Below, one piece after another: positions 1 to 64,000 of a stretch of DNA of 64,000 nucleotides. Position 1 is the stretch's first letter, and each line of letters opens with the position of its first letter. Source of the DNA: an uncultured Spirochaetota bacterium (lineage in GTDB: Bacteria > Spirochaetota > Spirochaetia > SZUA-6 > Fen-1364); contig CAWAHW010000005.1 in the NCBI GenBank assembly GCA_963781885.1, forward strand, positions 256,001-320,000, read 5' to 3'. The notes under the pieces were generated by a model. The model was given only the letters and a program-made list of their open reading frames with translations, did not search any database and had not been told where the DNA came from. Both the position numbers and the translations under genes were made by a program.

Positions 1-903
1 CAGGACCCTGATCTCCGTCCCTTTGATGCTGACGACATAGGGAGCCTCGGCGTGGTTCTGATCGCGACCCACACCGGAGGTACCGATACCGGATGCTGCC
101 AAAGCGCCAAGCGATTCGACAAAGCCCTGCCTGCCGAAATCAAAGCTGTGGTTGTTGGCGAGGGAGAGATAGGAGAATCCCGCCGACGCCAGACTCTCCA
201 GTGCGCGCGGGTCGAAGCGGAAGTTGTACGACTTGAGCACAGGAACGCCGGATGCTCCCGCCACCGCCTCGAGATTGCCCAGGAGAAGGTCGGCCGCATG
301 GAGAATCGGAAGCGTGTCCCCGAGGACGCGCGCAGGGCCGTCGGGCGCGAGCAGCGCCGCATCCACGCCCCGGGCCGGCATGATGTCGCCAACGGCCTCG
401 ATCCAGGCGATCCGCGCGGGCGCAGGTGGGGCGGCGCGCGCAGGAAGGGAATCGAACCATGCGCGCAGATCGGGGTCATCGCCCTGAATCCCGACGGCGA
501 GATCGCCGACGAGTGCGTAGCCCGGCTGGTCCGGGAAGAGTCCATCGAAAGGAAGCGCCGTGTCGGGAAGCGTGATGCTGTCCAGCGGGACGACGCGGAG
601 GGAGCCTGTCGCCGCAGCCGCGCGGCTGGCCGGATGAGGCACCTCCCAGATTTTCGCGACGGGAGCCAGAAAGACGCTTTCGACGGTTCGGGATCCGGGA
701 AATGCGCCGATGCGGATCACGATCCTGTCGGTCGCTTCCGGCGCGGATGGCACGATCCTGACGGTTCCAGGGGGTGGATGCGCGGCGGCCAGCTTCCCCC
801 ACGCGCGCAGCAGGTTGTCAGGTGCGTCGAGGCTCACCGTGAGGCAGTCGCACGAGGCGAGCGCTGCCAGGAAAATCGCCAAAGAAATGAGAATGCGCCG
901 CAT
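1..903 (-). CDS. CapA/PGA_cap-family metallophosphatase-like protein, probable lipoprotein (3'-partial, runs off window)
   Basis: Read by hand on the minus strand from ATG at 903 (MRRILISLAIFLAALASC...). Contains GDIM, GNLE and LANNHSFDFG motifs typical of CapA. Absent from the ORF track because no stop lies in the window. Confidence 0.75.
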   Translation of the reverse strand, partial: MRRILISLAIFLAALASCDCLTVSLDAPDNLLRAWGKLAAAHPPPGTVRIVPSAPEATDRIVIRIGAFPGSRTVESVFLAPVAKIWEVPHPASRAAAATGSLRVVPLDSITLPDTALPFDGLFPDQPGYALVGDLAVGIQGDDPDLRAWFDSLPARAAPPAPARIAWIEAVGDIMPARGVDAALLAPDGPARVLGDTLPILHAADLLLGNLEAVAGASGVPVLKSYNFRFDPRALESLASAGFSYLSLANNHSFDFGRQGFVESLGALAASGIGTSGVGRDQNHAEAPYVVSIKGTEIRVL

Positions 904-1010
904 GCCCGTGCACGACGCTACTCCGAATGGGGGAGGAGTGTCACCCGTTTCCGCACACGGTCCGAATCCCCGCTGATTGCGCCGCCATTGAAGAAAAGCT
1001 ATCATGCGGC

Positions 1011-2411
1011 ATGGTCAGACGTATCGAGGTATTCGACACGACGTTGCGGGACGGCAACAAGCTGCCGTTTGCCATGCTCTCCAGCGCCGACCGGCAGGCG
1101 CTTGCGGCGCAGCTCGCGCGGCTCGGCGTCGACGTCATGGAGGCGGGTTTCCCGTCTACCTCGCCGGAGGAGGCCGCGTGCGTCAGGCGCATCGGTGAAG
1201 AGACGCGGGGGCCTTATGTCGCCGCCCTTGCCCGCGCGCTTGCCTCCGACGTGGACACGGCGCTGGAAAGCCTTCGCAGCGCGCAGAAACCCTATATCCA
1301 CATCTACATGTCCGTTGCGCCGCTTTTTCTCCGGCAGGTTCTCAAGCTCCGCGAGGAACAAGCGCTGAAGAATCTCGGCACCTGCATCGCCACGGCGAAG
1401 GCGGCAAAAGTCAGGGTGCAGTTCTCGCTGAGCGAGGCGCCGCATGCGAGCGGCGCGTACTTTGCCGAGGTCTGTCGGGCCGCGGCGGAGTCCGGCGCCG
1501 ACGTCATCAACCTGGCGGACACGAACGGCATCATGGTCCCCGACGCCATGGCCGCGCTGGTGGAGGATGCCGCCCGCGCCATCGCGCCGCACCCGGCGAT
1601 CATCGGCGTGCACTGCCACAATGACCTGGGGCTCGCAACGGCGAACTCCCTCGCGGCGCTGCGGGCGGGCGCCGGCCATGTCGAAGTGACAGTCGGCGGC
1701 TTCGGGGAGCGCGCGGGCAATGCGGCGCTGGAGGAGATCGCCATGCTCCTCTCGGCCTACACCGGCCGGTTCGGGCTGACGCACGGCATCCGACTTGAAG
1801 AGATCGGTCCTACGGCGCGGCTATTCGAAAGCCTCACGGGCGTGCACGCGCACCCCAACAAGTCCATCATCGGCCAGGCTGCGCTCGTCGCGGCGCCGGG
1901 CGGCTTTGCGGGAGAGTCCCTGGACCCCGAGTTGAGGAAGCTGCTGGACGAGCGCACCATCGGCAGCACGCCGGGCGAGGCTCCTGCAGCGACGCCGGCG
2001 GAGCCCGACCAGGGGCCGTATGCCTTGGAGGCGTATAACGTGCTCAGCAGCTCCCATTCACCGCCCGTCGGGCTCGTCGTGATCAGACGCGACGGCAGGT
2101 CGCTCACGCAGACGTCGCACGGCAGCGGCCCCATCGATGCGCTCTTCAGCGCGGTGGACAAGGCGCTGGGCTTCTCCACGCGCATGGTCCTGTACTCCGT
2201 CTCCACGCTCGCGGCAGGATCGGAGGCGCTGGCCGAGGTGACCGTGACGGTCGAGCTGCGCGGACGGAGGTTCCACGGCCGACATCGCAGCACGGACGTG
2301 ATCGAGGCGAGCCTGCGCGCGTACCTTCGCGCGTGCAACGCCATTGGCGAATCGGGCATCCTGGAAGGTCCGTCCGAGTTCCACGTGACCGGCGAGTATC
2401 TCTGGGAGTAG
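1011..2411 (+). CDS. LeuA-like (2-isopropylmalate synthase family) DRE-TIM protein with C-terminal regulatory domain, divergent
   Basis: FDTTLRDG, HCHNDLG, GERAGNA and C-terminal GSGPIDA...DVIEAS motifs. Confidence 0.8.
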   Translation: MVRRIEVFDTTLRDGNKLPFAMLSSADRQALAAQLARLGVDVMEAGFPSTSPEEAACVRRIGEETRGPYVAALARALASDVDTALESLRSAQKPYIHIYMSVAPLFLRQVLKLREEQALKNLGTCIATAKAAKVRVQFSLSEAPHASGAYFAEVCRAAAESGADVINLADTNGIMVPDAMAALVEDAARAIAPHPAIIGVHCHNDLGLATANSLAALRAGAGHVEVTVGGFGERAGNAALEEIAMLLSAYTGRFGLTHGIRLEEIGPTARLFESLTGVHAHPNKSIIGQAALVAAPGGFAGESLDPELRKLLDERTIGSTPGEAPAATPAEPDQGPYALEAYNVLSSSHSPPVGLVVIRRDGRSLTQTSHGSGPIDALFSAVDKALGFSTRMVLYSVSTLAAGSEALAEVTVTVELRGRRFHGRHRSTDVIEASLRAYLRACNAIGESGILEGPSEFHVTGEYLWE

Positions 2412-2435
2412 ACCGTCTATCGGCGCCGCCGAGCC

Positions 2436-3585
2436 TCAGTCGCGGCTCAGCCTGAGGCAGGAGACGACCGCGAGCAGCGGGAAAGCGGCGGCCACGATCA
2501 TCATCGTACGCATCCCGACGAGCTCCCCCAGGCTTCCCAGCGGCACCATGGCAAGACCCGCAAGACCCCAGGAGAGGCCCATGATCAGTGACGATGCCAT
2601 GGCAGGCGAGTTGCGGGAGTGTTTCTGTGCGAGCAGGATGAGAAGCGGGTTGGAAAACGTCAGCACGGTCCCCGCGCAGATGATGAGGATGGCCCCCGCA
2701 GCCGAAGGGAAGAGAAGGTAGCCGGCAAGGGCGAGGGGCGCGCCGACCGCGGCGGAGACGAGCACCAGGACCCTCTTGCCCGTCCTGCGGGAAAGCGAGC
2801 TCACGAAAATGGAGGCCACCGCGCCGATGGCGAGCATCACGGTGAAAAGGATGCCGATCGATGTCACGCTCGTTCCCTGCTCTGCCATGGAGACCGGGCA
2901 GGAAGGTGCTCAAGCCCCTCACACCGACGTTGAGACAGAAGTTGACGAAGATGAGCCGCAGGAGCATGACGAGGTCGGCGCGGTCGGCAAAGAGCTGCCG
3001 CCAGGTCGTGTGCGCGACGCCGAGGGTCCGCCTTTTCAGCTCGCGCGACGGCAGAAGAAGCGCGAGGCTCAGCGCGACGAGCACGGCAGGCACGGCGAGC
3101 ATCGGCGTGGCGTGAAAGCCCCACAGCGCAATGAAGAACGCGATGGCCGCCGGGCCCGCGGCATAGCCGAGATTTCCGCCGGCGCTGAATATCGCCATGC
3201 CGATCTCGGGGTGGCGTCCGCTCAGGCTGGGCGTCACCGAGGCGCCCTTGGGATGAAAGGCGGCCGAGCCCAGGCAGCCGAGGAACAACAGGCAAAGGAA
3301 GACGCCGAAAGACGGCGCGGGACCCAGGAAGCTCACAAGCACGCCGGTGAGGAGCGGCGCGAGGTACAGCGACGCGGAAACGCCGAACCTGTCGAAAAGC
3401 ATGCCAAAAAGGGGCTGGCTGAGGGCGGAGGCGAGCGCGGCGACCATCGAGACCGCGCCGACCAGCGAAAGGCTCAGGCCGAACTTCTCCATGATGATCG
3501 GATACAGCGGCGTGAGGAAGCCCATGTAGATGTCATTGAAAAAATGGGCCGTGGCGACGAGATAGAGGATGGGGGAAAGGGGCAC
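2436..3585 (-). CDS. MFS transporter (Fsr-like), frameshifted near 2895
   Basis: AHFFNDIY, SQPLFG..DR and AAFHP motifs; the C-terminal half continues in ORF 2436..2888. Confidence 0.8.
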
Positions 3586-3601
3586 GCGGGGATCCCGATG
3601 C

Positions 3602-4165
3602 TCAGCTGTTCACACGTTCCTGGTATTCGCGCGTCTCCGTGTTCACCAGTATCTTGTCGCCCTGCTTGATGAAGAGCGGCACCTTCACCTTCAACCCCGT
3701 CTCACAGGTGATGACCTTCGTCGCGCCGCTCACCGTGTCGCCGCGCTCCGCTCTTTCCGCCTCGGAGACGGTGAAGATCATCTTCGTGGGCAGCTTGATG
3801 TCGATCGGGGTCTGCTCCCAGAAGACGACCTGGTAGTTCTCCCCGTCCTTGAGGAAGTCGCGCTTCTCCTCCTCCCCTTCGATGGGGATCGTGAACTGTT
3901 CGTAATTCTTCACATCCATGAAGGCGTAGCCTTCCGCGTCGGCGTAGAGGAACTGCACCTCCTTGAACTCGACGGAGACGTCCTCCAGGTTGTCCTGCAC
4001 TTTGTTCGTCTGCTGCAGGACGCGCCCGGTCTTGATGTTCTTCAGCTTCAGCCGTACGAACGCGGAGCCCTTGCCCGGGTTCACGTACTCCCGCTCCGTG
4101 CACACGTGGGGCTGGTTGTTGATGAGGATGAACGTGCCTTTTGCGATATCACTGGCCTTGATCAT
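3602..4165 (-). CDS. efp: Elongation factor P
   Basis: PGKGSAFVR loop, RGDT, ETG..V.VPLFI motifs. Confidence 0.97.
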   Translation of the reverse strand: MIKASDIAKGTFILINNQPHVCTEREYVNPGKGSAFVRLKLKNIKTGRVLQQTNKVQDNLEDVSVEFKEVQFLYADAEGYAFMDVKNYEQFTIPIEGEEEKRDFLKDGENYQVVFWEQTPIDIKLPTKMIFTVSEAERAERGDTVSGATKVITCETGLKVKVPLFIKQGDKILVNTETREYQERVNS

Positions 4166-4186
4166 GTGATTCCTTTCGCGTCTTTT

Positions 4187-5180
4187 TCAGGAGTGTCCGT
4201 GCAGTATAGCGGAAATCGGGAACAAGATCACCCCCTCCAGGGATTTTTCCCGGCGGAAGACCATCTCCAGGCGATCCAGGCCGAGGGCGACGCCGGAACA
4301 TTCGGGAAAGCCGGCGGGGAATATCCGCGCGAGCTCCCGGTCTGTTTCGTGGGGAATGCGGGAGCCCTTCTTTCTCTCCTCCTCGTGGGCAATCAGCGCC
4401 CCCAGAAGGTCGGGGTCGGTTTCTTCCGTGTAAGCGTTGGCGATCTCCACGCCGTCCGCGTACAACTCCCACCGCTGCGACCACGGGGTGCCGGTCTTCT
4501 GCCGCGCGGTGGTGGGAACCTGCCGTGGATAGTCCAGGAGCACGAGCGGCTTCGCCCGGGAGAGATTCGGCTCGACCACGGTCAGAAAGATGATGTGGAA
4601 GGCCTCCTCCCACGTGGGCCGTGCCGGGCATGGCCACGCCGATGCGCGCTGCCTCGCGCACGAGGCTCCCCACCTCCTGGCATTTCTCCAGGTCGATTCC
4701 GGCGTGGCGCTGGAACGCCTCTGCCATCGTGAGCCGTCGGAAGGGCGGAGAAAGACGGCGGCGCGTGCCGGGCGCCGCATGCTCCATCAGGCAGTCGAAG
4801 AGCGCCTCGGTGTGATCGATGGATTCCCGGTAGCCTGCGTCCATCGTGTACCATTCGAGGAGGCGGAACTCGGGGTTGTGATGGGGGCTGTCCACGTCGC
4901 CGTTCCTGAAGCTCCTGCTCACCTGGTAGATGTTGCCCGATCCGAGAGCAAGCAGGCGCTTCATCCACAGCTCGGGAGAGGGGATGAGCCACAGCGGCCG
5001 GGGCTCGCCTCGTCGATCCAGCAGCTCCGTGCGGAAGACCTCAATAGCGGGCTCGGGGATGAGAAAGGGCGCCAGCGTCGGGGTATCGACCTCCACGTAG
5101 CCGCGGCTGTCGAAAAACGCGCGCACGGATGCCTGGAACCGTGCCTGTCGGATGAGCCTCTTTCGGAGCGTGGATTCCAT
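4187..5180 (-). CDS. epmA: EF-P lysine aminoacylase EpmA/GenX, frameshifted near 4625
   Basis: SPELWMKRLL, FRN, HNPEF..LEWY, then EIANAY and GVALGLDRL in a second frame; adjacent to efp. Confidence 0.88.
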
Positions 5181-5306
5181 TCCGGGGGGAGTATAGCAGA
5201 AAAAGCGCCGCGGTTTCGCGTCTGCGGCGGCGCGCGGCCTGCGCGAATGTCACCAGGAGTGACTGCGATAGACACGGCCGGGCATGATCCGTATATTGAT
5301 TGGGCC

Positions 5307-8275
5307 ATGGAAACCCGTGAATCGATACACGGCTTTGACGTCGTTCTCACGGCGCGCACTGCCCGAATACCGGGCGGATGGCCTGCATCTGCGCCACCGG
5401 GCGACCGGATGCGAGGTTCTCCATCTTGCCACCGCGGACACCGAGAATCTTTTTGCATTCTGCTTCACGACGCCACCGCGTGACGATACGGGGGTGTCCC
5501 ACATCGTCGAGCATTCCGTGCTCAGCGGCTCGGCCAAGTATCCCGTGAAGGAGCCTTTCTCCGTGCTCATGAAGGGGAGCATGCACACCTTCCTCAATGC
5601 GCTCACGTACCCCGACCGCACCGTCTATCCCGCATCAAGCTGCAATCACGCAGATTTCTTCAACCTTCTCGACGTCTACGGGGATGCCGTCTTCCACCCT
5701 CTCTTGCGGAAGGAAACATTCATGCAGGAGGCGTGGCGGCTGGAGGCGGGGGAGGGGGGACGCGGAAGGGCCGCGGTACGTCGGGATTGTCTACAACGAG
5801 ATGAAGGGCGCGCGCGCGAGCCCCGATTCCATCGCCGCCGAATGGACGGCGCGCTCGCTGATGCCCGACACCCCCTACCGCTACGATTCGGGGGGCGATC
5901 CAGCCCATATCCCCGGGCTCAGCCTGGAGGCCGCGCGCGCGTTCCAGGCAGGCTTCTATCATCCTTCCAATTGCCGGATATTCCTCTACGGCGACATCCC
6001 GGTGGAGGAGCTCCTGGCCTTCCTCGATGAGAAGCTGCTCCGCGGCTACACGGCGCAGAGCGTCGATGCGGCGGTCCTGTCCCAGAAGGCGTGGTCCGCG
6101 CCGCGCCGGGTGGTGAAGACCTACCCCGTGATGCCGGAAACTCCGCTGGAAAAGCGGGCCATCGTCACCCTTGCGTGGCTGCTGCCGGCCGTCACGGACT
6201 CCGTGGAGCTGGTCACGCACGAGGTGCTCTCCGAGGTCCTGGTAGAAAGCGCCGGCTCGCCGCTGCGCAAGGCGCTCATCGATTCCGGTCTCGGAGAGGA
6301 TCTCTCCCCCGTGAGCGGCCTGGAGACCGATCTCAAGCAGATGATATTCGCCGTCGGGCTCCGGGGAACGGACGCCGACCGCGAGGAACCCATCACGCGC
6401 CTTATCCTCGATACGATCGGCGCGCTCTGCCGGGACGGGCTCGACCGGGGGCTCGTGCAGTCGATGATAAACCGGGTGGAGTTCCGCCACCGGGAGATCA
6501 AGGGAAGCGGATCGCCGTATGGCCTCCGTCTCATGGGGCGCGCCCTGCGCGGTTGGGTCCACGGCGCGGATCCTTTTGATGCGCTGGAGTTTTCCCGTTC
6601 GATGAAGGAGCTCACGGCCCGCATGGCTTCCGATCCGCGCTACCTGGAAAAGAGGCTGGACGCGGGTTTCATCTCCAATCCCCATCGCCTGACGCTCGTC
6701 GTCGACGCCGACCGGGGGCAGGAGCAGCGCGAGCAGGAGGAGGAAAAGGCGAGGATTGCATCCGTCTGGTCGCGCCTGTCGCCTGCCGAACAAGAGGCGG
6801 TGCGCGGAGAGACGCGTGCGTTCAAGGAGTACCAGGCAGCGCCGGACTCGCCTGAATCGCTCGCCCTTATCCCGTCGCTGCGTCGCACGGACATACCTGA
6901 AGCCGTGGAGCGGATCCCCCACAAGGACACCGTGACGGCGTCCGGCGTGCCGCTCGCGTTGCACGATATCTTCACGAATGAGATCGTCTACCTGGACCTC
7001 GTGTTTCCGACGGAATCGCTCACCGGGGAGCACTCGCTCCTTTTGCCTCTTTTCGGCAAAGCCGTGTGCGGCTCCGGGCTTCCCGGCACGCCGTATGACC
7101 ACGTGGCCCTCGATCTCTTCCGTCTCACGGGGGGCTTTTCCGCCGCTCTCGACGCCGGAGGGATCGCCGGCAGTGAGACGGACTTTGCCCAGCACATCTT
7201 TTTCCGCACGCGCTTCCTGCGCCAGAATCTCCGGGACGCGACTGCCCTGATCGCGCGCCTCCTGACCGCGGCGGACTTCCGGGATCTGGAGAGGCTGCGG
7301 GACATGATCCTGGAGCTGCGCAACGACATGAAGGCGGCGCTCGTGCCCAGCGGTCACCATTTCGCCATGCTCCGCGCGGCCGGCATGATCTCCGCGTCCG
7401 TCGCACGCGAAGAAGAGTGGAGGGGCATCACGCAGCTCCTCTACCTTGAAAAGCTCGCGGGAACGCTGGAGACGGACCTTCCAAGGATCGCCGGCGCGCT
7501 GGAGCAGATTCGCGCGGCGCTGCTGTCGAAAAATCTTCTCATCGCGAACGCCACGTCCGCCGTCGACAGCTTCGAAGAAACGGCGCGCGCCGTGGACCGG
7601 CTCGCCTCCGCCCTTCCGGCCTCCGCGACCTCCATGGCGGCGCGCGCGGCGGCGGGCTCCAAGGCCCGGCCGCCAGGGCTCGGCGCGGAGTCGCTCGTGG
7701 CAAGCGCTCCCGTCGGATACGTCGCGCGCGCGGTGCCGGGCATCCGATTCGACCATCCCCTGAGCGGACCCATCGCCGTGCTGGGCCACATGCTCTCCAC
7801 GGGATACCTCTGGGAGAAAGTGCGCATGGAAGGGGGCGCTTATGGCGCCTTCTCATACCCGCGGAACATGGACGGCCTCTTCCTGATGGGATCCTACCGC
7901 GACCCCCATATCGTGCGGACCATCCACGCATTCGACGACGCTCTTGCTTTGATGGAGGAGGGTGAGCTTCCACCGGAGGAAGTGGACCGGGCCGTCATCG
8001 GCACCATCGGCAGGGAAGACCGACCGCTGGATCCGGGGGAAAAGGGCTTCGTGAGCATCCAGCGCAAGCTGCACGGGGTCACTGACGACGCACGCCAGGC
8101 GCGCCGGAGCGCCTTACTTGCCGCGGACAGGAAAGGGATCGCCGAAGCGGCGCATCTCCTGCGCGCTTCCGCCGGTCGGGGCTTCACGGCTGTGATCGCC
8201 AATCGCGCGGCGCTCGCCGAGGCGGCCGCGGAGATGCCGGCGCTCGCGGGCAGGATCATCGAGCTTCCGGAATAG
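5307..8275 (+). CDS. Insulinase/M16C (PreP-like) peptidase, frameshifted near 5345 and 5755
   Basis: HxxEH motif (SHIVEHSVLSGS), VYNEMKG, YHPSN, LWEKVRMEGGAYG spread over three frames. Confidence 0.88.
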
Positions 8276-8290
8276 AAAGATGCGGCAGTC

Positions 8291-9218
8291 ATGAATCTCG
8301 AAGTATTCGTTCTGGGCACGGGGGGAATGATGCCCCTGCCCGGGCAGGGGCCTGACCTCGGTCCTCGTGCGGCGCGAGGGGGAGCTTTTCCTCTTCGACT
8401 GCGGGGAAGGCACGCAGATCGCGCTGCGGCGGCTGAACCTCCGGTGGAAGAAGATCACGAGCATTTTCATCTCCCACACCCATGCAGATCACGTCACGGG
8501 CCTCCCCGGCATCCTCATGCTCTCGTCCCAGGTGGACAGGAGCGAGCCCCTCTGCATCTATGGTCCGCCGAAGATCCGCGAGTTCGTCGAGGCGATGCGG
8601 CGCACTCTGGACATGTACATCAACTACGAAATCGTCGTGCGCGAGATCGAAGGAGGCACGACGGTGGTGCAGACGCCGGAGTATGCCATCAAAGCGCATA
8701 CACTCGTGCACACGAAGCCGTGCCTCGGCTACAGCCTCGTGGAGAACGAACGCCCGGGCATATTTTTCCCCGACAAGGCCCTTGCCCTCGGCGTCCCGCG
8801 CGGCCCGCTGTGGTCCAAGCTCCAGAGCGGCGAGGCGGTCTGTCTCCCCGACGGCGCGACCGTGCGGTCCGACCAGGTCATGGGCGACGAGCGCAAAGGC
8901 CGCAAGTTCTGCTTCGCCACGGACACGACCGCGGCGCCGGGGCTTGCCGATTTCGCCCGCAACGCGGACCTTTTCATCTGCGAAGGAATGTTCTCCAACG
9001 AGTTCACCGACACCGCCGCGGAAAAGAGGCACCTGACGGCGTCGCAGGCGGCGCGTCTGGCCCGGGAGGGAAACGTGAAGAAGCTCGGGCTCATCCATTA
9101 CAGCCCGCGGTATTCCGAGCGGGAGCTGAAGACGCTGCTGGGCGAGGCGCGGGAGATATTCCCCGAAGCGTTTCTCACGCGCGATCTCCAGCACATCGAG
9201 ATGCCATTCGAGGATTAG
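8291..9218 (+). CDS. rnz: Ribonuclease Z, frameshifted near 8345
   Basis: LGTGGMMP, FDCGEGTQ, SHTHADH, LIHYSPRY. Confidence 0.92.
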
Positions 9219-9252
9219 CAAAGTCGGCGGAAAAAGCGGGCAGGGAGAAGGT

Positions 9253-10176
9253 ATGAGAATCGCAATCGTCGGCTCGGGCGCCATGGGATCGCTTTTCGGA
9301 GGGAAGCTTTCGCTCGCGGGGCATGACGTGGTGCTCTACGATGTCTACCGCGAGCACATCGATGCGATCGTCTCCGCCGGACTCGCCATCGAGGAGGCCG
9401 CCACCGGCCAGGTGACAGTCGCGCGTCCGCGCGCCAGCGTGGATCCTTCCGCCGTCGCCGATGCGGAGGCCCTCATCATCTTCGTCAAGTCGACGGCCAC
9501 GGAGGCGGCGGCGGAGCAATTCTGCCGCATCTCCTCCCGGGCGGCGATCGTCCTCACCCTGCAGAACGGGCTGGGAAACGAGGAGATCATCCGGGCACAT
9601 TTCGGTGCGGAGCGCACGGCGGCCGGTGTCACGTCGCAGGGCGCGACATTCCTCGGGCCCGGCCGCATCCGTCACGCCGGGACGGGCCCGACGCACATGA
9701 GCATGTCCGACGGGAACAACGCGCGGCTGGACGCCCTTGCAAAAGCCCTGTCCTCCGCTGGCTTCGAAACCCACGTGGAGAAGGACGTCTCGGGCTTGAT
9801 CTGGAGCAAGCTGGTGATCAATGTGGGTATCAACGCGCTTACGGCCCTCACGGCACAGACGAATGGGCGCCTTCTGGAATCGGAGGAGACGCGATCTCTG
9901 ATGGAAGACCTTGTGAAAGAAGCGGTCGTCGTTGCGCGCGCACGGAATATTCATCTCAGCGACGACGATCCCATCGGCCGGGTGCGCGAGGTCGCGGCGA
10001 TGACGGGCGCGAATCGCTCGTCGATGCTCCAGGATTTCGACCGCAAGCGCCCGTCGGAGATCGACTTCATGAACGGCGCCATCGTGCGGGAGGCCGCGCG
10101 GCTGGGCATCCCCGCGCCCGTCAATGCCACCGTCACGCGGCTCGTGAAGGCCGTGGAAAAGGCGCGTCAGGGATGA
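9253..10176 (+). CDS. panE: 2-dehydropantoate 2-reductase
   Basis: GSGAMG Rossmann motif, LQNGLG, WSKLVIN, SSMLQD...EID..NG. Confidence 0.92.
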   Translation: MRIAIVGSGAMGSLFGGKLSLAGHDVVLYDVYREHIDAIVSAGLAIEEAATGQVTVARPRASVDPSAVADAEALIIFVKSTATEAAAEQFCRISSRAAIVLTLQNGLGNEEIIRAHFGAERTAAGVTSQGATFLGPGRIRHAGTGPTHMSMSDGNNARLDALAKALSSAGFETHVEKDVSGLIWSKLVINVGINALTALTAQTNGRLLESEETRSLMEDLVKEAVVVARARNIHLSDDDPIGRVREVAAMTGANRSSMLQDFDRKRPSEIDFMNGAIVREAARLGIPAPVNATVTRLVKAVEKARQG

Positions 10177-11423
10177 TCTCCGCGGACGAAGAGCGCCTTC
10201 TTTCACGCGTGAAAATCGAAGAGCTCGTGACGTTGACGCAGGACCTCGTCCGCATCGATTCGGTCATCCGGCCCGAGACGGGAGGCACGGAGAGGAACGT
10301 CGTCGCCTATCTTGCAGACTGGATCCGCCGCGAGCTCTCCTGCGAGCCCCTGATCGAGCAGGTCGTTGACGGTCGGGAGAACCTCATCGTCACGATCGAC
10401 TCGGGCCGGCCCGGGCCCTGCCTCATGCTCGAAGGGCACACCGACGTCGTGAGTGAAGGAAGCCGCGACAGGTGGCAGCACGATCCCTTCGGCGGGGAGG
10501 TGGTGGACGGCCGGTTGTACGGCCGCGGCTCCTGCGACATGAAGGCGGGTCTTGCCGTCGCCCTGGTCACGGCGCGCACCCTCGCGCGGGCGGGCGGGGG
10601 ATGGTGCGGCAGGCTGCGACTGGGTTTCCTCTGTGATGAGGAAGGCATGATGCTCGGCATCAAGCACTACATCCAGGCCGGCCATGCGGATGACGTCACC
10701 GCCTGCCTCCTGCCGGAGCCCGAAGAGAACAATCTCTGCATCAGCATGAAGGGAGCGATCCGCGCCATCGTGCGCGTGCGGGGCAGGATGGCCCACGGGG
10801 CGATGCCGCTGACCGGCATCAACCCGAACACCCGCCTGGCGCGCATCGTCCTTGCTTTTGAAAAATACGAGACGGAGGAAAAGGCCCGGTGTGGCCGGGA
10901 CCCCTTCCTGGGTCTCCCCTCCGTGACGTTCACGGTCCTTCAGGCGCCGCCCACGGGTAGCCCTGCCCAGCTCAACGTGATGCCTGGCGAGGCGGAAGCG
11001 TTTGTCGACATCCGCACGACCCTCGGCCAGAGCCACGAACAGGTGCGGGACGATCTGCGGGCAATACTCAGGCTTCTTGCCTCCGCCGACCCGGATTTTC
11101 ATGCGGACATCGACTTCATCGATGACCGACCCGTCGTGGGAATACCGAAGGACGAGCCAATCGCGCGCATTTCCGCGGAGGCATTCCGGGAGGCAACCGG
11201 GCGTGAGCCTGTTTGGAATGGGGTTCCCGGGGCTACGGATGGCACATTCCTCAGTTCGATGAAAGGCATACCGTGCCTGGTTAATGGCCCCGGACCAAGG
11301 CATATGCCTCATCAGACGGACGAATATGTCGAAGTCGGGCAGGTATACGAAGCAGCTTGTATTTATGTGCTCACGGCAATACGTTATCTGGCATGGAAGC
11401 CTGATATCTCAGATCGTCATTGA
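10173..11423 (+). CDS. M20 family metallopeptidase/deacylase (ArgE/DapE-like)
   Basis: GHTDVV, GRGSCDMK, DEE, H..DEY motifs. Confidence 0.9.
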   Translation: MISADEERLLSRVKIEELVTLTQDLVRIDSVIRPETGGTERNVVAYLADWIRRELSCEPLIEQVVDGRENLIVTIDSGRPGPCLMLEGHTDVVSEGSRDRWQHDPFGGEVVDGRLYGRGSCDMKAGLAVALVTARTLARAGGGWCGRLRLGFLCDEEGMMLGIKHYIQAGHADDVTACLLPEPEENNLCISMKGAIRAIVRVRGRMAHGAMPLTGINPNTRLARIVLAFEKYETEEKARCGRDPFLGLPSVTFTVLQAPPTGSPAQLNVMPGEAEAFVDIRTTLGQSHEQVRDDLRAILRLLASADPDFHADIDFIDDRPVVGIPKDEPIARISAEAFREATGREPVWNGVPGATDGTFLSSMKGIPCLVNGPGPRHMPHQTDEYVEVGQVYEAACIYVLTAIRYLAWKPDISDRH

Positions 11424-11448
11424 CAGATGGCTGGCAATCCCATAAAAT
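11420..11448 (+). promoter_or_regulatory. Putative sigma70 promoter of the liv-type ABC operon
   Basis: TTGACA (11420-11425), 17 bp spacer, TAAAAT (11443-11448), just upstream of ATG 11459. Confidence 0.6.
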
Positions 11449-11458
11449 CGGCGGATAT

Positions 11459-12226
11459 ATGGGAGGGCCCATTCTCACGATCAAAGGACTCTGTAAATCC
11501 TTCGGCGCTCTCCTTGCACTCGACAACGTTGATATAGAAATAGTCGCCGGCAGCATTCACGGCATCATCGGCCCGAACGGATCGGGAAAGACCACACTTT
11601 TCAATTGCATTACAGGCCTCCTCTCGCCTGACTCCGGCACAATTGCCATGGAGGACAGGGAGATCACCGGGAAGCGCGCCGACCTCATCTCCAATCTCGG
11701 GATACGGCGCACATTCCAGTCGGGCAAGCTCGTTCCGAGCTTGACGGTGCGGGAGAACGTGATGTGCGGCATCAACGACAAGGTCGGAAGAGCAGCCGTG
11801 GACGCGGCGTTCCGCCTTCCCTTCGTCCGCTCGCGGCGCGAGGACGAAATCTGCGACCGGGCCGAAAAGGTCCTCGGCCTCGTGGGCATGGCAGACAGCG
11901 CGAACCGGTGGGCCAGCGACCTTGTCTGGACGGAACGCCAGCTCGTCCAGATCGCCCGCGCGCTGGTCACCCAGCCGCGGCTCCTTCTCCTGGACGAGCC
12001 CGCCTCCGGCATGGGGGTGAAGGAAATTGAAAAGGTTGAGGAGATCATCACGCGCATCCGGGCGATGGGCATCACGGTGGTCGTGGTCAGCCACGACGTG
12101 AAGATGCTCATGAACCTGTCGGAAATGGTCACGGTGCTCAATTTCGGCCAGAAGATCGCCGAGGGTGTGCCGGAAGCCATTCAGAAAGATCCCCGTGTGC
12201 TGGAGGCCTACCTTGGCGTCCAGTAG
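11459..12226 (+). CDS. Branched-chain amino acid-type ABC ATPase (LivG-like)
   Basis: GPNGSGKTT, LLLDEP, C-terminal V.EAYLG. Confidence 0.9.
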   Translation: MGGPILTIKGLCKSFGALLALDNVDIEIVAGSIHGIIGPNGSGKTTLFNCITGLLSPDSGTIAMEDREITGKRADLISNLGIRRTFQSGKLVPSLTVRENVMCGINDKVGRAAVDAAFRLPFVRSRREDEICDRAEKVLGLVGMADSANRWASDLVWTERQLVQIARALVTQPRLLLLDEPASGMGVKEIEKVEEIITRIRAMGITVVVVSHDVKMLMNLSEMVTVLNFGQKIAEGVPEAIQKDPRVLEAYLGVQ

Positions 12227-12977
12227 CGCGGCCGCTCCCTTCCGCGGTAACCGCGGAGTTGGCGGCATTCCGGCACCCCTGCTTTCCATCGAATCGCTTT
12301 CCGTGTCCTACGGCCACATCCGGGCCTTGAAAGGAGTGAGCCTCGAGGTCAATCGCGGCGAGATCGTCGTGCTCATCGGCGCCAACGGCGCGGGCAAGAC
12401 CACGCTTCTGGAGTCGGTGCTCGGCATCAACGCGCAGGTGACGGGCAGCGTCATCTTCGACGGGAAATCCATCAAGGGCCGCGCGGCGGACCGCAATGTC
12501 CGCTCAGGTTTGTGCCTCGTCCCGGAGGGACGCGGCGTTTTCGCCTCGATGAGCGTCCTGGACAATCTCCTCCTGGGCGCGCACAACAATATGCGCAACG
12601 TCACGGCGCACCTGGACCGGGTCTACGAATGGTTTCCCATCCTCCGACAGAGGCGCGACCAGGTGGCGCGCACCCTGAGCGGCGGCGAGCGCCAGATGCT
12701 CGCGATTGGACGCGCGCTCATGTCCGCGCCCCGCCTCATCATGGTGGACGAGCCCTCCATCGGGCTTGCGCCGATCGTCGTGAACGACATCTTTGCCATA
12801 TTGAAGAAGCTCAACGCGGAAGGTTATACGATCCTTCTCTCGGAGCAGAACGCGTACAAGGCGCTGCAGTGCGCGCACCGCGGCTACGTGATGGAAACTG
12901 GGCTTGTGACGCTCGCGGGGTCCTCCGCGCGCCTGTTGAGCGACCCCGGCGTCAAAGCCGCGTATCTGGGGGCATAG
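12213..12977 (+). CDS. Branched-chain amino acid-type ABC ATPase (LivF-like), start uncertain
   Basis: GANGAGKTT, VPEGR, LSGGERQMLA, EQNA. Confidence 0.9.
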   Translation: MASSSAAAPFRGNRGVGGIPAPLLSIESLSVSYGHIRALKGVSLEVNRGEIVVLIGANGAGKTTLLESVLGINAQVTGSVIFDGKSIKGRAADRNVRSGLCLVPEGRGVFASMSVLDNLLLGAHNNMRNVTAHLDRVYEWFPILRQRRDQVARTLSGGERQMLAIGRALMSAPRLIMVDEPSIGLAPIVVNDIFAILKKLNAEGYTILLSEQNAYKALQCAHRGYVMETGLVTLAGSSARLLSDPGVKAAYLGA

Positions 12978-12980
12978 GGC

Positions 12981-13865
12981 ATGCAGGTTTTCATCGCCCA
13001 GGTCATCAACGGTCTTTCGACGGGAAGCATTTACGTGCTCCTCGTCACCGGCTTCAATCTCCTTCTTCTCGTGGCGATGATCATCCACTTCTCCTACCCG
13101 CAAGTAGTTGTCTTTTCCATGTATATAGCGTGGCTGGTGATGAAGTACACGGGCAACAGCGTCGTGCTGGGAATCCTCGCGGCCCTCGCCTCGTCCATTC
13201 TGCTGAGCCTCATTTCGGCACCGCTCTTCCAGAAGGTCATGAAGAAGCGCGGAGAGGTGGACATCAACACCAGCATGGTGCTTTCGATGGGCATCGGGAT
13301 GATCATCACGGATATTCTCTCCCACGCGTTCAACAGCGGCCTTCCCATCGCTTTCCCTGCTTCCCTCGTCGGCAGCGCCCCGCTGTTGCGCATCGGCCTG
13401 ATCAGCGTCACGACGGGCCAGGTGTGGTCGATGGGGATCGGCATCGTCGTCGTCAGCCTCTTCTTTCTGCTGCTCTACCGCACCCGGGCGGGCCGGGCCT
13501 TTCGTGCGATCGCGGAGGACCCCAGCGGCGCACGGCTGGTGGGCATCCCGCTCCTTCGCACCGGCCTGTACAGCTACACCCTTTCCGGGCTTCTCGGGGG
13601 AACCATCGCCGTGATGTTTGCCATGCTCCTGGGGTATGCCTCCCCGGGGCTGGGTGAGCAGGTTGCGCACAAGGTGCTCGCCGTCTCCATCATCGCGGGC
13701 CTGGGGAACCTCGTCGGTGGGCTCTTTGTCGGGCTTGGCCTGGGGATCCTGGAGGCGCTGGTCCAGGGCTACGTTCCGGGCTCCTGGTCGAATGCCATTG
13801 CATTCGTCATCATGCTCGTCATTATCCTGGTGAAGCCGAAGGGTCTCTTCGGCTCAAAGTTGTAG
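12981..13865 (+). CDS. Branched-chain amino acid-type ABC permease (LivH-like)
   Basis: Hydrophobic protein, GRAFRA..ED, KPKGLFG. Confidence 0.88.
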   Translation: MQVFIAQVINGLSTGSIYVLLVTGFNLLLLVAMIIHFSYPQVVVFSMYIAWLVMKYTGNSVVLGILAALASSILLSLISAPLFQKVMKKRGEVDINTSMVLSMGIGMIITDILSHAFNSGLPIAFPASLVGSAPLLRIGLISVTTGQVWSMGIGIVVVSLFFLLLYRTRAGRAFRAIAEDPSGARLVGIPLLRTGLYSYTLSGLLGGTIAVMFAMLLGYASPGLGEQVAHKVLAVSIIAGLGNLVGGLFVGLGLGILEALVQGYVPGSWSNAIAFVIMLVIILVKPKGLFGSKL

Positions 13866-13869
13866 GGGG

Positions 13870-14775
13870 ATGACGGTGCCGCTGCCGCTCTACTACTACA
13901 TGGCCATCGCCGCAGTGAACATTCTTCTGAGCTGGGCCATGTACCTCCCCTATAGGGTGGCACACCTGCACTTCATCGTCGTGGCGAACATGGCCATCTC
14001 CGGCTACACGGCGGCTTACCTCGTCATGAATCTCCACGTGCCCTTTGGCCTTGCGCTCGTCGCGGGTTTCGCATTGGGGGGCATCATCGGGTTCATTGTT
14101 TCCCTTTTCATTGGGGATGCGCCGACATTCGCCGTCGTCATCGTCGGATTTACATTCATCTTTATCACGCGCACCGTCATCGAGAACCTCAAGGCGGTGG
14201 GCGGGGCTTTGGGCATGTTCGGCCTCCCCAATATCGCGGCCACCCCAGGAGCCCACCGCTGGACCATGCTCGCCATCCTGTATGGCCTTGTGCTCCTTGT
14301 GGGATTCCTCATCCACAGGTTTGACAACTCGCGGCTGGGAAGGGCTGCCTCCGCCGTATTTGTCGACAAGGAGCTCGCCGCCTCGCTCGGAGTGGACATC
14401 AAAAAGCTCGGCATGCTCCTGCAGACGTTCAGCTGCACCATCGCGGGCGGCATCGGCGTGTTGTACGGTTTCATCTACAAGAGCCTGTACCTGACCTTCT
14501 TCGATTTCTCGCTGGTCGGCATCGCAATGACCGTCATCTTCGTGGGGGGATACGCGACGCAGTGGGGCGCGCTGGTGGTCGCTCCCATCCTCTACGGCGT
14601 CCCGCTTCTCTTCCCGCCTGCCATCCAGTCCTGGCGCATCGTCATCTACGGGGCGCTTCTCATCCTTGTCCTGGTGCTCAAACCGGAGGGCTTCCTCACG
14701 CGACGATTCGTTTATACTCTAGGCAGCTTTCTTTCGGGACACCGAAAGAAAAATCATAGACAGGAGGACATATGA
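13870..14775 (+). CDS. Branched-chain amino acid-type ABC permease (LivM-like)
   Basis: Hydrophobic protein, SRLGRA, KPEG; operon position. Confidence 0.85.
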   Translation: MTVPLPLYYYMAIAAVNILLSWAMYLPYRVAHLHFIVVANMAISGYTAAYLVMNLHVPFGLALVAGFALGGIIGFIVSLFIGDAPTFAVVIVGFTFIFITRTVIENLKAVGGALGMFGLPNIAATPGAHRWTMLAILYGLVLLVGFLIHRFDNSRLGRAASAVFVDKELAASLGVDIKKLGMLLQTFSCTIAGGIGVLYGFIYKSLYLTFFDFSLVGIAMTVIFVGGYATQWGALVVAPILYGVPLLFPPAIQSWRIVIYGALLILVLVLKPEGFLTRRFVYTLGSFLSGHRKKNHRQEDI

Positions 14776-15929
14776 AGAAAGCACTTGGGCTGATTCTTGT
14801 GGCGCTTTTCCTGGCCTCGGGGCTCGGCTTCGGCCAGACGGTCGTCGCCAAGGAATGGGACATTCCTTTCCTGAACTGCCTCACCGGCCCCATCGCCGCC
14901 TACGGCGAGCTCTTCCAGTGGAGCGCCGAACGCGCCGCATCGGAGATCAACGCGGCCGGCGGCATCAAGGGCAAGCTCGTGAAGATCGTCGGCGTCGACA
15001 CCGGCTCCGACCCGCAGAAGGGTGCCGCGGACATGGCGTTCCTGGTGAACAGCACCCTCGTGGCCCTGGGCCCGGTTCCCGAGCCGGTCATCCTCGCCTC
15101 CATGCCCATCGCGGTGGAGGCCAAAATGGTCTCGATGACGGTGAGCACCTCGTACGAGTACGCCGCCAAGTTCTTCCCATGGACGGTGTCCTTCCTTCCG
15201 CCGACGGAGCAGCGACTTGCCCCGCTCGTCGCGGCCTGGGCGAAGAAGTTCCCCTCCATGAAGAAGGTCGTCCAGATCATGACCAACTACGGCCCCTGGC
15301 CCGGAATGGTCGATGCGCATGCGAAGGGGCTCACGTCCCTGGGCATCACGATGCTGCAGAACGTCGAGGTCCCGCAGGACGCGGTGACTTTCGGCCCGCT
15401 CGTCGTGAAGGCCCTGGACCAGAAGCCTGACGGCATCGTCATCTCCACATTCCCCGACAAGACGGCCAAGATCATCCAGGAGCTGAAGAGCCGCGGCTGG
15501 ACAAACATGAACCAGGTCCTGATATTCTCCAGCGGCGACGGTCCGGACCTCTACTCGACGGGAGGCAAGGATCTCAACGGCGTGTACATCTACAACTACC
15601 TCAACCCCGACTTCTCAAGCCCGCGCTGGGACGCGATGAAGGCCGCCTACAGCAAGGATCACAACGGCACCGAGGCGCCGAGCCTCCTCACCAACTACTA
15701 CGACGCTGTTTTCATGATCAAGGAAGCCATTGAGAAGACCGCTGTCACGGGGGATCCCTCGAAGCTCGCCGCCGAGCGCAAGATGATCTCCGACTACATC
15801 GCCAACGTGAAGGGCTTCCAGGGCGTCATGGGCGCCTGGGACATGGTCAACGGCGTTGCGATGAACAAGCCCAACTATATCTTCATGATCCAGGATGGGA
15901 AGAAGGTCAACGCGACCGTGGTGCGCTGA
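14772..15929 (+). CDS. ABC substrate-binding protein (LivJ/K fold)
   Basis: Signal peptide, LTGPIAAYG, EINAAGGIKG. Confidence 0.88.
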   Translation: MKKALGLILVALFLASGLGFGQTVVAKEWDIPFLNCLTGPIAAYGELFQWSAERAASEINAAGGIKGKLVKIVGVDTGSDPQKGAADMAFLVNSTLVALGPVPEPVILASMPIAVEAKMVSMTVSTSYEYAAKFFPWTVSFLPPTEQRLAPLVAAWAKKFPSMKKVVQIMTNYGPWPGMVDAHAKGLTSLGITMLQNVEVPQDAVTFGPLVVKALDQKPDGIVISTFPDKTAKIIQELKSRGWTNMNQVLIFSSGDGPDLYSTGGKDLNGVYIYNYLNPDFSSPRWDAMKAAYSKDHNGTEAPSLLTNYYDAVFMIKEAIEKTAVTGDPSKLAAERKMISDYIANVKGFQGVMGAWDMVNGVAMNKPNYIFMIQDGKKVNATVVR

Positions 15930-15958
15930 GGCGCAGCGCGGGCAATCCGCGCAAATGG

Positions 15959-15989
15959 AAAAAAAGGGGCTCCCCCGGGGGCCCCTTTC
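15959..15989. terminator. Bidirectional intrinsic terminator
   Basis: A-run + GGGGCTCCC/GGGGCCCC stem + T-run between convergent genes. Confidence 0.7.
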
Positions 15990-16957
15990 TATTTCACGCT
16001 CATGTCCCGAAAGGAGGGCACGCCGCGCAGCTTCTCCGCCGAGCGCACGGCATTCACCACCGCCTGCGCCGTTACCTCGGCAGCGAGTGCCCCCACGCGG
16101 TTTGGATCCGCTTGCTGCTGCCCCGCGCCCATGCAGAAAATGACATCCCCGTCCCCCAGCGTATGCACGGGATTTATTGTCCGCGCCAGACCATCCTGCG
16201 CCATGATTGCGATGCGCGTCGCGGTGGCCTTCGTCAGCAGCGCGTTTGTGGCCACGACGCCGATGGTCGTGTTGGTGGGAAAGCCTTCCTTGTAAAGGCC
16301 GTCGGCCGATCTGAGCAGGCTCATTGCGCCGGCGATTCTGCTCCTGTCTGCGGTGAGTGTGCCTGCCAGAAGCACCCCGGTCGCGGGGTCCGAGACGTCA
16401 CCGTTGCAGTTCACGACGACCAGCGCGCCAACGACGAGGCTGCCCACCTGCACGCTCGCCGTGCCCAGACCGCCTTTCATCATGCCCTTGATATTCCCGA
16501 CAAGCCTTCCGATGGCGGCCCCCGTGCCTGCCCCGACATTTCCCTGGCGTTTTTCGTGCGCGGAAGCGTTGTCGCACGCGGCGTAGCCCATCGCAGCGTC
16601 AGGCCGCGCTTTTCCTTCCGTGAAGCCCAGATCGTTGAGGACCGCGCCCGGAACGATCGGGACGAGCGCCACACCGACGTCGAAGCCGATCCTGCGTTCC
16701 TCCAGGAACCGCATGATCCCTCCGCCGCAGTCAAGGCCGTATGCGCTTCCCCCGGCAAGAAAGACCGCGTGTGCGACCGGAATGACATTCTCCGGGCGCA
16801 GCGCATCGGTCTCGCGCGTGCCCGGCGCGCCGCCGGATGCGCTCACACCCGTCACCGCGCCCGCGCGGCAGATAATGACCGTGCAGCCGGTGCCCCCCTC
16901 CAGGTCCTGGGCGTGACCGACCTCGATGCCGGCGACGTCCGTGATGGAACCGCTCAT
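15989..16957 (-). CDS. P1/S58 family peptidase (DmpA-like aminopeptidase)
   Basis: ITDVAGIEVGH, GGAPGTRET, GNVGAGTG, NTTIGVVATNA, HT..DGD. Confidence 0.9.
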   Translation of the reverse strand: MSGSITDVAGIEVGHAQDLEGGTGCTVIICRAGAVTGVSASGGAPGTRETDALRPENVIPVAHAVFLAGGSAYGLDCGGGIMRFLEERRIGFDVGVALVPIVPGAVLNDLGFTEGKARPDAAMGYAACDNASAHEKRQGNVGAGTGAAIGRLVGNIKGMMKGGLGTASVQVGSLVVGALVVVNCNGDVSDPATGVLLAGTLTADRSRIAGAMSLLRSADGLYKEGFPTNTTIGVVATNALLTKATATRIAIMAQDGLARTINPVHTLGDGDVIFCMGAGQQQADPNRVGALAAEVTAQAVVNAVRSAEKLRGVPSFRDMSVK

Positions 16958-17158
16958 GTGTCTGCCTCTCACGTGCTGAATTGATCCCCGAGCGGGAACG
17001 CCCACAAAGAGATGCCGCGGGGCGCAGATCGACATTGAACCCGGCGTGACGCCTTGTCAACGCGGCCACGGCGTCCCGTGGCTGCGCAAAATGACTCCGC
17101 TTGCACCGGCGCGCCAATTGCGTTAATCTCAGTGACACCCCTGTGAGGAGCATGCAAC

Positions 17159-18013
17159 ATGAGCGACATCAAGAAGATCATGATCCCTGACCTGCTGGCG
17201 ATGAAGAAAAGCGGAAAGAAAATTTCGATGATCACAGCGTACACGTTCCCGCAGGCGCAGTGCGTGGACGAGGCGGGCATCGACATCATCCTGGTGGGAG
17301 ACAGCCTCGGCATGGTCGAGCTGGGTTACAAGGACACCGTGCCCGTGACGATGGACGAGATGCTGAGCCATACGCGCGCGGTCATGCGCGGTGTGACGCG
17401 CAGCCACGTGGTGGGCGACATGCCCTTCATGTCGTACAACATCAGCCGCGAGCAGGCGGTGACGAATGCCGGCATCCTGTACAAGGACGGCGGATGCGAC
17501 TCGGTGAAGCTGGAGGGCGGCCAGGAGATGGCGCCCATGGTGAAGGCGATCGTCACGGCAGGCATCCCGGTTTTCGGCCATATCGGCCTGACCCCGCAGA
17601 CGGCGAACATGCTCGGCGGCTTCAAGGTGCAGGGCAAGTCGCTGGACGCCGCGCGCAAGGTGGTGGATGACGCGCTGGCCCTCGAAGAGGCGGGCGTCTT
17701 TGCCATCGTCCTGGAAGCCATTCCGCGGCAGCTCGCCGCGATCATCACGGAAAAGCTTTCCGTGCCGACAATCGGGATCGGCGGCGGCCTGTCGTGCGAC
17801 GGGCAGGTGCTCGTGCTCCACGACCTCGTGGGGCTCTTCCGCAGATTCACGCCAAAGTTCGTGAAGGTGTATGCCGACATCTATGCCGTCCAGCTCCAGG
17901 CGGTGAAGGCGTATGTTTCCGACGTGCAGGAAAAGAAATTCCCGGCGGAGGAACACACGTACACGATGAAGGATGAAGCGGTGGCCGAGCTCCGCAAGGC
18001 CCTGCACATGTAG
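17159..18013 (+). CDS. panB: 3-methyl-2-oxobutanoate hydroxymethyltransferase
   Basis: ILVGDSLGM, DMPFMSY, VKLEGG, GHIGLTPQ, DGQVLV.HD. Confidence 0.97.
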   Translation: MSDIKKIMIPDLLAMKKSGKKISMITAYTFPQAQCVDEAGIDIILVGDSLGMVELGYKDTVPVTMDEMLSHTRAVMRGVTRSHVVGDMPFMSYNISREQAVTNAGILYKDGGCDSVKLEGGQEMAPMVKAIVTAGIPVFGHIGLTPQTANMLGGFKVQGKSLDAARKVVDDALALEEAGVFAIVLEAIPRQLAAIITEKLSVPTIGIGGGLSCDGQVLVLHDLVGLFRRFTPKFVKVYADIYAVQLQAVKAYVSDVQEKKFPAEEHTYTMKDEAVAELRKALHM

Positions 18014-18024
18014 GGGACGCGGCC

Positions 18025-18969
18025 GTGATAGAAGCCCTCGGTCTGTCGAAACGGTACGGCACGCTGGAAGCAGTCCGCGACGTCTCGTTCACTGTCGGCG
18101 CGGGAGAGATACTCGGCCTGCTCGGACCCAACGGGGCGGGCAAGACCACGATCATGAAGATCCTCACCTGCGGGCTTTTCCCCACGGCCGGGACCGCCCG
18201 GGTGGGCGGCAACGACGTGCTGACGGCGCCGCTGGCAGTCAAGGAATCCATCGGCTATCTGCCGGAGAATGCCCCGCTGTATCCCGACCTCACGGTCCGT
18301 GAATACCTTCGATTCATCGGTGACGCCCGCGGTCTCCGCCGCGCGGAATGGCTGCGTGCCCTGGAGCGGGTCGTCGGCGCGTGCGCTCTTTCCGACGTGA
18401 TCGACCGGCCGATCGGCGAGCTGTCCAAGGGATACCGGCAGCGCACGGGGCTTGCGCAGGCGCTCCTGCACGATCCGCGCATCCTCATCCTCGACGAGCC
18501 TACGACAGGGCTGGATCCCAGCCAGATCGTGGAGATACGCGAGCTCATCCGCAAGCTGGGAACGGAAAGGACCGTCATGCTCTCCTCCCACATCCTCCAG
18601 GAGGTCGAGGCCACCTGCCATCGCGTCCTCATCCTGTCCGCGGGGAGGGTCGTCGCGCAGGGGACAAAGGAGGAGATGGAGCGGGGCATGCGCGGGGAGA
18701 CCCTTCTGGACCTCACCCTGCGCGCGCCTTCCGCGCTGGACACCGCGCCGCTTGCGAAGGTGCACGGCGTGCGGCGCATCGTCTCGGAGTCGGCCGGCCC
18801 GGAAGGCAGGCGGGAGCTGCGCCTGGCGCTCGCACCCGACGCGGGCGCGGAGGAGGCCGTATTCGATTGGGTCGCGTCGCAGGGGGCGAAGATCGTCGCC
18901 ATGGTGCCGCAGCGCATCAGCCTGGAGGACATCTTCCTTTCGCTCACGGAAAGGCAGCAGGAGACATGA
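18025..18969 (+). CDS. ABC-2 exporter ATPase (GldA-like)
   Basis: GPNGAGKTT, LSKGYRQR, DEPTTGLDP. Confidence 0.9.
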   Translation: MIEALGLSKRYGTLEAVRDVSFTVGAGEILGLLGPNGAGKTTIMKILTCGLFPTAGTARVGGNDVLTAPLAVKESIGYLPENAPLYPDLTVREYLRFIGDARGLRRAEWLRALERVVGACALSDVIDRPIGELSKGYRQRTGLAQALLHDPRILILDEPTTGLDPSQIVEIRELIRKLGTERTVMLSSHILQEVEATCHRVLILSAGRVVAQGTKEEMERGMRGETLLDLTLRAPSALDTAPLAKVHGVRRIVSESAGPEGRRELRLALAPDAGAEEAVFDWVASQGAKIVAMVPQRISLEDIFLSLTERQQET

Positions 18970-19685
18970 AGACCATGACCATTGCGCGCCGCGAGCTGCA
19001 GGCGGCGTTCAATTCCCCCGTCGCCTACATCGTCGCGGTTGCCTACCTCGTCTTCACGACCGTGTGGGTCTTTTTCCTCAACAGTTTCTTCGCCCAGAAC
19101 GAGGCGTCGCTCCGCGTCTACTTCACCATCGTGCCCACCGTGTTCATCTTCCTCGTTCCCGCCCTCACGATGCGCTCGTGGGCCGAGGAAAGGAGAATGG
19201 GGACGCTGGAGGTCCTTCTTTCACTCCCGTTCCGCGAAGGGGAGGTGGTGCTGGGAAAGTTCGTCGGCATCTTCGGGCTGCTCTTCCTCGTGGTCGTCCT
19301 GTCGCTTCCCCTGCCTCTCTCCCTCTCCCGTCTGGGGCTTTTCGACTGGGGACAGATCGCCGGGCAGTACATCGGGGTGCTCCTGATCGGCGCCGCCGGC
19401 ATCTCCGTGGGGCTTTTCATCTCGGCGTTGTCGACCAACCAGGTCGCCGCGTTCATCCTCACTGGTCTTGCACTCGTTGCGCTCACTCTTGCCGGCCAGC
19501 TTCAACAATTGGTCGGCATGCCGGACTGGCTTTCCGCCGCCCTGGGCTACGTTTCCTTCGGGCATCACTTCGACAGCTTCAACCGCGGCATCATTGACAG
19601 CCGCGACCTGCTCTATTTCCTGCTCGCCATCGCGCTCTTCCTCTTTCTGAACGTGCGGGTATTGGTGGTGAGGAAGTCGTCATGA
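18966..19685 (+). CDS. ABC-2 permease (GldF-like)
   Basis: ARREL..FNSP, TMRSWAEERR.GT. Confidence 0.88.
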   Translation: MKTMTIARRELQAAFNSPVAYIVAVAYLVFTTVWVFFLNSFFAQNEASLRVYFTIVPTVFIFLVPALTMRSWAEERRMGTLEVLLSLPFREGEVVLGKFVGIFGLLFLVVVLSLPLPLSLSRLGLFDWGQIAGQYIGVLLIGAAGISVGLFISALSTNQVAAFILTGLALVALTLAGQLQQLVGMPDWLSAALGYVSFGHHFDSFNRGIIDSRDLLYFLLAIALFLFLNVRVLVVRKSS

Positions 19686-21313
19686 GGGCGCGGGCAACCG
19701 GACACCAGCCGCGGAGCCCCGTCAAAACGCGCGAGCTTCAGCGCCGCGTGATTGCGCTGCTCGTCGTGCTCGACATGCTGCTCGCGTTCCTGGTGAGCGC
19801 GCGCTTCTTTTTCCGCGCGGACCTGAGCCGCAATGGGATCTACACGCTTTCCGCCGCCACGCGTTCCATGGCTGCGGGCCTGCCGGAGCCTCTTTCCATC
19901 ACCTATTACGTCTCCGACACGCTGCGCAGCCGCTCGCTTTTCCCCTCTCAGATCCAGGACCTGCTGGACGAATATGCCACGTGGTCGCGCGGCCGCATCA
20001 GCGTGCGCGCGGTGGACCCCCTGAAGTCCGGGCAGCCCGGCAACGTGGAATCGCTCGGGGTGCAGGCGCGGCAGATGCAGGTCGTGGAACGCGACCAGGT
20101 CAACGTTGCCACGGTCTACAGCGGCATCGTGCTGCGCTACCTCGACAGGGTCGCGGCGCTGCCATTCGTGTCCGATCTCTCCACGCTCGAATACGACCTT
20201 TCCTCGCAGATCCGCGCGCTCGTTTCCGCCCGCACGCGGACGATCGGCGTCCTGCTGGGAGACGCGCGCAGGAGCCTCGGCCAGGATTACCGCTACCTCC
20301 AGCAGGAGCTGGGCTTCCAGTTCAAGGTACAGGAGGTGGAGCGCGGCAACGCGATCCCCGCGGAGGTGGGTGTGCTCTTCGTGATCGGCACCCATGATAT
20401 GGACGACGCGGCAACCTTTGCCGTGGACCAGTTCATCATGCGCGGGGGCAAGGTGCTTTTCGCGGTGGACCCCGTGGACGTCGATCTTGCGGCGGGCCTC
20501 GCGGCTAGGGTAAACAAGAATACGGCGGTCGAAGACTCTCTCGGCGTTTACGGCGCCCGCGTCACCCCTGAGATCGTCCTGGACACGCTCGACCAGCGCA
20601 TCTCTTTCAGCATCCAGCAGGGCAGGTACATGATCGTGCCCTATCCCGCGTGGATCGCCGTTGCGGCGCGCAACGCGGATGCCACCCACCCCATCACCGC
20701 GCGCTTCGGCGGGCTGGACCTGTACTGGGCGGCGCCCGTGACGCCGATCGAGCGCCAGGGCGTGACGGCGGAGGTGCTTGCGCGGACGTCGCCGAACGCC
20801 TGGACGATGAAGGAGCCTTTTGAAACCAACCCGATGATCATGCAGACCATGAAGGGGCCGACGGAGGGATCCCCTTCCCAGATCGATGTCGCGCTGGCGC
20901 TCACGGGCACATTCCGAAGCGGCTATGCCGGCCGCCCGGTGCCGGCCCGGCCCGGCGACACGGCGTCGCCCCCTGCCGCAACGCAAAGCCCGCCGACACG
21001 CATCATCGTGGTGGGCGACGCCGCCTTTGCCTCGGACATCGCCCAGTATACGCAGGCGAGCTACAACATGACCTTCCTCTCCAATTGCGCCGAATGGCTT
21101 TCGCAGGAGGACGACCTGCTGGCGATCAAGACGCGCGCGCAGACCGACACGCGTCTGGACAGGCTTCCCGATCCGGCGGCAAAGGCCGCGGCGATGCAGA
21201 CAAGCATCGCGCTGAACGTTGCAATCGTGCCGCTTCTGGTCATCCTGGCGGGGGTGATCCGGCTCCTGCGGAGAAGGGGGCGAAAGCATGAGTCGCCGGG
21301 AGAATCGGCATGA
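19682..21313 (+). CDS. GldG-family ABC auxiliary protein
   Basis: DLS.N..YTLS, LEYDL, DQFIMRGG; operon position. Confidence 0.85.
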   Translation: MRARATGHQPRSPVKTRELQRRVIALLVVLDMLLAFLVSARFFFRADLSRNGIYTLSAATRSMAAGLPEPLSITYYVSDTLRSRSLFPSQIQDLLDEYATWSRGRISVRAVDPLKSGQPGNVESLGVQARQMQVVERDQVNVATVYSGIVLRYLDRVAALPFVSDLSTLEYDLSSQIRALVSARTRTIGVLLGDARRSLGQDYRYLQQELGFQFKVQEVERGNAIPAEVGVLFVIGTHDMDDAATFAVDQFIMRGGKVLFAVDPVDVDLAAGLAARVNKNTAVEDSLGVYGARVTPEIVLDTLDQRISFSIQQGRYMIVPYPAWIAVAARNADATHPITARFGGLDLYWAAPVTPIERQGVTAEVLARTSPNAWTMKEPFETNPMIMQTMKGPTEGSPSQIDVALALTGTFRSGYAGRPVPARPGDTASPPAATQSPPTRIIVVGDAAFASDIAQYTQASYNMTFLSNCAEWLSQEDDLLAIKTRAQTDTRLDRLPDPAAKAAAMQTSIALNVAIVPLLVILAGVIRLLRRRGRKHESPGESA

Positions 21314-22294
21314 GCTTCCGCACCTCTGTCACCGCCCTTGCGGCGGTATTCATCGTCCTGCTTGCTGCGTTGATCATGGGCGCAGTTTTTACACCGGAGT
21401 CCACGTCGAAAAGGGCGGCTGACGCGGCCCTCTTTCCGGGGCTGCATCCGTCGCTCGTCAGACAGATCGAGATCAGTGACGCAACGACCCGGCTGCTCGT
21501 CACAAAGGCGGCCGGCCAGGATGCCGCCGGGCAATGGCTGGACACTGGACATCGCGGGCGTTCCGTTTCCCGCCTCGCTGGCACGGGCAGACGGCTTTGT
21601 GACTAACATGGCAGCGTTGACGCGCGGCACCCTGGTGACCCGGGATGCCTCCTCCACGGCCTCGCTGGGCCTGGGAACCGGCTCGGGAAAGCGGGTCATC
21701 CTCCATGGCGCAGGCGGCGACGTGCTTGCCGAGCTCCGTGTGGGAAATGCGGCGACAGGCTCGCAGGGCATGTACGTTCAGCCAGCGGGCCGGGCAGAGG
21801 TCTACCTGACGGCAGCATCGCTTTCTTCGGCGCTGACGACGGACCGCACCTATTGGGCCGAGATGCGGATACTGCCGCAGGCCGTCACGGGAGATTCCAT
21901 AATCCGGCTTTCGGTCACGCAGAAGAAGGCTTTTGCCTGGACCGCTACGCGGGAGCCGAATGCGCAGAACGTGAATGTCTGGGTGATCGAAGGGAGGACG
22001 GGCCTCAAGATCCGGCAGGACAAGCTCAACTCGATCGCTTCATCGGTTGCCGGCATCTCAGGAGGCGACTTTCTTCTGAACCGGCAGCTTGCGCCGGACG
22101 CGTCGACCGCGCAGGCGGTCATCGAGGTCACGGGAAGCGACAACAGGTCATACACGCTGCTCTTCGGCGCCCGGCAGGCGGACGCGCGCTATCCCTGCGT
22201 TCTGGTGGGCAGCACGGTATCCTGGCTCGTGCCGGAATGGCGTTTTCAGGAAATCATCACGAGCGAAAAGGCGTTTACGACAGGCTCCCCGTAA
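21310..22294 (+). CDS. DUF4340-like protein, frameshifted near 21530
   Basis: N-terminal TM, usual position after GldG; ORFs 21310..21606 and 21476..22294 join. Confidence 0.65.
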
Positions 22295-23516
22295 GGGAGG
22301 TGCGGAATCGGGAGGCGTCGGCGCGGAAGCCGATGACCTGGTTGCCGCCTTCACGCGACGCCTTGGCGACCGCGATGTCGGCCTCTTCGCGCAGGACGTT
22401 CTCTTCGATCAGTCTTCCGCCGCGCGAGCTCACCCCGATGGAGACGGTTCGCCGCATCCCCTCTATTTCAGTCTCCGCGGTCTTCTTGCGGAACTCCTCC
22501 AGCACGCGTACGGCAGCGTCCACCTCGGAGTCCGGGAGAACGACGGTGTAGCCGTCATTGCCAGCCTCGAAGATGAGGTCATGGAGCGGGAAAGACTGCT
22601 TCAAGAGGCGCGCGATCTCCGCGGTCACCAGGGGAAGGCGCTGGTCGATGTAGGGCTCATCGATGCGGATGCGCGCCACGGAGATGTCCTGGGCCGACGA
22701 GGAGGCGCGCTCCAGCTCGGCGCTCAGCCGCGGCTCGAGGAACTCCGCCCAGACCAGCCCCGTGCGGGGGGATGTGAGTCCCTGCGCTTTGGGCTCGGAT
22801 GCTTCCTCGACGGCAACCGGCTGCGGACGTCGCAGTGCCGGTTCCACAGGTGCCGGCGAGGGCGTTTCTTCACGCCGCGGCGCAGCCTGCTGCGGCACGG
22901 GCGAGGAGGGGCGCGCGGCGGCGGCCTCAGGCCGTGCCTGTCGGGGGGCGCGGGCGGAGGAATCGTCAGTCTGGACGCTCATGAATATGAGGATGACGAC
23001 GCCGCAGACCAGGAGGAATGCAAGGAAAAGGTACAGGTCGTCGCGGACCACCGGATACAGGTCCTCACGGCCCATGACGACGAAAAGTGCATCCAGCGTC
23101 AGTCCCGCCGCTTCTCCGGGGAGTGGCTCGCTTGCGAGGAAATCGTAGCCGCGGCTCATGTCGTAGGCGGGTGTGCCCCGCCATTCGGGTGTGGGCTCGG
23201 CGGGAACTTTCAGATAGGACCTGCTCCGCGAGACGACGTAAAGCAGACCGTCGGTGGGGGAATGCACGGAGAGGAGCAGGAGCCGCGGCTCGGCGTCGAA
23301 CACGTCCTTCATGTTCCTGGCGAACTCGGGGGTGCCGAAGCCGCCGGTGGAATCCCGCAGGGAAACGGCCTTTGCGACAAGGGCAGGGACCCGCTCCCGG
23401 GCGAGCTCGGCATTGTGCCGCCGCGACTCCTCGATCCGGAAACCCGTGAGCCCGACGATGAAGAGGAAGAAGACGCCGCTCACGATGAGGAAGATCCAAG
23501 AAAAGCGCTTATCCAT
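22275..23516 (-). CDS. Membrane protein with degenerate GGDEF domain
   Basis: Two TM segments, SPRTGL...EL.RA, TVSIGVS, AD.A..KA..EG.N; signature site reads AGNDG rather than GGDEF. Confidence 0.8.
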   Translation of the reverse strand: MDKRFSWIFLIVSGVFFLFIVGLTGFRIEESRRHNAELARERVPALVAKAVSLRDSTGGFGTPEFARNMKDVFDAEPRLLLLSVHSPTDGLLYVVSRSRSYLKVPAEPTPEWRGTPAYDMSRGYDFLASEPLPGEAAGLTLDALFVVMGREDLYPVVRDDLYLFLAFLLVCGVVILIFMSVQTDDSSARAPRQARPEAAAARPSSPVPQQAAPRREETPSPAPVEPALRRPQPVAVEEASEPKAQGLTSPRTGLVWAEFLEPRLSAELERASSSAQDISVARIRIDEPYIDQRLPLVTAEIARLLKQSFPLHDLIFEAGNDGYTVVLPDSEVDAAVRVLEEFRKKTAETEIEGMRRTVSIGVSSRGGRLIEENVLREEADIAVAKASREGGNQVIGFRADASRFRTSLTGSLS

Positions 23517-23608
23517 GCTGCTCTCCCCACGCTGTCGGGAGTATACTCTCTTTCACCCCTCCCGGGGAGGTCGGGGGAAGAGAAGACGAGACGGAACCGG
23601 AGGTCAGG

Positions 23609-24436
23609 ATGAGGGTGCGCAGACGTTGCCTTCCCCCGGGGTGGTATCCAGACACCGCGGAGCAGACCCGGCAGGCCATCGACGAGCTGGCGGAAAAGCT
23701 CCCGGCGGATGGCGCGACCGGTGTCGCCGGTGTGGCGCCGCACGCGGGTTGGGAGTTCTCCGGCGGCATTGCGCTGGAGGTTCTGTCACGAATTGCTCGC
23801 GGCATGGACACTATTGTCATTATCGGCGGGCACCTCGGTCCGGCTGACGGAATCCTTTGCGCCTTCGAGGACTCCTTTGAGACGCCCCTCGGTCCGCTTG
23901 CGGCCGATCGGGAGCTGCTGGACGCCCTGGGCCGCGCGGTGAAGCTTTTTGAGGACAGGCACCAGGACAACACGGTGGAGATACAGCTTCCTTTCATCCG
24001 GTACCTTGCCCCCGGCGCGCGTGTTCTGGGCATGCGGGCGCCGCCCTCACCGGAGGCGGAAACGCTGGGAGCGGCGATAGCCGAAGCCGCGGGGGGTCTT
24101 GGCCGCAAGGTCGCCGTGATGGGGTCAACCGACCTCACCCACTACGGGCCCAATTACGGGTTTGCTCCCGCAGGCTCCGGGCAGACCGGTCTTCGCTGGG
24201 TGAAGGACGTCAATGACAAGAGGATCATCGATTGCCTGCTGGCGCTCGACACAGGCCTCGCGCTGGAACGCGCGCTGCGGGAAAGATCGGCCTGTTCCGT
24301 CGGGGGGGCACTGGCGGCAATGGGTTTTGCCCGGTCGCGCGGGGTCCGTCACGGAACGCTCTTGAGCTACGCAACGAGTCAGGACATTCACCCGGAAGAA
24401 TCCTTCGTGGGATACGCCGGCGTGCTCTATTCCTGA
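23609..24436 (+). CDS. AmmeMemoRadiSam system protein B (MEMO1 family)
   Basis: PHAGW.FSG, E.QLPF, STDLTHYG, VGYAG. Confidence 0.9.
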   Translation: MRVRRRCLPPGWYPDTAEQTRQAIDELAEKLPADGATGVAGVAPHAGWEFSGGIALEVLSRIARGMDTIVIIGGHLGPADGILCAFEDSFETPLGPLAADRELLDALGRAVKLFEDRHQDNTVEIQLPFIRYLAPGARVLGMRAPPSPEAETLGAAIAEAAGGLGRKVAVMGSTDLTHYGPNYGFAPAGSGQTGLRWVKDVNDKRIIDCLLALDTGLALERALRERSACSVGGALAAMGFARSRGVRHGTLLSYATSQDIHPEESFVGYAGVLYS

Positions 24437-26117
24437 GAGCGGGCGGGAAAGGTCGCAAGCGTCCGCCTGACGCGCTCGATCGACCAACGGCGCGCCGCCT
24501 CGACCGACCTGTCGTCCGCAGTCTCCGCGGCCGCAGTCCGCCGCATATTCGCCGCAACCGGCAGGAGGGTCTGCACGATCTCCCGGCTTCCGGTGGAGAG
24601 TGACGACGACCACGCGCCCGGAATGGGCGGAATTTCCCCGAGGCTTTCGAGATCGCGTTCATAGCCTGAGAGTAGCTCCCGGATGTCCACGCTTTGCTTC
24701 GGACCGTTCCACGCGGGGTCACGGCGCGGCATGGAGCCACCCGCAGGCCCGGCGCCGTGGGCGACAGGCAGCGGCAGGCCACGACCTGGTGCCTGCGTCA
24801 CCTCGGCATCCATCGTCTGCAGCATCTCGGCCAAACGGTCCCTGTATGCCGTCATGACGGGCGTCGTGTAGAGCCATCCGACTTTCGATGCAGTCGCTCG
24901 TACTGTCGGAAGCATGCCAGAAGCGCGGCAAACTGGGATTCGATGGGTGAGAGCCTGTCCTGCCGGCAAGCAAAAAAATCGTAGAGATAGGTGCCGCGCG
25001 CATACATCTTGCCGTCAGGGTAGGAATAATCGGCCCCGTAAATGGAAATCTCGCGAGCGCCGAGGGACCGCGCGAGCGACACGGCCGCATGGGTTACGTT
25101 GCCGCCTGACATGTCCAGGCGCGGCAGGGCGAGCCCCCGCGCGCGAAAGTAGGAAAGCAGGGGGTGGGCACTCGCGGCGAACGCCACGCGGCCATGCATG
25201 CGCGCGAGGAGAGGCGGCGAGGCGGCGTCGAGAACGACGAGCGAGTTTTCCGGTACGCCGCGCATGAAATGAAGGTAGCTGTGGTTCTGGCAGTCGATCG
25301 AAACGACGGCGCCCGGGATAATTCCCACGGCGCGCAAGGCGGGAAGCGACGTGTCGGTGGCAATAATAAAGGATTCCTTCTGCCGCGCCGCAATTGCCGG
25401 CAGGGAGTCTTCGAGCGAAGGCCCCGCGGCAGTGACGCACGCGGATTGCACCGCAGGCAGGGGCTCCGGTGTCTCCGGCATGGACGCAAGGTTGCAGAGC
25501 ATGTTGGCCAGCCAGCGCTTGCCGAAATGGGCCTGTACTCCATAATCCGCACGCACGGAGTCGACGGCCCTCTGCACCTCGGCGGCAGCCTTTTGAAAGA
25601 AAGGAGCTTCGATGTCGCACCAGCTTCGCAGGGGAAGGGTGCGCAGGCTCCCCATCAGACCGGGGAGCCAGTCGGAGATGAGCCGGGCCCGGAGAGTGTG
25701 AGAGCCGGGAATCAGCGTGATCCGCGGGTCGCGAAGCACGGCTTCCATCGGGATGCTTGCGAGCAAGGAGCGCATCACGGCCAGGTCCTTTTCCACGATA
25801 AAGATGTGCGAGACATCGGGCCGCGCGAGCAATGCCGAAACGATGAGCCCGGAACCGAGCCCGAAAATAACGACGCACCCGCCCGATGGCAGCGAGGCTG
25901 CCACCCGGCGCGCCTCTTCCTCGGGATCGTAGAGGGAGTGCAGGGGTGCAACGCCGCCTTCCTGGCGTACGACGGAAACGGGCGCGCCCGTTCGGGCACG
26001 TGCGATGCCGATGCGCGGGTCAGGGTCGGAGGCGAGCAGCGCGCGGACGAGGTCGGGTGCACGCGCCCTCAGTGCTTCCAGGTTCGACGCAAGCACGCCC
26101 GCGGAAGCGCTATTCAC
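24427..26117 (-). CDS. Maf/DUF115 (MptE-like) flagellin-modification family protein, frameshifted near 24925
   Basis: LHSLYDP..EA, G.GSG, AAGPSL, GGNV, GADY; C-terminus in ORF 24427..24969. Confidence 0.75.
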
Positions 26118-27729
26118 CGAGTGACTTCCGTGCAAGGGCGTCGATGAACCGGCGGCAATTCTCAAGGATTTGCTCCGCCGCGCGCCGCGCGCCGGCATCA
26201 TCGCGCACGCGCAGCCTTTTCCTGCATTCGATCAGGCCGCGAGGCTCGATCATGCAGGGCAGCGCCAGCGCGAGCGGCATCTGGTCGAGCGCAAGCGGCA
26301 TGTTGATTTGCGCCATCAGGGGGCGTGGGTCGGCGAGCACGGTGCGCCATTCGGCGAGGATGCCCTGCACCTTGTTCCTGCGCTGCGGGAGCCGGGGAAA
26401 GTCCACAAGCAGGCGCCAGGGCGCCGCGGATGGGGCTGAGCCGAAACCATGCAGAAGTGTCTTCAGACCGGCACGGTCGAGTGATCGCAGTCCGGGAATC
26501 GGCACGGGGGAGGGAAGGAGCCGGAATATCCTCTGCGATCGGGACGCGGGCATGGCGCCGAACCACCCCGCGTAGGTGCGCATGGCCGGAGTCGCACGGA
26601 CGCCATTTAGTCTCGTGAGAGGTGCGTCGTGGAGCTGGATCGATCTGCCGTACCAGAGGCCGTAGTGGGGATGGCACCGGTCTGCCTGGAGCTGCAGCAG
26701 CCTGTCGAAAGCATTCGGCCGCGCATGCGACCTGATGTCGAGGCTGCACATGTCCAGGCCGCTGATGACGACCGGCGCCCGGGTGAAGGTGAGCGCGAGC
26801 TCCAAGGCCGTCGCGGAAACGGTGCCATGCGGTGGAATGAGAGGGGCGGCGATTCCGGCGGCGCCCAGCAGCGCCCGCTCGTGAAAAACAGGCTCCGCGA
26901 GCAGGAACGTGGGGGTCGTCCCGCCGCGGGAAGGCCGCAGGTCCCATGCCCCGCGCGCGGCGGAGAGGGGCATGGCGATGGGGCAACCGGGCGCGTCGAA
27001 ATGCAGGTGATGCATCGCGTAGTAGCCGGGGTCGGTCATGACGACCAGATCGGGCGCGACGCCGGATGCCTGGAGCGCCGCGCAGGCGGAGGGAAGCGCC
27101 CACACGTCCATCGCGGCGCGCATCTCTCGAATCAGGGGCAGGGCGTCTTCCAGCGTGGGGCCCGACGCGGCGATCAGGACGGGCCTGTCCGCGCCGCACG
27201 GCGCGCCGCCGAGCGGCCGTTCGATGCCCAGGAAGTTGCAGACGCTGTTGCGCATCCACAGCCTTCCCGCGGATGCAATCGTGGCAAAGCTGCCGCCGAG
27301 CTCCTGCGCGACCTGCCGGACCGCTTCACGCGCTTCCCGTGCCACCTGGGGGAAGAGCTGCGCCGCCGGGGCCCACTCGATGACGCGAAGGCCCTCGGCA
27401 TCCAGCTCGCCCAGTTCCCGGCGGAGAAAATCGATGAGGGGGAGCCCGCTGGCTGGATGCCAGCGGGGAACGCCGGGCGCGGAGGCATCGTGAACTTGCG
27501 TCGAATAAAAAACCCGGATCACCCGCGCCGCGGGACAGGCCGCCTGCGCGGCCTCGCTTACGTAGCCCAGGCCTTCCCCGAGCACGATGACCGTGGCGGG
27601 AGGATCGCCGCCCAGGTTTTCCGCGACGAAACGCGCCGCCTCCTTGCGGGGGTCATAAGGTGAATGGAATGAAACGCCGTCGACCTTCAGCGAGGGCGCA
27701 CCCGATCGCGCGGTGAAGGCCTCGATCAT
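26110..27729 (-). CDS. Maf/DUF115 (MptE-like) family protein
   Basis: HSPYDP.KEA, GEGLGY, SGPTL, TDPG, GTVS, GLD. Confidence 0.75.
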   Translation of the reverse strand: MIEAFTARSGAPSLKVDGVSFHSPYDPRKEAARFVAENLGGDPPATVIVLGEGLGYVSEAAQAACPAARVIRVFYSTQVHDASAPGVPRWHPASGLPLIDFLRRELGELDAEGLRVIEWAPAAQLFPQVAREAREAVRQVAQELGGSFATIASAGRLWMRNSVCNFLGIERPLGGAPCGADRPVLIAASGPTLEDALPLIREMRAAMDVWALPSACAALQASGVAPDLVVMTDPGYYAMHHLHFDAPGCPIAMPLSAARGAWDLRPSRGGTTPTFLLAEPVFHERALLGAAGIAAPLIPPHGTVSATALELALTFTRAPVVISGLDMCSLDIRSHARPNAFDRLLQLQADRCHPHYGLWYGRSIQLHDAPLTRLNGVRATPAMRTYAGWFGAMPASRSQRIFRLLPSPVPIPGLRSLDRAGLKTLLHGFGSAPSAAPWRLLVDFPRLPQRRNKVQGILAEWRTVLADPRPLMAQINMPLALDQMPLALALPCMIEPRGLIECRKRLRVRDDAGARRAAEQILENCRRFIDALARKSLGE

Positions 27730-27735
27730 GGGCGA

Positions 27736-29073
27736 TCAGCCCGCGAGCGCGTCGAGGATGCCGCGGAGCTCGCCGCCGTCGGCGGGCCATGATGCGGTCT
27801 TCAACACGCGCGGACCGCTCGATTCGCCGTGCGCGCCATTGCCGCCGAAAAGCCCGCGGAGGAAGCCCGCCATCTGGTGGAGGAAAAGATCGAGATCGCG
27901 CTGATCGAAGTCCGGGAGCCCGACGATGAACCTGCCCTGACGGACCGCCGTGATCCTGCCCAGGTCCGCGAGGAAGGACCCGAGGAAATAGGTGATGTCC
28001 TCGTGGAGACGAAAGGGGTCCAGGTGCGGGTGAGCCACGATGACGGCGCGGGAGAAATCCTCCAGCGAGAGGGACACCAGGAGGACGCGCGTCGGCGCGG
28101 TGCCGAGCCCCGAGATGAAACGCGTCATCTCGTTTCCCGGCGTTGTCTCCGCGGCATTCTGCGCGGCCGATACGACGATGCCCGCGTCCGCCATGCGGGA
28201 CGCCCGCGCGGCGTAGATGCGGTTCGCTCCAGCCAGTGCGACCTGCGCAAGGCAGGCAAGCAGCGCCGCATCGTCGGGGAAAGGTGAGGCGAGGTCCGTG
28301 GCGAGCAGAACGGCAATCAGCTTTTCCTCCGCGATGAAAGGCGTGAGGAACATCCTCGAAATGGAGGAAAACTCGCGGGAGGAAAAATACGCCTGGTACG
28401 GGGCAAGGGAAGGGGCGTCGGCGAGAAGGAGCGGCGCTCCGTTGGCCAGCGCATTCCAGCTTTCCGTGGCGCCCAGGGAGATGCGCAGGCGATGCATGGT
28501 GGTCGGATCGTAGCCCCTGCTCGCCCATGGCGCATATGCCACGCGGAGCGGGTCGAAGAGAAGCAGGGCTCCTTTCCCGATTCCCAGGCGTGTCAGAAGC
28601 ATGGAGAAGAGCTGGGACGGCAGCTCGACGCCGTCCGGCAGCGCGCGCAGCGCGGCAAGCATCTCCGCGGTCAGGGCCTGCGGATCTGCCGCGGGCGGAG
28701 CGGCGACCGGAGCCGGGACGGGCCGCGTTTCGCTTTCGGTCTTGAAAGGAAGTGGCGCTTCCGCGAAGTGCTCATCGGCAGGGAGGCCTTCTTCGATTTC
28801 CACGGTCTCTGCGGATGGCCCGCGTGGAAGAAGGGACGCCGGCACAGCCGGCGTCCCTTCCTGCGCAAGGGGAAGTCCCGTCGAAATCCTGTGAAGGAGA
28901 CCCGACCGAGGCTTTTCCCGAATGTCGGCGGCAGCCTGCGCATCATCGGGCACGGTGACCGGCTGAACGTCGGCGGCCGCGGCGGAGACTGAAGATGGTG
29001 TCTCGTCTCTGGTGGCGGCATGAATGCCACCGGGTACGGTGGCGGCGTGGGCCGCCTTCCGCAGAAGGCCCAT
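27736..29073 (-). CDS. Hypothetical protein (low-complexity N-terminus, possible GAF-like region)
   Basis: Long ORF abutting neighbours in an operon. Confidence 0.65.
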   Translation of the reverse strand: MGLLRKAAHAATVPGGIHAATRDETPSSVSAAAADVQPVTVPDDAQAAADIREKPRSGLLHRISTGLPLAQEGTPAVPASLLPRGPSAETVEIEEGLPADEHFAEAPLPFKTESETRPVPAPVAAPPAADPQALTAEMLAALRALPDGVELPSQLFSMLLTRLGIGKGALLLFDPLRVAYAPWASRGYDPTTMHRLRISLGATESWNALANGAPLLLADAPSLAPYQAYFSSREFSSISRMFLTPFIAEEKLIAVLLATDLASPFPDDAALLACLAQVALAGANRIYAARASRMADAGIVVSAAQNAAETTPGNEMTRFISGLGTAPTRVLLVSLSLEDFSRAVIVAHPHLDPFRLHEDITYFLGSFLADLGRITAVRQGRFIVGLPDFDQRDLDLFLHQMAGFLRGLFGGNGAHGESSGPRVLKTASWPADGGELRGILDALAG

Positions 29074-30951
29074 TTACTCGCCTAGTCCCAGGTCCTCGAA
29101 GAGCTTCTTGTACATCACGAAGTAGTCGGAGCTCGCGAACTCCTGGATTTTTTCATCGGGCAGGGCTTCAAGAAGGTGATCCATATACTTCAGCACCGTG
29201 CGAATTTCGTCTTTCAGGTTGTCGGGGATGCTCGTTGCCTCTTCGGCAGGGGCGGCCGCCGCGGCGGGCTTGCCCGCCGGTGCAGGGGACTCGCCGAGCT
29301 CTTCGAGCTCCGGGATGAGCTCCTGCATCTCCTCCGCCTCTTCGGCAGATTCCTGCAGATTCGCCTCATCCTTTGCGAGATCGGATTCGAACTCTATCTC
29401 GATCTCCTTCTCCGCTGCAGGCGCCTCGGTGCCCTCGTCCGGTGGCGATTCGAGCTCGCCGATCTCAAGGTCGTCGATGACCGGCGCGACAGGGACCTCG
29501 TCGTTCAATTCCTCCGCTTCGGCGGCTAGCGCCTCCAGGTCGACATCGGCGGCGAGGTCGACGCTTTCATCGGCCTTGTCCTCCGCGGCGGTGACATCTT
29601 CCAGGGGCTCGACGTCCGTCTCCTCTTCCGTGAGCGTCTCCAGCTCATCGACCTGCTCGGGGACCGCGTCGATGACGGTCGGCTCCTCGCCCAGATCGAG
29701 CGTTTCAAGGTCGATGGTTTCGCTCCCTTCGTCGTCCAGCGGCGACGAGGCGGGCGCGATGCTTTCCACCGCGGCAGGCTCCGTTTCGATTTCTGGTATT
29801 CCTTCCAGGTCGAGCTCCGGCAGGCCTTCCGTGCCCAATTCCGCGCCGGACGCGGCAGGCTCGGCTGCAAGCTCATCCAGCACGAGCTCGGAGGGAAGCT
29901 CTTCCAACGCGGGCTCGTCCATCGCGGCAGTGTCCGAGGTTGAAAGGATGTCGTCGTCGGCAAGAACGAGGGTATCGTCGCCCGGGGTATCGGTGCCCGC
30001 CGTCTCGTCGCCCAGCTCGAGGTCCAGGGCTTCAGGCACGGACGCGGCTGCTTCCGGGGCAGGGGTTTCGTAGCTCAGGATGTCTTCCTGCGGGTTCTGA
30101 TCCGCGCTCACGGTCTCATCCGGGGCAAGATCGAGATCCTCACCCAGCGTGGGAACCTCGGCCGCTTCTTCCGTGATCTCCGCCGTATTGAGGATGTTGT
30201 CCAGCTCGTCGCCCGTCAAGGCGATCGTCTCGTCCTCATCCTCGTCGAAGAATCCGCCCTGCGCTTCGGCGCTCACGGGAGCTTCTTCGTCGGCCGCACC
30301 CGCGGTCTTGCGCAGGCCGGAAAGCTCCGTGCGGAGCTGCGTGAGGTCCGTGCGGATGGAGCGGAGCTCTTCCTCGATGCGGGAAAGTATTTCCGCCGAG
30401 GATGACGAGGCGGCGCGGTGCTTGGTGGTGACGGAGGCAAGCTCGCTCTCCAGCGCCTCCAGATCGCCGAACTTGTCCTGCTCGGTGCCATTCTCGGACA
30501 GGGTGACCTCGATCTCGGTGCCTTCCGCGCCGGAGGAACGGGCGGCTTCGCTGTCTTCCTCGAGCTCGGGAAGCTCCTCGTCGGTGGGCTGTCCCAGGGC
30601 GATGTCGGAAACCACCGTGCCCTCCGTCACCGATTCGATGTCGGGAAGCTCGGACTCCGACAGGAGCGGCTCTTCCTCGGGGACAAGGACGTTTTCAGAC
30701 GCCGCCTCGGGATCGAGCTCGGTCTCCAGCTCGTCCAGCAGCTTCTCTTCTTCCGCGGTGAGCTCGCTGTCTTCAGGGGCGACAGCGGCAACGGCCGCCG
30801 CGGAAGGGCGGGAGCCGTCGAGGTCGGAAAGCTCGAAGGAATCCTCAAGCGCAGGTGCTGCGGCGACTGCGCGTGGTTTCACCTTCACCCAGACGCCGTA
30901 CTGTTCCAGCTTCTTTTCGCTCTCGGGGCTTCCCTGCTTTTCCCTTGCCAT
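29074..30951 (-). CDS. Highly acidic hypothetical protein with ordered-looking N- and C-terminal segments
   Basis: 625 aa dominated by E/D/A/P; ends ..LKYMDHLLEALPDEKIQEFASSDYF..LGLGE. Confidence 0.8.
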   Translation of the reverse strand: MAREKQGSPESEKKLEQYGVWVKVKPRAVAAAPALEDSFELSDLDGSRPSAAAVAAVAPEDSELTAEEEKLLDELETELDPEAASENVLVPEEEPLLSESELPDIESVTEGTVVSDIALGQPTDEELPELEEDSEAARSSGAEGTEIEVTLSENGTEQDKFGDLEALESELASVTTKHRAASSSSAEILSRIEEELRSIRTDLTQLRTELSGLRKTAGAADEEAPVSAEAQGGFFDEDEDETIALTGDELDNILNTAEITEEAAEVPTLGEDLDLAPDETVSADQNPQEDILSYETPAPEAAASVPEALDLELGDETAGTDTPGDDTLVLADDDILSTSDTAAMDEPALEELPSELVLDELAAEPAASGAELGTEGLPELDLEGIPEIETEPAAVESIAPASSPLDDEGSETIDLETLDLGEEPTVIDAVPEQVDELETLTEEETDVEPLEDVTAAEDKADESVDLAADVDLEALAAEAEELNDEVPVAPVIDDLEIGELESPPDEGTEAPAAEKEIEIEFESDLAKDEANLQESAEEAEEMQELIPELEELGESPAPAGKPAAAAAPAEEATSIPDNLKDEIRTVLKYMDHLLEALPDEKIQEFASSDYFVMYKKLFEDLGLGE

Positions 30952-31155
30952 TCCTGTCTCCTGAGGATGCGTTTGTCGCCATCCCCATTATCGGCGAAAC
31001 GTCCCCATAATTCCATCGATTCCCAAACAACAGTTTACGCCGGCGATTTTCAGGTTGTCAATTGGATGCCGGGGTCTGTTCGGTGCCGCCAGGACCTGAC
31101 GGGGCCGTTTCCACTCATTATTACGCCAGGGCCCGCCGTTATCAAAAGAGAACAC

Positions 31156-31602
31156 ATGCGGCGACTCCTGCCCCTGCTCATCGTCCTCTTCATCATCGCG
31201 TCCCTGGCGATATTCCTGTTCGGGGACTCTGGTCTCATCGCCTATGCGCGTCGCGAGCATTACCGGGAGAACCTTGCCGCGAATGTCAGCGCGCTTGCCG
31301 CGCGCCACCAGGCTCTGGAGGCGGAGCTTGCGCAGCTGAAGACGAACAGGGATACCACAATCGCCCTTGCGCGCGGGCTGGGGCTGTACGCGACGGACGA
31401 CAAGATCGTACAGCTCGAAGGCAGGGTGGCGAAGAGCGAGGTCTACGCGATGGGAGATCTCCTCAAGATGAACGATTCCGACGGCAATCGCAGCTCCATT
31501 TTCAAGCTGGCCGCCTTCATCGCCGCGGCGCTCCTCATCCTGGCGGCGTTCATTTCCGCGCGCGCACCCCGCAGGAGGGCGCTTGGTCATCACGACAGAT
31601 AG
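31156..31602 (+). CDS. ftsB: Septum formation initiator (FtsB/DivIC family)
   Basis: TM + FGDSGL + coiled coil + AR.LG. Confidence 0.7.
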   Translation: MRRLLPLLIVLFIIASLAIFLFGDSGLIAYARREHYRENLAANVSALAARHQALEAELAQLKTNRDTTIALARGLGLYATDDKIVQLEGRVAKSEVYAMGDLLKMNDSDGNRSSIFKLAAFIAAALLILAAFISARAPRRRALGHHDR

Positions 31603-32149
31603 TCCCGACTGCCTGGAAAGGCTGATCAGGGTTCTCTCCGAAGGCGGGGTCGCGATCGCACCGGGAGACACGATGTACGGGCTGATCGGCGTGGCACCCG
31701 GCACGGAGGATCGCATCCGTCGCATCAAGGGGCGCGGCGAAGACAAGCCCTTTCTCCAGCTCATTGCCGATCCTGCGTGGACCGCCCGTTTCTCCGATTT
31801 TCAGCTTCCGGGCAAGATTGCCCGGCACTGGCCGGGTCCGCTCACCGTCGTGGTACCCGACCGGGCGGGTGGGACGTTGGCGGTGAGGATGCCGGATTCG
31901 GACTTCCTGCTCCGCGTCCTCAAGGGCGTTCAACGGCCGCTCTATTCCACCAGCGTGAACCGGGCCGGATCCCCTCCGCTTCAAACGGTCGCGCAGATGC
32001 GGCGCGATTTCGAGCCCGATGTCGACCTTATTGTCGATGCCGGGGACCGCGCGCCGGGCGCACCTTCCACGCTGCTGGACCTCACCGTGAAGCCCTACCG
32101 TGTTCTGCGCCGGGGAGCTCTTTCACTTTCTCCCGAAGACCTCGCCTGA
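31583..32149 (+). CDS. tsaC: L-threonylcarbamoyladenylate synthase (TsaC/YrdC)
   Basis: DTMYGL, KGR..KP, WPGPLT, STSVN. Confidence 0.9.
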   Translation: MVITTDSPDCLERLIRVLSEGGVAIAPGDTMYGLIGVAPGTEDRIRRIKGRGEDKPFLQLIADPAWTARFSDFQLPGKIARHWPGPLTVVVPDRAGGTLAVRMPDSDFLLRVLKGVQRPLYSTSVNRAGSPPLQTVAQMRRDFEPDVDLIVDAGDRAPGAPSTLLDLTVKPYRVLRRGALSLSPEDLA

Positions 32150-32150
32150 G

Positions 32151-34490
32151 CTAGAATACAAGGTCCAGGACCTCGTCCATGGTGGAAACCGGATTGAAGG
32201 TAATGCCTTCCCGCACGTGCGCGGGGATCTCCTCCAGATCGCGGACATTTCCCTGCGGGAAAAGCACGCGCTTGATACGGTTCCGCCGCGCGGCGATCAC
32301 TTTCTCCTTCAGGCCGCCGATGGGAAGCACCCTGCCGACCAGAGAGAGCTCGCCGGTCATGGCAAGGGATTTCTTCATCTTCTTCCCCATGGCAAGCGAA
32401 AGGAGGGCCGAGGCGAGCGTGATTCCCGCGGAAGGTCCGTCCTTCGGTGTGGCCCCGGCCGGCACGTGGAGATGGATCAGGTTTTTCTCCCAGAAGTCCG
32501 GGCTCACGCCGTATTTTGCCCCGACGTGCCGCGCGTAGGAGTATGCAATGCTTGCAGATTCCTGCATGACCTCGCCGAGCTTTCCCGTCAGCTTGAAGCC
32601 TTCCTTCCCTTCGTTGGCAATCGCCTCGATGGTGAGCACGGCGCCTCCCATCTGAGTCCAGGCCAGCCCTGTCGCCATGCCTGGTTTCAGGTTGTCCGCA
32701 ATCTCCTCGTCCAGGAACACGGGCTTGCCGAGGTATTCCTCCAGCGAATCCTTTTTCAGGGAAACGGGAAGGGTGAGCTTTCCGGTCAGGCTCGCACGAG
32801 CGATCTTGCGATGGATCTTGTCCAGCGCCTTTTCGAAATTCCTGAGGCCCGCTTCCCGCGCATAGCCGTCCGCGATTGCGAGGAGAGCCCCGGCGTCGTA
32901 TTTCACGCTCGATTTCCCCAGCCCCGCGCGCTCGAGCGATCGCGGGATCAGGTACGTGCGCGCAATAGCCACCTTTTCGCGGTCGATGTAGCCGGAGAGC
33001 CGGATGACCTCCATGCGGTCCAGGAGGGGCGCGGGGATGGAATCGAGCGTGTTCGCCGTGGTGACAAAGAGGATGTGCGAGATGTCAAACGGCAGGTCGA
33101 GGTAGTTGTCACGAAAGGCCACGTTCTGCTCGGGATCCAGCACCTCGAGGAGCGCGGAGGAGGGGTCGCCCTGGTACGATGCGCCCAGCTTGTCGATCTC
33201 ATCGATCATATAGACGGGATTCTTCGTCTTCACGATCTTCAAGCCCTGGATGATCTTGCCGGGCATCGCGCCGATGTACGTGCGCCGGTGGCCCTTGATC
33301 TCCGCCTCGTCCCGCATGCCGCCGACGGAGAATCGGAAGAACTTTCTTTCCAGGGCGCGGGCGATGGATTTCCCCACCGAGGTCTTTCCGACGCCGGGGG
33401 GGCCGACCAGACAGATGATCGAGCCCTTGCTGTCTTTCTTGAGCTTCCGCACGGAGAGGTACTCGACGATGCGCTCCTTCACGTCTTCCAGCCCGTAGTG
33501 ATCCTCGTTGAGGATTGTGACGGCCTTGTCGATGTCGAGAGTCTCCTTGGAGTCGTCCTTCCAGGGCAGGGCGATGATGGTCTCCAGGTAATTGCGCGTG
33601 ACGGTGAACTCCGGGGAGTTGGCGTCCATGAGGGAGAACTTCTCCAGCTCCTGGTCCACCTGCTCTTTCACCTCGCCTTCGAATGCGAGCTTCTCCACGG
33701 CCTCCTTGAAACGCTGGTGCTCGCTGGACTTCGCGTCCACCGCCATGCCCAGCTCCGTCTTGATGGCCTTCAGCTCTTCCTTCAGGAAATAGTCGCGCTG
33801 GCTCTTGGAGATCTTGTCATTGAGCTGCTCCTGTATCTTCTTCTGGATCTTCAGCAGCTCCTGTTCCTTCTTGATGAAGATGAGCACGTGCTCCATGCGC
33901 GCCTGCACGTCGTCCATTTCCAGTATCTTCTGCTGCTCGGACCCTTCAAGATTGAGGATCGAGCTGATGAAATCCGCGACCTTCCCGGGATGGTCGATAT
34001 TGACCATGGAGAGGCGCATCTCCTCCGAGAAAAGCGGGTTGTTCTCCGAGACCTGCTTCATCTCACCGATGAGGGCGCGCGTGAGGGCCTTCACCTCGGG
34101 GGTGTCGAAGTTCGTGTCTTCACGATATTGCGGCACCACGCTGATCGGCTGCGTGCTCTGGAGGACGCGCTTGATCTGGAAACGCTTGATCGTCGAGATG
34201 TAGATGTTCACCCCGCCGTCCGGCAGGTTGATGCGCCGCACGATCTTCGCCGCCGTTCCCACCGGGCAGAGGTCGTCGGCGGAAGGGTTTTCCACGTCGT
34301 CGGATTTCAGCAGCACGAGGCCGATGAAGCTGTCCGCGGCGATGGCCTTTTCCACGGTGTCCGCCTCGCGGGTGCTCGGCAGCATCAGCGGCGTGAGGAT
34401 GCCCGGGTAGATCGGCTTTCCCCGCAGCGGGATGACGAACAGGCGCGCGGGCAGTATCTGGTCCGCAGGGACAATGTGATGATCGCTCAT
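32151..34490 (-). CDS. lon: Lon protease
   Basis: [29 protein letters not shown]. Confidence 0.97.
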
Positions 34491-34622
34491 TCTGCCTTCT
34501 CCGGTTGGTTTCCTTCAAGTTAAGGCCGCATTGCCGCCCAGTCAAGCCTGGCCGATCCTTCGCCGCCGCCGTCCTTGTCATGCGCGGCGCCGCTCGGTAC
34601 TATGACAGGGGCAGAAGAGCGC

Positions 34623-35378
34623 ATGGAACGAAGCATCTCCACACACGGCATCGTGATCAGGCGGGAACGGAGCGCCGAGTTCCACAAGAGCCTCACCCTG
34701 CTCACCACGGACCTCGGTCTGATCACCGCCACCGCCTATGGCGCCTTCAAGATGAACAGCCGCCTGCGCATGGGAAGCGAGCCGTTCACGTGGTCCCGCG
34801 TCCAGCTTTACCACAATCCCGTGCGGCGCAGCTACAAGGTCACCGAGATGGAGATACTCGCGTCATTCGAAGGGCTCCAGCGCGATCTGTCCCGCCTGGC
34901 GGCGGCCTCCCTCTGGGCCGAGGTGGTGCAGAAATCCTACGGCGCCGGCGAGCTGTCCGGCGGGCTCTTTCGGCTTTTCCTCGACTCCCTCCAGCTCCTC
35001 GACGCAGCGGACGCGCACCGTGAGCCCTACGTCACCCTGCAGTTCCTCTGGCGCTTCCTCGCCCTTGCCGGCTACCAGCCCGACACGGGCCAGTGCGATC
35101 GCTGCGGCCGCGATTTCGCCGAAACCGAGACGGCATACTACGCCTCCCGTTCGCACGCGCTTCTCTGCGCGGAGTGTGCCAATCGCACCGGCCTGCCGCT
35201 TCCCGCCGGCGCGCTGCGTTTCCTCGATGCCACCGCGACGCTGTCCATCGACAAGGCGGTGGAGGTGAGCCTTGGTGAGCGCTCGCTCCACGCGCTGCGG
35301 GAATCGCTGCCGCGCATGCTGCAGTCCGTACTGGAGGGGGAGCTGGCATCGCTGCCGTGGGTCGAGGCGGGCCGGTGA
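34623..35378 (+). CDS. recO: DNA repair protein RecO
   Basis: N-terminal OB-like region, CxxC...CxxC zinc finger. Confidence 0.88.
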   Translation: MERSISTHGIVIRRERSAEFHKSLTLLTTDLGLITATAYGAFKMNSRLRMGSEPFTWSRVQLYHNPVRRSYKVTEMEILASFEGLQRDLSRLAAASLWAEVVQKSYGAGELSGGLFRLFLDSLQLLDAADAHREPYVTLQFLWRFLALAGYQPDTGQCDRCGRDFAETETAYYASRSHALLCAECANRTGLPLPAGALRFLDATATLSIDKAVEVSLGERSLHALRESLPRMLQSVLEGELASLPWVEAGR

Positions 35379-35956
35379 GGCTTTTTGCCGGTCTCCCGCT
35401 GCCCTCCGACATTGCGGAAGGGCTCGTGCATGCCCTTGCCTCTGCGCGGCAGCGCGCCCCGCGGGCACGCTGGGTTCCCGCGGAGAACCTGCACGTGACG
35501 CTGCGCTTCTTCGGTGACGTGGACGATGCGGCCCGCGCCGCGCTGGAGGCGGTCTTCGACAGCGGCGAGCTTCGCCGGCCGACGATATCCTGCCGGCTGG
35601 GCGCTGCCGGCCAGTTTCCGCTCCGCGGCGCCCCGCGCGTGCTGTGGGTAGGACTTGAAACGGGCGCGGCGGAGTCGCATGCCTTCTGGGAGAGCTTGCG
35701 GCGGCTGCTCGCGCCGCTCCAGGAGAAAGGCGCTCCCCTGGAGACGCTGCCGCGCGACGAGCGGGACTTCGCGCCCCATGTGACCGTTGCGCGCGTGGGG
35801 CACGCGCCGATTCGGGAGGATTGGGCCGAGGGCGTGGCCGTGCCTCATGCGGATTTTCAGCTGTCGGAGTGCGTCCTTTTCCAGTCTCTCCTGGGCAGGG
35901 AGGGCGCACGCTACGTTCCCCAGAAGAGGGTGCAGCTCGTGAAAGGCGCAATGTGA
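35375..35956 (+). CDS. thpR: RNA 2',3'-cyclic phosphodiesterase
   Basis: Two HxT motifs (HVTL, PHVT), RVLWVG. Confidence 0.9.
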   Translation: MRLFAGLPLPSDIAEGLVHALASARQRAPRARWVPAENLHVTLRFFGDVDDAARAALEAVFDSGELRRPTISCRLGAAGQFPLRGAPRVLWVGLETGAAESHAFWESLRRLLAPLQEKGAPLETLPRDERDFAPHVTVARVGHAPIREDWAEGVAVPHADFQLSECVLFQSLLGREGARYVPQKRVQLVKGAM

Positions 35957-37263
35957 GAGCAGTCGACCTCATCATGAAGAAGCGGGACGGCGGGCAGCTC
36001 ACGGGGCCCGAGATCGATTTTCTCGTCGACGGGTTCACTCGTGGCGATATCCCCGACTACCAGTTCTCATCCCTCCTCATGGCAATCGTGCTGAAAGGAA
36101 TGAGCGCGGATGAGACGGCCCGACTGACAAAGGCAATGATCGCCTCGGGGGACGTGCTGGACCTGGCGGGTGTTCCCGGGCCGCTCGTGGACAAGCATTC
36201 CACGGGCGGGGTAGGGGACAAGATATCCCTGATACTCGCCCCGCTCGCGGCCGCCTGCGGGATACGGGTGCCCATGATGAGCGGAAGGTCGCTGGGCCAC
36301 ACCGGGGGAACGCTCGACAAGCTTGAGTCCATACCCGGCTACCGGACGAACCTTACCGTGGAGCGTTTCCGCGAGGCGCTCCGCGTCGTCGGCTTCGCGA
36401 TGATCGGCCAGAGCGAGACGGTCGTGCCGGCGGACAGGCGCATGTATGCGCTGCGCGACGTCACCGGCACGGTGGAATCCATCCCGCTCATCACGGCGAG
36501 CATCATGTCGAAGAAGTTCGCCGAAGGCGCGCAGGCGCTGGTCTTCGACGTGAAGACGGGGGCCGGCGCATTCATGAAGAACGCGGAGCAGGCGCGCGCG
36601 CTGGCGAAATCGCTCGTGGCAACGGGCAGGGGCCTGGGCCGGGGCGTGGCGGCCATCATGACCGACATGGACCAGCCCCTGGGCTTGAAGATCGGCAACT
36701 TCCTCGAGGTGGAGGAAAGCATCGATTGCCTGAAGGGCGGCGGCCCGGCGGACGTGGTTGACCTGAGCTGCCGGCTCACGGGATGGATGCTCGCCCTGGG
36801 CGGCGTGGCGGCCGACGCACAGACGGGCGAGCGTCTTGCCCGCGCGAAGCTTGCCGATGGCAGCGCCTGGGAAAGATTCGTGAAAAACGTGGAGTTCCAG
36901 GGCGGCGACGTCGGCTGCCTGGAAGACCCCCGCAAGGGACCGCATGCGCCCCTCACCCGGCCCGTGCTCGCGGAAACGGCCGGCGTCGTGCAAAGGATCG
37001 ACGCGTACGCCATCGGGGTGGCGTCCGTCATCCTCGGCGCGGGACGGTCGAAGAAGGACGACGTGGTGCTGCCCGGCGTCGGCATCGTGCTCGAGGCAAA
37101 AGCGGGAGACCGGGTCGCCCGCGGCGACGTGCTCTGCCGCGTCCACGGCGGGACGGAGGAAAAGGTCGTCCAGGCCTGCGCGCTGGCGGGCTCGGCGTTC
37201 CAGCTCGGAGAGGGCCGGCCGAAGACGGTCCCCCTCATCATCGAAGAGATCACCGCCGCATGA
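35953..37263 (+). CDS. pdp: Pyrimidine-nucleoside/thymidine phosphorylase
   Basis: DKHSTGGVGDK, SGRSLGHTGGTLDKLE. Confidence 0.93.
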   Translation: MRAVDLIMKKRDGGQLTGPEIDFLVDGFTRGDIPDYQFSSLLMAIVLKGMSADETARLTKAMIASGDVLDLAGVPGPLVDKHSTGGVGDKISLILAPLAAACGIRVPMMSGRSLGHTGGTLDKLESIPGYRTNLTVERFREALRVVGFAMIGQSETVVPADRRMYALRDVTGTVESIPLITASIMSKKFAEGAQALVFDVKTGAGAFMKNAEQARALAKSLVATGRGLGRGVAAIMTDMDQPLGLKIGNFLEVEESIDCLKGGGPADVVDLSCRLTGWMLALGGVAADAQTGERLARAKLADGSAWERFVKNVEFQGGDVGCLEDPRKGPHAPLTRPVLAETAGVVQRIDAYAIGVASVILGAGRSKKDDVVLPGVGIVLEAKAGDRVARGDVLCRVHGGTEEKVVQACALAGSAFQLGEGRPKTVPLIIEEITAA

Positions 37264-39365
37264 AGTGGAACAAGTCCCCGATCGACGCGCAGCTCGTCAA
37301 GGAGATCGCGCGCCGCTATGAGATCGATCTCCTGCCTGCGGCGATCCTGACGCGTCGCGGAATCACGGCGCCGGAGCAGCTCCTCTACTTCCTCGAAAAT
37401 GACAGCCGCTATGTCCACAATCCGTTTCTCATGCCGGCCATGGTGGATGTCGTGGAACGGATCAACGCCGCCGTGGACAGTGGAGAAAAGATGTTGATCT
37501 TCGGCGACCGCGACGTCGACGGGATCACCGCCACGGTCCTGCTCTTCGAGACGTTGACAGAGCTGGGCGGGGACGTGCAGTGGATGCTCCCCGAGGGCGA
37601 GGATGCGTATGGATTGTCGGAGAAGGCGATCGAGAAGGCGGTCGCCGACGGCGTCGGCCTCCTTGTGACCGTGGACTGCGGCATCAGCAATGTCGCGGAG
37701 ATCGCCCGGGCGTCGGAACGGGGCGTGGACTGCATCGTCGTCGACCATCACAATCCCCCCGGAGACCTTCCCCCGGCGATTGCCATCGTGAATCCCAAGC
37801 TGTCCGGCTATCCCTTTCGCGATCTCTGCGGCTGCGCGGTTGCCGCCAAGCTGGAGTGGGCGCTCCGCTTTTCCCGCTCGCCGTTCTACGGCGCCTCCTT
37901 CTGCCTGCTCAATGCGCGCCCGGCGAATGAAACCCTCGTGGTGGAGGCGCTGCGCCTGACCAACCTTGTGGAGACGGACCGCATCGTGGAGAGCTTCGTG
38001 CCCGGCATGGTATCGCTGGAAAAGAGCAGGCTCGCGTCGTTCATTGCCGGTGACGAAGTGCTCGTCCTCGACGCCGCTCTCCAGGCGCGTCTTTTCTCCA
38101 AGTTCATGGGCCCCGATGCCGCGCTTCCCCTTTCGGACCTGGGGCCGCTCGTCTCCCAGTATCTTCCCGACCTTGCGGGCAAGAGCCTCCTGAAGATCCA
38201 GCAGGCGGCGCGGTCTGCGCGCTACGCGGCGCGCGCGCTCACGGAAATCGACACGCTGGCGGAGGTCTTTTCCGCGCTCGTCGTCGCGCGCGAGCAGACG
38301 CGGCTTGCGCCGTCGGCCGCGCACCTGGACCTGGTCACCCTGGGAACCCTGGCGGACCTGATGCCGCTTGTCGATGAGAACCGCATCTTCGTGCGCCAGG
38401 GTCTCGCGCAGCTGCGGGCGTCCGAGCGGCCCGGGCTGCGCCAGGTGTTCAAACGCAAGGACCTCCTGGGCAAAAAGATCAGCACGACAGACATCGCGTG
38501 GCAGGTGTCGCCGCTTCTCAACTCGGCAGGCCGCATGGGGGAGCCGGGCAAGGCGACGCAGGTGCTCCTTGCGCGCACGGCGGAAGAGGCGGACGCGCTC
38601 GTGGAGCAGCTCTTTGCCCTTGACGGCAAGCGCAAGAGCCTGGGGGAAAGCGCGTGGTCGCTGCTCATGGGCCCGGCGCGGGAATCGCTGGAGCGATCGG
38701 GGGGACGCTGCATCCTCGTGCACGACGAGCGGGTACAGCGGGGAATCACCGGCGTCATCGCCTCGCGCCTGCAGGGCTTCTTCAAGGCGCCGTCCATCGT
38801 CATTGCCGAGGCCGGTGACCTCGCGGTTGGCTCCATCCGCTGCAACCAACCGCGCGTGATCGCCAATTTCTTCGCCCGACACGGACCGGACTTCCTGAAC
38901 TACGGCGGGCATGATTTTGCCGGGGGGTTCAGCGTCGAGAGGGAAAAGCTGGGCGCTTTCGTCGAATCCTTCTACGCGGGCATCGAGGACATCGCTCCGC
39001 CTGCCGCGGGGGAGGAGACGATCACCGTGGACGCGGAAATTCCGATTCCTCTTCTCTCGCCCGATCTCCAGAAGGTCGTCGACATGTTCGAGCCCTATGG
39101 AGAGGGCAACCCGGCGCTCGTGTTCCTCACGCGCGGCATGCGCGTGGCGCATTGCGAGCTGATCGGGAGAAAGGACCTGAGTCATTTGAAGCTGCTGCTG
39201 GAAGCCGGCAAGACCAGGTGGCCGGCCGTCTACTGGAACGCTGCGCCGCGCTTCCCGTCGGAGTTCTCCATCGGCGATACCGTCGATGTCGTCTACCGCA
39301 TCGGCCGCAATTCCTATGGCGGGAGCGAGAATATCCAGCTCACGGTCGTCGACTTGAGGAAATGA
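37260..39365 (+). CDS. recJ: ssDNA exonuclease RecJ
   Basis: GD.DVDG, DCG, DHH, N.AGR, GGH..AGG. Confidence 0.93.
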   Translation: MKWNKSPIDAQLVKEIARRYEIDLLPAAILTRRGITAPEQLLYFLENDSRYVHNPFLMPAMVDVVERINAAVDSGEKMLIFGDRDVDGITATVLLFETLTELGGDVQWMLPEGEDAYGLSEKAIEKAVADGVGLLVTVDCGISNVAEIARASERGVDCIVVDHHNPPGDLPPAIAIVNPKLSGYPFRDLCGCAVAAKLEWALRFSRSPFYGASFCLLNARPANETLVVEALRLTNLVETDRIVESFVPGMVSLEKSRLASFIAGDEVLVLDAALQARLFSKFMGPDAALPLSDLGPLVSQYLPDLAGKSLLKIQQAARSARYAARALTEIDTLAEVFSALVVAREQTRLAPSAAHLDLVTLGTLADLMPLVDENRIFVRQGLAQLRASERPGLRQVFKRKDLLGKKISTTDIAWQVSPLLNSAGRMGEPGKATQVLLARTAEEADALVEQLFALDGKRKSLGESAWSLLMGPARESLERSGGRCILVHDERVQRGITGVIASRLQGFFKAPSIVIAEAGDLAVGSIRCNQPRVIANFFARHGPDFLNYGGHDFAGGFSVEREKLGAFVESFYAGIEDIAPPAAGEETITVDAEIPIPLLSPDLQKVVDMFEPYGEGNPALVFLTRGMRVAHCELIGRKDLSHLKLLLEAGKTRWPAVYWNAAPRFPSEFSIGDTVDVVYRIGRNSYGGSENIQLTVVDLRK

Positions 39366-40465
39366 GCCGGCGCATCGCGCGCGCGGCGCTCTCCGCGCTC
39401 CTTCTTCTTGCGTGGGCCGGGGGCATGCTGTCCGCCGATACCTTCGCCCTCACGAGTCCCGCGCCGGCAATTTGCATCGCCTCCGCGGACGCGGTGTATA
39501 GCGTAAAAAACGGCGCCCTGGTGCCTGTACGGGGCATCTACTCCATCTTCCCGCACGGGCAACAGCCTCTTGCCCTGGAGACTCGCGCGGCCGTGTCTGC
39601 CCCGCCGGGCGGGACGGTGCGCGTCTATCTGTGGTCGGAAGAGGCGCTGGATTCAGTCTCCGTTCAACTGGCCTCGCCGGGGAAGGCTCCTCTTGCCCGC
39701 ACGGAGGGGTTCCCTGCCCCAACGAGGCGGACCACGCTGCTGTGGGTGGCACTGCTCGGCCTCCCTGCCGACAGCGTGCCGCGCAGCCGCACGCTCACGC
39801 TGCATGTCACCGCGGGCGCGCGGAGCTGGTTTCTCTTGGAGCCATTCGACGTTGTCTCCCGGCGTTTCTTCACCGACCGCATCGGGTTGAGCAAGGGCCT
39901 CACGACCCTCATGAACGCTCCGGATCCGCGCAAGGCCGCCGAGGGCAGGAGCCTTGCCCTTGCCCTTTCGACGCCGCATCCTGACGCGCTCTTCCAAACG
40001 GGACCTTTCATCGATCCGTTGTCGGGGGCACACAGAACCGGCGGCTACGGAGACCGCCGGGAGTACGACTACGACGATGGAACGACCGGCCTTTCAATTC
40101 ACCAGGGGCTTGACATCGGGGCTCCGCAGGGCACGTCGGTCCTCGCATGCGGCAACGGCAGGGTTGTGATTGCCGATACGCGCATCCTCACCGGCAACAC
40201 CGTGGTGATCGAGCACCTGCCTGGGCTTTTCTCCCTCTATTTCCACATGTCGGAGCTTGACGCGAAGGTCGGTGACGTCGTTGCGCAGGGCGCCGTCATC
40301 GGCAAGGTGGGCATGACGGGCTTCGCCACCGGTCCGCACTTGCACTGGGAGGTCCAGGCATCCGGTGTTCCCGTGGATCCCGAGGCGCTGATCAAGGCGC
40401 CTCTCCTTGACAAAAACGCAGATATCGTCGACAGTTATGCCCGCATCGGCACCGAAGGGAGGTGA
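39362..40465 (+). CDS. M23 family metallopeptidase
   Basis: HQGLD, Y.H, TGPHLHW; signal peptide. Confidence 0.88.
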
Positions 40466-40680
40466 GTCCAATAGCCTACATCGAAGTGAGCGACGATGAG
40501 CCCCTTGAAAAGGCCATCAAGCGCTTCAAGCGCCAGGTGGAGAAAGAAGGGATCATCAGGGAGTGGAAGAAGAGGGAGTTTTTCGAGAAGCCCTCGGCCA
40601 TTCTCAATCGCAAGAAGAAGGCTCTCGAGCGCAAGCGCATGAAGAGGGCCCGTAAGGTTTCCCAGATGAAGAGCTACTAG
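40462..40680 (+). CDS. rpsU: 30S ribosomal protein S21
   Basis: [20 protein letters not shown]. Confidence 0.95.
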
Positions 40681-40753
40681 GACCGGCGCGCCCTTCCGCG
40701 GTATCCCCGCGGAGTTCGACGCGCAGGACCTCCAGAATGTCAGACTTTGAAAC

Positions 40754-40783
40754 AAGCGAGCCCCCGATCGGGGGCTCGCTTTA
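40754..40783. terminator. Bidirectional intrinsic terminator
   Basis: Perfect 28-bp palindrome AAGCGAGCCCCCGA|TCGGGGGCTCGCTT between convergent genes. Confidence 0.8.
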
Positions 40784-41515
40784 TTACAGAATGTGCTTCA
40801 GGAAGCGCTGCGTGCGCTCCTCTTTCGGCGCGTCGAAGACGGCCTCGGGGGGACCCCTCTCGATGATCTCGCCGTGATCCATGAACACGACGGTGTGCGC
40901 GGCGGCGCGCGCGAATCCCATCTCGTGAGAAACCACGAGCATGGTCATGCCTTCTTTCGCGAGCTCAACCATTACGTCGAGCACTTCCTTGATCATCTCG
41001 GGGTCGAGCGCTGAGGTCGGCTCGTCAAAAAGCATGACCTTTGGGCTCATGGCAAGGGCACGCGCTATCGCGACGCGTTGCTGCTGTCCGCCCGAGAGTT
41101 GGTCCGGATAGGCCTTCTCCTTGTCGGAGAGCCCCACGCGCGCAAGGAGCGATATCCCCAGCTCACGGGAGGCGGCCTCCGGCATCCTTTTCACGATGCG
41201 TGGCGCGAGAATGATGTTCTCCAGCGCCGTGAGATGGGGGAAGAGGTTGAAGGACTGGAACACCATGCCCACCTCTTCGCGGATCCTGCGGATATCGGAG
41301 GCATGGTCGGTGACCTGGTCATCGTCCACCCAGATCTCCCCCGAGGTGAGGTTTTCCAGCCGGTTGATGCAGCGCAGCATCGTACTTTTGCCGCTTCCCG
41401 AGGGCCCGATGACGAGCACGACCTCGCCGGGTTGTACCGTGAGACTGGCGTTGCGCAGCGCGACGACCTTGCCGAAAGTCTTGCATGCGTTGATGATCCG
41501 CACCCTATCTGCCAC
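40784..41515 (-). CDS. Polar amino acid ABC ATPase (GlnQ-like)
   Basis: [35 protein letters not shown]. Confidence 0.93.
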
Positions 41516-42359
41516 TGCGGTTCATCCTTTCCTCCATGAGCGCGACGAGTCGCGAGAAGAAGAGCGTCATGACGAGATAGACGAGCGCGACGACGGTGAA
41601 TGCCTCGAAATAGTCGAACGTCTTGGAGGCATATTCGCGGCCCCGCCGCAGCAGATCGGAGACCGCGAGGATCGATACGAGCGACGAGTCTTTCAGCAGG
41701 GCGATGAACTCGTTGCCCAGCGGGGGAAGGACCACGCGGACGGTCTGCGGGAGGATGACGCGCAGCATGGCCTGTCCACGAGTCAGCCCGAGCGCAATCG
41801 CCGCTTCCATCTGTCCCTTGTGAATGGACTGGATTCCGGCGCGGAAGATCTCCCCCAGATAGGCGCCGTAGCAGACCGTCATGGCGATCACTGCGGCGAA
41901 GATGTCGGGGACCTGGATGATCTTTCCCAGAGCGTAATAGATGTAGAAGATCTGGACGAGGAGCGGGATCCCACGGATGATCTCCACGTAGATGGTTGCG
42001 ATCCGGTTGAGGATGACGACCCGCGAGATCCTGCCGAGACCCGCAATCAGTCCCACCACCACGGCGCAGACGATCGACATGATGGTGACTTCGAAGGTCC
42101 GTGCGATGCCATCCGGCAGGAACACGATGATCTCGCGGTAGGGGTGGGGGCGGAAGACGAACAGATACACCAGAACTGCAAGCGCCCCGAAGAAGGAGAT
42201 TCTCCAGGCGGAAAAGGTGGCCTTTTCACCGCGGCCGGGAATCAGCGCGCCATCGGTCACCTCGATGCGCGTGCCGCGCGCGGCCCGTGCCTCGCGCCGC
42301 GAGAGAAGCGGCGTTTCCGGAGAAACGCCGCTTTCCCTTTCGGTTCCTATTTCAGCCAC
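41505..42359 (-). CDS. Polar amino acid ABC permease
   Basis: [24 protein letters not shown]. Confidence 0.92.
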
Positions 42360-43102
42360 TTGTCCTCGATCGCCTTGTTGTCGCCCGCGTCAAGAACCTT
42401 CTTGAGACCGGCATTGATGACGTCCAGGACCTTCGTGTTGCCCTTCTTCACCGCAACTCCGTAGTACTCCTCGGTGAACGGCTTGCCGACGATCTTCAGT
42501 TTGCCCTTGTACTGGTCGCTCTGCAGCGCGTAATTTGCGGCCGTCGGGGTATCGACCACCACGCCATCGATGCGGCCGTTGGCGAGGTCCGCCACCGCCA
42601 GCCCGATATCGTCGTAGGTCTTCTCCGTGATCTTGTCCGCGTCCTTCACCTTGTCGATCTCGAAGGCGCCTGTCGTGCCGATCTGCGCGCCGACCTTCTT
42701 GCCCTTCAAGTCGTCGAGCGTCGTGACGCCGTTTGTCTCCGTCTTCACGACCAGTATCTGTCCTGCATTGAAGTAGGGAATGGAGAAGTCGATGGTCTTC
42801 TTGCGCTCGTCGGTAATCGTCACGGACGACATGACCGCATCGTACTTTCCGTTGTCCAGCCCGGCGAAGATGCCGTCCCATGCGGTGCTCTTGAACTCGA
42901 CGGCGAAACCGCCCGCCTTTGCGGCGGCGTTCATGAGGTCGATGTCGAGGCCAACGATATTCTTGTTCGTATCCACCATTTCCATGGGCGGGAAGGTGGA
43001 GTCCGTTGCGATCGTGAGCTTGGTCGGCTCCTTCTTTGCGCACGACACGACGCCAACGGCCAGCCCCACGAGCATGAGGCCCGTCAGAACCTTTCGAAGC
43101 AT
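42347..43102 (-). CDS. Basic amino acid ABC substrate-binding lipoprotein
   Basis: Lipobox VVSC, FPP.E, ITDERKK, GTTG. Confidence 0.92.
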   Translation of the reverse strand: MLRKVLTGLMLVGLAVGVVSCAKKEPTKLTIATDSTFPPMEMVDTNKNIVGLDIDLMNAAAKAGGFAVEFKSTAWDGIFAGLDNGKYDAVMSSVTITDERKKTIDFSIPYFNAGQILVVKTETNGVTTLDDLKGKKVGAQIGTTGAFEIDKVKDADKITEKTYDDIGLAVADLANGRIDGVVVDTPTAANYALQSDQYKGKLKIVGKPFTEEYYGVAVKKGNTKVLDVINAGLKKVLDAGDNKAIEDKWLK

Positions 43103-43188
43103 AAATACCTCCTTGGGTGCATTTTTATTCGTTATTCACAGAAGGGGAGCCCATGTCAAGGGCACGGGGTTTCGCACCGCGCGTCTGC

Positions 43189-43217
43189 TTGACCTTTGAT
43201 TGGCTTTGCCCTATACT
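43189..43217 (+). promoter_or_regulatory. sigma70 promoter of tRNA gene
   Basis: TTGACC, 17 bp spacer, TATACT, 11 bp upstream of the tRNA. Confidence 0.7.
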
Positions 43218-43228
43218 GTACCACACGA

Positions 43229-43301
43229 CGCAGGGTAGAGCAGTTGGCAGCTCGTCGGGCTCATAACCCGGAGGTCGCAGGTTCAAATCCTGCCCCTGCT
43301 A
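43229..43301 (+). tRNA. Initiator tRNA-fMet (CAT)
   Basis: Cloverleaf, CAT anticodon, GGG/CCC anticodon stem, C1:T72 mismatch, GTTCAAATC T-loop; CCA not encoded. Confidence 0.95.
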
Positions 43302-43408
43302 TATAGATTCTTGTAGAGAAAAGGGTTAGAGACCGCTACCGAAAACGGCGCGATCCGCCACTCAACTGTCAGATGGAACTGTAAGAAGTTCCACTGGGGA
43401 GGGCCAGG

Positions 43409-43717
43409 ATGCGCCGTTTTTCATTGTATCGACGTGGCAAGATCTTCTACGCGCAGATTTTCAATCCCACCACGCGCAAGTACTTGCCATGCAGGCCTAA
43501 GAGGGAAAGTGATCGACGTGCCGCCGAACACGTGGCAGATGATTGGCTTCGCGGTGGAATCCCCGAGCCAGGCAGCAAGCATCAGCGTCCGATCGCGGAG
43601 ACCTTCGAGGTTTTCGCTCTTGTTCAGGCGATCCGCGATGCTCCACTTACTCCACCAGACGCTGAAAGGATCGTACGCGCCTTGAGGGACCTAAGCTCAT
43701 CGAGCGGCAAGCCTTGA
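43409..43717 (+). pseudogene. Probable truncated N-terminal fragment of a phage-type tyrosine integrase
   Basis: FSLYRRGKIFYAQI.NP..RKY resembles integrase arm-binding N-termini; lies next to the tRNA 3' end; stops after 102 aa with no catalytic domain. Confidence 0.5.
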
Positions 43718-43828
43718 AACTTCAGCTGGAAGGTAGGCTATGATCACTGACTATGCCGCCCGCCAGCCGGTTGGCGCAAATATGTACGGCCCTATCCATT
43801 CTGTATCGTTGACACCTTCATTGCAGCC

Positions 43829-44335
43829 TCAGAATCCCGGCTCGTCTGCAGAGGGCCCGTACACGGACGGGACTGGCGCTCCATTCAGCCTGAGATACAC
43901 CGTAAGCTGGCCCCTGTGGTGACCAAGGTGGCTGAAAGTATCTGAAATCACCTCGTGCCTGGGACTTTCGCTCACCACGCGCCCTGCTGAGAGCAAGCGC
44001 CACATGGTAATGAGATATTCGTCGCTTGTGCCGCGAAGAGCTTCGCGGGCCTGGGCCACTGACTGGTACAGAAGCTTCTCGAGGTCTCTCCCAGTTTTCC
44101 ACTCGGGTCGCTTGTACGTTGATCCGCCCACCGGATTAAGGTCCAAAGAGTCCATCATGATCGCCATCGCGATCCAGCTCGGCATGCTCGCAACCAACGC
44201 TGCCAAGTATCCCATCGGCATGGATTTTTCGTGCGGCTTCCAGTCAGGCTTGCCTTCCGGTACACGTTGCAGAACCCTGAGCGAAGAAGGTGTCTCGCGC
44301 TCGAGCTGCGCGAGAAATAGGTCGGTGATCTTCAT
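43829..44335 (-). CDS. DinB/YfiT-family protein (distal array unit)
   Basis: WKPHEKSM, H..HHRGQLTVYLR, VPSVYGPSADE. Confidence 0.88.
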   Translation of the reverse strand: MKITDLFLAQLERETPSSLRVLQRVPEGKPDWKPHEKSMPMGYLAALVASMPSWIAMAIMMDSLDLNPVGGSTYKRPEWKTGRDLEKLLYQSVAQAREALRGTSDEYLITMWRLLSAGRVVSESPRHEVISDTFSHLGHHRGQLTVYLRLNGAPVPSVYGPSADEPGF

Positions 44336-44472
44336 GACTCAAAGGTAATAATGTCAACTGAGCAAAACAATCATGTCATTCCGTTTTGTCCCTACGCTGC
44401 TTCGCGGAGAGCTGAACTCACGCCATGCCTAAATCCGGCACCTAAATCCGGCATGGACGCTTTCCTGGGCCT

Positions 44473-44587
44473 GTATAACATAGAGTTGAGCACCCGGCCC
44501 GCATCAGAACAGCCCCACACGGATTTGCACCGGAAGCGGGTCTATTGGAGAAAATTCAGCCTGGAGTGCTCCAACGACTTGTTAGGA
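44473..44587 (-). repeat. attC site 1 (family A)
   Basis: + strand GTATAAC atagaGTTGAGC ... GCTCCAAC gactt GTTAGGA; R and L boxes with 5-bp spacers. Confidence 0.9.
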
Positions 44588-44615
44588 CGACTCCCGCCGG
44601 CTCCTTACTTTCCGC

Positions 44616-45200
44616 TCACCAAATCCCTGGGAGTAGTTTCTTCGTTCTCTTCTGGTAAGCCACATAGTCTGAGCCCATTCCTTGTGCAAGTGCCCTTTCC
44701 TCAATTTGAATGCGGTAGATCAGAGAGGCGGTAGGAAGACATACAGCTACTCCAAGAGAAATCCAATCCTTTGAAATTATGCCGTACCCAAGGAAGAACA
44801 GGATGATCCCCGCATATGAGGGGTGCCGAATGAAACGGTAGGGGCCCTTGTCGATGACTTTCTGTCCTTTTTCCAATTCTATAGTTGTTCGGAAGAACCT
44901 TCCCAGACTTATAATCGACCAGTGACGCAGAATCAGTCCCAGCAGCATGATGCCAATTCCGATCCAAAGAACTGCTAAAGCACCTTGTTGGGTTCCAAAA
45001 GGAAGAACCTTAACCCAATTGAAGACCAGCCCAAGGGTCAATGATACAACCGTTGCTGCCGTGTTGTAGTTCCTTGTCCTTCGATCGATGTCGGTGGTTC
45101 CCATCCCACGCGCTCGATCTTTGAGGATCAGGTATGCTTCGGCCCCTAGCCACACAACGGCGGCGAGAATCTTTGCTATGGAGTCAACGTATGTGATCAT
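44616..45200 (-). CDS. Isoprenylcysteine carboxylmethyltransferase-family membrane protein (cassette)
   Basis: LGRFF, GPYRFIRHPSY, RI..EE, Y..Y...T.KL.P. Confidence 0.88.
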   Translation of the reverse strand: MITYVDSIAKILAAVVWLGAEAYLILKDRARGMGTTDIDRRTRNYNTAATVVSLTLGLVFNWVKVLPFGTQQGALAVLWIGIGIMLLGLILRHWSIISLGRFFRTTIELEKGQKVIDKGPYRFIRHPSYAGIILFFLGYGIISKDWISLGVAVCLPTASLIYRIQIEERALAQGMGSDYVAYQKRTKKLLPGIW

Positions 45201-45296
45201 TACACCCTCGTTGAACGAGTTCAGACGCAATGGTAAAGGATGTTGGCAGTCAACCACAGACGGTACTCAAGAGACTACCCATGCGAACACGCCGTG

Positions 45297-45412
45297 TCCT
45301 AACATAGAGTTCAGCACCCGGCCCGTATCAGACCAAAACCACAAAGATTTGCGCCTGCAGCGGGTCTAATGGACCAAATTCTCGCCCGGAGTGCTCCAAC
45401 GATTTGTTATGC
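45297..45412 (-). repeat. attC site 2 (family A)
   Basis: TCCTAAC...GTTATGC with family consensus. Confidence 0.9.
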
Positions 45413-45464
45413 GATTGCGTAATGGGAAGGCTCACAAAGATAGGGAAACCGGCCGCGCCCACCT

Positions 45465-46067
45465 CTATCCGGTGCTCTTCGCGACGCACAGCCCGTCCAT
45501 CAGTAGCTTCCACACGTCGTTGTACGCCACGTCAATAGCCGGGTCAGCCCACTCGGCGGCGTGAGCCGGATGGTGGAACCCTGACGTGGCGAACAACACC
45601 GCCCGGCCGGCGGCCACAGGGTCGACGGTGCGGAACGTGCCTTCCTTCACGCCGGAGCGGATGACCATCGCGGCCAGCCCGACCAACACGTCGAGGTAGC
45701 CGGCGGCGATGGAGTGAGGGTCGGCCGCCAGCGCTCGATAGGTGGCGAATAGCTCCGGGTCGGCGGCGGCCCGGCGGCGTTTAACGGCGATCAGGGCGTC
45801 GAATAGCTGTCGTAACCGCTGCGGGGCCGGACCCGGCAGGGCGGCGATGGCCCGCAAGGGGGCAATGGTTTCCTCCACCCACCGGCCGACGACCAGGTCC
45901 ATCAGCTCGGCTTTGGTTGCCACGTGCTGGTAAACGGCCGCATGGCTCACGCCTAGTGCCCGGGCCACGTCCACCACGTTCGCCTTGGCTAGGCCGAACC
46001 GACGGATGACGCCTTCGGCCGCGGCCAGGATCCGGTCGCGGGTGAGCGGGGCGTTAGCGGCGGGCAT
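45465..46067 (-). CDS. TetR family regulator (cassette)
   Basis: N-terminal HTH DVARALGVSHAAVY.H...K. Confidence 0.9.
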   Translation of the reverse strand: MPAANAPLTRDRILAAAEGVIRRFGLAKANVVDVARALGVSHAAVYQHVATKAELMDLVVGRWVEETIAPLRAIAALPGPAPQRLRQLFDALIAVKRRRAAADPELFATYRALAADPHSIAAGYLDVLVGLAAMVIRSGVKEGTFRTVDPVAAGRAVLFATSGFHHPAHAAEWADPAIDVAYNDVWKLLMDGLCVAKSTG

Positions 46068-46136
46068 GTGAACCTCTCGTCACGCCGGCTCCCTGTTTCG
46101 GTATTCTATGAGAGGGGACCAGAGAGCCTGCCATAA

Positions 46137-47027
46137 TCAGTACTTCACCGCCGCAGCAGCGGCGATCCCGTCCAACTCCGCCAAGGTTTGCGGCGTCAGC
46201 GTCAACTGACCGGCGGCCAAGTTCTCACGGAGGTGGGCGACCGACGACGTGCCGGGGATCAGCAGGATGTTGGGCGACCGGTGCAGCAGCCACGCCAAGG
46301 CCACCTGCATCGGCGTGGCCATGAGCCGGACCGCGACGTCCGATAGAGTGGACGACTGCAGCGGCGTGAACCCGCCGAGCGGGAAAAACGGCACGTACGC
46401 GATGCCCTGCCGGGCCAAGTCGTCGACTAGGGCGTCGTCGTGGCGGGAGGCAAGGTTGTAGTTATTCTGCACGCACACGATGTCGGTGATCGCCTGCGCC
46501 TCGGCTACCTGGGCGGCCGTGACATTGCTCAGGCCGATGTGGCGGATCAGCCCCTTGCGCCGCAGGTCGGCCAGCGCCGTCACCTGCTCGGCAACGGACC
46601 CCTCCTCGAGTCCGTGGCCCGACCCCATCACGCGGTAGTTGACGACGTCGAGCGCGTTCAGGCCCAGATTGTGGAGGTTGTCGTGGACGCCGGCGGTCAA
46701 CTCTTCGGGCGAGATGGCCAGCTGCCACGACTTGTCGGTCGGTCGGCGGGTTCCGAGCTTGGTGACGATCACCAACCCGGCCGGGTAGGGATGCAGAGCC
46801 TGCCGGATTATCTGGTTGGTGAAATGCGGGCCGTAGAAGTCAGAGGTGTCGATATGGTTCACGCCAGCCGTGATGGCCTCGCGGAGGACGGCGACGGCAC
46901 GGTCTGGGTCCTTGGGCGGTCCCCACACGCCGGGGCCGGCCAGCTGCATCGCGCCGTAGCCTATCCGTTGGACTGTTAATGACGTGCCGGGGAACGTGAA
47001 CCGGCCGCCGAGCTTGTCTTCATTCAT
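46137..47027 (-). CDS. Aldo/keto reductase (YdbC-like; same cassette as TetR)
   Basis: IGYGAMQL, IDTSDFYG, IGLSNV, IPGTSS..HLREN. Confidence 0.92.
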   Translation of the reverse strand: MNEDKLGGRFTFPGTSLTVQRIGYGAMQLAGPGVWGPPKDPDRAVAVLREAITAGVNHIDTSDFYGPHFTNQIIRQALHPYPAGLVIVTKLGTRRPTDKSWQLAISPEELTAGVHDNLHNLGLNALDVVNYRVMGSGHGLEEGSVAEQVTALADLRRKGLIRHIGLSNVTAAQVAEAQAITDIVCVQNNYNLASRHDDALVDDLARQGIAYVPFFPLGGFTPLQSSTLSDVAVRLMATPMQVALAWLLHRSPNILLIPGTSSVAHLRENLAAGQLTLTPQTLAELDGIAAAAAVKY

Positions 47028-47360
47028 AGTGTTGCTCCTTTCCAGTGCTGACAGAAGCAAGAATACGCGATTTGGTTACAAAAGTCAAATATTGAAATCA
47101 GTAATCTGAAACTGAAACAGTTGGGGACTCTCCGGCAAACTGTATTGCATTGCGGCGCAAAGCCGACCGCCGACGGCATTCGTGGTCTTGGCTGGCAAAG
47201 ACCGAGGGGAAACAGGGACGAACCCCACACTGCCCGATTCACTGGAGGATCGTGCCCGAGCATCAAACGCGCGGCAGTTCACCCATCCGCTTCAGCTTTT
47301 CGTCTCCATCGCCTCCGCATCACCGGCTCGATCTGTTGTTCCCCGGGGAATCTACAATTC

Positions 47361-47475
47361 GCATAACATAGAGTTGACCAGCGCCGCCGCATCATCCAGC
47401 CCCACCCGACGATTAGGATTCCGTTGGGTCTATCCGGGCAAATTCCAAGGCGACTGGTCCAACGATTTGTTATGC
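47361..47475 (-). repeat. attC site 3 (family B)
   Basis: GCATAAC atagaGTTGACC ... GGTCCAAC gattt GTTATGC; internal sequence shared with site 8. Confidence 0.88.
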
Positions 47476-47542
47476 GTTCACTTCCTATCTTGAGATATCC
47501 CAATATGGATAATCATCGACATTCGGAATACAGGCTCCTTAG

Positions 47543-48834
47543 CAGGGTGTTGAAGAAGTTCTTGTTGGAGAAATCATTATCTCCTCAGCGGTGCTATTTG
47601 GGGTCCTCGATTGCGGATCAGAAATTGGGGCCATTGTGGGCTTGGCCCCGTTTGGCCTCTACACGGATAGCTGAGCCGACAGATTACGGATTCGGACCAT
47701 ATTGTAGACGGCCATGGCAAGAGTGAATCCCCAACCGACGCGTTGTACCCCACGGAAGCGAGTCTTTCGATATCCTCCGACGGTCTTCATCCAGCCAAAG
47801 ATCTCTTCCACTCGTTTGCGAACGCGCTGACTGATCACATAGCCTTCGCAACGAACGGTGCGTCCATCAACGGCGGAATGATCCTTGCGCTGCGCAACGT
47901 GGGGAGTAGCGTTCAGCTTACGCAACTCCTTGACACAAGATCTTCTGTCGTAGCCCTTGTCCATGCCAACGGTAATGCGGTAATTGCCCGGGATCGCTTT
48001 CACCATCTCCACGGCCGCCTCTGGCTCGGCGGTACCGCTGCTGATGCTCAGGCGATGCTCCACCACCAACCCGTTGCGGTTTTCCATCAGCAGGTGGCCC
48101 ATATAGCTCAGCCGTGCTTCCCCTCCGTGGCTCTTCTTTGACAGCCGTGCATCGGGGTCCGTCGTCGAGGCGTGTGTCTCGTTGCTCCTCTTTTCTCCGC
48201 GGTAGTCAACATCTGCGTTGCGACCGTTTTCGCCACTTGTTGGTCCCGAGGGTCCTCCCTCTTTCGGCTGGAAGCTCTTTTGAGATGCCCAGGCTTCAAT
48301 GAGTGTCCCGTCGACAGTGAAATGCTCATCAGACAGCAGCCCCTGCTCTCGGGCCTGCTCCCTAATCTGGATAAAGAACTTCGCCACGATGTCCGCGTTC
48401 AGCAGCCGATCCCGATTCTTGGAGAATGTGGAGTGGTCCCAGAACCTCGTCTTCCATCGACAGTCCGACGAACCAGCGGAACAACAGATTATAGTTCAAT
48501 TCCTCCATCAGTAGCCTTTCACTGCGGATGGAGTACAACACCTGGAGCAACAGCGCCCGAATGAGCTTCTCCGGCGGAATCGATGGCCGACCGGTAGCGG
48601 AATACATCTTGTTGAAATCTGCCGACAGTCCCTTCAAAGCGCGATTCGCCATTTCCTTTACCACCCGTAGCGGATGGTTAGACGGCACACGGTCTGCAGG
48701 TGAGTGATAACTAAAGATGCTGTCTTGTTCCTGATTCGCGCCTCTCATCGACTCCCTCCCTGGAAATCCTGCTTCACAAGATTACCAAGGAACGAAGCCT
48801 TACTCAATGAAAAGCTGAGTTTTTCAACACCCTG
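47543..48834 (-). mobile_element. IS5-family element; transposase 47659..48748 frameshifted near 48442
   Basis: TIRs CAGGGTGTTGAA / TTCAACACCCTG, 4-bp TSD TTAG (47539-42, 48835-38); GRPSIPPE, VDGT, DKGYD, RVEEIFGW motifs. Confidence 0.92.
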
Positions 48835-48942
48835 TTAGAAGGCCAAGCACGAATTCCAAAGGTTGCATTGGAGTCGCGAATCGCAGAATCATTCGGGCTT
48901 TGCGCTCAAATGGGACAGCGCTATCTATCCATGTCAATTTCA

Positions 48943-49371
48943 CTAATGCCCAGAAGGATTAGTGGTCCACGTCATGGACTTAATCTTTCCATCTTGAACG
49001 ATAGAAACGACTTTTAGCAGACCCCAGTTAGTAAAACCGCCAGAATCTTTAATAGCAAAGATGCCAGTCACATTCACTCCACTGGCATTCAATTCAATAA
49101 CTTTTAGTTGTGTTTTTAGAGGAAACATGGTATTGGTAAAGAAGCCGAGCAGCTTCTTGATGCCTTTGGGTTGCCCCCATGCGGTTATCAGCTGCCCGTC
49201 ATCGGCGAAGTAGCTGGTTGCCTTTTCGGCTTGCACGTTGTTGATGGTATCAAACAAGCCGTTTACAATAGCAATAGGATCAGTTGCTTGCGCTACTGTA
49301 TCATCTGCAAGCAAATGAGCGGGAAAAAATGATGCAAATAAAAGTACAAGAATGATAGGACGCTTTGTCAT
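48943..49371 (-). CDS. Secreted protein, possible NTF2/SnoaL-like fold (cassette)
   Basis: Signal peptide; ..YFADD.. and ..DGKI.. patterns. Confidence 0.65.
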   Translation of the reverse strand: MTKRPIILVLLFASFFPAHLLADDTVAQATDPIAIVNGLFDTINNVQAEKATSYFADDGQLITAWGQPKGIKKLLGFFTNTMFPLKTQLKVIELNASGVNVTGIFAIKDSGGFTNWGLLKVVSIVQDGKIKSMTWTTNPSGH

Positions 49372-49470
49372 CTGCTTTCTCCTTCTTTTTTGATGTTCGC
49401 GTGCGTTCTTTCCAGCACATTGAGCGGAATGATATATTGATCGCCTACAGCATTGCAAGGAGCTGTGAAC

Positions 49471-49584
49471 GCATAACATAGAGTTGAGCACCCGGCCCGC
49501 ATTAGACAGCACCACACCGATTTGCTCCGGAAGCGGGTCTATTGAAGCAAATTCAGCCTGGAGTGCTCCAACGATTTGTTATGA
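49471..49584 (-). repeat. attC site 4 (family A)
   Basis: GCATAAC...GTTATGA. Confidence 0.9.
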
Positions 49585-49621
49585 TCCACCCTTTCAGATC
49601 TCAGCAGTATGCAAAACAGCC

Positions 49622-49891
49622 CTATTCTCCGTAATGAGTCCACATTCGGATTACCTTTACGGCCTTTTGTTTCTCATATACTTGATAGACTATTCTATGG
49701 TGAATGTTGATTCTACGCGAGAAAGCACCAGACAAATCTCCGAGCAGCTTCTCATATGGTGGATATGGAGAAAAGGGATTCTGCTCAATTATGCGCAATA
49801 GCCTCTCAGTTTGAGGGCGTAGTCCCGCCCTTGCAAGGTTTTTGGCATCCTTTTGTGCCTGCTTGGTGAAATAGAGCCGATATTTTACCAT
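49622..49891 (-). CDS. yoeB: YoeB/Txe toxin
   Basis: E.L.GDL.G..SRRI...HR.VY, C-terminal HY. Confidence 0.92.
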   Translation of the reverse strand: MVKYRLYFTKQAQKDAKNLARAGLRPQTERLLRIIEQNPFSPYPPYEKLLGDLSGAFSRRINIHHRIVYQVYEKQKAVKVIRMWTHYGE

Positions 49892-50127
49892 TCCAATGCG
49901 GTGGAACTTTTTTCTATGGGTTCTTTCATACCCTTGACGATGGAATCCCGCATCCCAGGAATTGAAAGTAGGTAAAGGGTTTCCTCGATCGAACGCCAGT
50001 CTTCTTCTGCCACGAGAACAGCCGAGTTGTTCTTACCGGTGATATGTACAGGTTCATGAGTATCGGAGAGCTTTTCCACAAGCTTATACAGATTCTTTCG
50101 TGCATTGGTGATGTTGATGCTACTCAA
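49885..50127 (-). CDS. yefM: YefM/Phd antitoxin
   Basis: ARKNLYKL, EPV.IT, ETLYL; overlaps the toxin gene. Confidence 0.92.
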   Translation of the reverse strand: MSSINITNARKNLYKLVEKLSDTHEPVHITGKNNSAVLVAEEDWRSIEETLYLLSIPGMRDSIVKGMKEPIEKSSTALEW

Positions 50128-50159
50128 TTGCTTCCTCTGTGTACGCCATTACGTACGCT

Positions 50160-50188
50160 AATCTACTTCGGTTAACAAGAATTGTCAA
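50160..50188 (-). promoter_or_regulatory. Cassette-internal promoter of yefM-yoeB
   Basis: Minus strand TTGACA, 17 bp, TAGATT, followed by GTAC-centred repeats (likely operator). Confidence 0.7.
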
Positions 50189-50348
50189 GTCTTGTTGCCG
50201 CGAGTTTGCAGGTTCAATTCTTGCCAGCTTCCCAGAGACGCTGGATTGAGCTTCCCCCATTTGACAGTCATCGGTTGGAGCGACTAACGGCAACCCTACC
50301 TGATGAATAGGGTATTGGCCTGCAACCTGTACATGATATTCTTGTGGA

Positions 50349-50463
50349 TCATAACAACGAGTTGAGCACCCGGCCCGCATCAGAATTGCACCACACCGAT
50401 TGGCTCCGGAAGCGGGTCTATTGGAGCAAATTCAGCCTGGAGTGCTCCAACGATTTGTTATCT
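50349..50463 (-). repeat. attC site 5 (family A)
   Basis: TCATAAC...GTTATCT. Confidence 0.9.
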
Positions 50464-50470
50464 GGCGTGC

Positions 50471-51286
50471 CTATTGGTCCGTCATTACTATGTTTGTCCC
50501 ATCTCCGACAAGTTCTGGCTCAAGGCCGACAATCTTGCCTGTCACGCTTATCTTTGCACCTTTGCTGATTCTTGGGATATCATTTCTATTGGTATAGAAA
50601 GATAAGAAAACGTAGTCAGACAAAGGATTCCAATCACCTTTTGGCAAACGGACCATTGCCGTTACCTTGTACTTGTACGTAGGAAACTTCTCATTCTTGT
50701 TTAGAGTGACCTGGGTCACGTCCATGACAAAGGTTGGAGTTATTCCGCTCAGAACGTCGTTCACGAACATATCCAAAGTCAAATCAGTCAAGGTTTTCAT
50801 TGCAGCATTGATAAAATATAGATCGGAAAGCGCTGCCAGTTTGGCGGCATCATACAGATTTTTGTCTGCCATGACTTCGGCAATACGGCTAACAAGCTTT
50901 TTTTCCAAATCAGCCTCCTGCGGATGAATCGGCCATATTTCCTTGCTGTCCGTCCAGCCGCCATTTCTTTCAAGCATAATATTTGCCTGTGAAAATCTGA
51001 CTTGGTCGCCATCTATCGATAGAGATAGATCAAAAACTTGCCGATTCATCATTTCGGTAGTTTGGACGTTCGCGATAGTTATTTCATTTTTGAATATTTC
51101 CGCAGAAGAAAAGTAAGATGCTGCAAAACTGTTAACACTGAACAACCCCGGATTTTTGGCCTGTAGCTCGGTAACTGCTTGATATACAGCTGGATATGCA
51201 AGCTCATTTGCATTTGCGACCTGCGCAAGGGCAGCTATAGGAAGCTGCAAGAGAATCAAACCAGCGAGAAATCTTCTGTTCATCAT
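50471..51286 (-). CDS. Hypothetical secreted protein (cassette)
   Basis: Signal peptide MMNRRFLAGLILLQLPIAALA; fills the cassette, stop 7 bp from attC. Confidence 0.75.
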   Translation of the reverse strand: MMNRRFLAGLILLQLPIAALAQVANANELAYPAVYQAVTELQAKNPGLFSVNSFAASYFSSAEIFKNEITIANVQTTEMMNRQVFDLSLSIDGDQVRFSQANIMLERNGGWTDSKEIWPIHPQEADLEKKLVSRIAEVMADKNLYDAAKLAALSDLYFINAAMKTLTDLTLDMFVNDVLSGITPTFVMDVTQVTLNKNEKFPTYKYKVTAMVRLPKGDWNPLSDYVFLSFYTNRNDIPRISKGAKISVTGKIVGLEPELVGDGTNIVMTDQ

Positions 51287-51370
51287 AGGCCACCTTCTGT
51301 TTGGATCGTTTTGAGGCATTGTTATAGAAAAAAGTGTCTTTTATCAAGTAACCCGGAATCAGACCACGCC

Positions 51371-51485
51371 AGATAACATAGAGTTCAGTACCCGGCCCGC
51401 ATCAGAACGGCACCACCCCGATTTGCTACGGAAGCGGGTCTAATGGAGCAAATTCTGCCTGGAGTGCTGCAACGATTTGTTATGT
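51371..51485 (-). repeat. attC site 6 (family A)
   Basis: AGATAAC...GTTATGT. Confidence 0.9.
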
Positions 51486-51828
51486 TCAAGGCAGAATGGA
51501 CTTGTAGTCCTACGCCATGCAGAAGTCAATTCTTTTGGCCAGAATTGCGTCCGTAGGTTTTGCCACGAGCGGCTTTGCCACGGTCTGCGGGGATTGGGCA
51601 ATAGGTACAGGCGCAAAGCTGAGCGCGGCTCTGTTTCCCGCTGCGTCCGGACTGAACGGAAGAAAAGAAGTACTTGATCGTCCAGGCTTGGGACACCGGA
51701 AAGAAAAAATCTTTCGGACCAAGGGCCGCGATGTTTCAGAGGCCCAAATAGACCTGACCTTTTGAAGACTCTTCAACCATCCAAAGATTCTGGGAGAAGG
51801 TGAAAGTCCAGTTTCATTTGAACATAAC
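51479..51828. other. Apparently gene-less cassette, copy 1
   Basis: 350 bp between attC6 and attC7; homologous to 56559-56908. Confidence 0.7.
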
Positions 51829-53196
51829 ATATAGTTGAGCACCCGGCCCGCATCAGAGCGCGACATTGTGTACGTGGACATTGGCGTCTTAATGAAACAG
51901 ATTCTAGCCCGGAGTCGCCTATACTGAGTTTGGTGGACACGGTAGCATGAGGTAACTGAGCGAAAAGGAAAAGATGAAAGAGCAACGTAGATATAGTGCT
52001 GAGCTGAAAGCTGAAGCTGTAAAGATGGTACTCGAGCAGGGGCTGACCCAGAAAGAGACCGGGAAACGGTTGTCGATTCCCAAGGGGAATATCGGGAACT
52101 GGGTCGGAGCGGCCAGGACAGTCCTCCGCAACGGCAGCCCTGGAGAGCAATCGGTGGCAGAGCTTGCACGCGAGAATGCTCGCCTGAGGAAAGAACTGGC
52201 CGAAGCCCGCATGGAGCGGGAAATCTTAAAAAAAGCCACGGCGTACTTCGCAAAGGAGTCATTGCCCGGTACGCGTTCATGAAGGCCTACAGGCTCGTGT
52301 ATCCAACAAAGCTCATGGCGAGGGTGCTTGAGGTATCCCGTAGCGGATACTACAAGTGGCTGACCCGTGGACCGTCACGCAGAGAGATTCAGGATTCAGT
52401 GTTGAAGAGGCTGATCAGCTGCGCGCACAAACGAAGCAGGGGCACCTACGGCCCGCTCAGGCTCCAAGAGGAACTGGCGGCTGAAAACCAGCAGGTTGGG
52501 CGCGATCATATTTCCCGCCTGAGAAAGGAGATGGGACTGAAGTGCATCCAGCAGAAAAAGTTTAAAGTCACGACAGACTCCAAGCATCATTTGCCGGTGG
52601 CAGCGAACTTGCTGGCACAGGAGTTCTCCGTGTCGCTGCCCTCGACAGTGTGGGGGACGGATATCACCTATATCCCCACCGACGAAGGGTGGCTGTACCT
52701 TGCGGGGGTGAAGGATTTCGCAACTCGTGAGATCGTTGGCTACGCCATGGCCGGCAGAATGACGACGCAGCTCGTGCAGGATGCCTTGAAAAAGGCATTG
52801 CAATTTAGAAAGCCATCGCGCGGCTGCATTCACCATTCCGATCGAGGAAGCCAATACTGTGCCGCGGAGTATCGCAGGGACGTGGAGAAGGCGGGAATGA
52901 TTGCCTCCATGTCGCGAAAGGGAAATTGCTATGACAACGCCCCCACGGAGAGTTTTTGGGGTCACCTCAAGCAGGAATTGATTTACCACCGCCATTTTCA
53001 GACACGCAACGAAGCCATAGCGGTAATCAGGGAATACATCGAGATCTTCTACAACCGAATACGTCGTCATTCGGCTCTCGGCAACACGGCTCCGTCCGTT
53101 TATGCCGAAACATATTACTCACAAAGGAGAATCGCCTGAGTCCTCACTGTCCACTATTGACAGTACAGGCCAGAGTGCTCCAACGTGTTGTTAGAT
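51822..53196 (-). repeat. attC site 7 (family A) split by IS3 (51822-51914 + 53176-53196)
   Basis: Removing the IS and one GAG copy restores ...CCGGAG TGCTCCAAC..GTTAGAT, 114 bp. Confidence 0.88.
51915..53172 (+). mobile_element. IS3-family element (orfA 51974..52282, orfB 52279..53139)
   Basis: 25-bp imperfect TIRs, 3-bp TSD GAG, A7G slippery site at 52228-35, WGTDITY/HSDRGSQY/DNA..ESF DDE motifs. Confidence 0.95.
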
Positions 53197-53298
53197 TCAA
53201 GAAATCTTTGCAACGGATGCAAGGCGGCCACCGGGCATGAAAGCCAACAAATCCCGGGCGCCGGCATCCACTGTGGACACGTATTTAGGAAGACTTAG

Positions 53299-53852
53299 AA
53301 CCCCACCGCCTATGGCGGTGGTTATGTCCTGATGGCTGTGCCGTAAGACCGATTGCGAATAAGATAACGGAATGGCGAAATGGAGGAAACAGTCGCACGT
53401 GGTCTACCAGTGCAGCTACCACATAGTATGGTGCCCAAAATACCGATTTCGGATTCTAGAAGGAGCCGTAGCGAAGTATGTCGAAGAACGTATCAGGACT
53501 ATCTGCGAGTGGAAGGATAGTGAGATAGAGGAACTGAGTGTGATGAAGGATCACGTGCACCTGGTGGTGAACGTTCCTCCGAAAGTATCGCTATCAGAGT
53601 TGATGGGATTCCTGAAAGGCAAGACGGCAATTGGGTTGTTCAAAACCTACAGGAACCTCAGGAAGAAGCCATACTGGGGGAATCATTTCTGGAGCCGCGG
53701 TTATTGTGTAACGACCATAGGGCTGGACGAAGAAAAGATACGGCGCTACGTGCGATACCAGGAAGAGAAGGAGCGGCTCGAAGAAAGAGAGCGCGAAGAA
53801 CCGGGCCTCTTTTAGAGGCCGGGGTTCAAATCCACCGCCTCAGGCGGTGGAT
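53299..53852 (+). mobile_element. tnpA: IS200-type element (tnpA 53372..53815, no tnpB); ends approximate
   Basis: Y1 HUH motifs YHIVW.PKYR, DHVH, FWSRGY; subterminal hairpins CCACCGCC-n3-GGCGGTGG at 53303-21 and 53830-52. Confidence 0.92.
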
Positions 53853-54009
53853 GCTTTAAGCCGCAACCGAACTTACGGCAGCTGGTCTAATGGAAGTCAA
53901 GCACAGCTTAGCAGCAACCTTACCCCAAGAATTCCATAACCGAAAAAGACTGACGGTAGCTGGTTTGAGTTGCAGGGCATAGAAAGAAGAAAGACTACTG
54001 GGAGATTGA

Positions 54010-54124
54010 ATCTAACATAGAGTTGACCAGCGCCGCCGCATCATCCAGCCCCATCCGACGATTAGGATAAAGTTGGGTCTATCCAGACAAATTCCAAGGC
54101 GACTGGTCCAACGATTTGTTAGAT
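54010..54124 (-). repeat. attC site 8 (family B)
   Basis: ATCTAAC...GTTAGAT; near-identical to site 3. Confidence 0.88.
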
Positions 54125-54132
54125 GCTTCACG

Positions 54133-55056
54133 TCATGGGCTGCTGCCCTTTGGCGCGGCGGATTTCTTGTCGTTCGGATTTTCCCTGACACTATCCGCCC
54201 TAAGGCTCGCGATCTCGAAGTCCCTCACAGAAAGAGTTGCAGTCAATGTTGTGACTTGGTTTGCCAAGCTCTGCTTTTGGTCGCTAAGGGCTCTTATCGT
54301 TGCATCCTTCGCGAAGTTGGACACAGTCACGACGATGGCAACGACCGATACAACTAGAGCGAGAAGATTCCTCCCCATTTCAAAGAAATCTTTTCGGGTT
54401 GTTGCGATATCCGCATCAAGCGTTTTCAATCTTTCCTTAATCCGGTCCTGTTCTCGCGTAGAGATGTATTCCTTTCCAAGTCTTTTCGCTAATGTCCTTT
54501 TTTCTTGCTTGAACCCCATAAAGGCATAGAAGCTGGTGAAAGGCAGAATGAGAAGATGCCACAAGAAGTACAGTGGAACGATGAGGAGTTTTGCTATGAG
54601 AAGGGCGATCGAAACAAGGCAGAAAAGGAGGTACCTGGGAGCCATCATGCCTTTTTGGAAGAAGAGTCTTTTGTAAAGGCGGGAATTCCTCCAACTCTCG
54701 ACCGACCCATGAAATGGCTTTCTAAAGTTCCACAGCCATTCTGTGACAGAAGCTGCACGTGCGTAGCGTTCCATCCTCTCATTGAGGGCACGGATCTGTT
54801 CGTCATTCTTGTAGGGTTGAAATGAACGTACACCCGTGAATCTCATCGGTCTCTGGGACGGTTGTCTCTCCGTGAGAAGATCAGCAAGTTCTTTACCGCC
54901 CGCTATCTCCATAGTTGCGGATTCATCTGCCGCGAAATAGAATGCAGACTGCTCGTCAGAATCTCCAAGCCTGCCGCAGTAGAAGAGTCTGGTGAAACCC
55001 TTGGTTTCAAGATATCTCACGTACGAGCCGCCGATTTGTAAGTGTTGTTCTTTCAT
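54133..55056 (-). CDS. Hypothetical membrane protein with TM segments and coiled coil (cassette)
   Basis: AGAAGGAG RBS before ATG 55056; stop 8 bp from attC8. Confidence 0.75.
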   Translation of the reverse strand: MKEQHLQIGGSYVRYLETKGFTRLFYCGRLGDSDEQSAFYFAADESATMEIAGGKELADLLTERQPSQRPMRFTGVRSFQPYKNDEQIRALNERMERYARAASVTEWLWNFRKPFHGSVESWRNSRLYKRLFFQKGMMAPRYLLFCLVSIALLIAKLLIVPLYFLWHLLILPFTSFYAFMGFKQEKRTLAKRLGKEYISTREQDRIKERLKTLDADIATTRKDFFEMGRNLLALVVSVVAIVVTVSNFAKDATIRALSDQKQSLANQVTTLTATLSVRDFEIASLRADSVRENPNDKKSAAPKGSSP

Positions 55057-55125
55057 GACTCCTTCTCCCAAAAGCCAGTGAAGCATACGCCGAAAGAGAA
55101 ATGAGCCTCCACGCTGTGCGCTTTG

Positions 55126-56444
55126 TGTCCTAACTAACACATCGTTGACACTTTTCGCAGCACATCCTAACAGTTATCTCGCTGCCCTAACCAAGCGGCC
55201 GAGCTCATCCTGGATGCGCAGCTGCCGCTCGTCAAGATAGCCTAACAGGGTGTCGCGGTAATACACGCGCCACTTGCCCTTCACGATCTGCTCCAGTCCG
55301 ACGTACTTCTCGATCAGCGTTGTGCTGACGACGACCCACTTGCTGGAGCCCCAGCGGATTGCCCCGTTGCGGCAAACGTATTTCGTGCACATGCCTTCTG
55401 GATACTTCCAGGTCCTAGTTATGCGTGGAAGGCGGCGAGGGGAGTGGCGGTAGAACTCCTTGGGCCTCCTCTGTCCCAGCGTCTGATGAGGACGCTGCAC
55501 GTTGTAGAAATGACGAAAGGCGTCGAACTTGTGTTGCTGCTGGACCAGGCTGTAGGCGGCCGGCTTTGTGGCCTCAGCCTTTAGCTCTTCGTGCATCCGC
55601 TCGTGACTACCGTTCTGCTCGGGGTGAGCCGGGTCAGAATAGACCGGCTGGATCCCCAGATCCATGAGCCAGACGGCAAGCCGCGTAAGCCGCGAGAGGC
55701 TCACCCCACTGGCGAAGGGCTCTCCGTTGTCACTGTGGATCTGTTTGGGCAAACCGTACTTCTTGAAAAGGGCCTCAAATACGGCCTTTGTGCCCTCATA
55801 TGTGGGATTATGCATTCCCACCACCGCCAGCACAAAGCGGCTGTAGGCGTCCATGACGGTCAGCGGGTAGCAGTAGCGCCCGTCGCCCATGCGGAACTTC
55901 CCTTTGAAGTCCACGCTCCAGATCTCGTTGGGGGCCTTCGCCTCAAAGATCGGGTGCATCTCTCGAATGCGACGAACGCGGCGCCGCTTCTTGACTAGGC
56001 CATAGCGTTTGAGCACCAAGGCGATCGTCGCCACCGAAGGCACCTTCCGCCGACCACCATACCTCTCCGTGAGCAGCTGAAAGATCTTCAGCGGACCCAT
56101 GCGAGGCCACCTGCCTCGTATTCGTACGATTGCCCGCTCGATGCTCGGTGCAGTGCGGTTCCACACCCGCCGCGGAGCCCGCGATTGCTCCTTGAGTCCC
56201 GCTACACCCCGCAACAGATAGCGCAGTATGTAGCGGTAACCTAAAGTACGGGAGATACCATAAGATTTGCACAGAGCAGTGAACGTGTGCTGGCCTGACT
56301 CCCACTCAAGAACGAAACTAGCCTTTTCGTCCATCGCTGACCGTTCCCTCCAGGGCATCCCGCTCTCCTCTCGGAGAAAACGTCGCCCAAAAAAGTGTCA
56401 ACGATGTGCTTAGAATTCTGTCAACGATGTGCTTAGACAGGACC
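55126..56444 (-). mobile_element. IS481-like element 1 (intact transposase 55174..56358)
   Basis: MPW.E..., W.VDFKG, DNG.PF, NG.HERMH motifs; ends TGTCC.../...GGACC with internal ~19-bp repeats; 3-bp TSD TTG. Confidence 0.92.
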
Positions 56445-56451
56445 TTGAAGC

Positions 56452-56565
56452 ATCTAACATAGAGTTCAGCACCCGGCCCGCATCAGAATTGCACCACACC
56501 GATTTGCTCCGGAATTGGGTCTTTCCTACAGATTCAGCCTGGAGTGCTGCAACGACTTGTTATGT
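56452..56565 (-). repeat. attC site 9 (family A)
   Basis: ATCTAAC...GTTATGT; L boxes GTTCAGC/GCTGCAAC. Confidence 0.9.
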
Positions 56566-56908
56566 TCAAGGCAGAATGGACTTGTAGTCTACGCTATGCA
56601 GAAGTCAATTCCTTTGGCCAGAATTGCGTCCGTAGGTCTTGCCAAGAGCGGCGTTGCCACGGTCTGCGGGGATTGAACAATAGGTACGAGCGCAAAGCCG
56701 AGCGCGGCTCTGTTTCCCGCTGCATCCGGACTGAACGGAAGAGAAGAAATACTTGGTCGTCCAGGCTTGGGACACCGGAAAGAAAAAGTCTTTCGGACCA
56801 GAGGCCGCGATGTTTCAGAGGTCCAAATGACCCTAACCTCTTGAAGACTCTTCAACTATCCAAAGATTCTGGAAGAAGGTGAAAGTTTCATTTTCCTTTG
56901 AACATAAC
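56559..56908. other. Apparently gene-less cassette, copy 2
   Basis: Diverged copy of 51479-51828. Confidence 0.7.
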
Positions 56909-57017
56909 ACAGAGTTCAGTACCCGGCCCGCATCAGATCAAAACCACAAAGATTTGCCCCGGAATTGGGTCTCAGCGGGAAGATTCTCGTCCGGAGTGCT
57001 CCAACGATTTGTTAGCC
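56902..57017 (-). repeat. attC site 10 (family A)
   Basis: ACATAAC...GTTAGCC. Confidence 0.9.
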
Positions 57018-57085
57018 ACACCCGTCAGAAACCGGCAGCAACGGGATGGAGTAGGGCAGTTTTATGGCCGGTCTTGTCTTGTGAT

Positions 57086-57376
57086 CTATGCTCCCAGGGC
57101 CTGAGCTACGGCCTCCGGGTTAATTGAAGCTACTCTCAATAAGGCTTGCGCGGGCCCTTCCGGTTTGCGCCGTCCTTGTTCCCAGTTCTGAAGCGTGGCA
57201 ATACTCACCCCAATCATTAAGGCGAATTCGCTTTGGGACTTATGCAGCTTCTCACGAATCGCCCGTACATCAGCGGGATTGAATACGGCTACTCTTGAAG
57301 GCTTCACTTTGCCGCGTTTGATCCTTCCGGCCTGCTTGATGCTTTGCGTAAGCTCGTTGAAATGCTTGGTGTTCAT
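57086..57376 (-). CDS. higA: HigA/NadS-like HTH antitoxin
   Basis: SQSEFA..IGVS..TL.NWEQGRR.P.GPA. Confidence 0.88.
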   Translation of the reverse strand: MNTKHFNELTQSIKQAGRIKRGKVKPSRVAVFNPADVRAIREKLHKSQSEFALMIGVSIATLQNWEQGRRKPEGPAQALLRVASINPEAVAQALGA

Positions 57377-57690
57377 TTGAACTCTCTCTCTACCAACTGC
57401 CTCAGGATCTTGGTCTGTTGAGCAGTAAGGTCTTCCTGTTCGTTTTTCGGATACAGATACAGCATGTAAATGGTGTCCGACGGCCTTTCCCAGTAGTAGA
57501 TAACTCGGTACCCGCCGCGCTTACCGTGTCCCTTGCCGCCCCATCTCAGCTTGCGAAGGCCACCCGTTCCTGGAATAAGGGCACCTTGCTCGGGACGTAG
57601 CACAAGTGCCGTTTGGAGCAGTCGATATTCATCATCATGCAAGCTTTGATTAGCTATCTTTGTGAATGTCGGCGTTTCCAGAAACTTCAT
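57373..57690 (-). CDS. higB: HigB/RelE-family toxin
   Basis: GTGGLRKLRW..GKRGG.RVIYY, Y.KNE..DL. Confidence 0.9.
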   Translation of the reverse strand: MKFLETPTFTKIANQSLHDDEYRLLQTALVLRPEQGALIPGTGGLRKLRWGGKGHGKRGGYRVIYYWERPSDTIYMLYLYPKNEQEDLTAQQTKILRQLVEREFK

Positions 57691-57695
57691 GTCCG

Positions 57696-57724
57696 AATGT
57701 ACGCCAATGGCGGACAGTTGTCAA
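57696..57724 (-). promoter_or_regulatory. Cassette-internal higBA promoter with overlapping operator palindrome
   Basis: TTGACA, 17 bp, TACATT; imperfect palindrome TGTCCGCCA-T-TGGCGTACA in the spacer; only 5 nt between -10 and ATG. Confidence 0.75.
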
Positions 57725-57755
57725 CTACAGTTTGTGGCAAATCCGTCTTGGTTGT

Positions 57756-57870
57756 GGCTAACATAGAGTTCAGTACCCGGCCCGCATCAGAAAGAAACCA
57801 CAAAGATTTGCCCCGGAATTGGGTCTCAGCAGGAAGATTCTAGCCGGAGTACTGCAACGATTTGTTAGAA
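57756..57870 (-). repeat. attC site 11 (family A)
   Basis: GGCTAAC...GTTAGAA; L boxes GTTCAGT/ACTGCAAC. Confidence 0.9.
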
Positions 57871-57956
57871 GGTTTTCCTCTATGCGTTCAACCCTGACGC
57901 TTTTTGCAGAAGACCCTTTCGCTTTGACTATCTTCAATCTTCAAAACCATATTCCG

Positions 57957-58346
57957 CTATTTTGCATTGGGGCGGTTCTTGGCGGTTTTGGCCGGCCGCT
58001 TTGTGGCACGAGGTCGTTTATGCAGTGGTTCATAGACTTTCAATGGGCCGCCGCCTGGCAGCCTAATAGTGGTTAGCTTCCCCCAGGTAAGCGTTTGAAC
58101 TTTGTTGCATTTGACGTTGTGCTTTCTCGTTTGATTGACGAAGGTGACGATGTCGTCGCACAGCAGGTAGAACTCCTGACTCCCGTCTTTATCTGAAGGG
58201 TGAACCGCGAGTTCAGATGGTGGAAGTGCAAAGATGAGCCAGTTGTCTCCGATGTCAACGTAGGGGAACTCAAGGACGTCTCTGATGAATGCGCGATCCT
58301 TGTCAGGATTGGAACTGTAGATAATGGAATGGCTTCCAGTAATCAC
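57957..58346 (-). CDS. VOC/glyoxalase-family protein (cassette)
   Basis: G.H.IIYS...DRAF.RDVL, LAVHP, WG..T...LPGG...YEP.H. Confidence 0.85.
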   Translation of the reverse strand: MITGSHSIIYSSNPDKDRAFIRDVLEFPYVDIGDNWLIFALPPSELAVHPSDKDGSQEFYLLCDDIVTFVNQTRKHNVKCNKVQTLTWGKLTTIRLPGGGPLKVYEPLHKRPRATKRPAKTAKNRPNAK

Positions 58347-58440
58347 TGGCAGAACGCTCCTTTAACAATAGATGCTGGCCCTGCAATATGACAGTGATGG
58401 TACTGCACATGGCGTCTTTTGAAAAGAAAGAAAATCTGAA

Positions 58441-61400
58441 TGTCCTACCTAACACATCGTTGACACTATTCTAAGCACATCGTTTACACTTTTTTCTTTG
58501 CCCTCATTGTGCGCCCAAGATCATCTTGGATGCGTAGGGTACGCTCGTCAAGGTAGCCGAGCAGTTTGTCACGATAGTACACCCGCCATTTCCCCTTGGC
58601 CATCTCTTGCAGTCCGACATACTTCTCAATCAGGGTTGTGCTAACAACCACCCACTTGCTGCCTCCCCAGCGAAGGGCTCCGTTACGGCACACATACTTC
58701 ACACTCATCCCCTCAGGGTAGTTCCATTTCGGAATCTTGCGGGGAAGGCGCCGCGGGGAATTGCAGTAGAACTCTTTGGGCTTCCGTTGCCCTAGCGCCT
58801 GATGCGGACGTTCTTCGTTGTAGTCGCGGCGGAAGGCATCAAGCTTGCGCTGCTGTGGTCCCAGGCTATACCCAGGCGGTCGTGTTGCCTCCGCCTTCAG
58901 CTCCTCATGCATGCGCTCATGGCTGCCGTTGTGCTCGGGGTGCCCAGGATCGGAGTACACAGGCTCAATCCCCAAATCCATGAACCAGACAGCCAGCCGC
59001 GTTAGCCGTGAGAGACTGACAGCGCTGGCAAATGGCTCCCCGTTGTCGCTGTGGATCTGTTTGGGAAGGCCATGCTTCCTGAAAAGTGCCTGAAATACAG
59101 CCTTTGTGCCCTCAAAAGTAGGTCGGTGCATCCCCACCACCGCCAGCACATAGCGGCTGTAGGCGTCCATGACAGTCAGCGGGTAACAATAGCGCATGTT
59201 TCCCATGCGGAACTGACCCTTGAAGTCTACACTCCAGATCTCGTTAGGAGCCTTAGCCTCAAAGATTGGGTGCACCTCGCGAATCCGCCGTACCCGTCGA
59301 CGCTTCTTTACAAGACCGTAGCGCTTCAAGATCAACGCAATGGTCAACACCGCCGGCAATTTGCCCCCACGCTGCCTCTTGCGTAGTTTCTCCTGCAATG
59401 TTTTATGTCAAGCGAAATTCCCCGAATTCACCAACAAGCTTCCCGAAAAACGCCACGGGAAATTCCCTGATTTTGCCATCGGGTTGTCTCCCGTGGATCA
59501 CATGGATGGCGGCGGTGGCCTCCTTCCCAAGCGCCGCCATCGCACCACCACGCCGTGTTCTTCCGGACATGGGGGATAGAATACGTTACCAGGTAGGCGA
59601 AACTGCTCCTTTCTCCCGGTTGTTGAGCATGACAAATTTCCGAACCTGCTCCTGAAGGTCCTGCTCGGAATACACATTGGGATGGGGTTCGTTTCCGAAT
59701 TGCTGGAGCAACCGGCGCTCAAGCTCATCGTCGATCTCCATCCGTCCAGGGAAGCGGAGCCGGTCTATCATGATCCGTGTGAGTGTCATTTTGGTTCCTT
59801 TCCTACAGGCGCCTTTGGCTGGGCGCCGTCTCGCATAAGGGCGTGCGTCATGCGATAACTCTTGGCTTCGAACATAATCAAGTGCCCATGGTGGACGAGC
59901 CGGTCGATCATCGCTGCTGCCATCTGCTCGTCGGTGAATATGCCTCCCCATTTGGAGAACTCCAAGTTGGTCGTCAGGATCAGGCTCTTGCTCTCATAGC
60001 TGTCGGCGATGATCCGAAACAGCAGTTGCGATCCCTCCCGGTCCACGGGGACATACCCCCATTCATCCAGGATCAGAAGGTCAAGTTGCTTGAGATCGCG
60101 CACAAGGCGCTCAAGGGTACCATTGCGATAAGCGTCGGACAGTTTGAGCACGAGTTCGGTGACCGTGAAGAACCGGACCAAGCTGCCCATCTCGCACGCG
60201 CTGATCCCAAGGGCGATCGCCATGTGTGTCTTGCCGGTCCCCACGCCGCCGTAGAGGACAAGGTTTTTCTTCTCCCGCACGAAGAGGCAGGCCAGCATTT
60301 CCTCCCGGCTGAAGGTAGGGGGCAGACGGATGTCCGAAAAATCGTATCCCTCAAAGCTCTTGAAGACTGGGAATGCGGCCCTGTTCAGCAGTCGGCTCTT
60401 CTTGCCGCGCTCTCTTCGGGCTATCTCCTCGCCCAGCACACGATGGAGGAACTCCTCTTGCCGTGGTGTCGCCTCCGTCTCGCATAGCTCGGCGACCCTT
60501 GCGGAGAGCATCAACCTCCGACTGAAGTCCATGATGTCGCGGCGCTGCTGCTCGCGCTCCAATCCAGGTTTGCTCATGACTGGCCAAGCCTCTGGAGGAG
60601 CTCGTCATAGACGCGCAGATCCTGCCCACGCTCCGGGGCCACCTCCAGTCCATAGCCGCTGATGCGGGCCGCGAGCGCCGCCGCGTCGCAGAAGGCGGTC
60701 CGGTTGATCCGCAGGCCCTCCTCAAGGGCATGCAAGGCCGTCTCGAAGCTGTATGTAGTCGTAAGCTGGTGCATCGTGCGCAGGGTAGCCCGCAGCTGGT
60801 CCCTAGGCTGCCTGTCCATGGCGTCCTTCAATACCGTCGGGACCATTTCCCTGATCCCGCTGTTCTGCCACGCCCCTGCATTGTTCATCAGTACGGCCAG
60901 GGAGGTCCGGTAGTCGCAGGTGTCGCTTCGCTGTGGCCCATAGTTGCGGGTGTGCCCAACCAGCACCTGCTTGCTCTCCCTGTCCAGGATGTCGATGGTG
61001 TGGGCGCGGATTGCTACCAACACCTCCTGCCCTGCGTACTCCGGGCACGTGGAATAATGGTGCCGGGCGTCGATGCGCACCTTCCCGTAGCCATCGGCCT
61101 TAACATATTCGTAGCGCACGACATCGAAGGGCATCCGCGGCGGGGGCATCAGGGCCGAGCGGTCGACCTCGAACAGCTGCCCGATGGGCTGCAGCTTCTT
61201 GTAATGCGCCTCCGCCGCCTTGGCCTCGTGCAAGTCCAGCAGTTGGCGGTTGTACGCCTCGATGTCGGTGAACTCCGGCTCCGGCACGAACAGGTTCCGG
61301 CGGGTATAGCCAATCTTGCTTTCGACGTTCCCCTTCTCGTGGCCCGATTCCGGGTTGCAGAAACGCACGGAGAAGCCGTAATGCGCCCTCATCCGCTGGA

Positions 61401-62564
61401 ACAGCTTCGCCTCGTGGATGATCTCTCCCACCCTGCGCCCTACCCCCGTGGCGTTGTCGAACACGATGAGCGGGGACACCCCGCCGATGTAGCCGAAGAT
61501 GTCCTTGAGCCCTTGGCAGACGCATTCAGCGGTCTCGCCGCCGAATACCTGAGTGAGGCTGTTGTTGCTGTACGGGAAGGAGAGCGTCAGGTATTTCTTG
61601 CGCACCAACTCCCCCCGCTCGCGGAAGTCCGCTTCGCCGAAGTCGCACTGTGACTCGCCTGGGTGCCAAACCAGCTCCTGGCTCGCCCGCAGGGCCCGCT
61701 GTGCACTGAGCCTGTCCTTCACGTAGCGCTGGACCGCGTTGTACGCGCAATCGTAGCCCAGCGATTCGGTCTTGAGCCGGTCGTGGATCCGCTTCGCCGT
61801 ATGGCGCTGCTTGTACCAGCGCCCCTGGTCCTCCTCGAGCCACCTGTCGATCAGCGGCTTGTGCGGATCGAGCTTCGATGGCCGTGCGGCATCCTCCGGC
61901 GGGTGTGGCGAGAAGTCCTCCTGCTTCAGGTATTTCCGGACCGTCTTTTCATCGATGGCCAGCTCCCGCGCGATTCCCGCAACTGATTGTCCATCACGGG
62001 CCATCTCCTTTATGCTGTTAATCTGGGGCATGTTGAGCACCTCTCTTGATCCTCCTCCGTCGTGGTTGGTCCCTCGACGGGGATTCTTGATTCTTGGGAG
62101 CAGTGTTTCAACTGCCCCTGATTTTTCTCGGGAATTTCCCGTGGCGAAATCAGGGAACACCTCGTGGTGTTTTCAGGGATTTTCAGCTTACATTAAACAC
62201 TGCAACTTCAACGGCCCCAAGCGCGGCCTCTTGCGCCGCCACTCTACGATGGCCTCCTCTACTTCCTTGGAGGTACGGTTCCACACACGTCGAGGAGCTC
62301 GCGACTGCTCTTGCAGCCCGGCCATTCCCTGGAGCAAATACCGCGCTATGTATCGGTACGCAAGGGTCCGTGAAATCCCGAAGGATACGCACAGATCACT
62401 GACGCTGCTCTCACCTGACTCCCATTCCAGAATGAAGCTCGCCTTTTCGTCCATCGCTGAACTCTCCTTCCATGGCATTGAGGTCTCCTCCTGGAGAAGA
62501 CCATGCCCATAAAAGTGTCAACGATGTGCTTAGAATTCTGTACACGATGTGCTCGGACAGGACC
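58441..62564 (-). mobile_element. IS481-like element 2; transposase (62206..62478 + 58484..59398) interrupted by IS21
   Basis: Same end structure as element 1; 3-bp TSD GAA; halves rejoin in frame (..LGPLKLQ|EKLRK..). Confidence 0.92.
59399..62199 (-). mobile_element. IS21-family element (istA 60574..62040, istB 59786..60577, extra ORF 59586..59789)
   Basis: TG...CA TIRs with internal repeats, 6-bp TSD CTGCAA; IstA QCDFG/DN/EKG.VE; IstB GTGKTH, LDEWGY, AMIDRL. Confidence 0.95.
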
Positions 62565-62571
62565 GAAAACC

Positions 62572-62686
62572 TTCTAACATAGAGTTGAGCACCCGGCCCG
62601 CATCAGACAAAGACCACGAAGATTGGCACCTGAAGCGGGTCTATTCGAGCAAATTCAGCCTGGAGTGCTCCAACGACTTGTTATGC
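62572..62686 (-). repeat. attC site 12 (family A)
   Basis: TTCTAAC...GTTATGC. Confidence 0.9.
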
Positions 62687-62710
62687 ACATTTGACCTTAC
62701 CTACTGCGTA

Positions 62711-63976
62711 CTAAGCGCGGAACGATTCCAGCGCCCGAAAGTCCAACGTGGCAAAGTAGTCGTCCTCGGTCTCAGCCCTCCGGATCTGAAGCACTGAGCC
62801 ATCTTCCCTAAGTAGTAGCTCCGCCGAGCGAAGCTTGCCGTTGTAGTTGAAACCCATTGAATGGCCATGAGCCCCGGTGTCGTGAATGACAAGAAGGTCT
62901 CCTATTTGGATTTCAGGTAGGTTGCGGTCCACCGCAAATCTGTCGATCGGTTCGCAGAGTGATCCAGTTACGTCGTACAGGCAGTTGTGAGGAGCCTGTT
63001 CCTTCCCAAGAACGCTAATGTGGTGGTAGGCCTCGTACATGCCTGGCCGCATGAGATGGGCCATAGAGGCATCCAGTCCCACATGCTTTTTGTAGATGTC
63101 CTTGATGTGCAGTACTCGCGAGACCAAATAGCCGTACGGACCGGTGATCATCCTGCCGCACTCCATGAAAAGACTCAGCGGATGCAGGCCGTTGGCTTGA
63201 ATGATCTGATCATACACCCGTCTGATTCCGTTGCTTACGACCTCCAGATCAACCGCACGTTCCTCCGGTTTGTAGGGAATGCCAATGCCGCCGCTGATGT
63301 TGACGAACTCCGTGCGGAGGCCGGTGCGTTTGTTGGCCTCGACACTGAGATCAAACATCATTTTGGCGGTATCAACGAAATACTGTGGATTCAGTTCGTT
63401 GGAGGCGATGAAAGTATGGAGTCCGAAACGGGTCGCCCCTCTGTCGCGCAACTGCTGAAGACCTTGGAAGACCTGTTCCCTGGTGAATCCGTACTTCGCC
63501 TTTTCGGGATTACCCATGATGAAGCTGCCATCCCGGAGCTTGCCAGGGTTGTAGCGGATGGAGATCAGCTTCGGAATGCCGCCGTTGCGTTCCAGAAAGG
63601 GGATGTGGCTTATGTCGTCGAGGTTGATTGTAGCGCCCAGCTCTCGGGCCTTCACGAACTCTGCCGAGGGAGTGTCGTTTGAGCTGAACATGATCTCGCT
63701 ACCAATGAACCCGGCCCGTTGGGCAAGCAGCAGTTCGGGCAGTGAGCTGCAGTCCGTTCAAAACCCTTCGGTTCTCAGAATCTTGAGAATGAAAGGGTTG
63801 GGTGTCGCCTTGACGGCGAAGTACTCCTTGAATCCCAGATTCCAACTAAAAACCTTCACCAGTCTGGCCGCGTTCCGACGGATTGCTCTCTCGTCATAGA
63901 TATGGAACGGCGTGGGAAACCGGGAGGCGATCTGTTCAAGCTGTTTCGGCTCGAAAGGATGGGTCTTTTGTTGCAT
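62711..63976 (-). pseudogene. lysA: Diaminopimelate decarboxylase with an in-frame TGA at codon 73 (63758-60), upstream of attC12
   Basis: FAVKA PLP lysine, GGGIG, E.GR, GSLCE, GAHG.SM..NYN; the two ORFs are in the same frame separated only by TGA. Confidence 0.85.
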
Positions 63977-64000
63977 GCAGGTTCCTCGGCATGTGGTATG

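Follow-up and report, generated by a model that had tools for sequence, protein, structure and literature searches.

Two insertion sequences beside attC sites

The window analysed here, a 64,000-nucleotide stretch of one contig from an uncultured Spirochaetota bacterium, carries two related insertion sequences (IS), elements 1 and 2, which we call IS-A. Each is placed in the 5' leader of an integron cassette, next to the attC site upstream of it in the cassette sense. The features of the two loci are as follows.

54012..54122, minus strand: attC closing the cassette of element 1; its R'' flank pairs over 13 bp with the cassette start
54133..55059, minus strand: cassette ORF with element 1 in the 5' leader of its cassette (ORF list); no family matched in profile searches
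55126..56444, minus strand: element 1, an intact IS481-like IS (IS-A) of 1319 bp; GG end (56444) towards attC, TG end at 55126
55174..56358, minus strand: element 1 transposase, one ORF of 394 aa (ORF list and profile search)
56445..56447, no strand: target-site duplication of element 1, TTG on the plus strand; other copy at 55123-55125
56452..56565, minus strand: attC upstream (cassette sense) of element 1; R' box 56452-56458, R'' box 56559-56565; nhmmer match C5:312454-312563, E 3.8e-32
57758..57868, minus strand: attC closing the cassette of element 2; its R'' flank pairs over 14 bp with the cassette start
57957..58346, minus strand: cassette ORF with element 2 in the 5' leader of its cassette (ORF list and profile search)
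58441..62564, minus strand: element 2, a diverged IS-A copy with about 77% nucleotide identity to element 1; transposase gene interrupted
59399..62199, minus strand: IS21-family element inside element 2; IstA 60574-62037, IstB 59786-60577; 6-bp duplication 59393-59398 and 62200-62205
62565..62567, no strand: target-site duplication of element 2, GAA on the plus strand; other copy at 58438-58440
62572..62686, minus strand: attC upstream (cassette sense) of element 2; R' box 62572-62578; nhmmer match C5:318574-318684, E 1.7e-33

Read on the plus strand, each element is succeeded by a 14-nt stretch closing in ..CTAAC (56445-56458 after element 1, 62565-62578 after element 2), and the final C is the complement of the G in the R' GTT on the cassette (minus) strand. 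The earlier note on this DNA had reported two IS481-like elements at one and the same attC offset, and this held: each lies 14 nt from the crossover G, in the same orientation, with a 3-bp duplication. Its description of asymmetric ends (TGTCC... and ...GGACC) with tandem internal repeats was likewise correct, two tandem subterminal repeats being present at the GG end. The non-coding parts of element 1 amount to 48 and 86 bp, and a sigma-70 and terminator scan of this element found no promoter-like site.

Identical copies of element 1 are present at four other places in the genome, with one further copy each at 99.9%, 99.8% and 93.6% identity. Element 2 is more distant (77.7% nucleotide identity to element 1 over positions 1-882, 76.9% over 1028-1319) and is a dead copy: its transposase gene is in two pieces (62188-62478 and 58484-59398), split by an IS21-family element whose IstA matches NF033546 at 241.7 bits and whose IstB matches PF01695 at 209.8 bits. 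The split had escaped the earlier note. For the target of element 2, an uninterrupted paralogue follows the attC at C6:58647, and comparison with it gives a duplication of exactly 3 bp.

A single-ORF DDE transposase nearest to IS481

The transposase of element 1 contains rve (70.6 bits), rve_3 (55.1 bits) and HTH_32/29/28 domains (Pfam). Its best named family is IS481, although the score against NF033577, 210 bits, falls under the curated cut-off of 224. An AF2 model (pLDDT 87.6) has the order HTH-HTH-RNase H-beta barrel, with the barrel C-terminal, and its best Foldseek matches are IstA, TnsB and retroviral integrases, with TnsB behind IstA. IS-A shares with the IS481 family a single transposase ORF without a frameshift, HTH and DDE (rve) domains, a length of about 1.3 kb and one end in TGT. 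It differs in its score and in having one GG tip (the tips are TGTCC and GGTCC). Its duplication, which in this genome is 3 bp in three cases and 4 bp in one, may be short for the IS481 family, where duplications of 4-15 bp are described. Relatives on plasmids, found by tblastn in Leptospira, Rhizobium and others, reach less than 50% identity and are annotated as IS481 family, and the source annotation of the homologous proteins reads only 'transposase InsO family protein'.

Three other assignments were considered and rejected. IS3 elements have two overlapping ORFs with a -1 frameshift, whereas IS-A has one, and the score against the IS3 model NF033516 (119.8 bits) is below its cut-off of 160. 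The IS1202/ISAjo2 family has TnsB-like transposases of 441-457 aa, as against 394 aa here, and the ISNCY_2 model NF033594 gave 23.7 bits for a cut-off of 250. The IS1111-attC group is excluded by the rve DDE enzyme, by the short non-coding parts and by insertion 12-16 nt outside the R box.

The attC sites and cassette arrays of the genome

An HMM built from the attC copies of the window matched 103 sites across the genome; a single array accounts for 65 and terminates beside an integron integrase (400.8 bits against TIGR02249, cut-off 265). The arms show covariation between C/G variants, and the R''-L'' arm is longer by 2 nt. We conclude that these repeats are real attC sites; Rfam holds no family that matched them, and the search found only a tRNA at 43229-43301. 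The arrays cover about 125 kb of the 4.64-Mb genome (about 2.7%). They are spread over four contigs, and contig ends lie in or near IS copies.

Cassettes have a median length of about 830 bp, and one of 338 bp is present in eight copies. Many cassette starts carry a TTCAA-like word near position 10-15. The R' boxes read GTTAG in 45 and GTTAT in 43 of 91 cassettes. A cassette start pairs perfectly with its own R'' flank, which gives an extended terminal stem; the commonest lengths are 13 bp (28/91 cassettes) and 12 bp (19/91).

IS-A lies at a set distance from the R' box

There are nine IS-A copies in the genome. The earlier note had named copies lying mostly outside arrays as an outcome that would speak against its proposal; all nine are inside integron arrays. 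From the GG end to the G of R', the distance is 15, 16, 14, 14, 14, 12, 15 and 14 nt in eight of them, and seven of these offsets were reproduced automatically; the ninth copy abuts an attC without an R' arm. Strand transfer is thus placed 12-16 nt, mostly 14-15 nt, outside the crossover G, that is, 7-9 bp past the 7-bp R box. The fixed distance of 'exactly 14' given in the earlier note applies to elements 1 and 2, whereas over all copies it widens to this narrow range. Orientation is constant: towards the box, the IS almost invariably presents a tip beginning with GG where TG would be usual, and the transposase gene is co-directional with the cassette genes. All eight insertions with a measured offset are at GTTAG boxes. 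Beyond the TG tip, GTTA was found in 0/8 copies.

The insertion point lies just outside the pairing between cassette start and R'' flank. The note had placed it at the foot of the extended stem; the stem is real, but a strict rule of this kind was rejected, because the duplications end at 14, 14, 14 and 12 where the stems measure 13, 14, about 14 and 13 bp, and one copy at 16 has a stem of the 13-bp type next to it. The positions agree no less well with a fixed distance from the R box.

Duplications are retained in four of the eight complete copies, and two uninterrupted paralogous sites give duplications of 3 and 4 bp. These duplications, together with the gap of 13 nt to the crossover, rule out that the IS is itself a cassette moved by the integrase. 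No cassette-plus-IS unit relocated as one piece was found.

Could a single ancestral insertion have multiplied along with its cassette, whether through the integrase or through duplication? Cassette duplication does occur here, as the eight copies of the 338-bp cassette attest. Nevertheless, the attC, the spacer between attC and IS and the cassette behind the IS differ in every copy, and paralogous cassettes with and without the IS differ by just the IS and the 3-4 bp duplication. We therefore regard passive spread as scarcely tenable, and the independence of the insertions, proposed earlier for elements 1 and 2 on the grounds that their transposases are diverged and their target sequences differ, extends to the whole set.

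Near-random insertion, if copies survived only where they do no harm, in the gap from attC to the next gene, would also yield insertions that spare attC and the cargo genes, as these do and as the earlier note had described. It does not predict that 9/9 copies fall within 2.7% of the genome, nor, within cassettes of the length found here, the confinement of insertions to 5 nt on a single side with a single orientation. Moreover, five IS-A copies are identical in sequence and hence recent, and the other IS end shows no such signal, either in this genome or in the 21 loci described below. Insertion without targeting is accordingly very improbable.

The same placement is found in other assemblies

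The IS-A clade (65-96% amino acid identity) is common in peat, soil and sediment metagenomes, with at least 120 protein clusters at ≥62% identity among the 3018 proteins retrieved at E ≤1e-40. Outside the home genome, attC was called by an in-house arm-alignment heuristic and by eye, not with IntegronFinder. MFE folding proved too brittle as an attC test, since it missed known sites and passed 54/616 control GTT positions; anchored arm alignment with its own control was used in its place.

GTTA was found 14-16 nt outside the GG tip in 18 of the 19 metagenome loci whose GG-end flank was usable and in the one MAG locus (1/1), where about 2% would be expected by chance for a six-position window. 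At the TG tip of the clade in other assemblies the count was 0/21, so that the pooled control at the opposite end, home genome included, is 0/29. The attC sequences vary between loci, the L'-R' spacer included. In one relative (locus L050) the insertion is into another IS copy, and no attC is present at the expected distance. Duplications are present in only 3/17 metagenome or MAG loci; this scarcity may be due to the joining of contigs at identical IS copies, or to copies that recombined with one another. Contigs from sequencing runs place the IS in further sediment and peat data sets, and in one of them the GG end leads into attC across another spacer, longer by 1 nt. Contigs from RNA libraries agree with relatives at 90-95%, which is not evidence of transcription.

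These loci also bear on the idea that the IS reads a motif of the cassette leader and that attC is merely always close. The TTCAA-like word of many cassette starts would be a candidate for such a motif. Yet the 27 spacers that could be read between GTT and the GG tip have nothing in common beyond GTTA(G/T), and other clades keep the rule beside unrelated attC types (below). There is little chance that a local motif explains the placement.

Related clades use one or the other side of attC

A look at homologues, as suggested in the earlier note, gave placement at 14-16 nt within the IS-A clade, and no attC beside about half of the relatives at 40-46% identity, so that the attC habit is not universal in the wider family. 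Clades at about 40-46% identity keep to the R' placement: an automatic screen found GTTA at 14-16 nt in 20/41 loci with an upstream-side GG tip. A matching R'' arm (score ≥7) was present in 13 of those 20 and in 14/41 overall, compared with 15/672 control pseudo-tips inside ORFs.

In the IS-B clade the box involved is R'', which lies 15-16 nt past the downstream tip in 12/14 informative loci; an uninterrupted paralogue gives a 3-bp duplication here too. IS-A and IS-C use the R' side, and the IS thereby becomes the first part of the next cassette, whereas IS-B, on the R'' side, becomes the last part of its cassette. On either side, neither attC nor the cargo gene is disrupted. In a transposase tree built by a quick method, the attC label was clustered (0/500 shuffles as low), and the IS-A clade, with 19 R' rows and four unknown rows, had 100% support.

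How the target might be chosen

The placement of a site hunter was thus observed in 8/9 copies of the home genome, 18/19 metagenome loci and the one MAG locus, against none of 29 opposite ends, which bears out the attC-guided insertion proposed in the earlier note. As read from sequence, DDE transposition is here directed to a point beside attC, and attC itself stays undamaged. Elements 1 and 2 probably represent a lineage of single-ORF DDE IS that is widespread in the environment, has IS481 as its nearest named family and chooses its target by attC. Transposition by ordinary DDE chemistry leaves a 3-4 bp duplication, and the choice of target would fall to the transposase, because the element has no second gene.

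How the enzyme recognizes attC is less clear. In the reading that we favour, at somewhat short of even chances, the transposase would treat the R-box end of attC, as duplex or stem, much like an end of its own: it would dock there and integrate where the tip of this pseudo-end would be. The TG-end repeat of IS-A and the R''-L'' arm of attC share a 13-mer with one mismatch (6/1000 shuffles do as well), and the shared motif starts 8 nt from the IS tip; in the targets, about 9 nt separate the insertion point from the start of the R box. The use of GTTAG boxes by all eight insertions of the home genome is a further point in its favour. In IS-B and IS-C, however, the repeats have no attC likeness at the matching distance (TAAC lies 22-25 nt from the tip), and the pseudo-end reading therefore fails to explain the offset that the clades have in common. 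Nor can the R-box core explain why one clade uses only R' and another only R''.

By analogy with other systems, the transposase may instead have the integron integrase as its docking partner, alone or in complex with the folded attC, and integrate just outside the integrase footprint. This possibility, which we hold to be the less probable, would accommodate an offset of 14-16 nt common to clades with different end repeats and kept beside attC sites that are very different in sequence and in length (about 60 to 120 nt). It would also supply the asymmetry needed for a choice between R' and R'', which the integrase-attC complex has and the R-box core lacks. On the other hand, the integrase binds a folded single strand of attC, whereas for DDE transposases with this fold the target of integration is duplex DNA, and both the likeness between IS-A repeat and attC arm and the preference for GTTAG point to reading of DNA. 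A complex prediction with the integrase core and the transposase scored 0.00, which speaks neither for nor against binding.

A broader scheme, which we offer as speculation with perhaps one chance in a few, is that an IS481-like radiation reads folded or recombinase-bound repeats, its clades hunting R', R'' and perhaps other structured repeats. The GG end would dock on the integrase-attC complex, a tyrosine-recombinase site would serve as ruler for an enzyme of the cut-and-paste type, and the IS would travel between genomes inside cassettes.

Comparison with known target-site hunters

In the literature searched, where Tetu and Holmes (2008) and Post and Hall (2009) were represented by passages citing them, only IS1111-attC elements and group II introns were named as mobile elements that target attC, and no report of attC targeting by the IS481 family was found. 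IS1111-attC elements (ISPa21, ISKpn4, ISPst6 and relatives) are named as known attC-targeting IS in passages of PMC11187229, PMC11089894 and PMC12444791, and the first of these describes a DEDD transposase guided by a seeker RNA, which targets one end of attC itself. They resemble IS-A in their set position and single orientation at the attC sites of cassettes; IS-A differs in having a DDE (rve) enzyme and no long non-coding region, in inserting outside attC and in duplicating 3-4 bp. Homing to attC in a single orientation is described for group IIC-attC and group IIB introns (PMC3001079, PMC7923331). These are retroelements that enter the attC strand itself, and mechanism and product are unrelated to those of IS-A.

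Tn7 (TnsD/attTn7) and the Tn5053/Tn402 'res hunters' are DDE elements whose insertions keep a set distance to a site that is conserved or bound by protein, but they need several accessory proteins where IS-A has one gene only. Tn7 is also treated in PMC10132070, the relevant passages of which describe the ISAjo2 group of IS1202 elements ('dif site hunters'). These insert in one orientation at a distance of 5 bp from the XerC site with a short duplication, carry an extra transposase-binding repeat near each end and use no accessory targeting protein; docking on XerC at dif has been proposed for the family (PMC10132070). Like IS-A, they are single-gene DDE IS that insert in one orientation a few bp outside a tyrosine-recombinase binding site; unlike IS-A, with its 394-aa enzyme and attC target, they have TnsB-like transposases of 441-457 aa and target dif/pdif.

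Significance

Many bacteria capture genes mainly by means of integron arrays. If our reading is true, IS-A would be a third, mechanistically different integron invader, and the annotation of arrays would change: IS copies interrupt assemblies where one cassette meets the next, and attC clusters lacking an integrase are probably a result. A single protein of this size that measures a set distance from a short structured site would be a compact model for target choice by a helper-free DDE transposase, beside the dif-hunting IS1202 family. Since the cassette around the IS keeps working sites, integrase-driven movement of that cassette may take the IS along. Because this cassette is still functional and the IS is co-directional with its transcription, the IS could both spread with cassettes and alter the expression of the gene behind it.

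Elements 1 and 2 within an integron cassette array

The stretch belongs to a large array of integron cassettes. It is read on the minus strand, which carries the cassette genes, including those for a RelE-type toxin and an HTH antitoxin. attC repeats of ~113 nt each run from about 44.5 kb up to the window end, and on the minus strand their R''-L'' arm exceeds the L'-R' arm by 2 nt, the canonical arrangement of attC extra-helical bases. An attC HMM trained on nine window copies and run over the 4.64-Mb genome (G000; the window is part of its contig C5) gave 103 matches, in arrays that together span ~125 kb, 2.7% of the genome, with a median cassette length of ~830 bp.

attC matches by contig of G000
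C6:495-68237, array of 65 sites, terminating beside the integron integrase
C5:300475-332590, array of 17 sites, containing elements 1 and 2
Near the end of C4, array of 14 sites
Start of C1, array of 6 sites
Stray match, 1 site

The integrase beside the C6 array matches TIGR02249 at 400.8 bits (cut-off 265). Its 459-aa ORF (1081-2460 of locus L015, or C6:69065-70441) has an N-terminal extension of ~130 aa before that match; relatives at E <= 1e-40 occur in 35 of 61 related genomes, and several also align across the extension. A tRNA gene (window 43229-43301, 63.3 bits) lies ~1.2 kb ahead of the first attC of the array segment, and a 338-bp cassette (window 56566-56903; longest ORF 88 aa) has eight genome copies at 91-100% identity. 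Across the C6, C5, C4 and C1 arrays, 47 of 91 cassettes have a start that pairs perfectly with their own pre-R'' bases over 12-13 bp, well past the 7-bp R box.

Insertion sequences in the window array
55126-56444, element 1, intact IS of 1319 bp with a single 394-aa ORF
58441-62564, element 2, ~77% nucleotide identity to element 1
59399-62199, IS21-family element with a 6-bp duplication, splitting the element 2 transposase gene in two
60574-62037, minus strand, IstA of the IS21-family element
59786-60577, minus strand, IstB of the IS21-family element
52279-53139, plus strand, IS3-type OrfB
53372-53815, plus strand, IS200/IS605-type TnpA

The IS21-family insertion is a case of IS-in-IS nesting within the cassette array. 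The IS3-type and IS200/IS605-type genes (window 51824-53900) adjoin an attC, at 51824-51915, that is shortened on its R'' side; other IS families have invaded the array too, apparently without the fixed offset.

The element 1 transposase contains the Pfam domains rve, rve_3 and HTH. An AlphaFold model built from a 55-row alignment (pLDDT 87.6) predicts two HTH domains, an RNase H fold and a C-terminal beta barrel, and its closest folds are IstA of IS21, TnsB and retroviral integrases. Elements 1 and 2 share one orientation, and each ends 14 nt from the G of the R' GTT, with the attC upstream in the cassette sense and a 3-bp repeat on either side. The earlier note had reported this shared orientation, distance and flanking repeat, and on re-reading the sequence we find its observation correct.

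IS-A copies in the genome keep one side, a narrow range of distances and one orientation

The genome holds nine copies of IS-A, the clade of elements 1 and 2. Besides element 2, these are five identical copies and three at 93.6-99.9% identity, and every one lies within an attC array. With the copies turned to match element 1, the GG end (one of the two asymmetric tips, the other being the TG end) lies 15, 16, 14, 14, 14, 12, 15 and 14 nt from the R' G in eight of them; the ninth adjoins an attC that has lost its R' arm. Just past the window end, the IS-A copy at C5:320044-321449 (93.6% identity) adjoins an attC without the R'-L' arm, which looks as if a deletion had removed that arm beside the GG end. 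Spacers, attC sites and downstream cassettes are different for every copy. Given the median cassette length, any single insertion would by chance fall within the same 5 nt, on the same side and with the same orientation, a few times in a thousand, an estimate that leaves aside the share of the genome occupied by arrays.

Uninterrupted paralogues of two targets, that of element 2 (after the attC at C6:58647) and that of the C6:34262 copy (after the attC at C6:57958), reveal clean insertions with duplications of 3 bp and 4 bp. The duplication is retained in four of the eight complete copies. The others may have undergone recombination between copies, which we suspect because two copies, one at the start of C6 and one at C6:29687, have three bases in common, ending the R'-side flank of the former and opening the far flank of the latter.

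The IS-A clade in other assemblies

Genome contigs yielded a single relative (locus L023, 85% amino acid identity); it belongs to a MAG whose label is uncultured Spirochaetota, and its GG end lies 15 nt from an R' G. Scanning metagenomes with the family alignment gave 490 relatives among 598 candidate stretches; among the best 80 of the 490, 24 belong to the IS-A clade (65-96% amino acid identity), and five of these are without a usable GG-end flank. GTTA lies 14-16 nt outside the GG tip in 18 of the remaining 19 (seven at 14, ten at 15, one at 16), the sole exception, L050, lying inside a further family member. The TG tip served as internal control: the same window outside it held GTTA at none of 21 loci elsewhere and none of eight in the genome itself. 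The attC HMM matches the adjacent site at E < 1e-3 in nine of the metagenome loci, three of which have a second attC, and the adjoining sites differ in their centres, even in the L'-R' spacer. A 3-bp duplication is present in only 3 of 17 loci (16 metagenome loci and L023); we suspect that this scarcity outside the genome reflects short-read contigs joined across identical copies.

Related clades use the same offset

IS-B comprises relatives of ~40% identity, found in the genome itself and, in a cluster of six, in a same-genus genome.

Loci of IS-B elements
G000, C6:58647-60100
G000, C4:791176-792486
G000, C5:332480-332610
G015 (another genome scanned), contig C6, loci L028-L033

These elements occupy the opposite side of attC from IS-A, upstream of R'' and not downstream of R'. 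In 12 of the 14 informative loci, 15-16 nt separate the R'' box from the IS tip that lies downstream of the transposase gene, and a third IS-B end with this placement lies at C5:332590. The transposase gene is co-oriented with the cassettes, and an uninterrupted paralogue at C4:807180 indicates a 3-bp duplication. IS-C denotes further clades (40-46% identity) from metagenomes with short classical-type attC sites. Here the upstream tip lies 14-16 nt after GTTA at 20 of 41 loci, and inspection by eye adds two more, with variant boxes (L068, L070). An R'' arm is matched at a score of at least 7 by 14 of the 41, one of which (L105), without GTTA, is probably a spurious match; 15 of 672 control pseudo-tips inside ORFs reach that score.

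In all clades, reading outward from attC, GTTRRRY is followed by 7-9 nt and then by a tip beginning GG, except in one IS-B sub-lineage with TG there; the far tip begins TG, and the direction of the transposase gene is always that of the cassettes. In a quickly built maximum-likelihood tree with 81 transposases, the IS-A clade has 100% support and contains 19 R' rows and four unknown rows. The attC label was clustered on the tree (none of 500 shuffles was as low), and clades without attC group on their own. Part of the loci without attC sit within other short repeats. Metagenome loci L100, L103, L111 and L113 each have their own type of short repeat, tandem or inverted, on their flanks, the flanks of L100 being mutual inverted copies. 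Sister clades without attC may hunt other structured repeats. Locus L025 (G015:C6:34833-38912) is chimeric, its upstream end and most of its transposase being IS-B-like and its final ~90 residues and downstream end IS-A-like; both tips are TG, and attC adjoins neither side.

How the site is read

Insertion is of the DDE type and produces a 3-4-bp duplication. It takes place in one orientation, within a narrow range of distances outside the R box, and spares both attC and cargo. The choice of target would be made by a single transposase protein. Direct reading of the R-box end is favoured by three observations. The subterminal repeat of the IS-A TG end and the attC R''-L'' arm have a 13-mer in common with one mismatch (equalled in 6 of 1000 shuffles); the distance from the IS tip to the start of the repeat is 8 nt, against ~9 nt from the insertion point to the start of the R box; and all eight insertions in the genome are at GTTAG boxes, in a stock of 91 with 45 GTTAG and 43 GTTAT (by eye, 13 GTTAG, 5 GTTAT and 1 GTTAA in other assemblies). 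Two points count against such direct reading and keep alive a model in which the integrase, or the structure of the site, guides the choice: the repeats of IS-B and IS-C have no likeness to attC at the matching distance, yet their offset is the same, and keeping strictly to R' or to R'' demands more asymmetry than the R-box core has. This alternative is patterned on the proposal that ISAjo2-type IS contact XerC at dif (PMC10132070). The earlier note had placed the insertions at the foot of an extended stem. They do lie just outside the 12-13 bp over which a cassette's own start pairs perfectly with its own R'' flank, but a fixed distance from the R box fits at least as well, and these data cannot separate the two. 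Our confidence in any one mode of site reading is low to moderate.

Comparison with known systems

In the portions of the literature compared (including PMC13323075), attC targeting is ascribed to the IS1111-attC group and to group II introns (PMC11089894, PMC12444791, PMC11187229, PMC3971601), and IS frequencies in integrons are reported with families not given (PMC4889954). Those portions, some of them from papers that mention both attC and IS481, did not describe attC targeting by an IS481-like element, though an earlier mention is possible. The element resembles the dif-hunting IS1202 family in behaving as a 'site hunter', but by the membership tests of IS1202, IS1111 and IS3 it belongs to none of them. 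Against IS481, its top NCBIfam model, the transposase scores just below the cut-off (210 bits against 224), with IS3 far behind at 119.8 bits.

We conclude with high confidence that the target specificity is real and reproducible. Apparently undescribed so far, this attC-adjacent specificity belongs to an IS lineage that is abundant and environmental.
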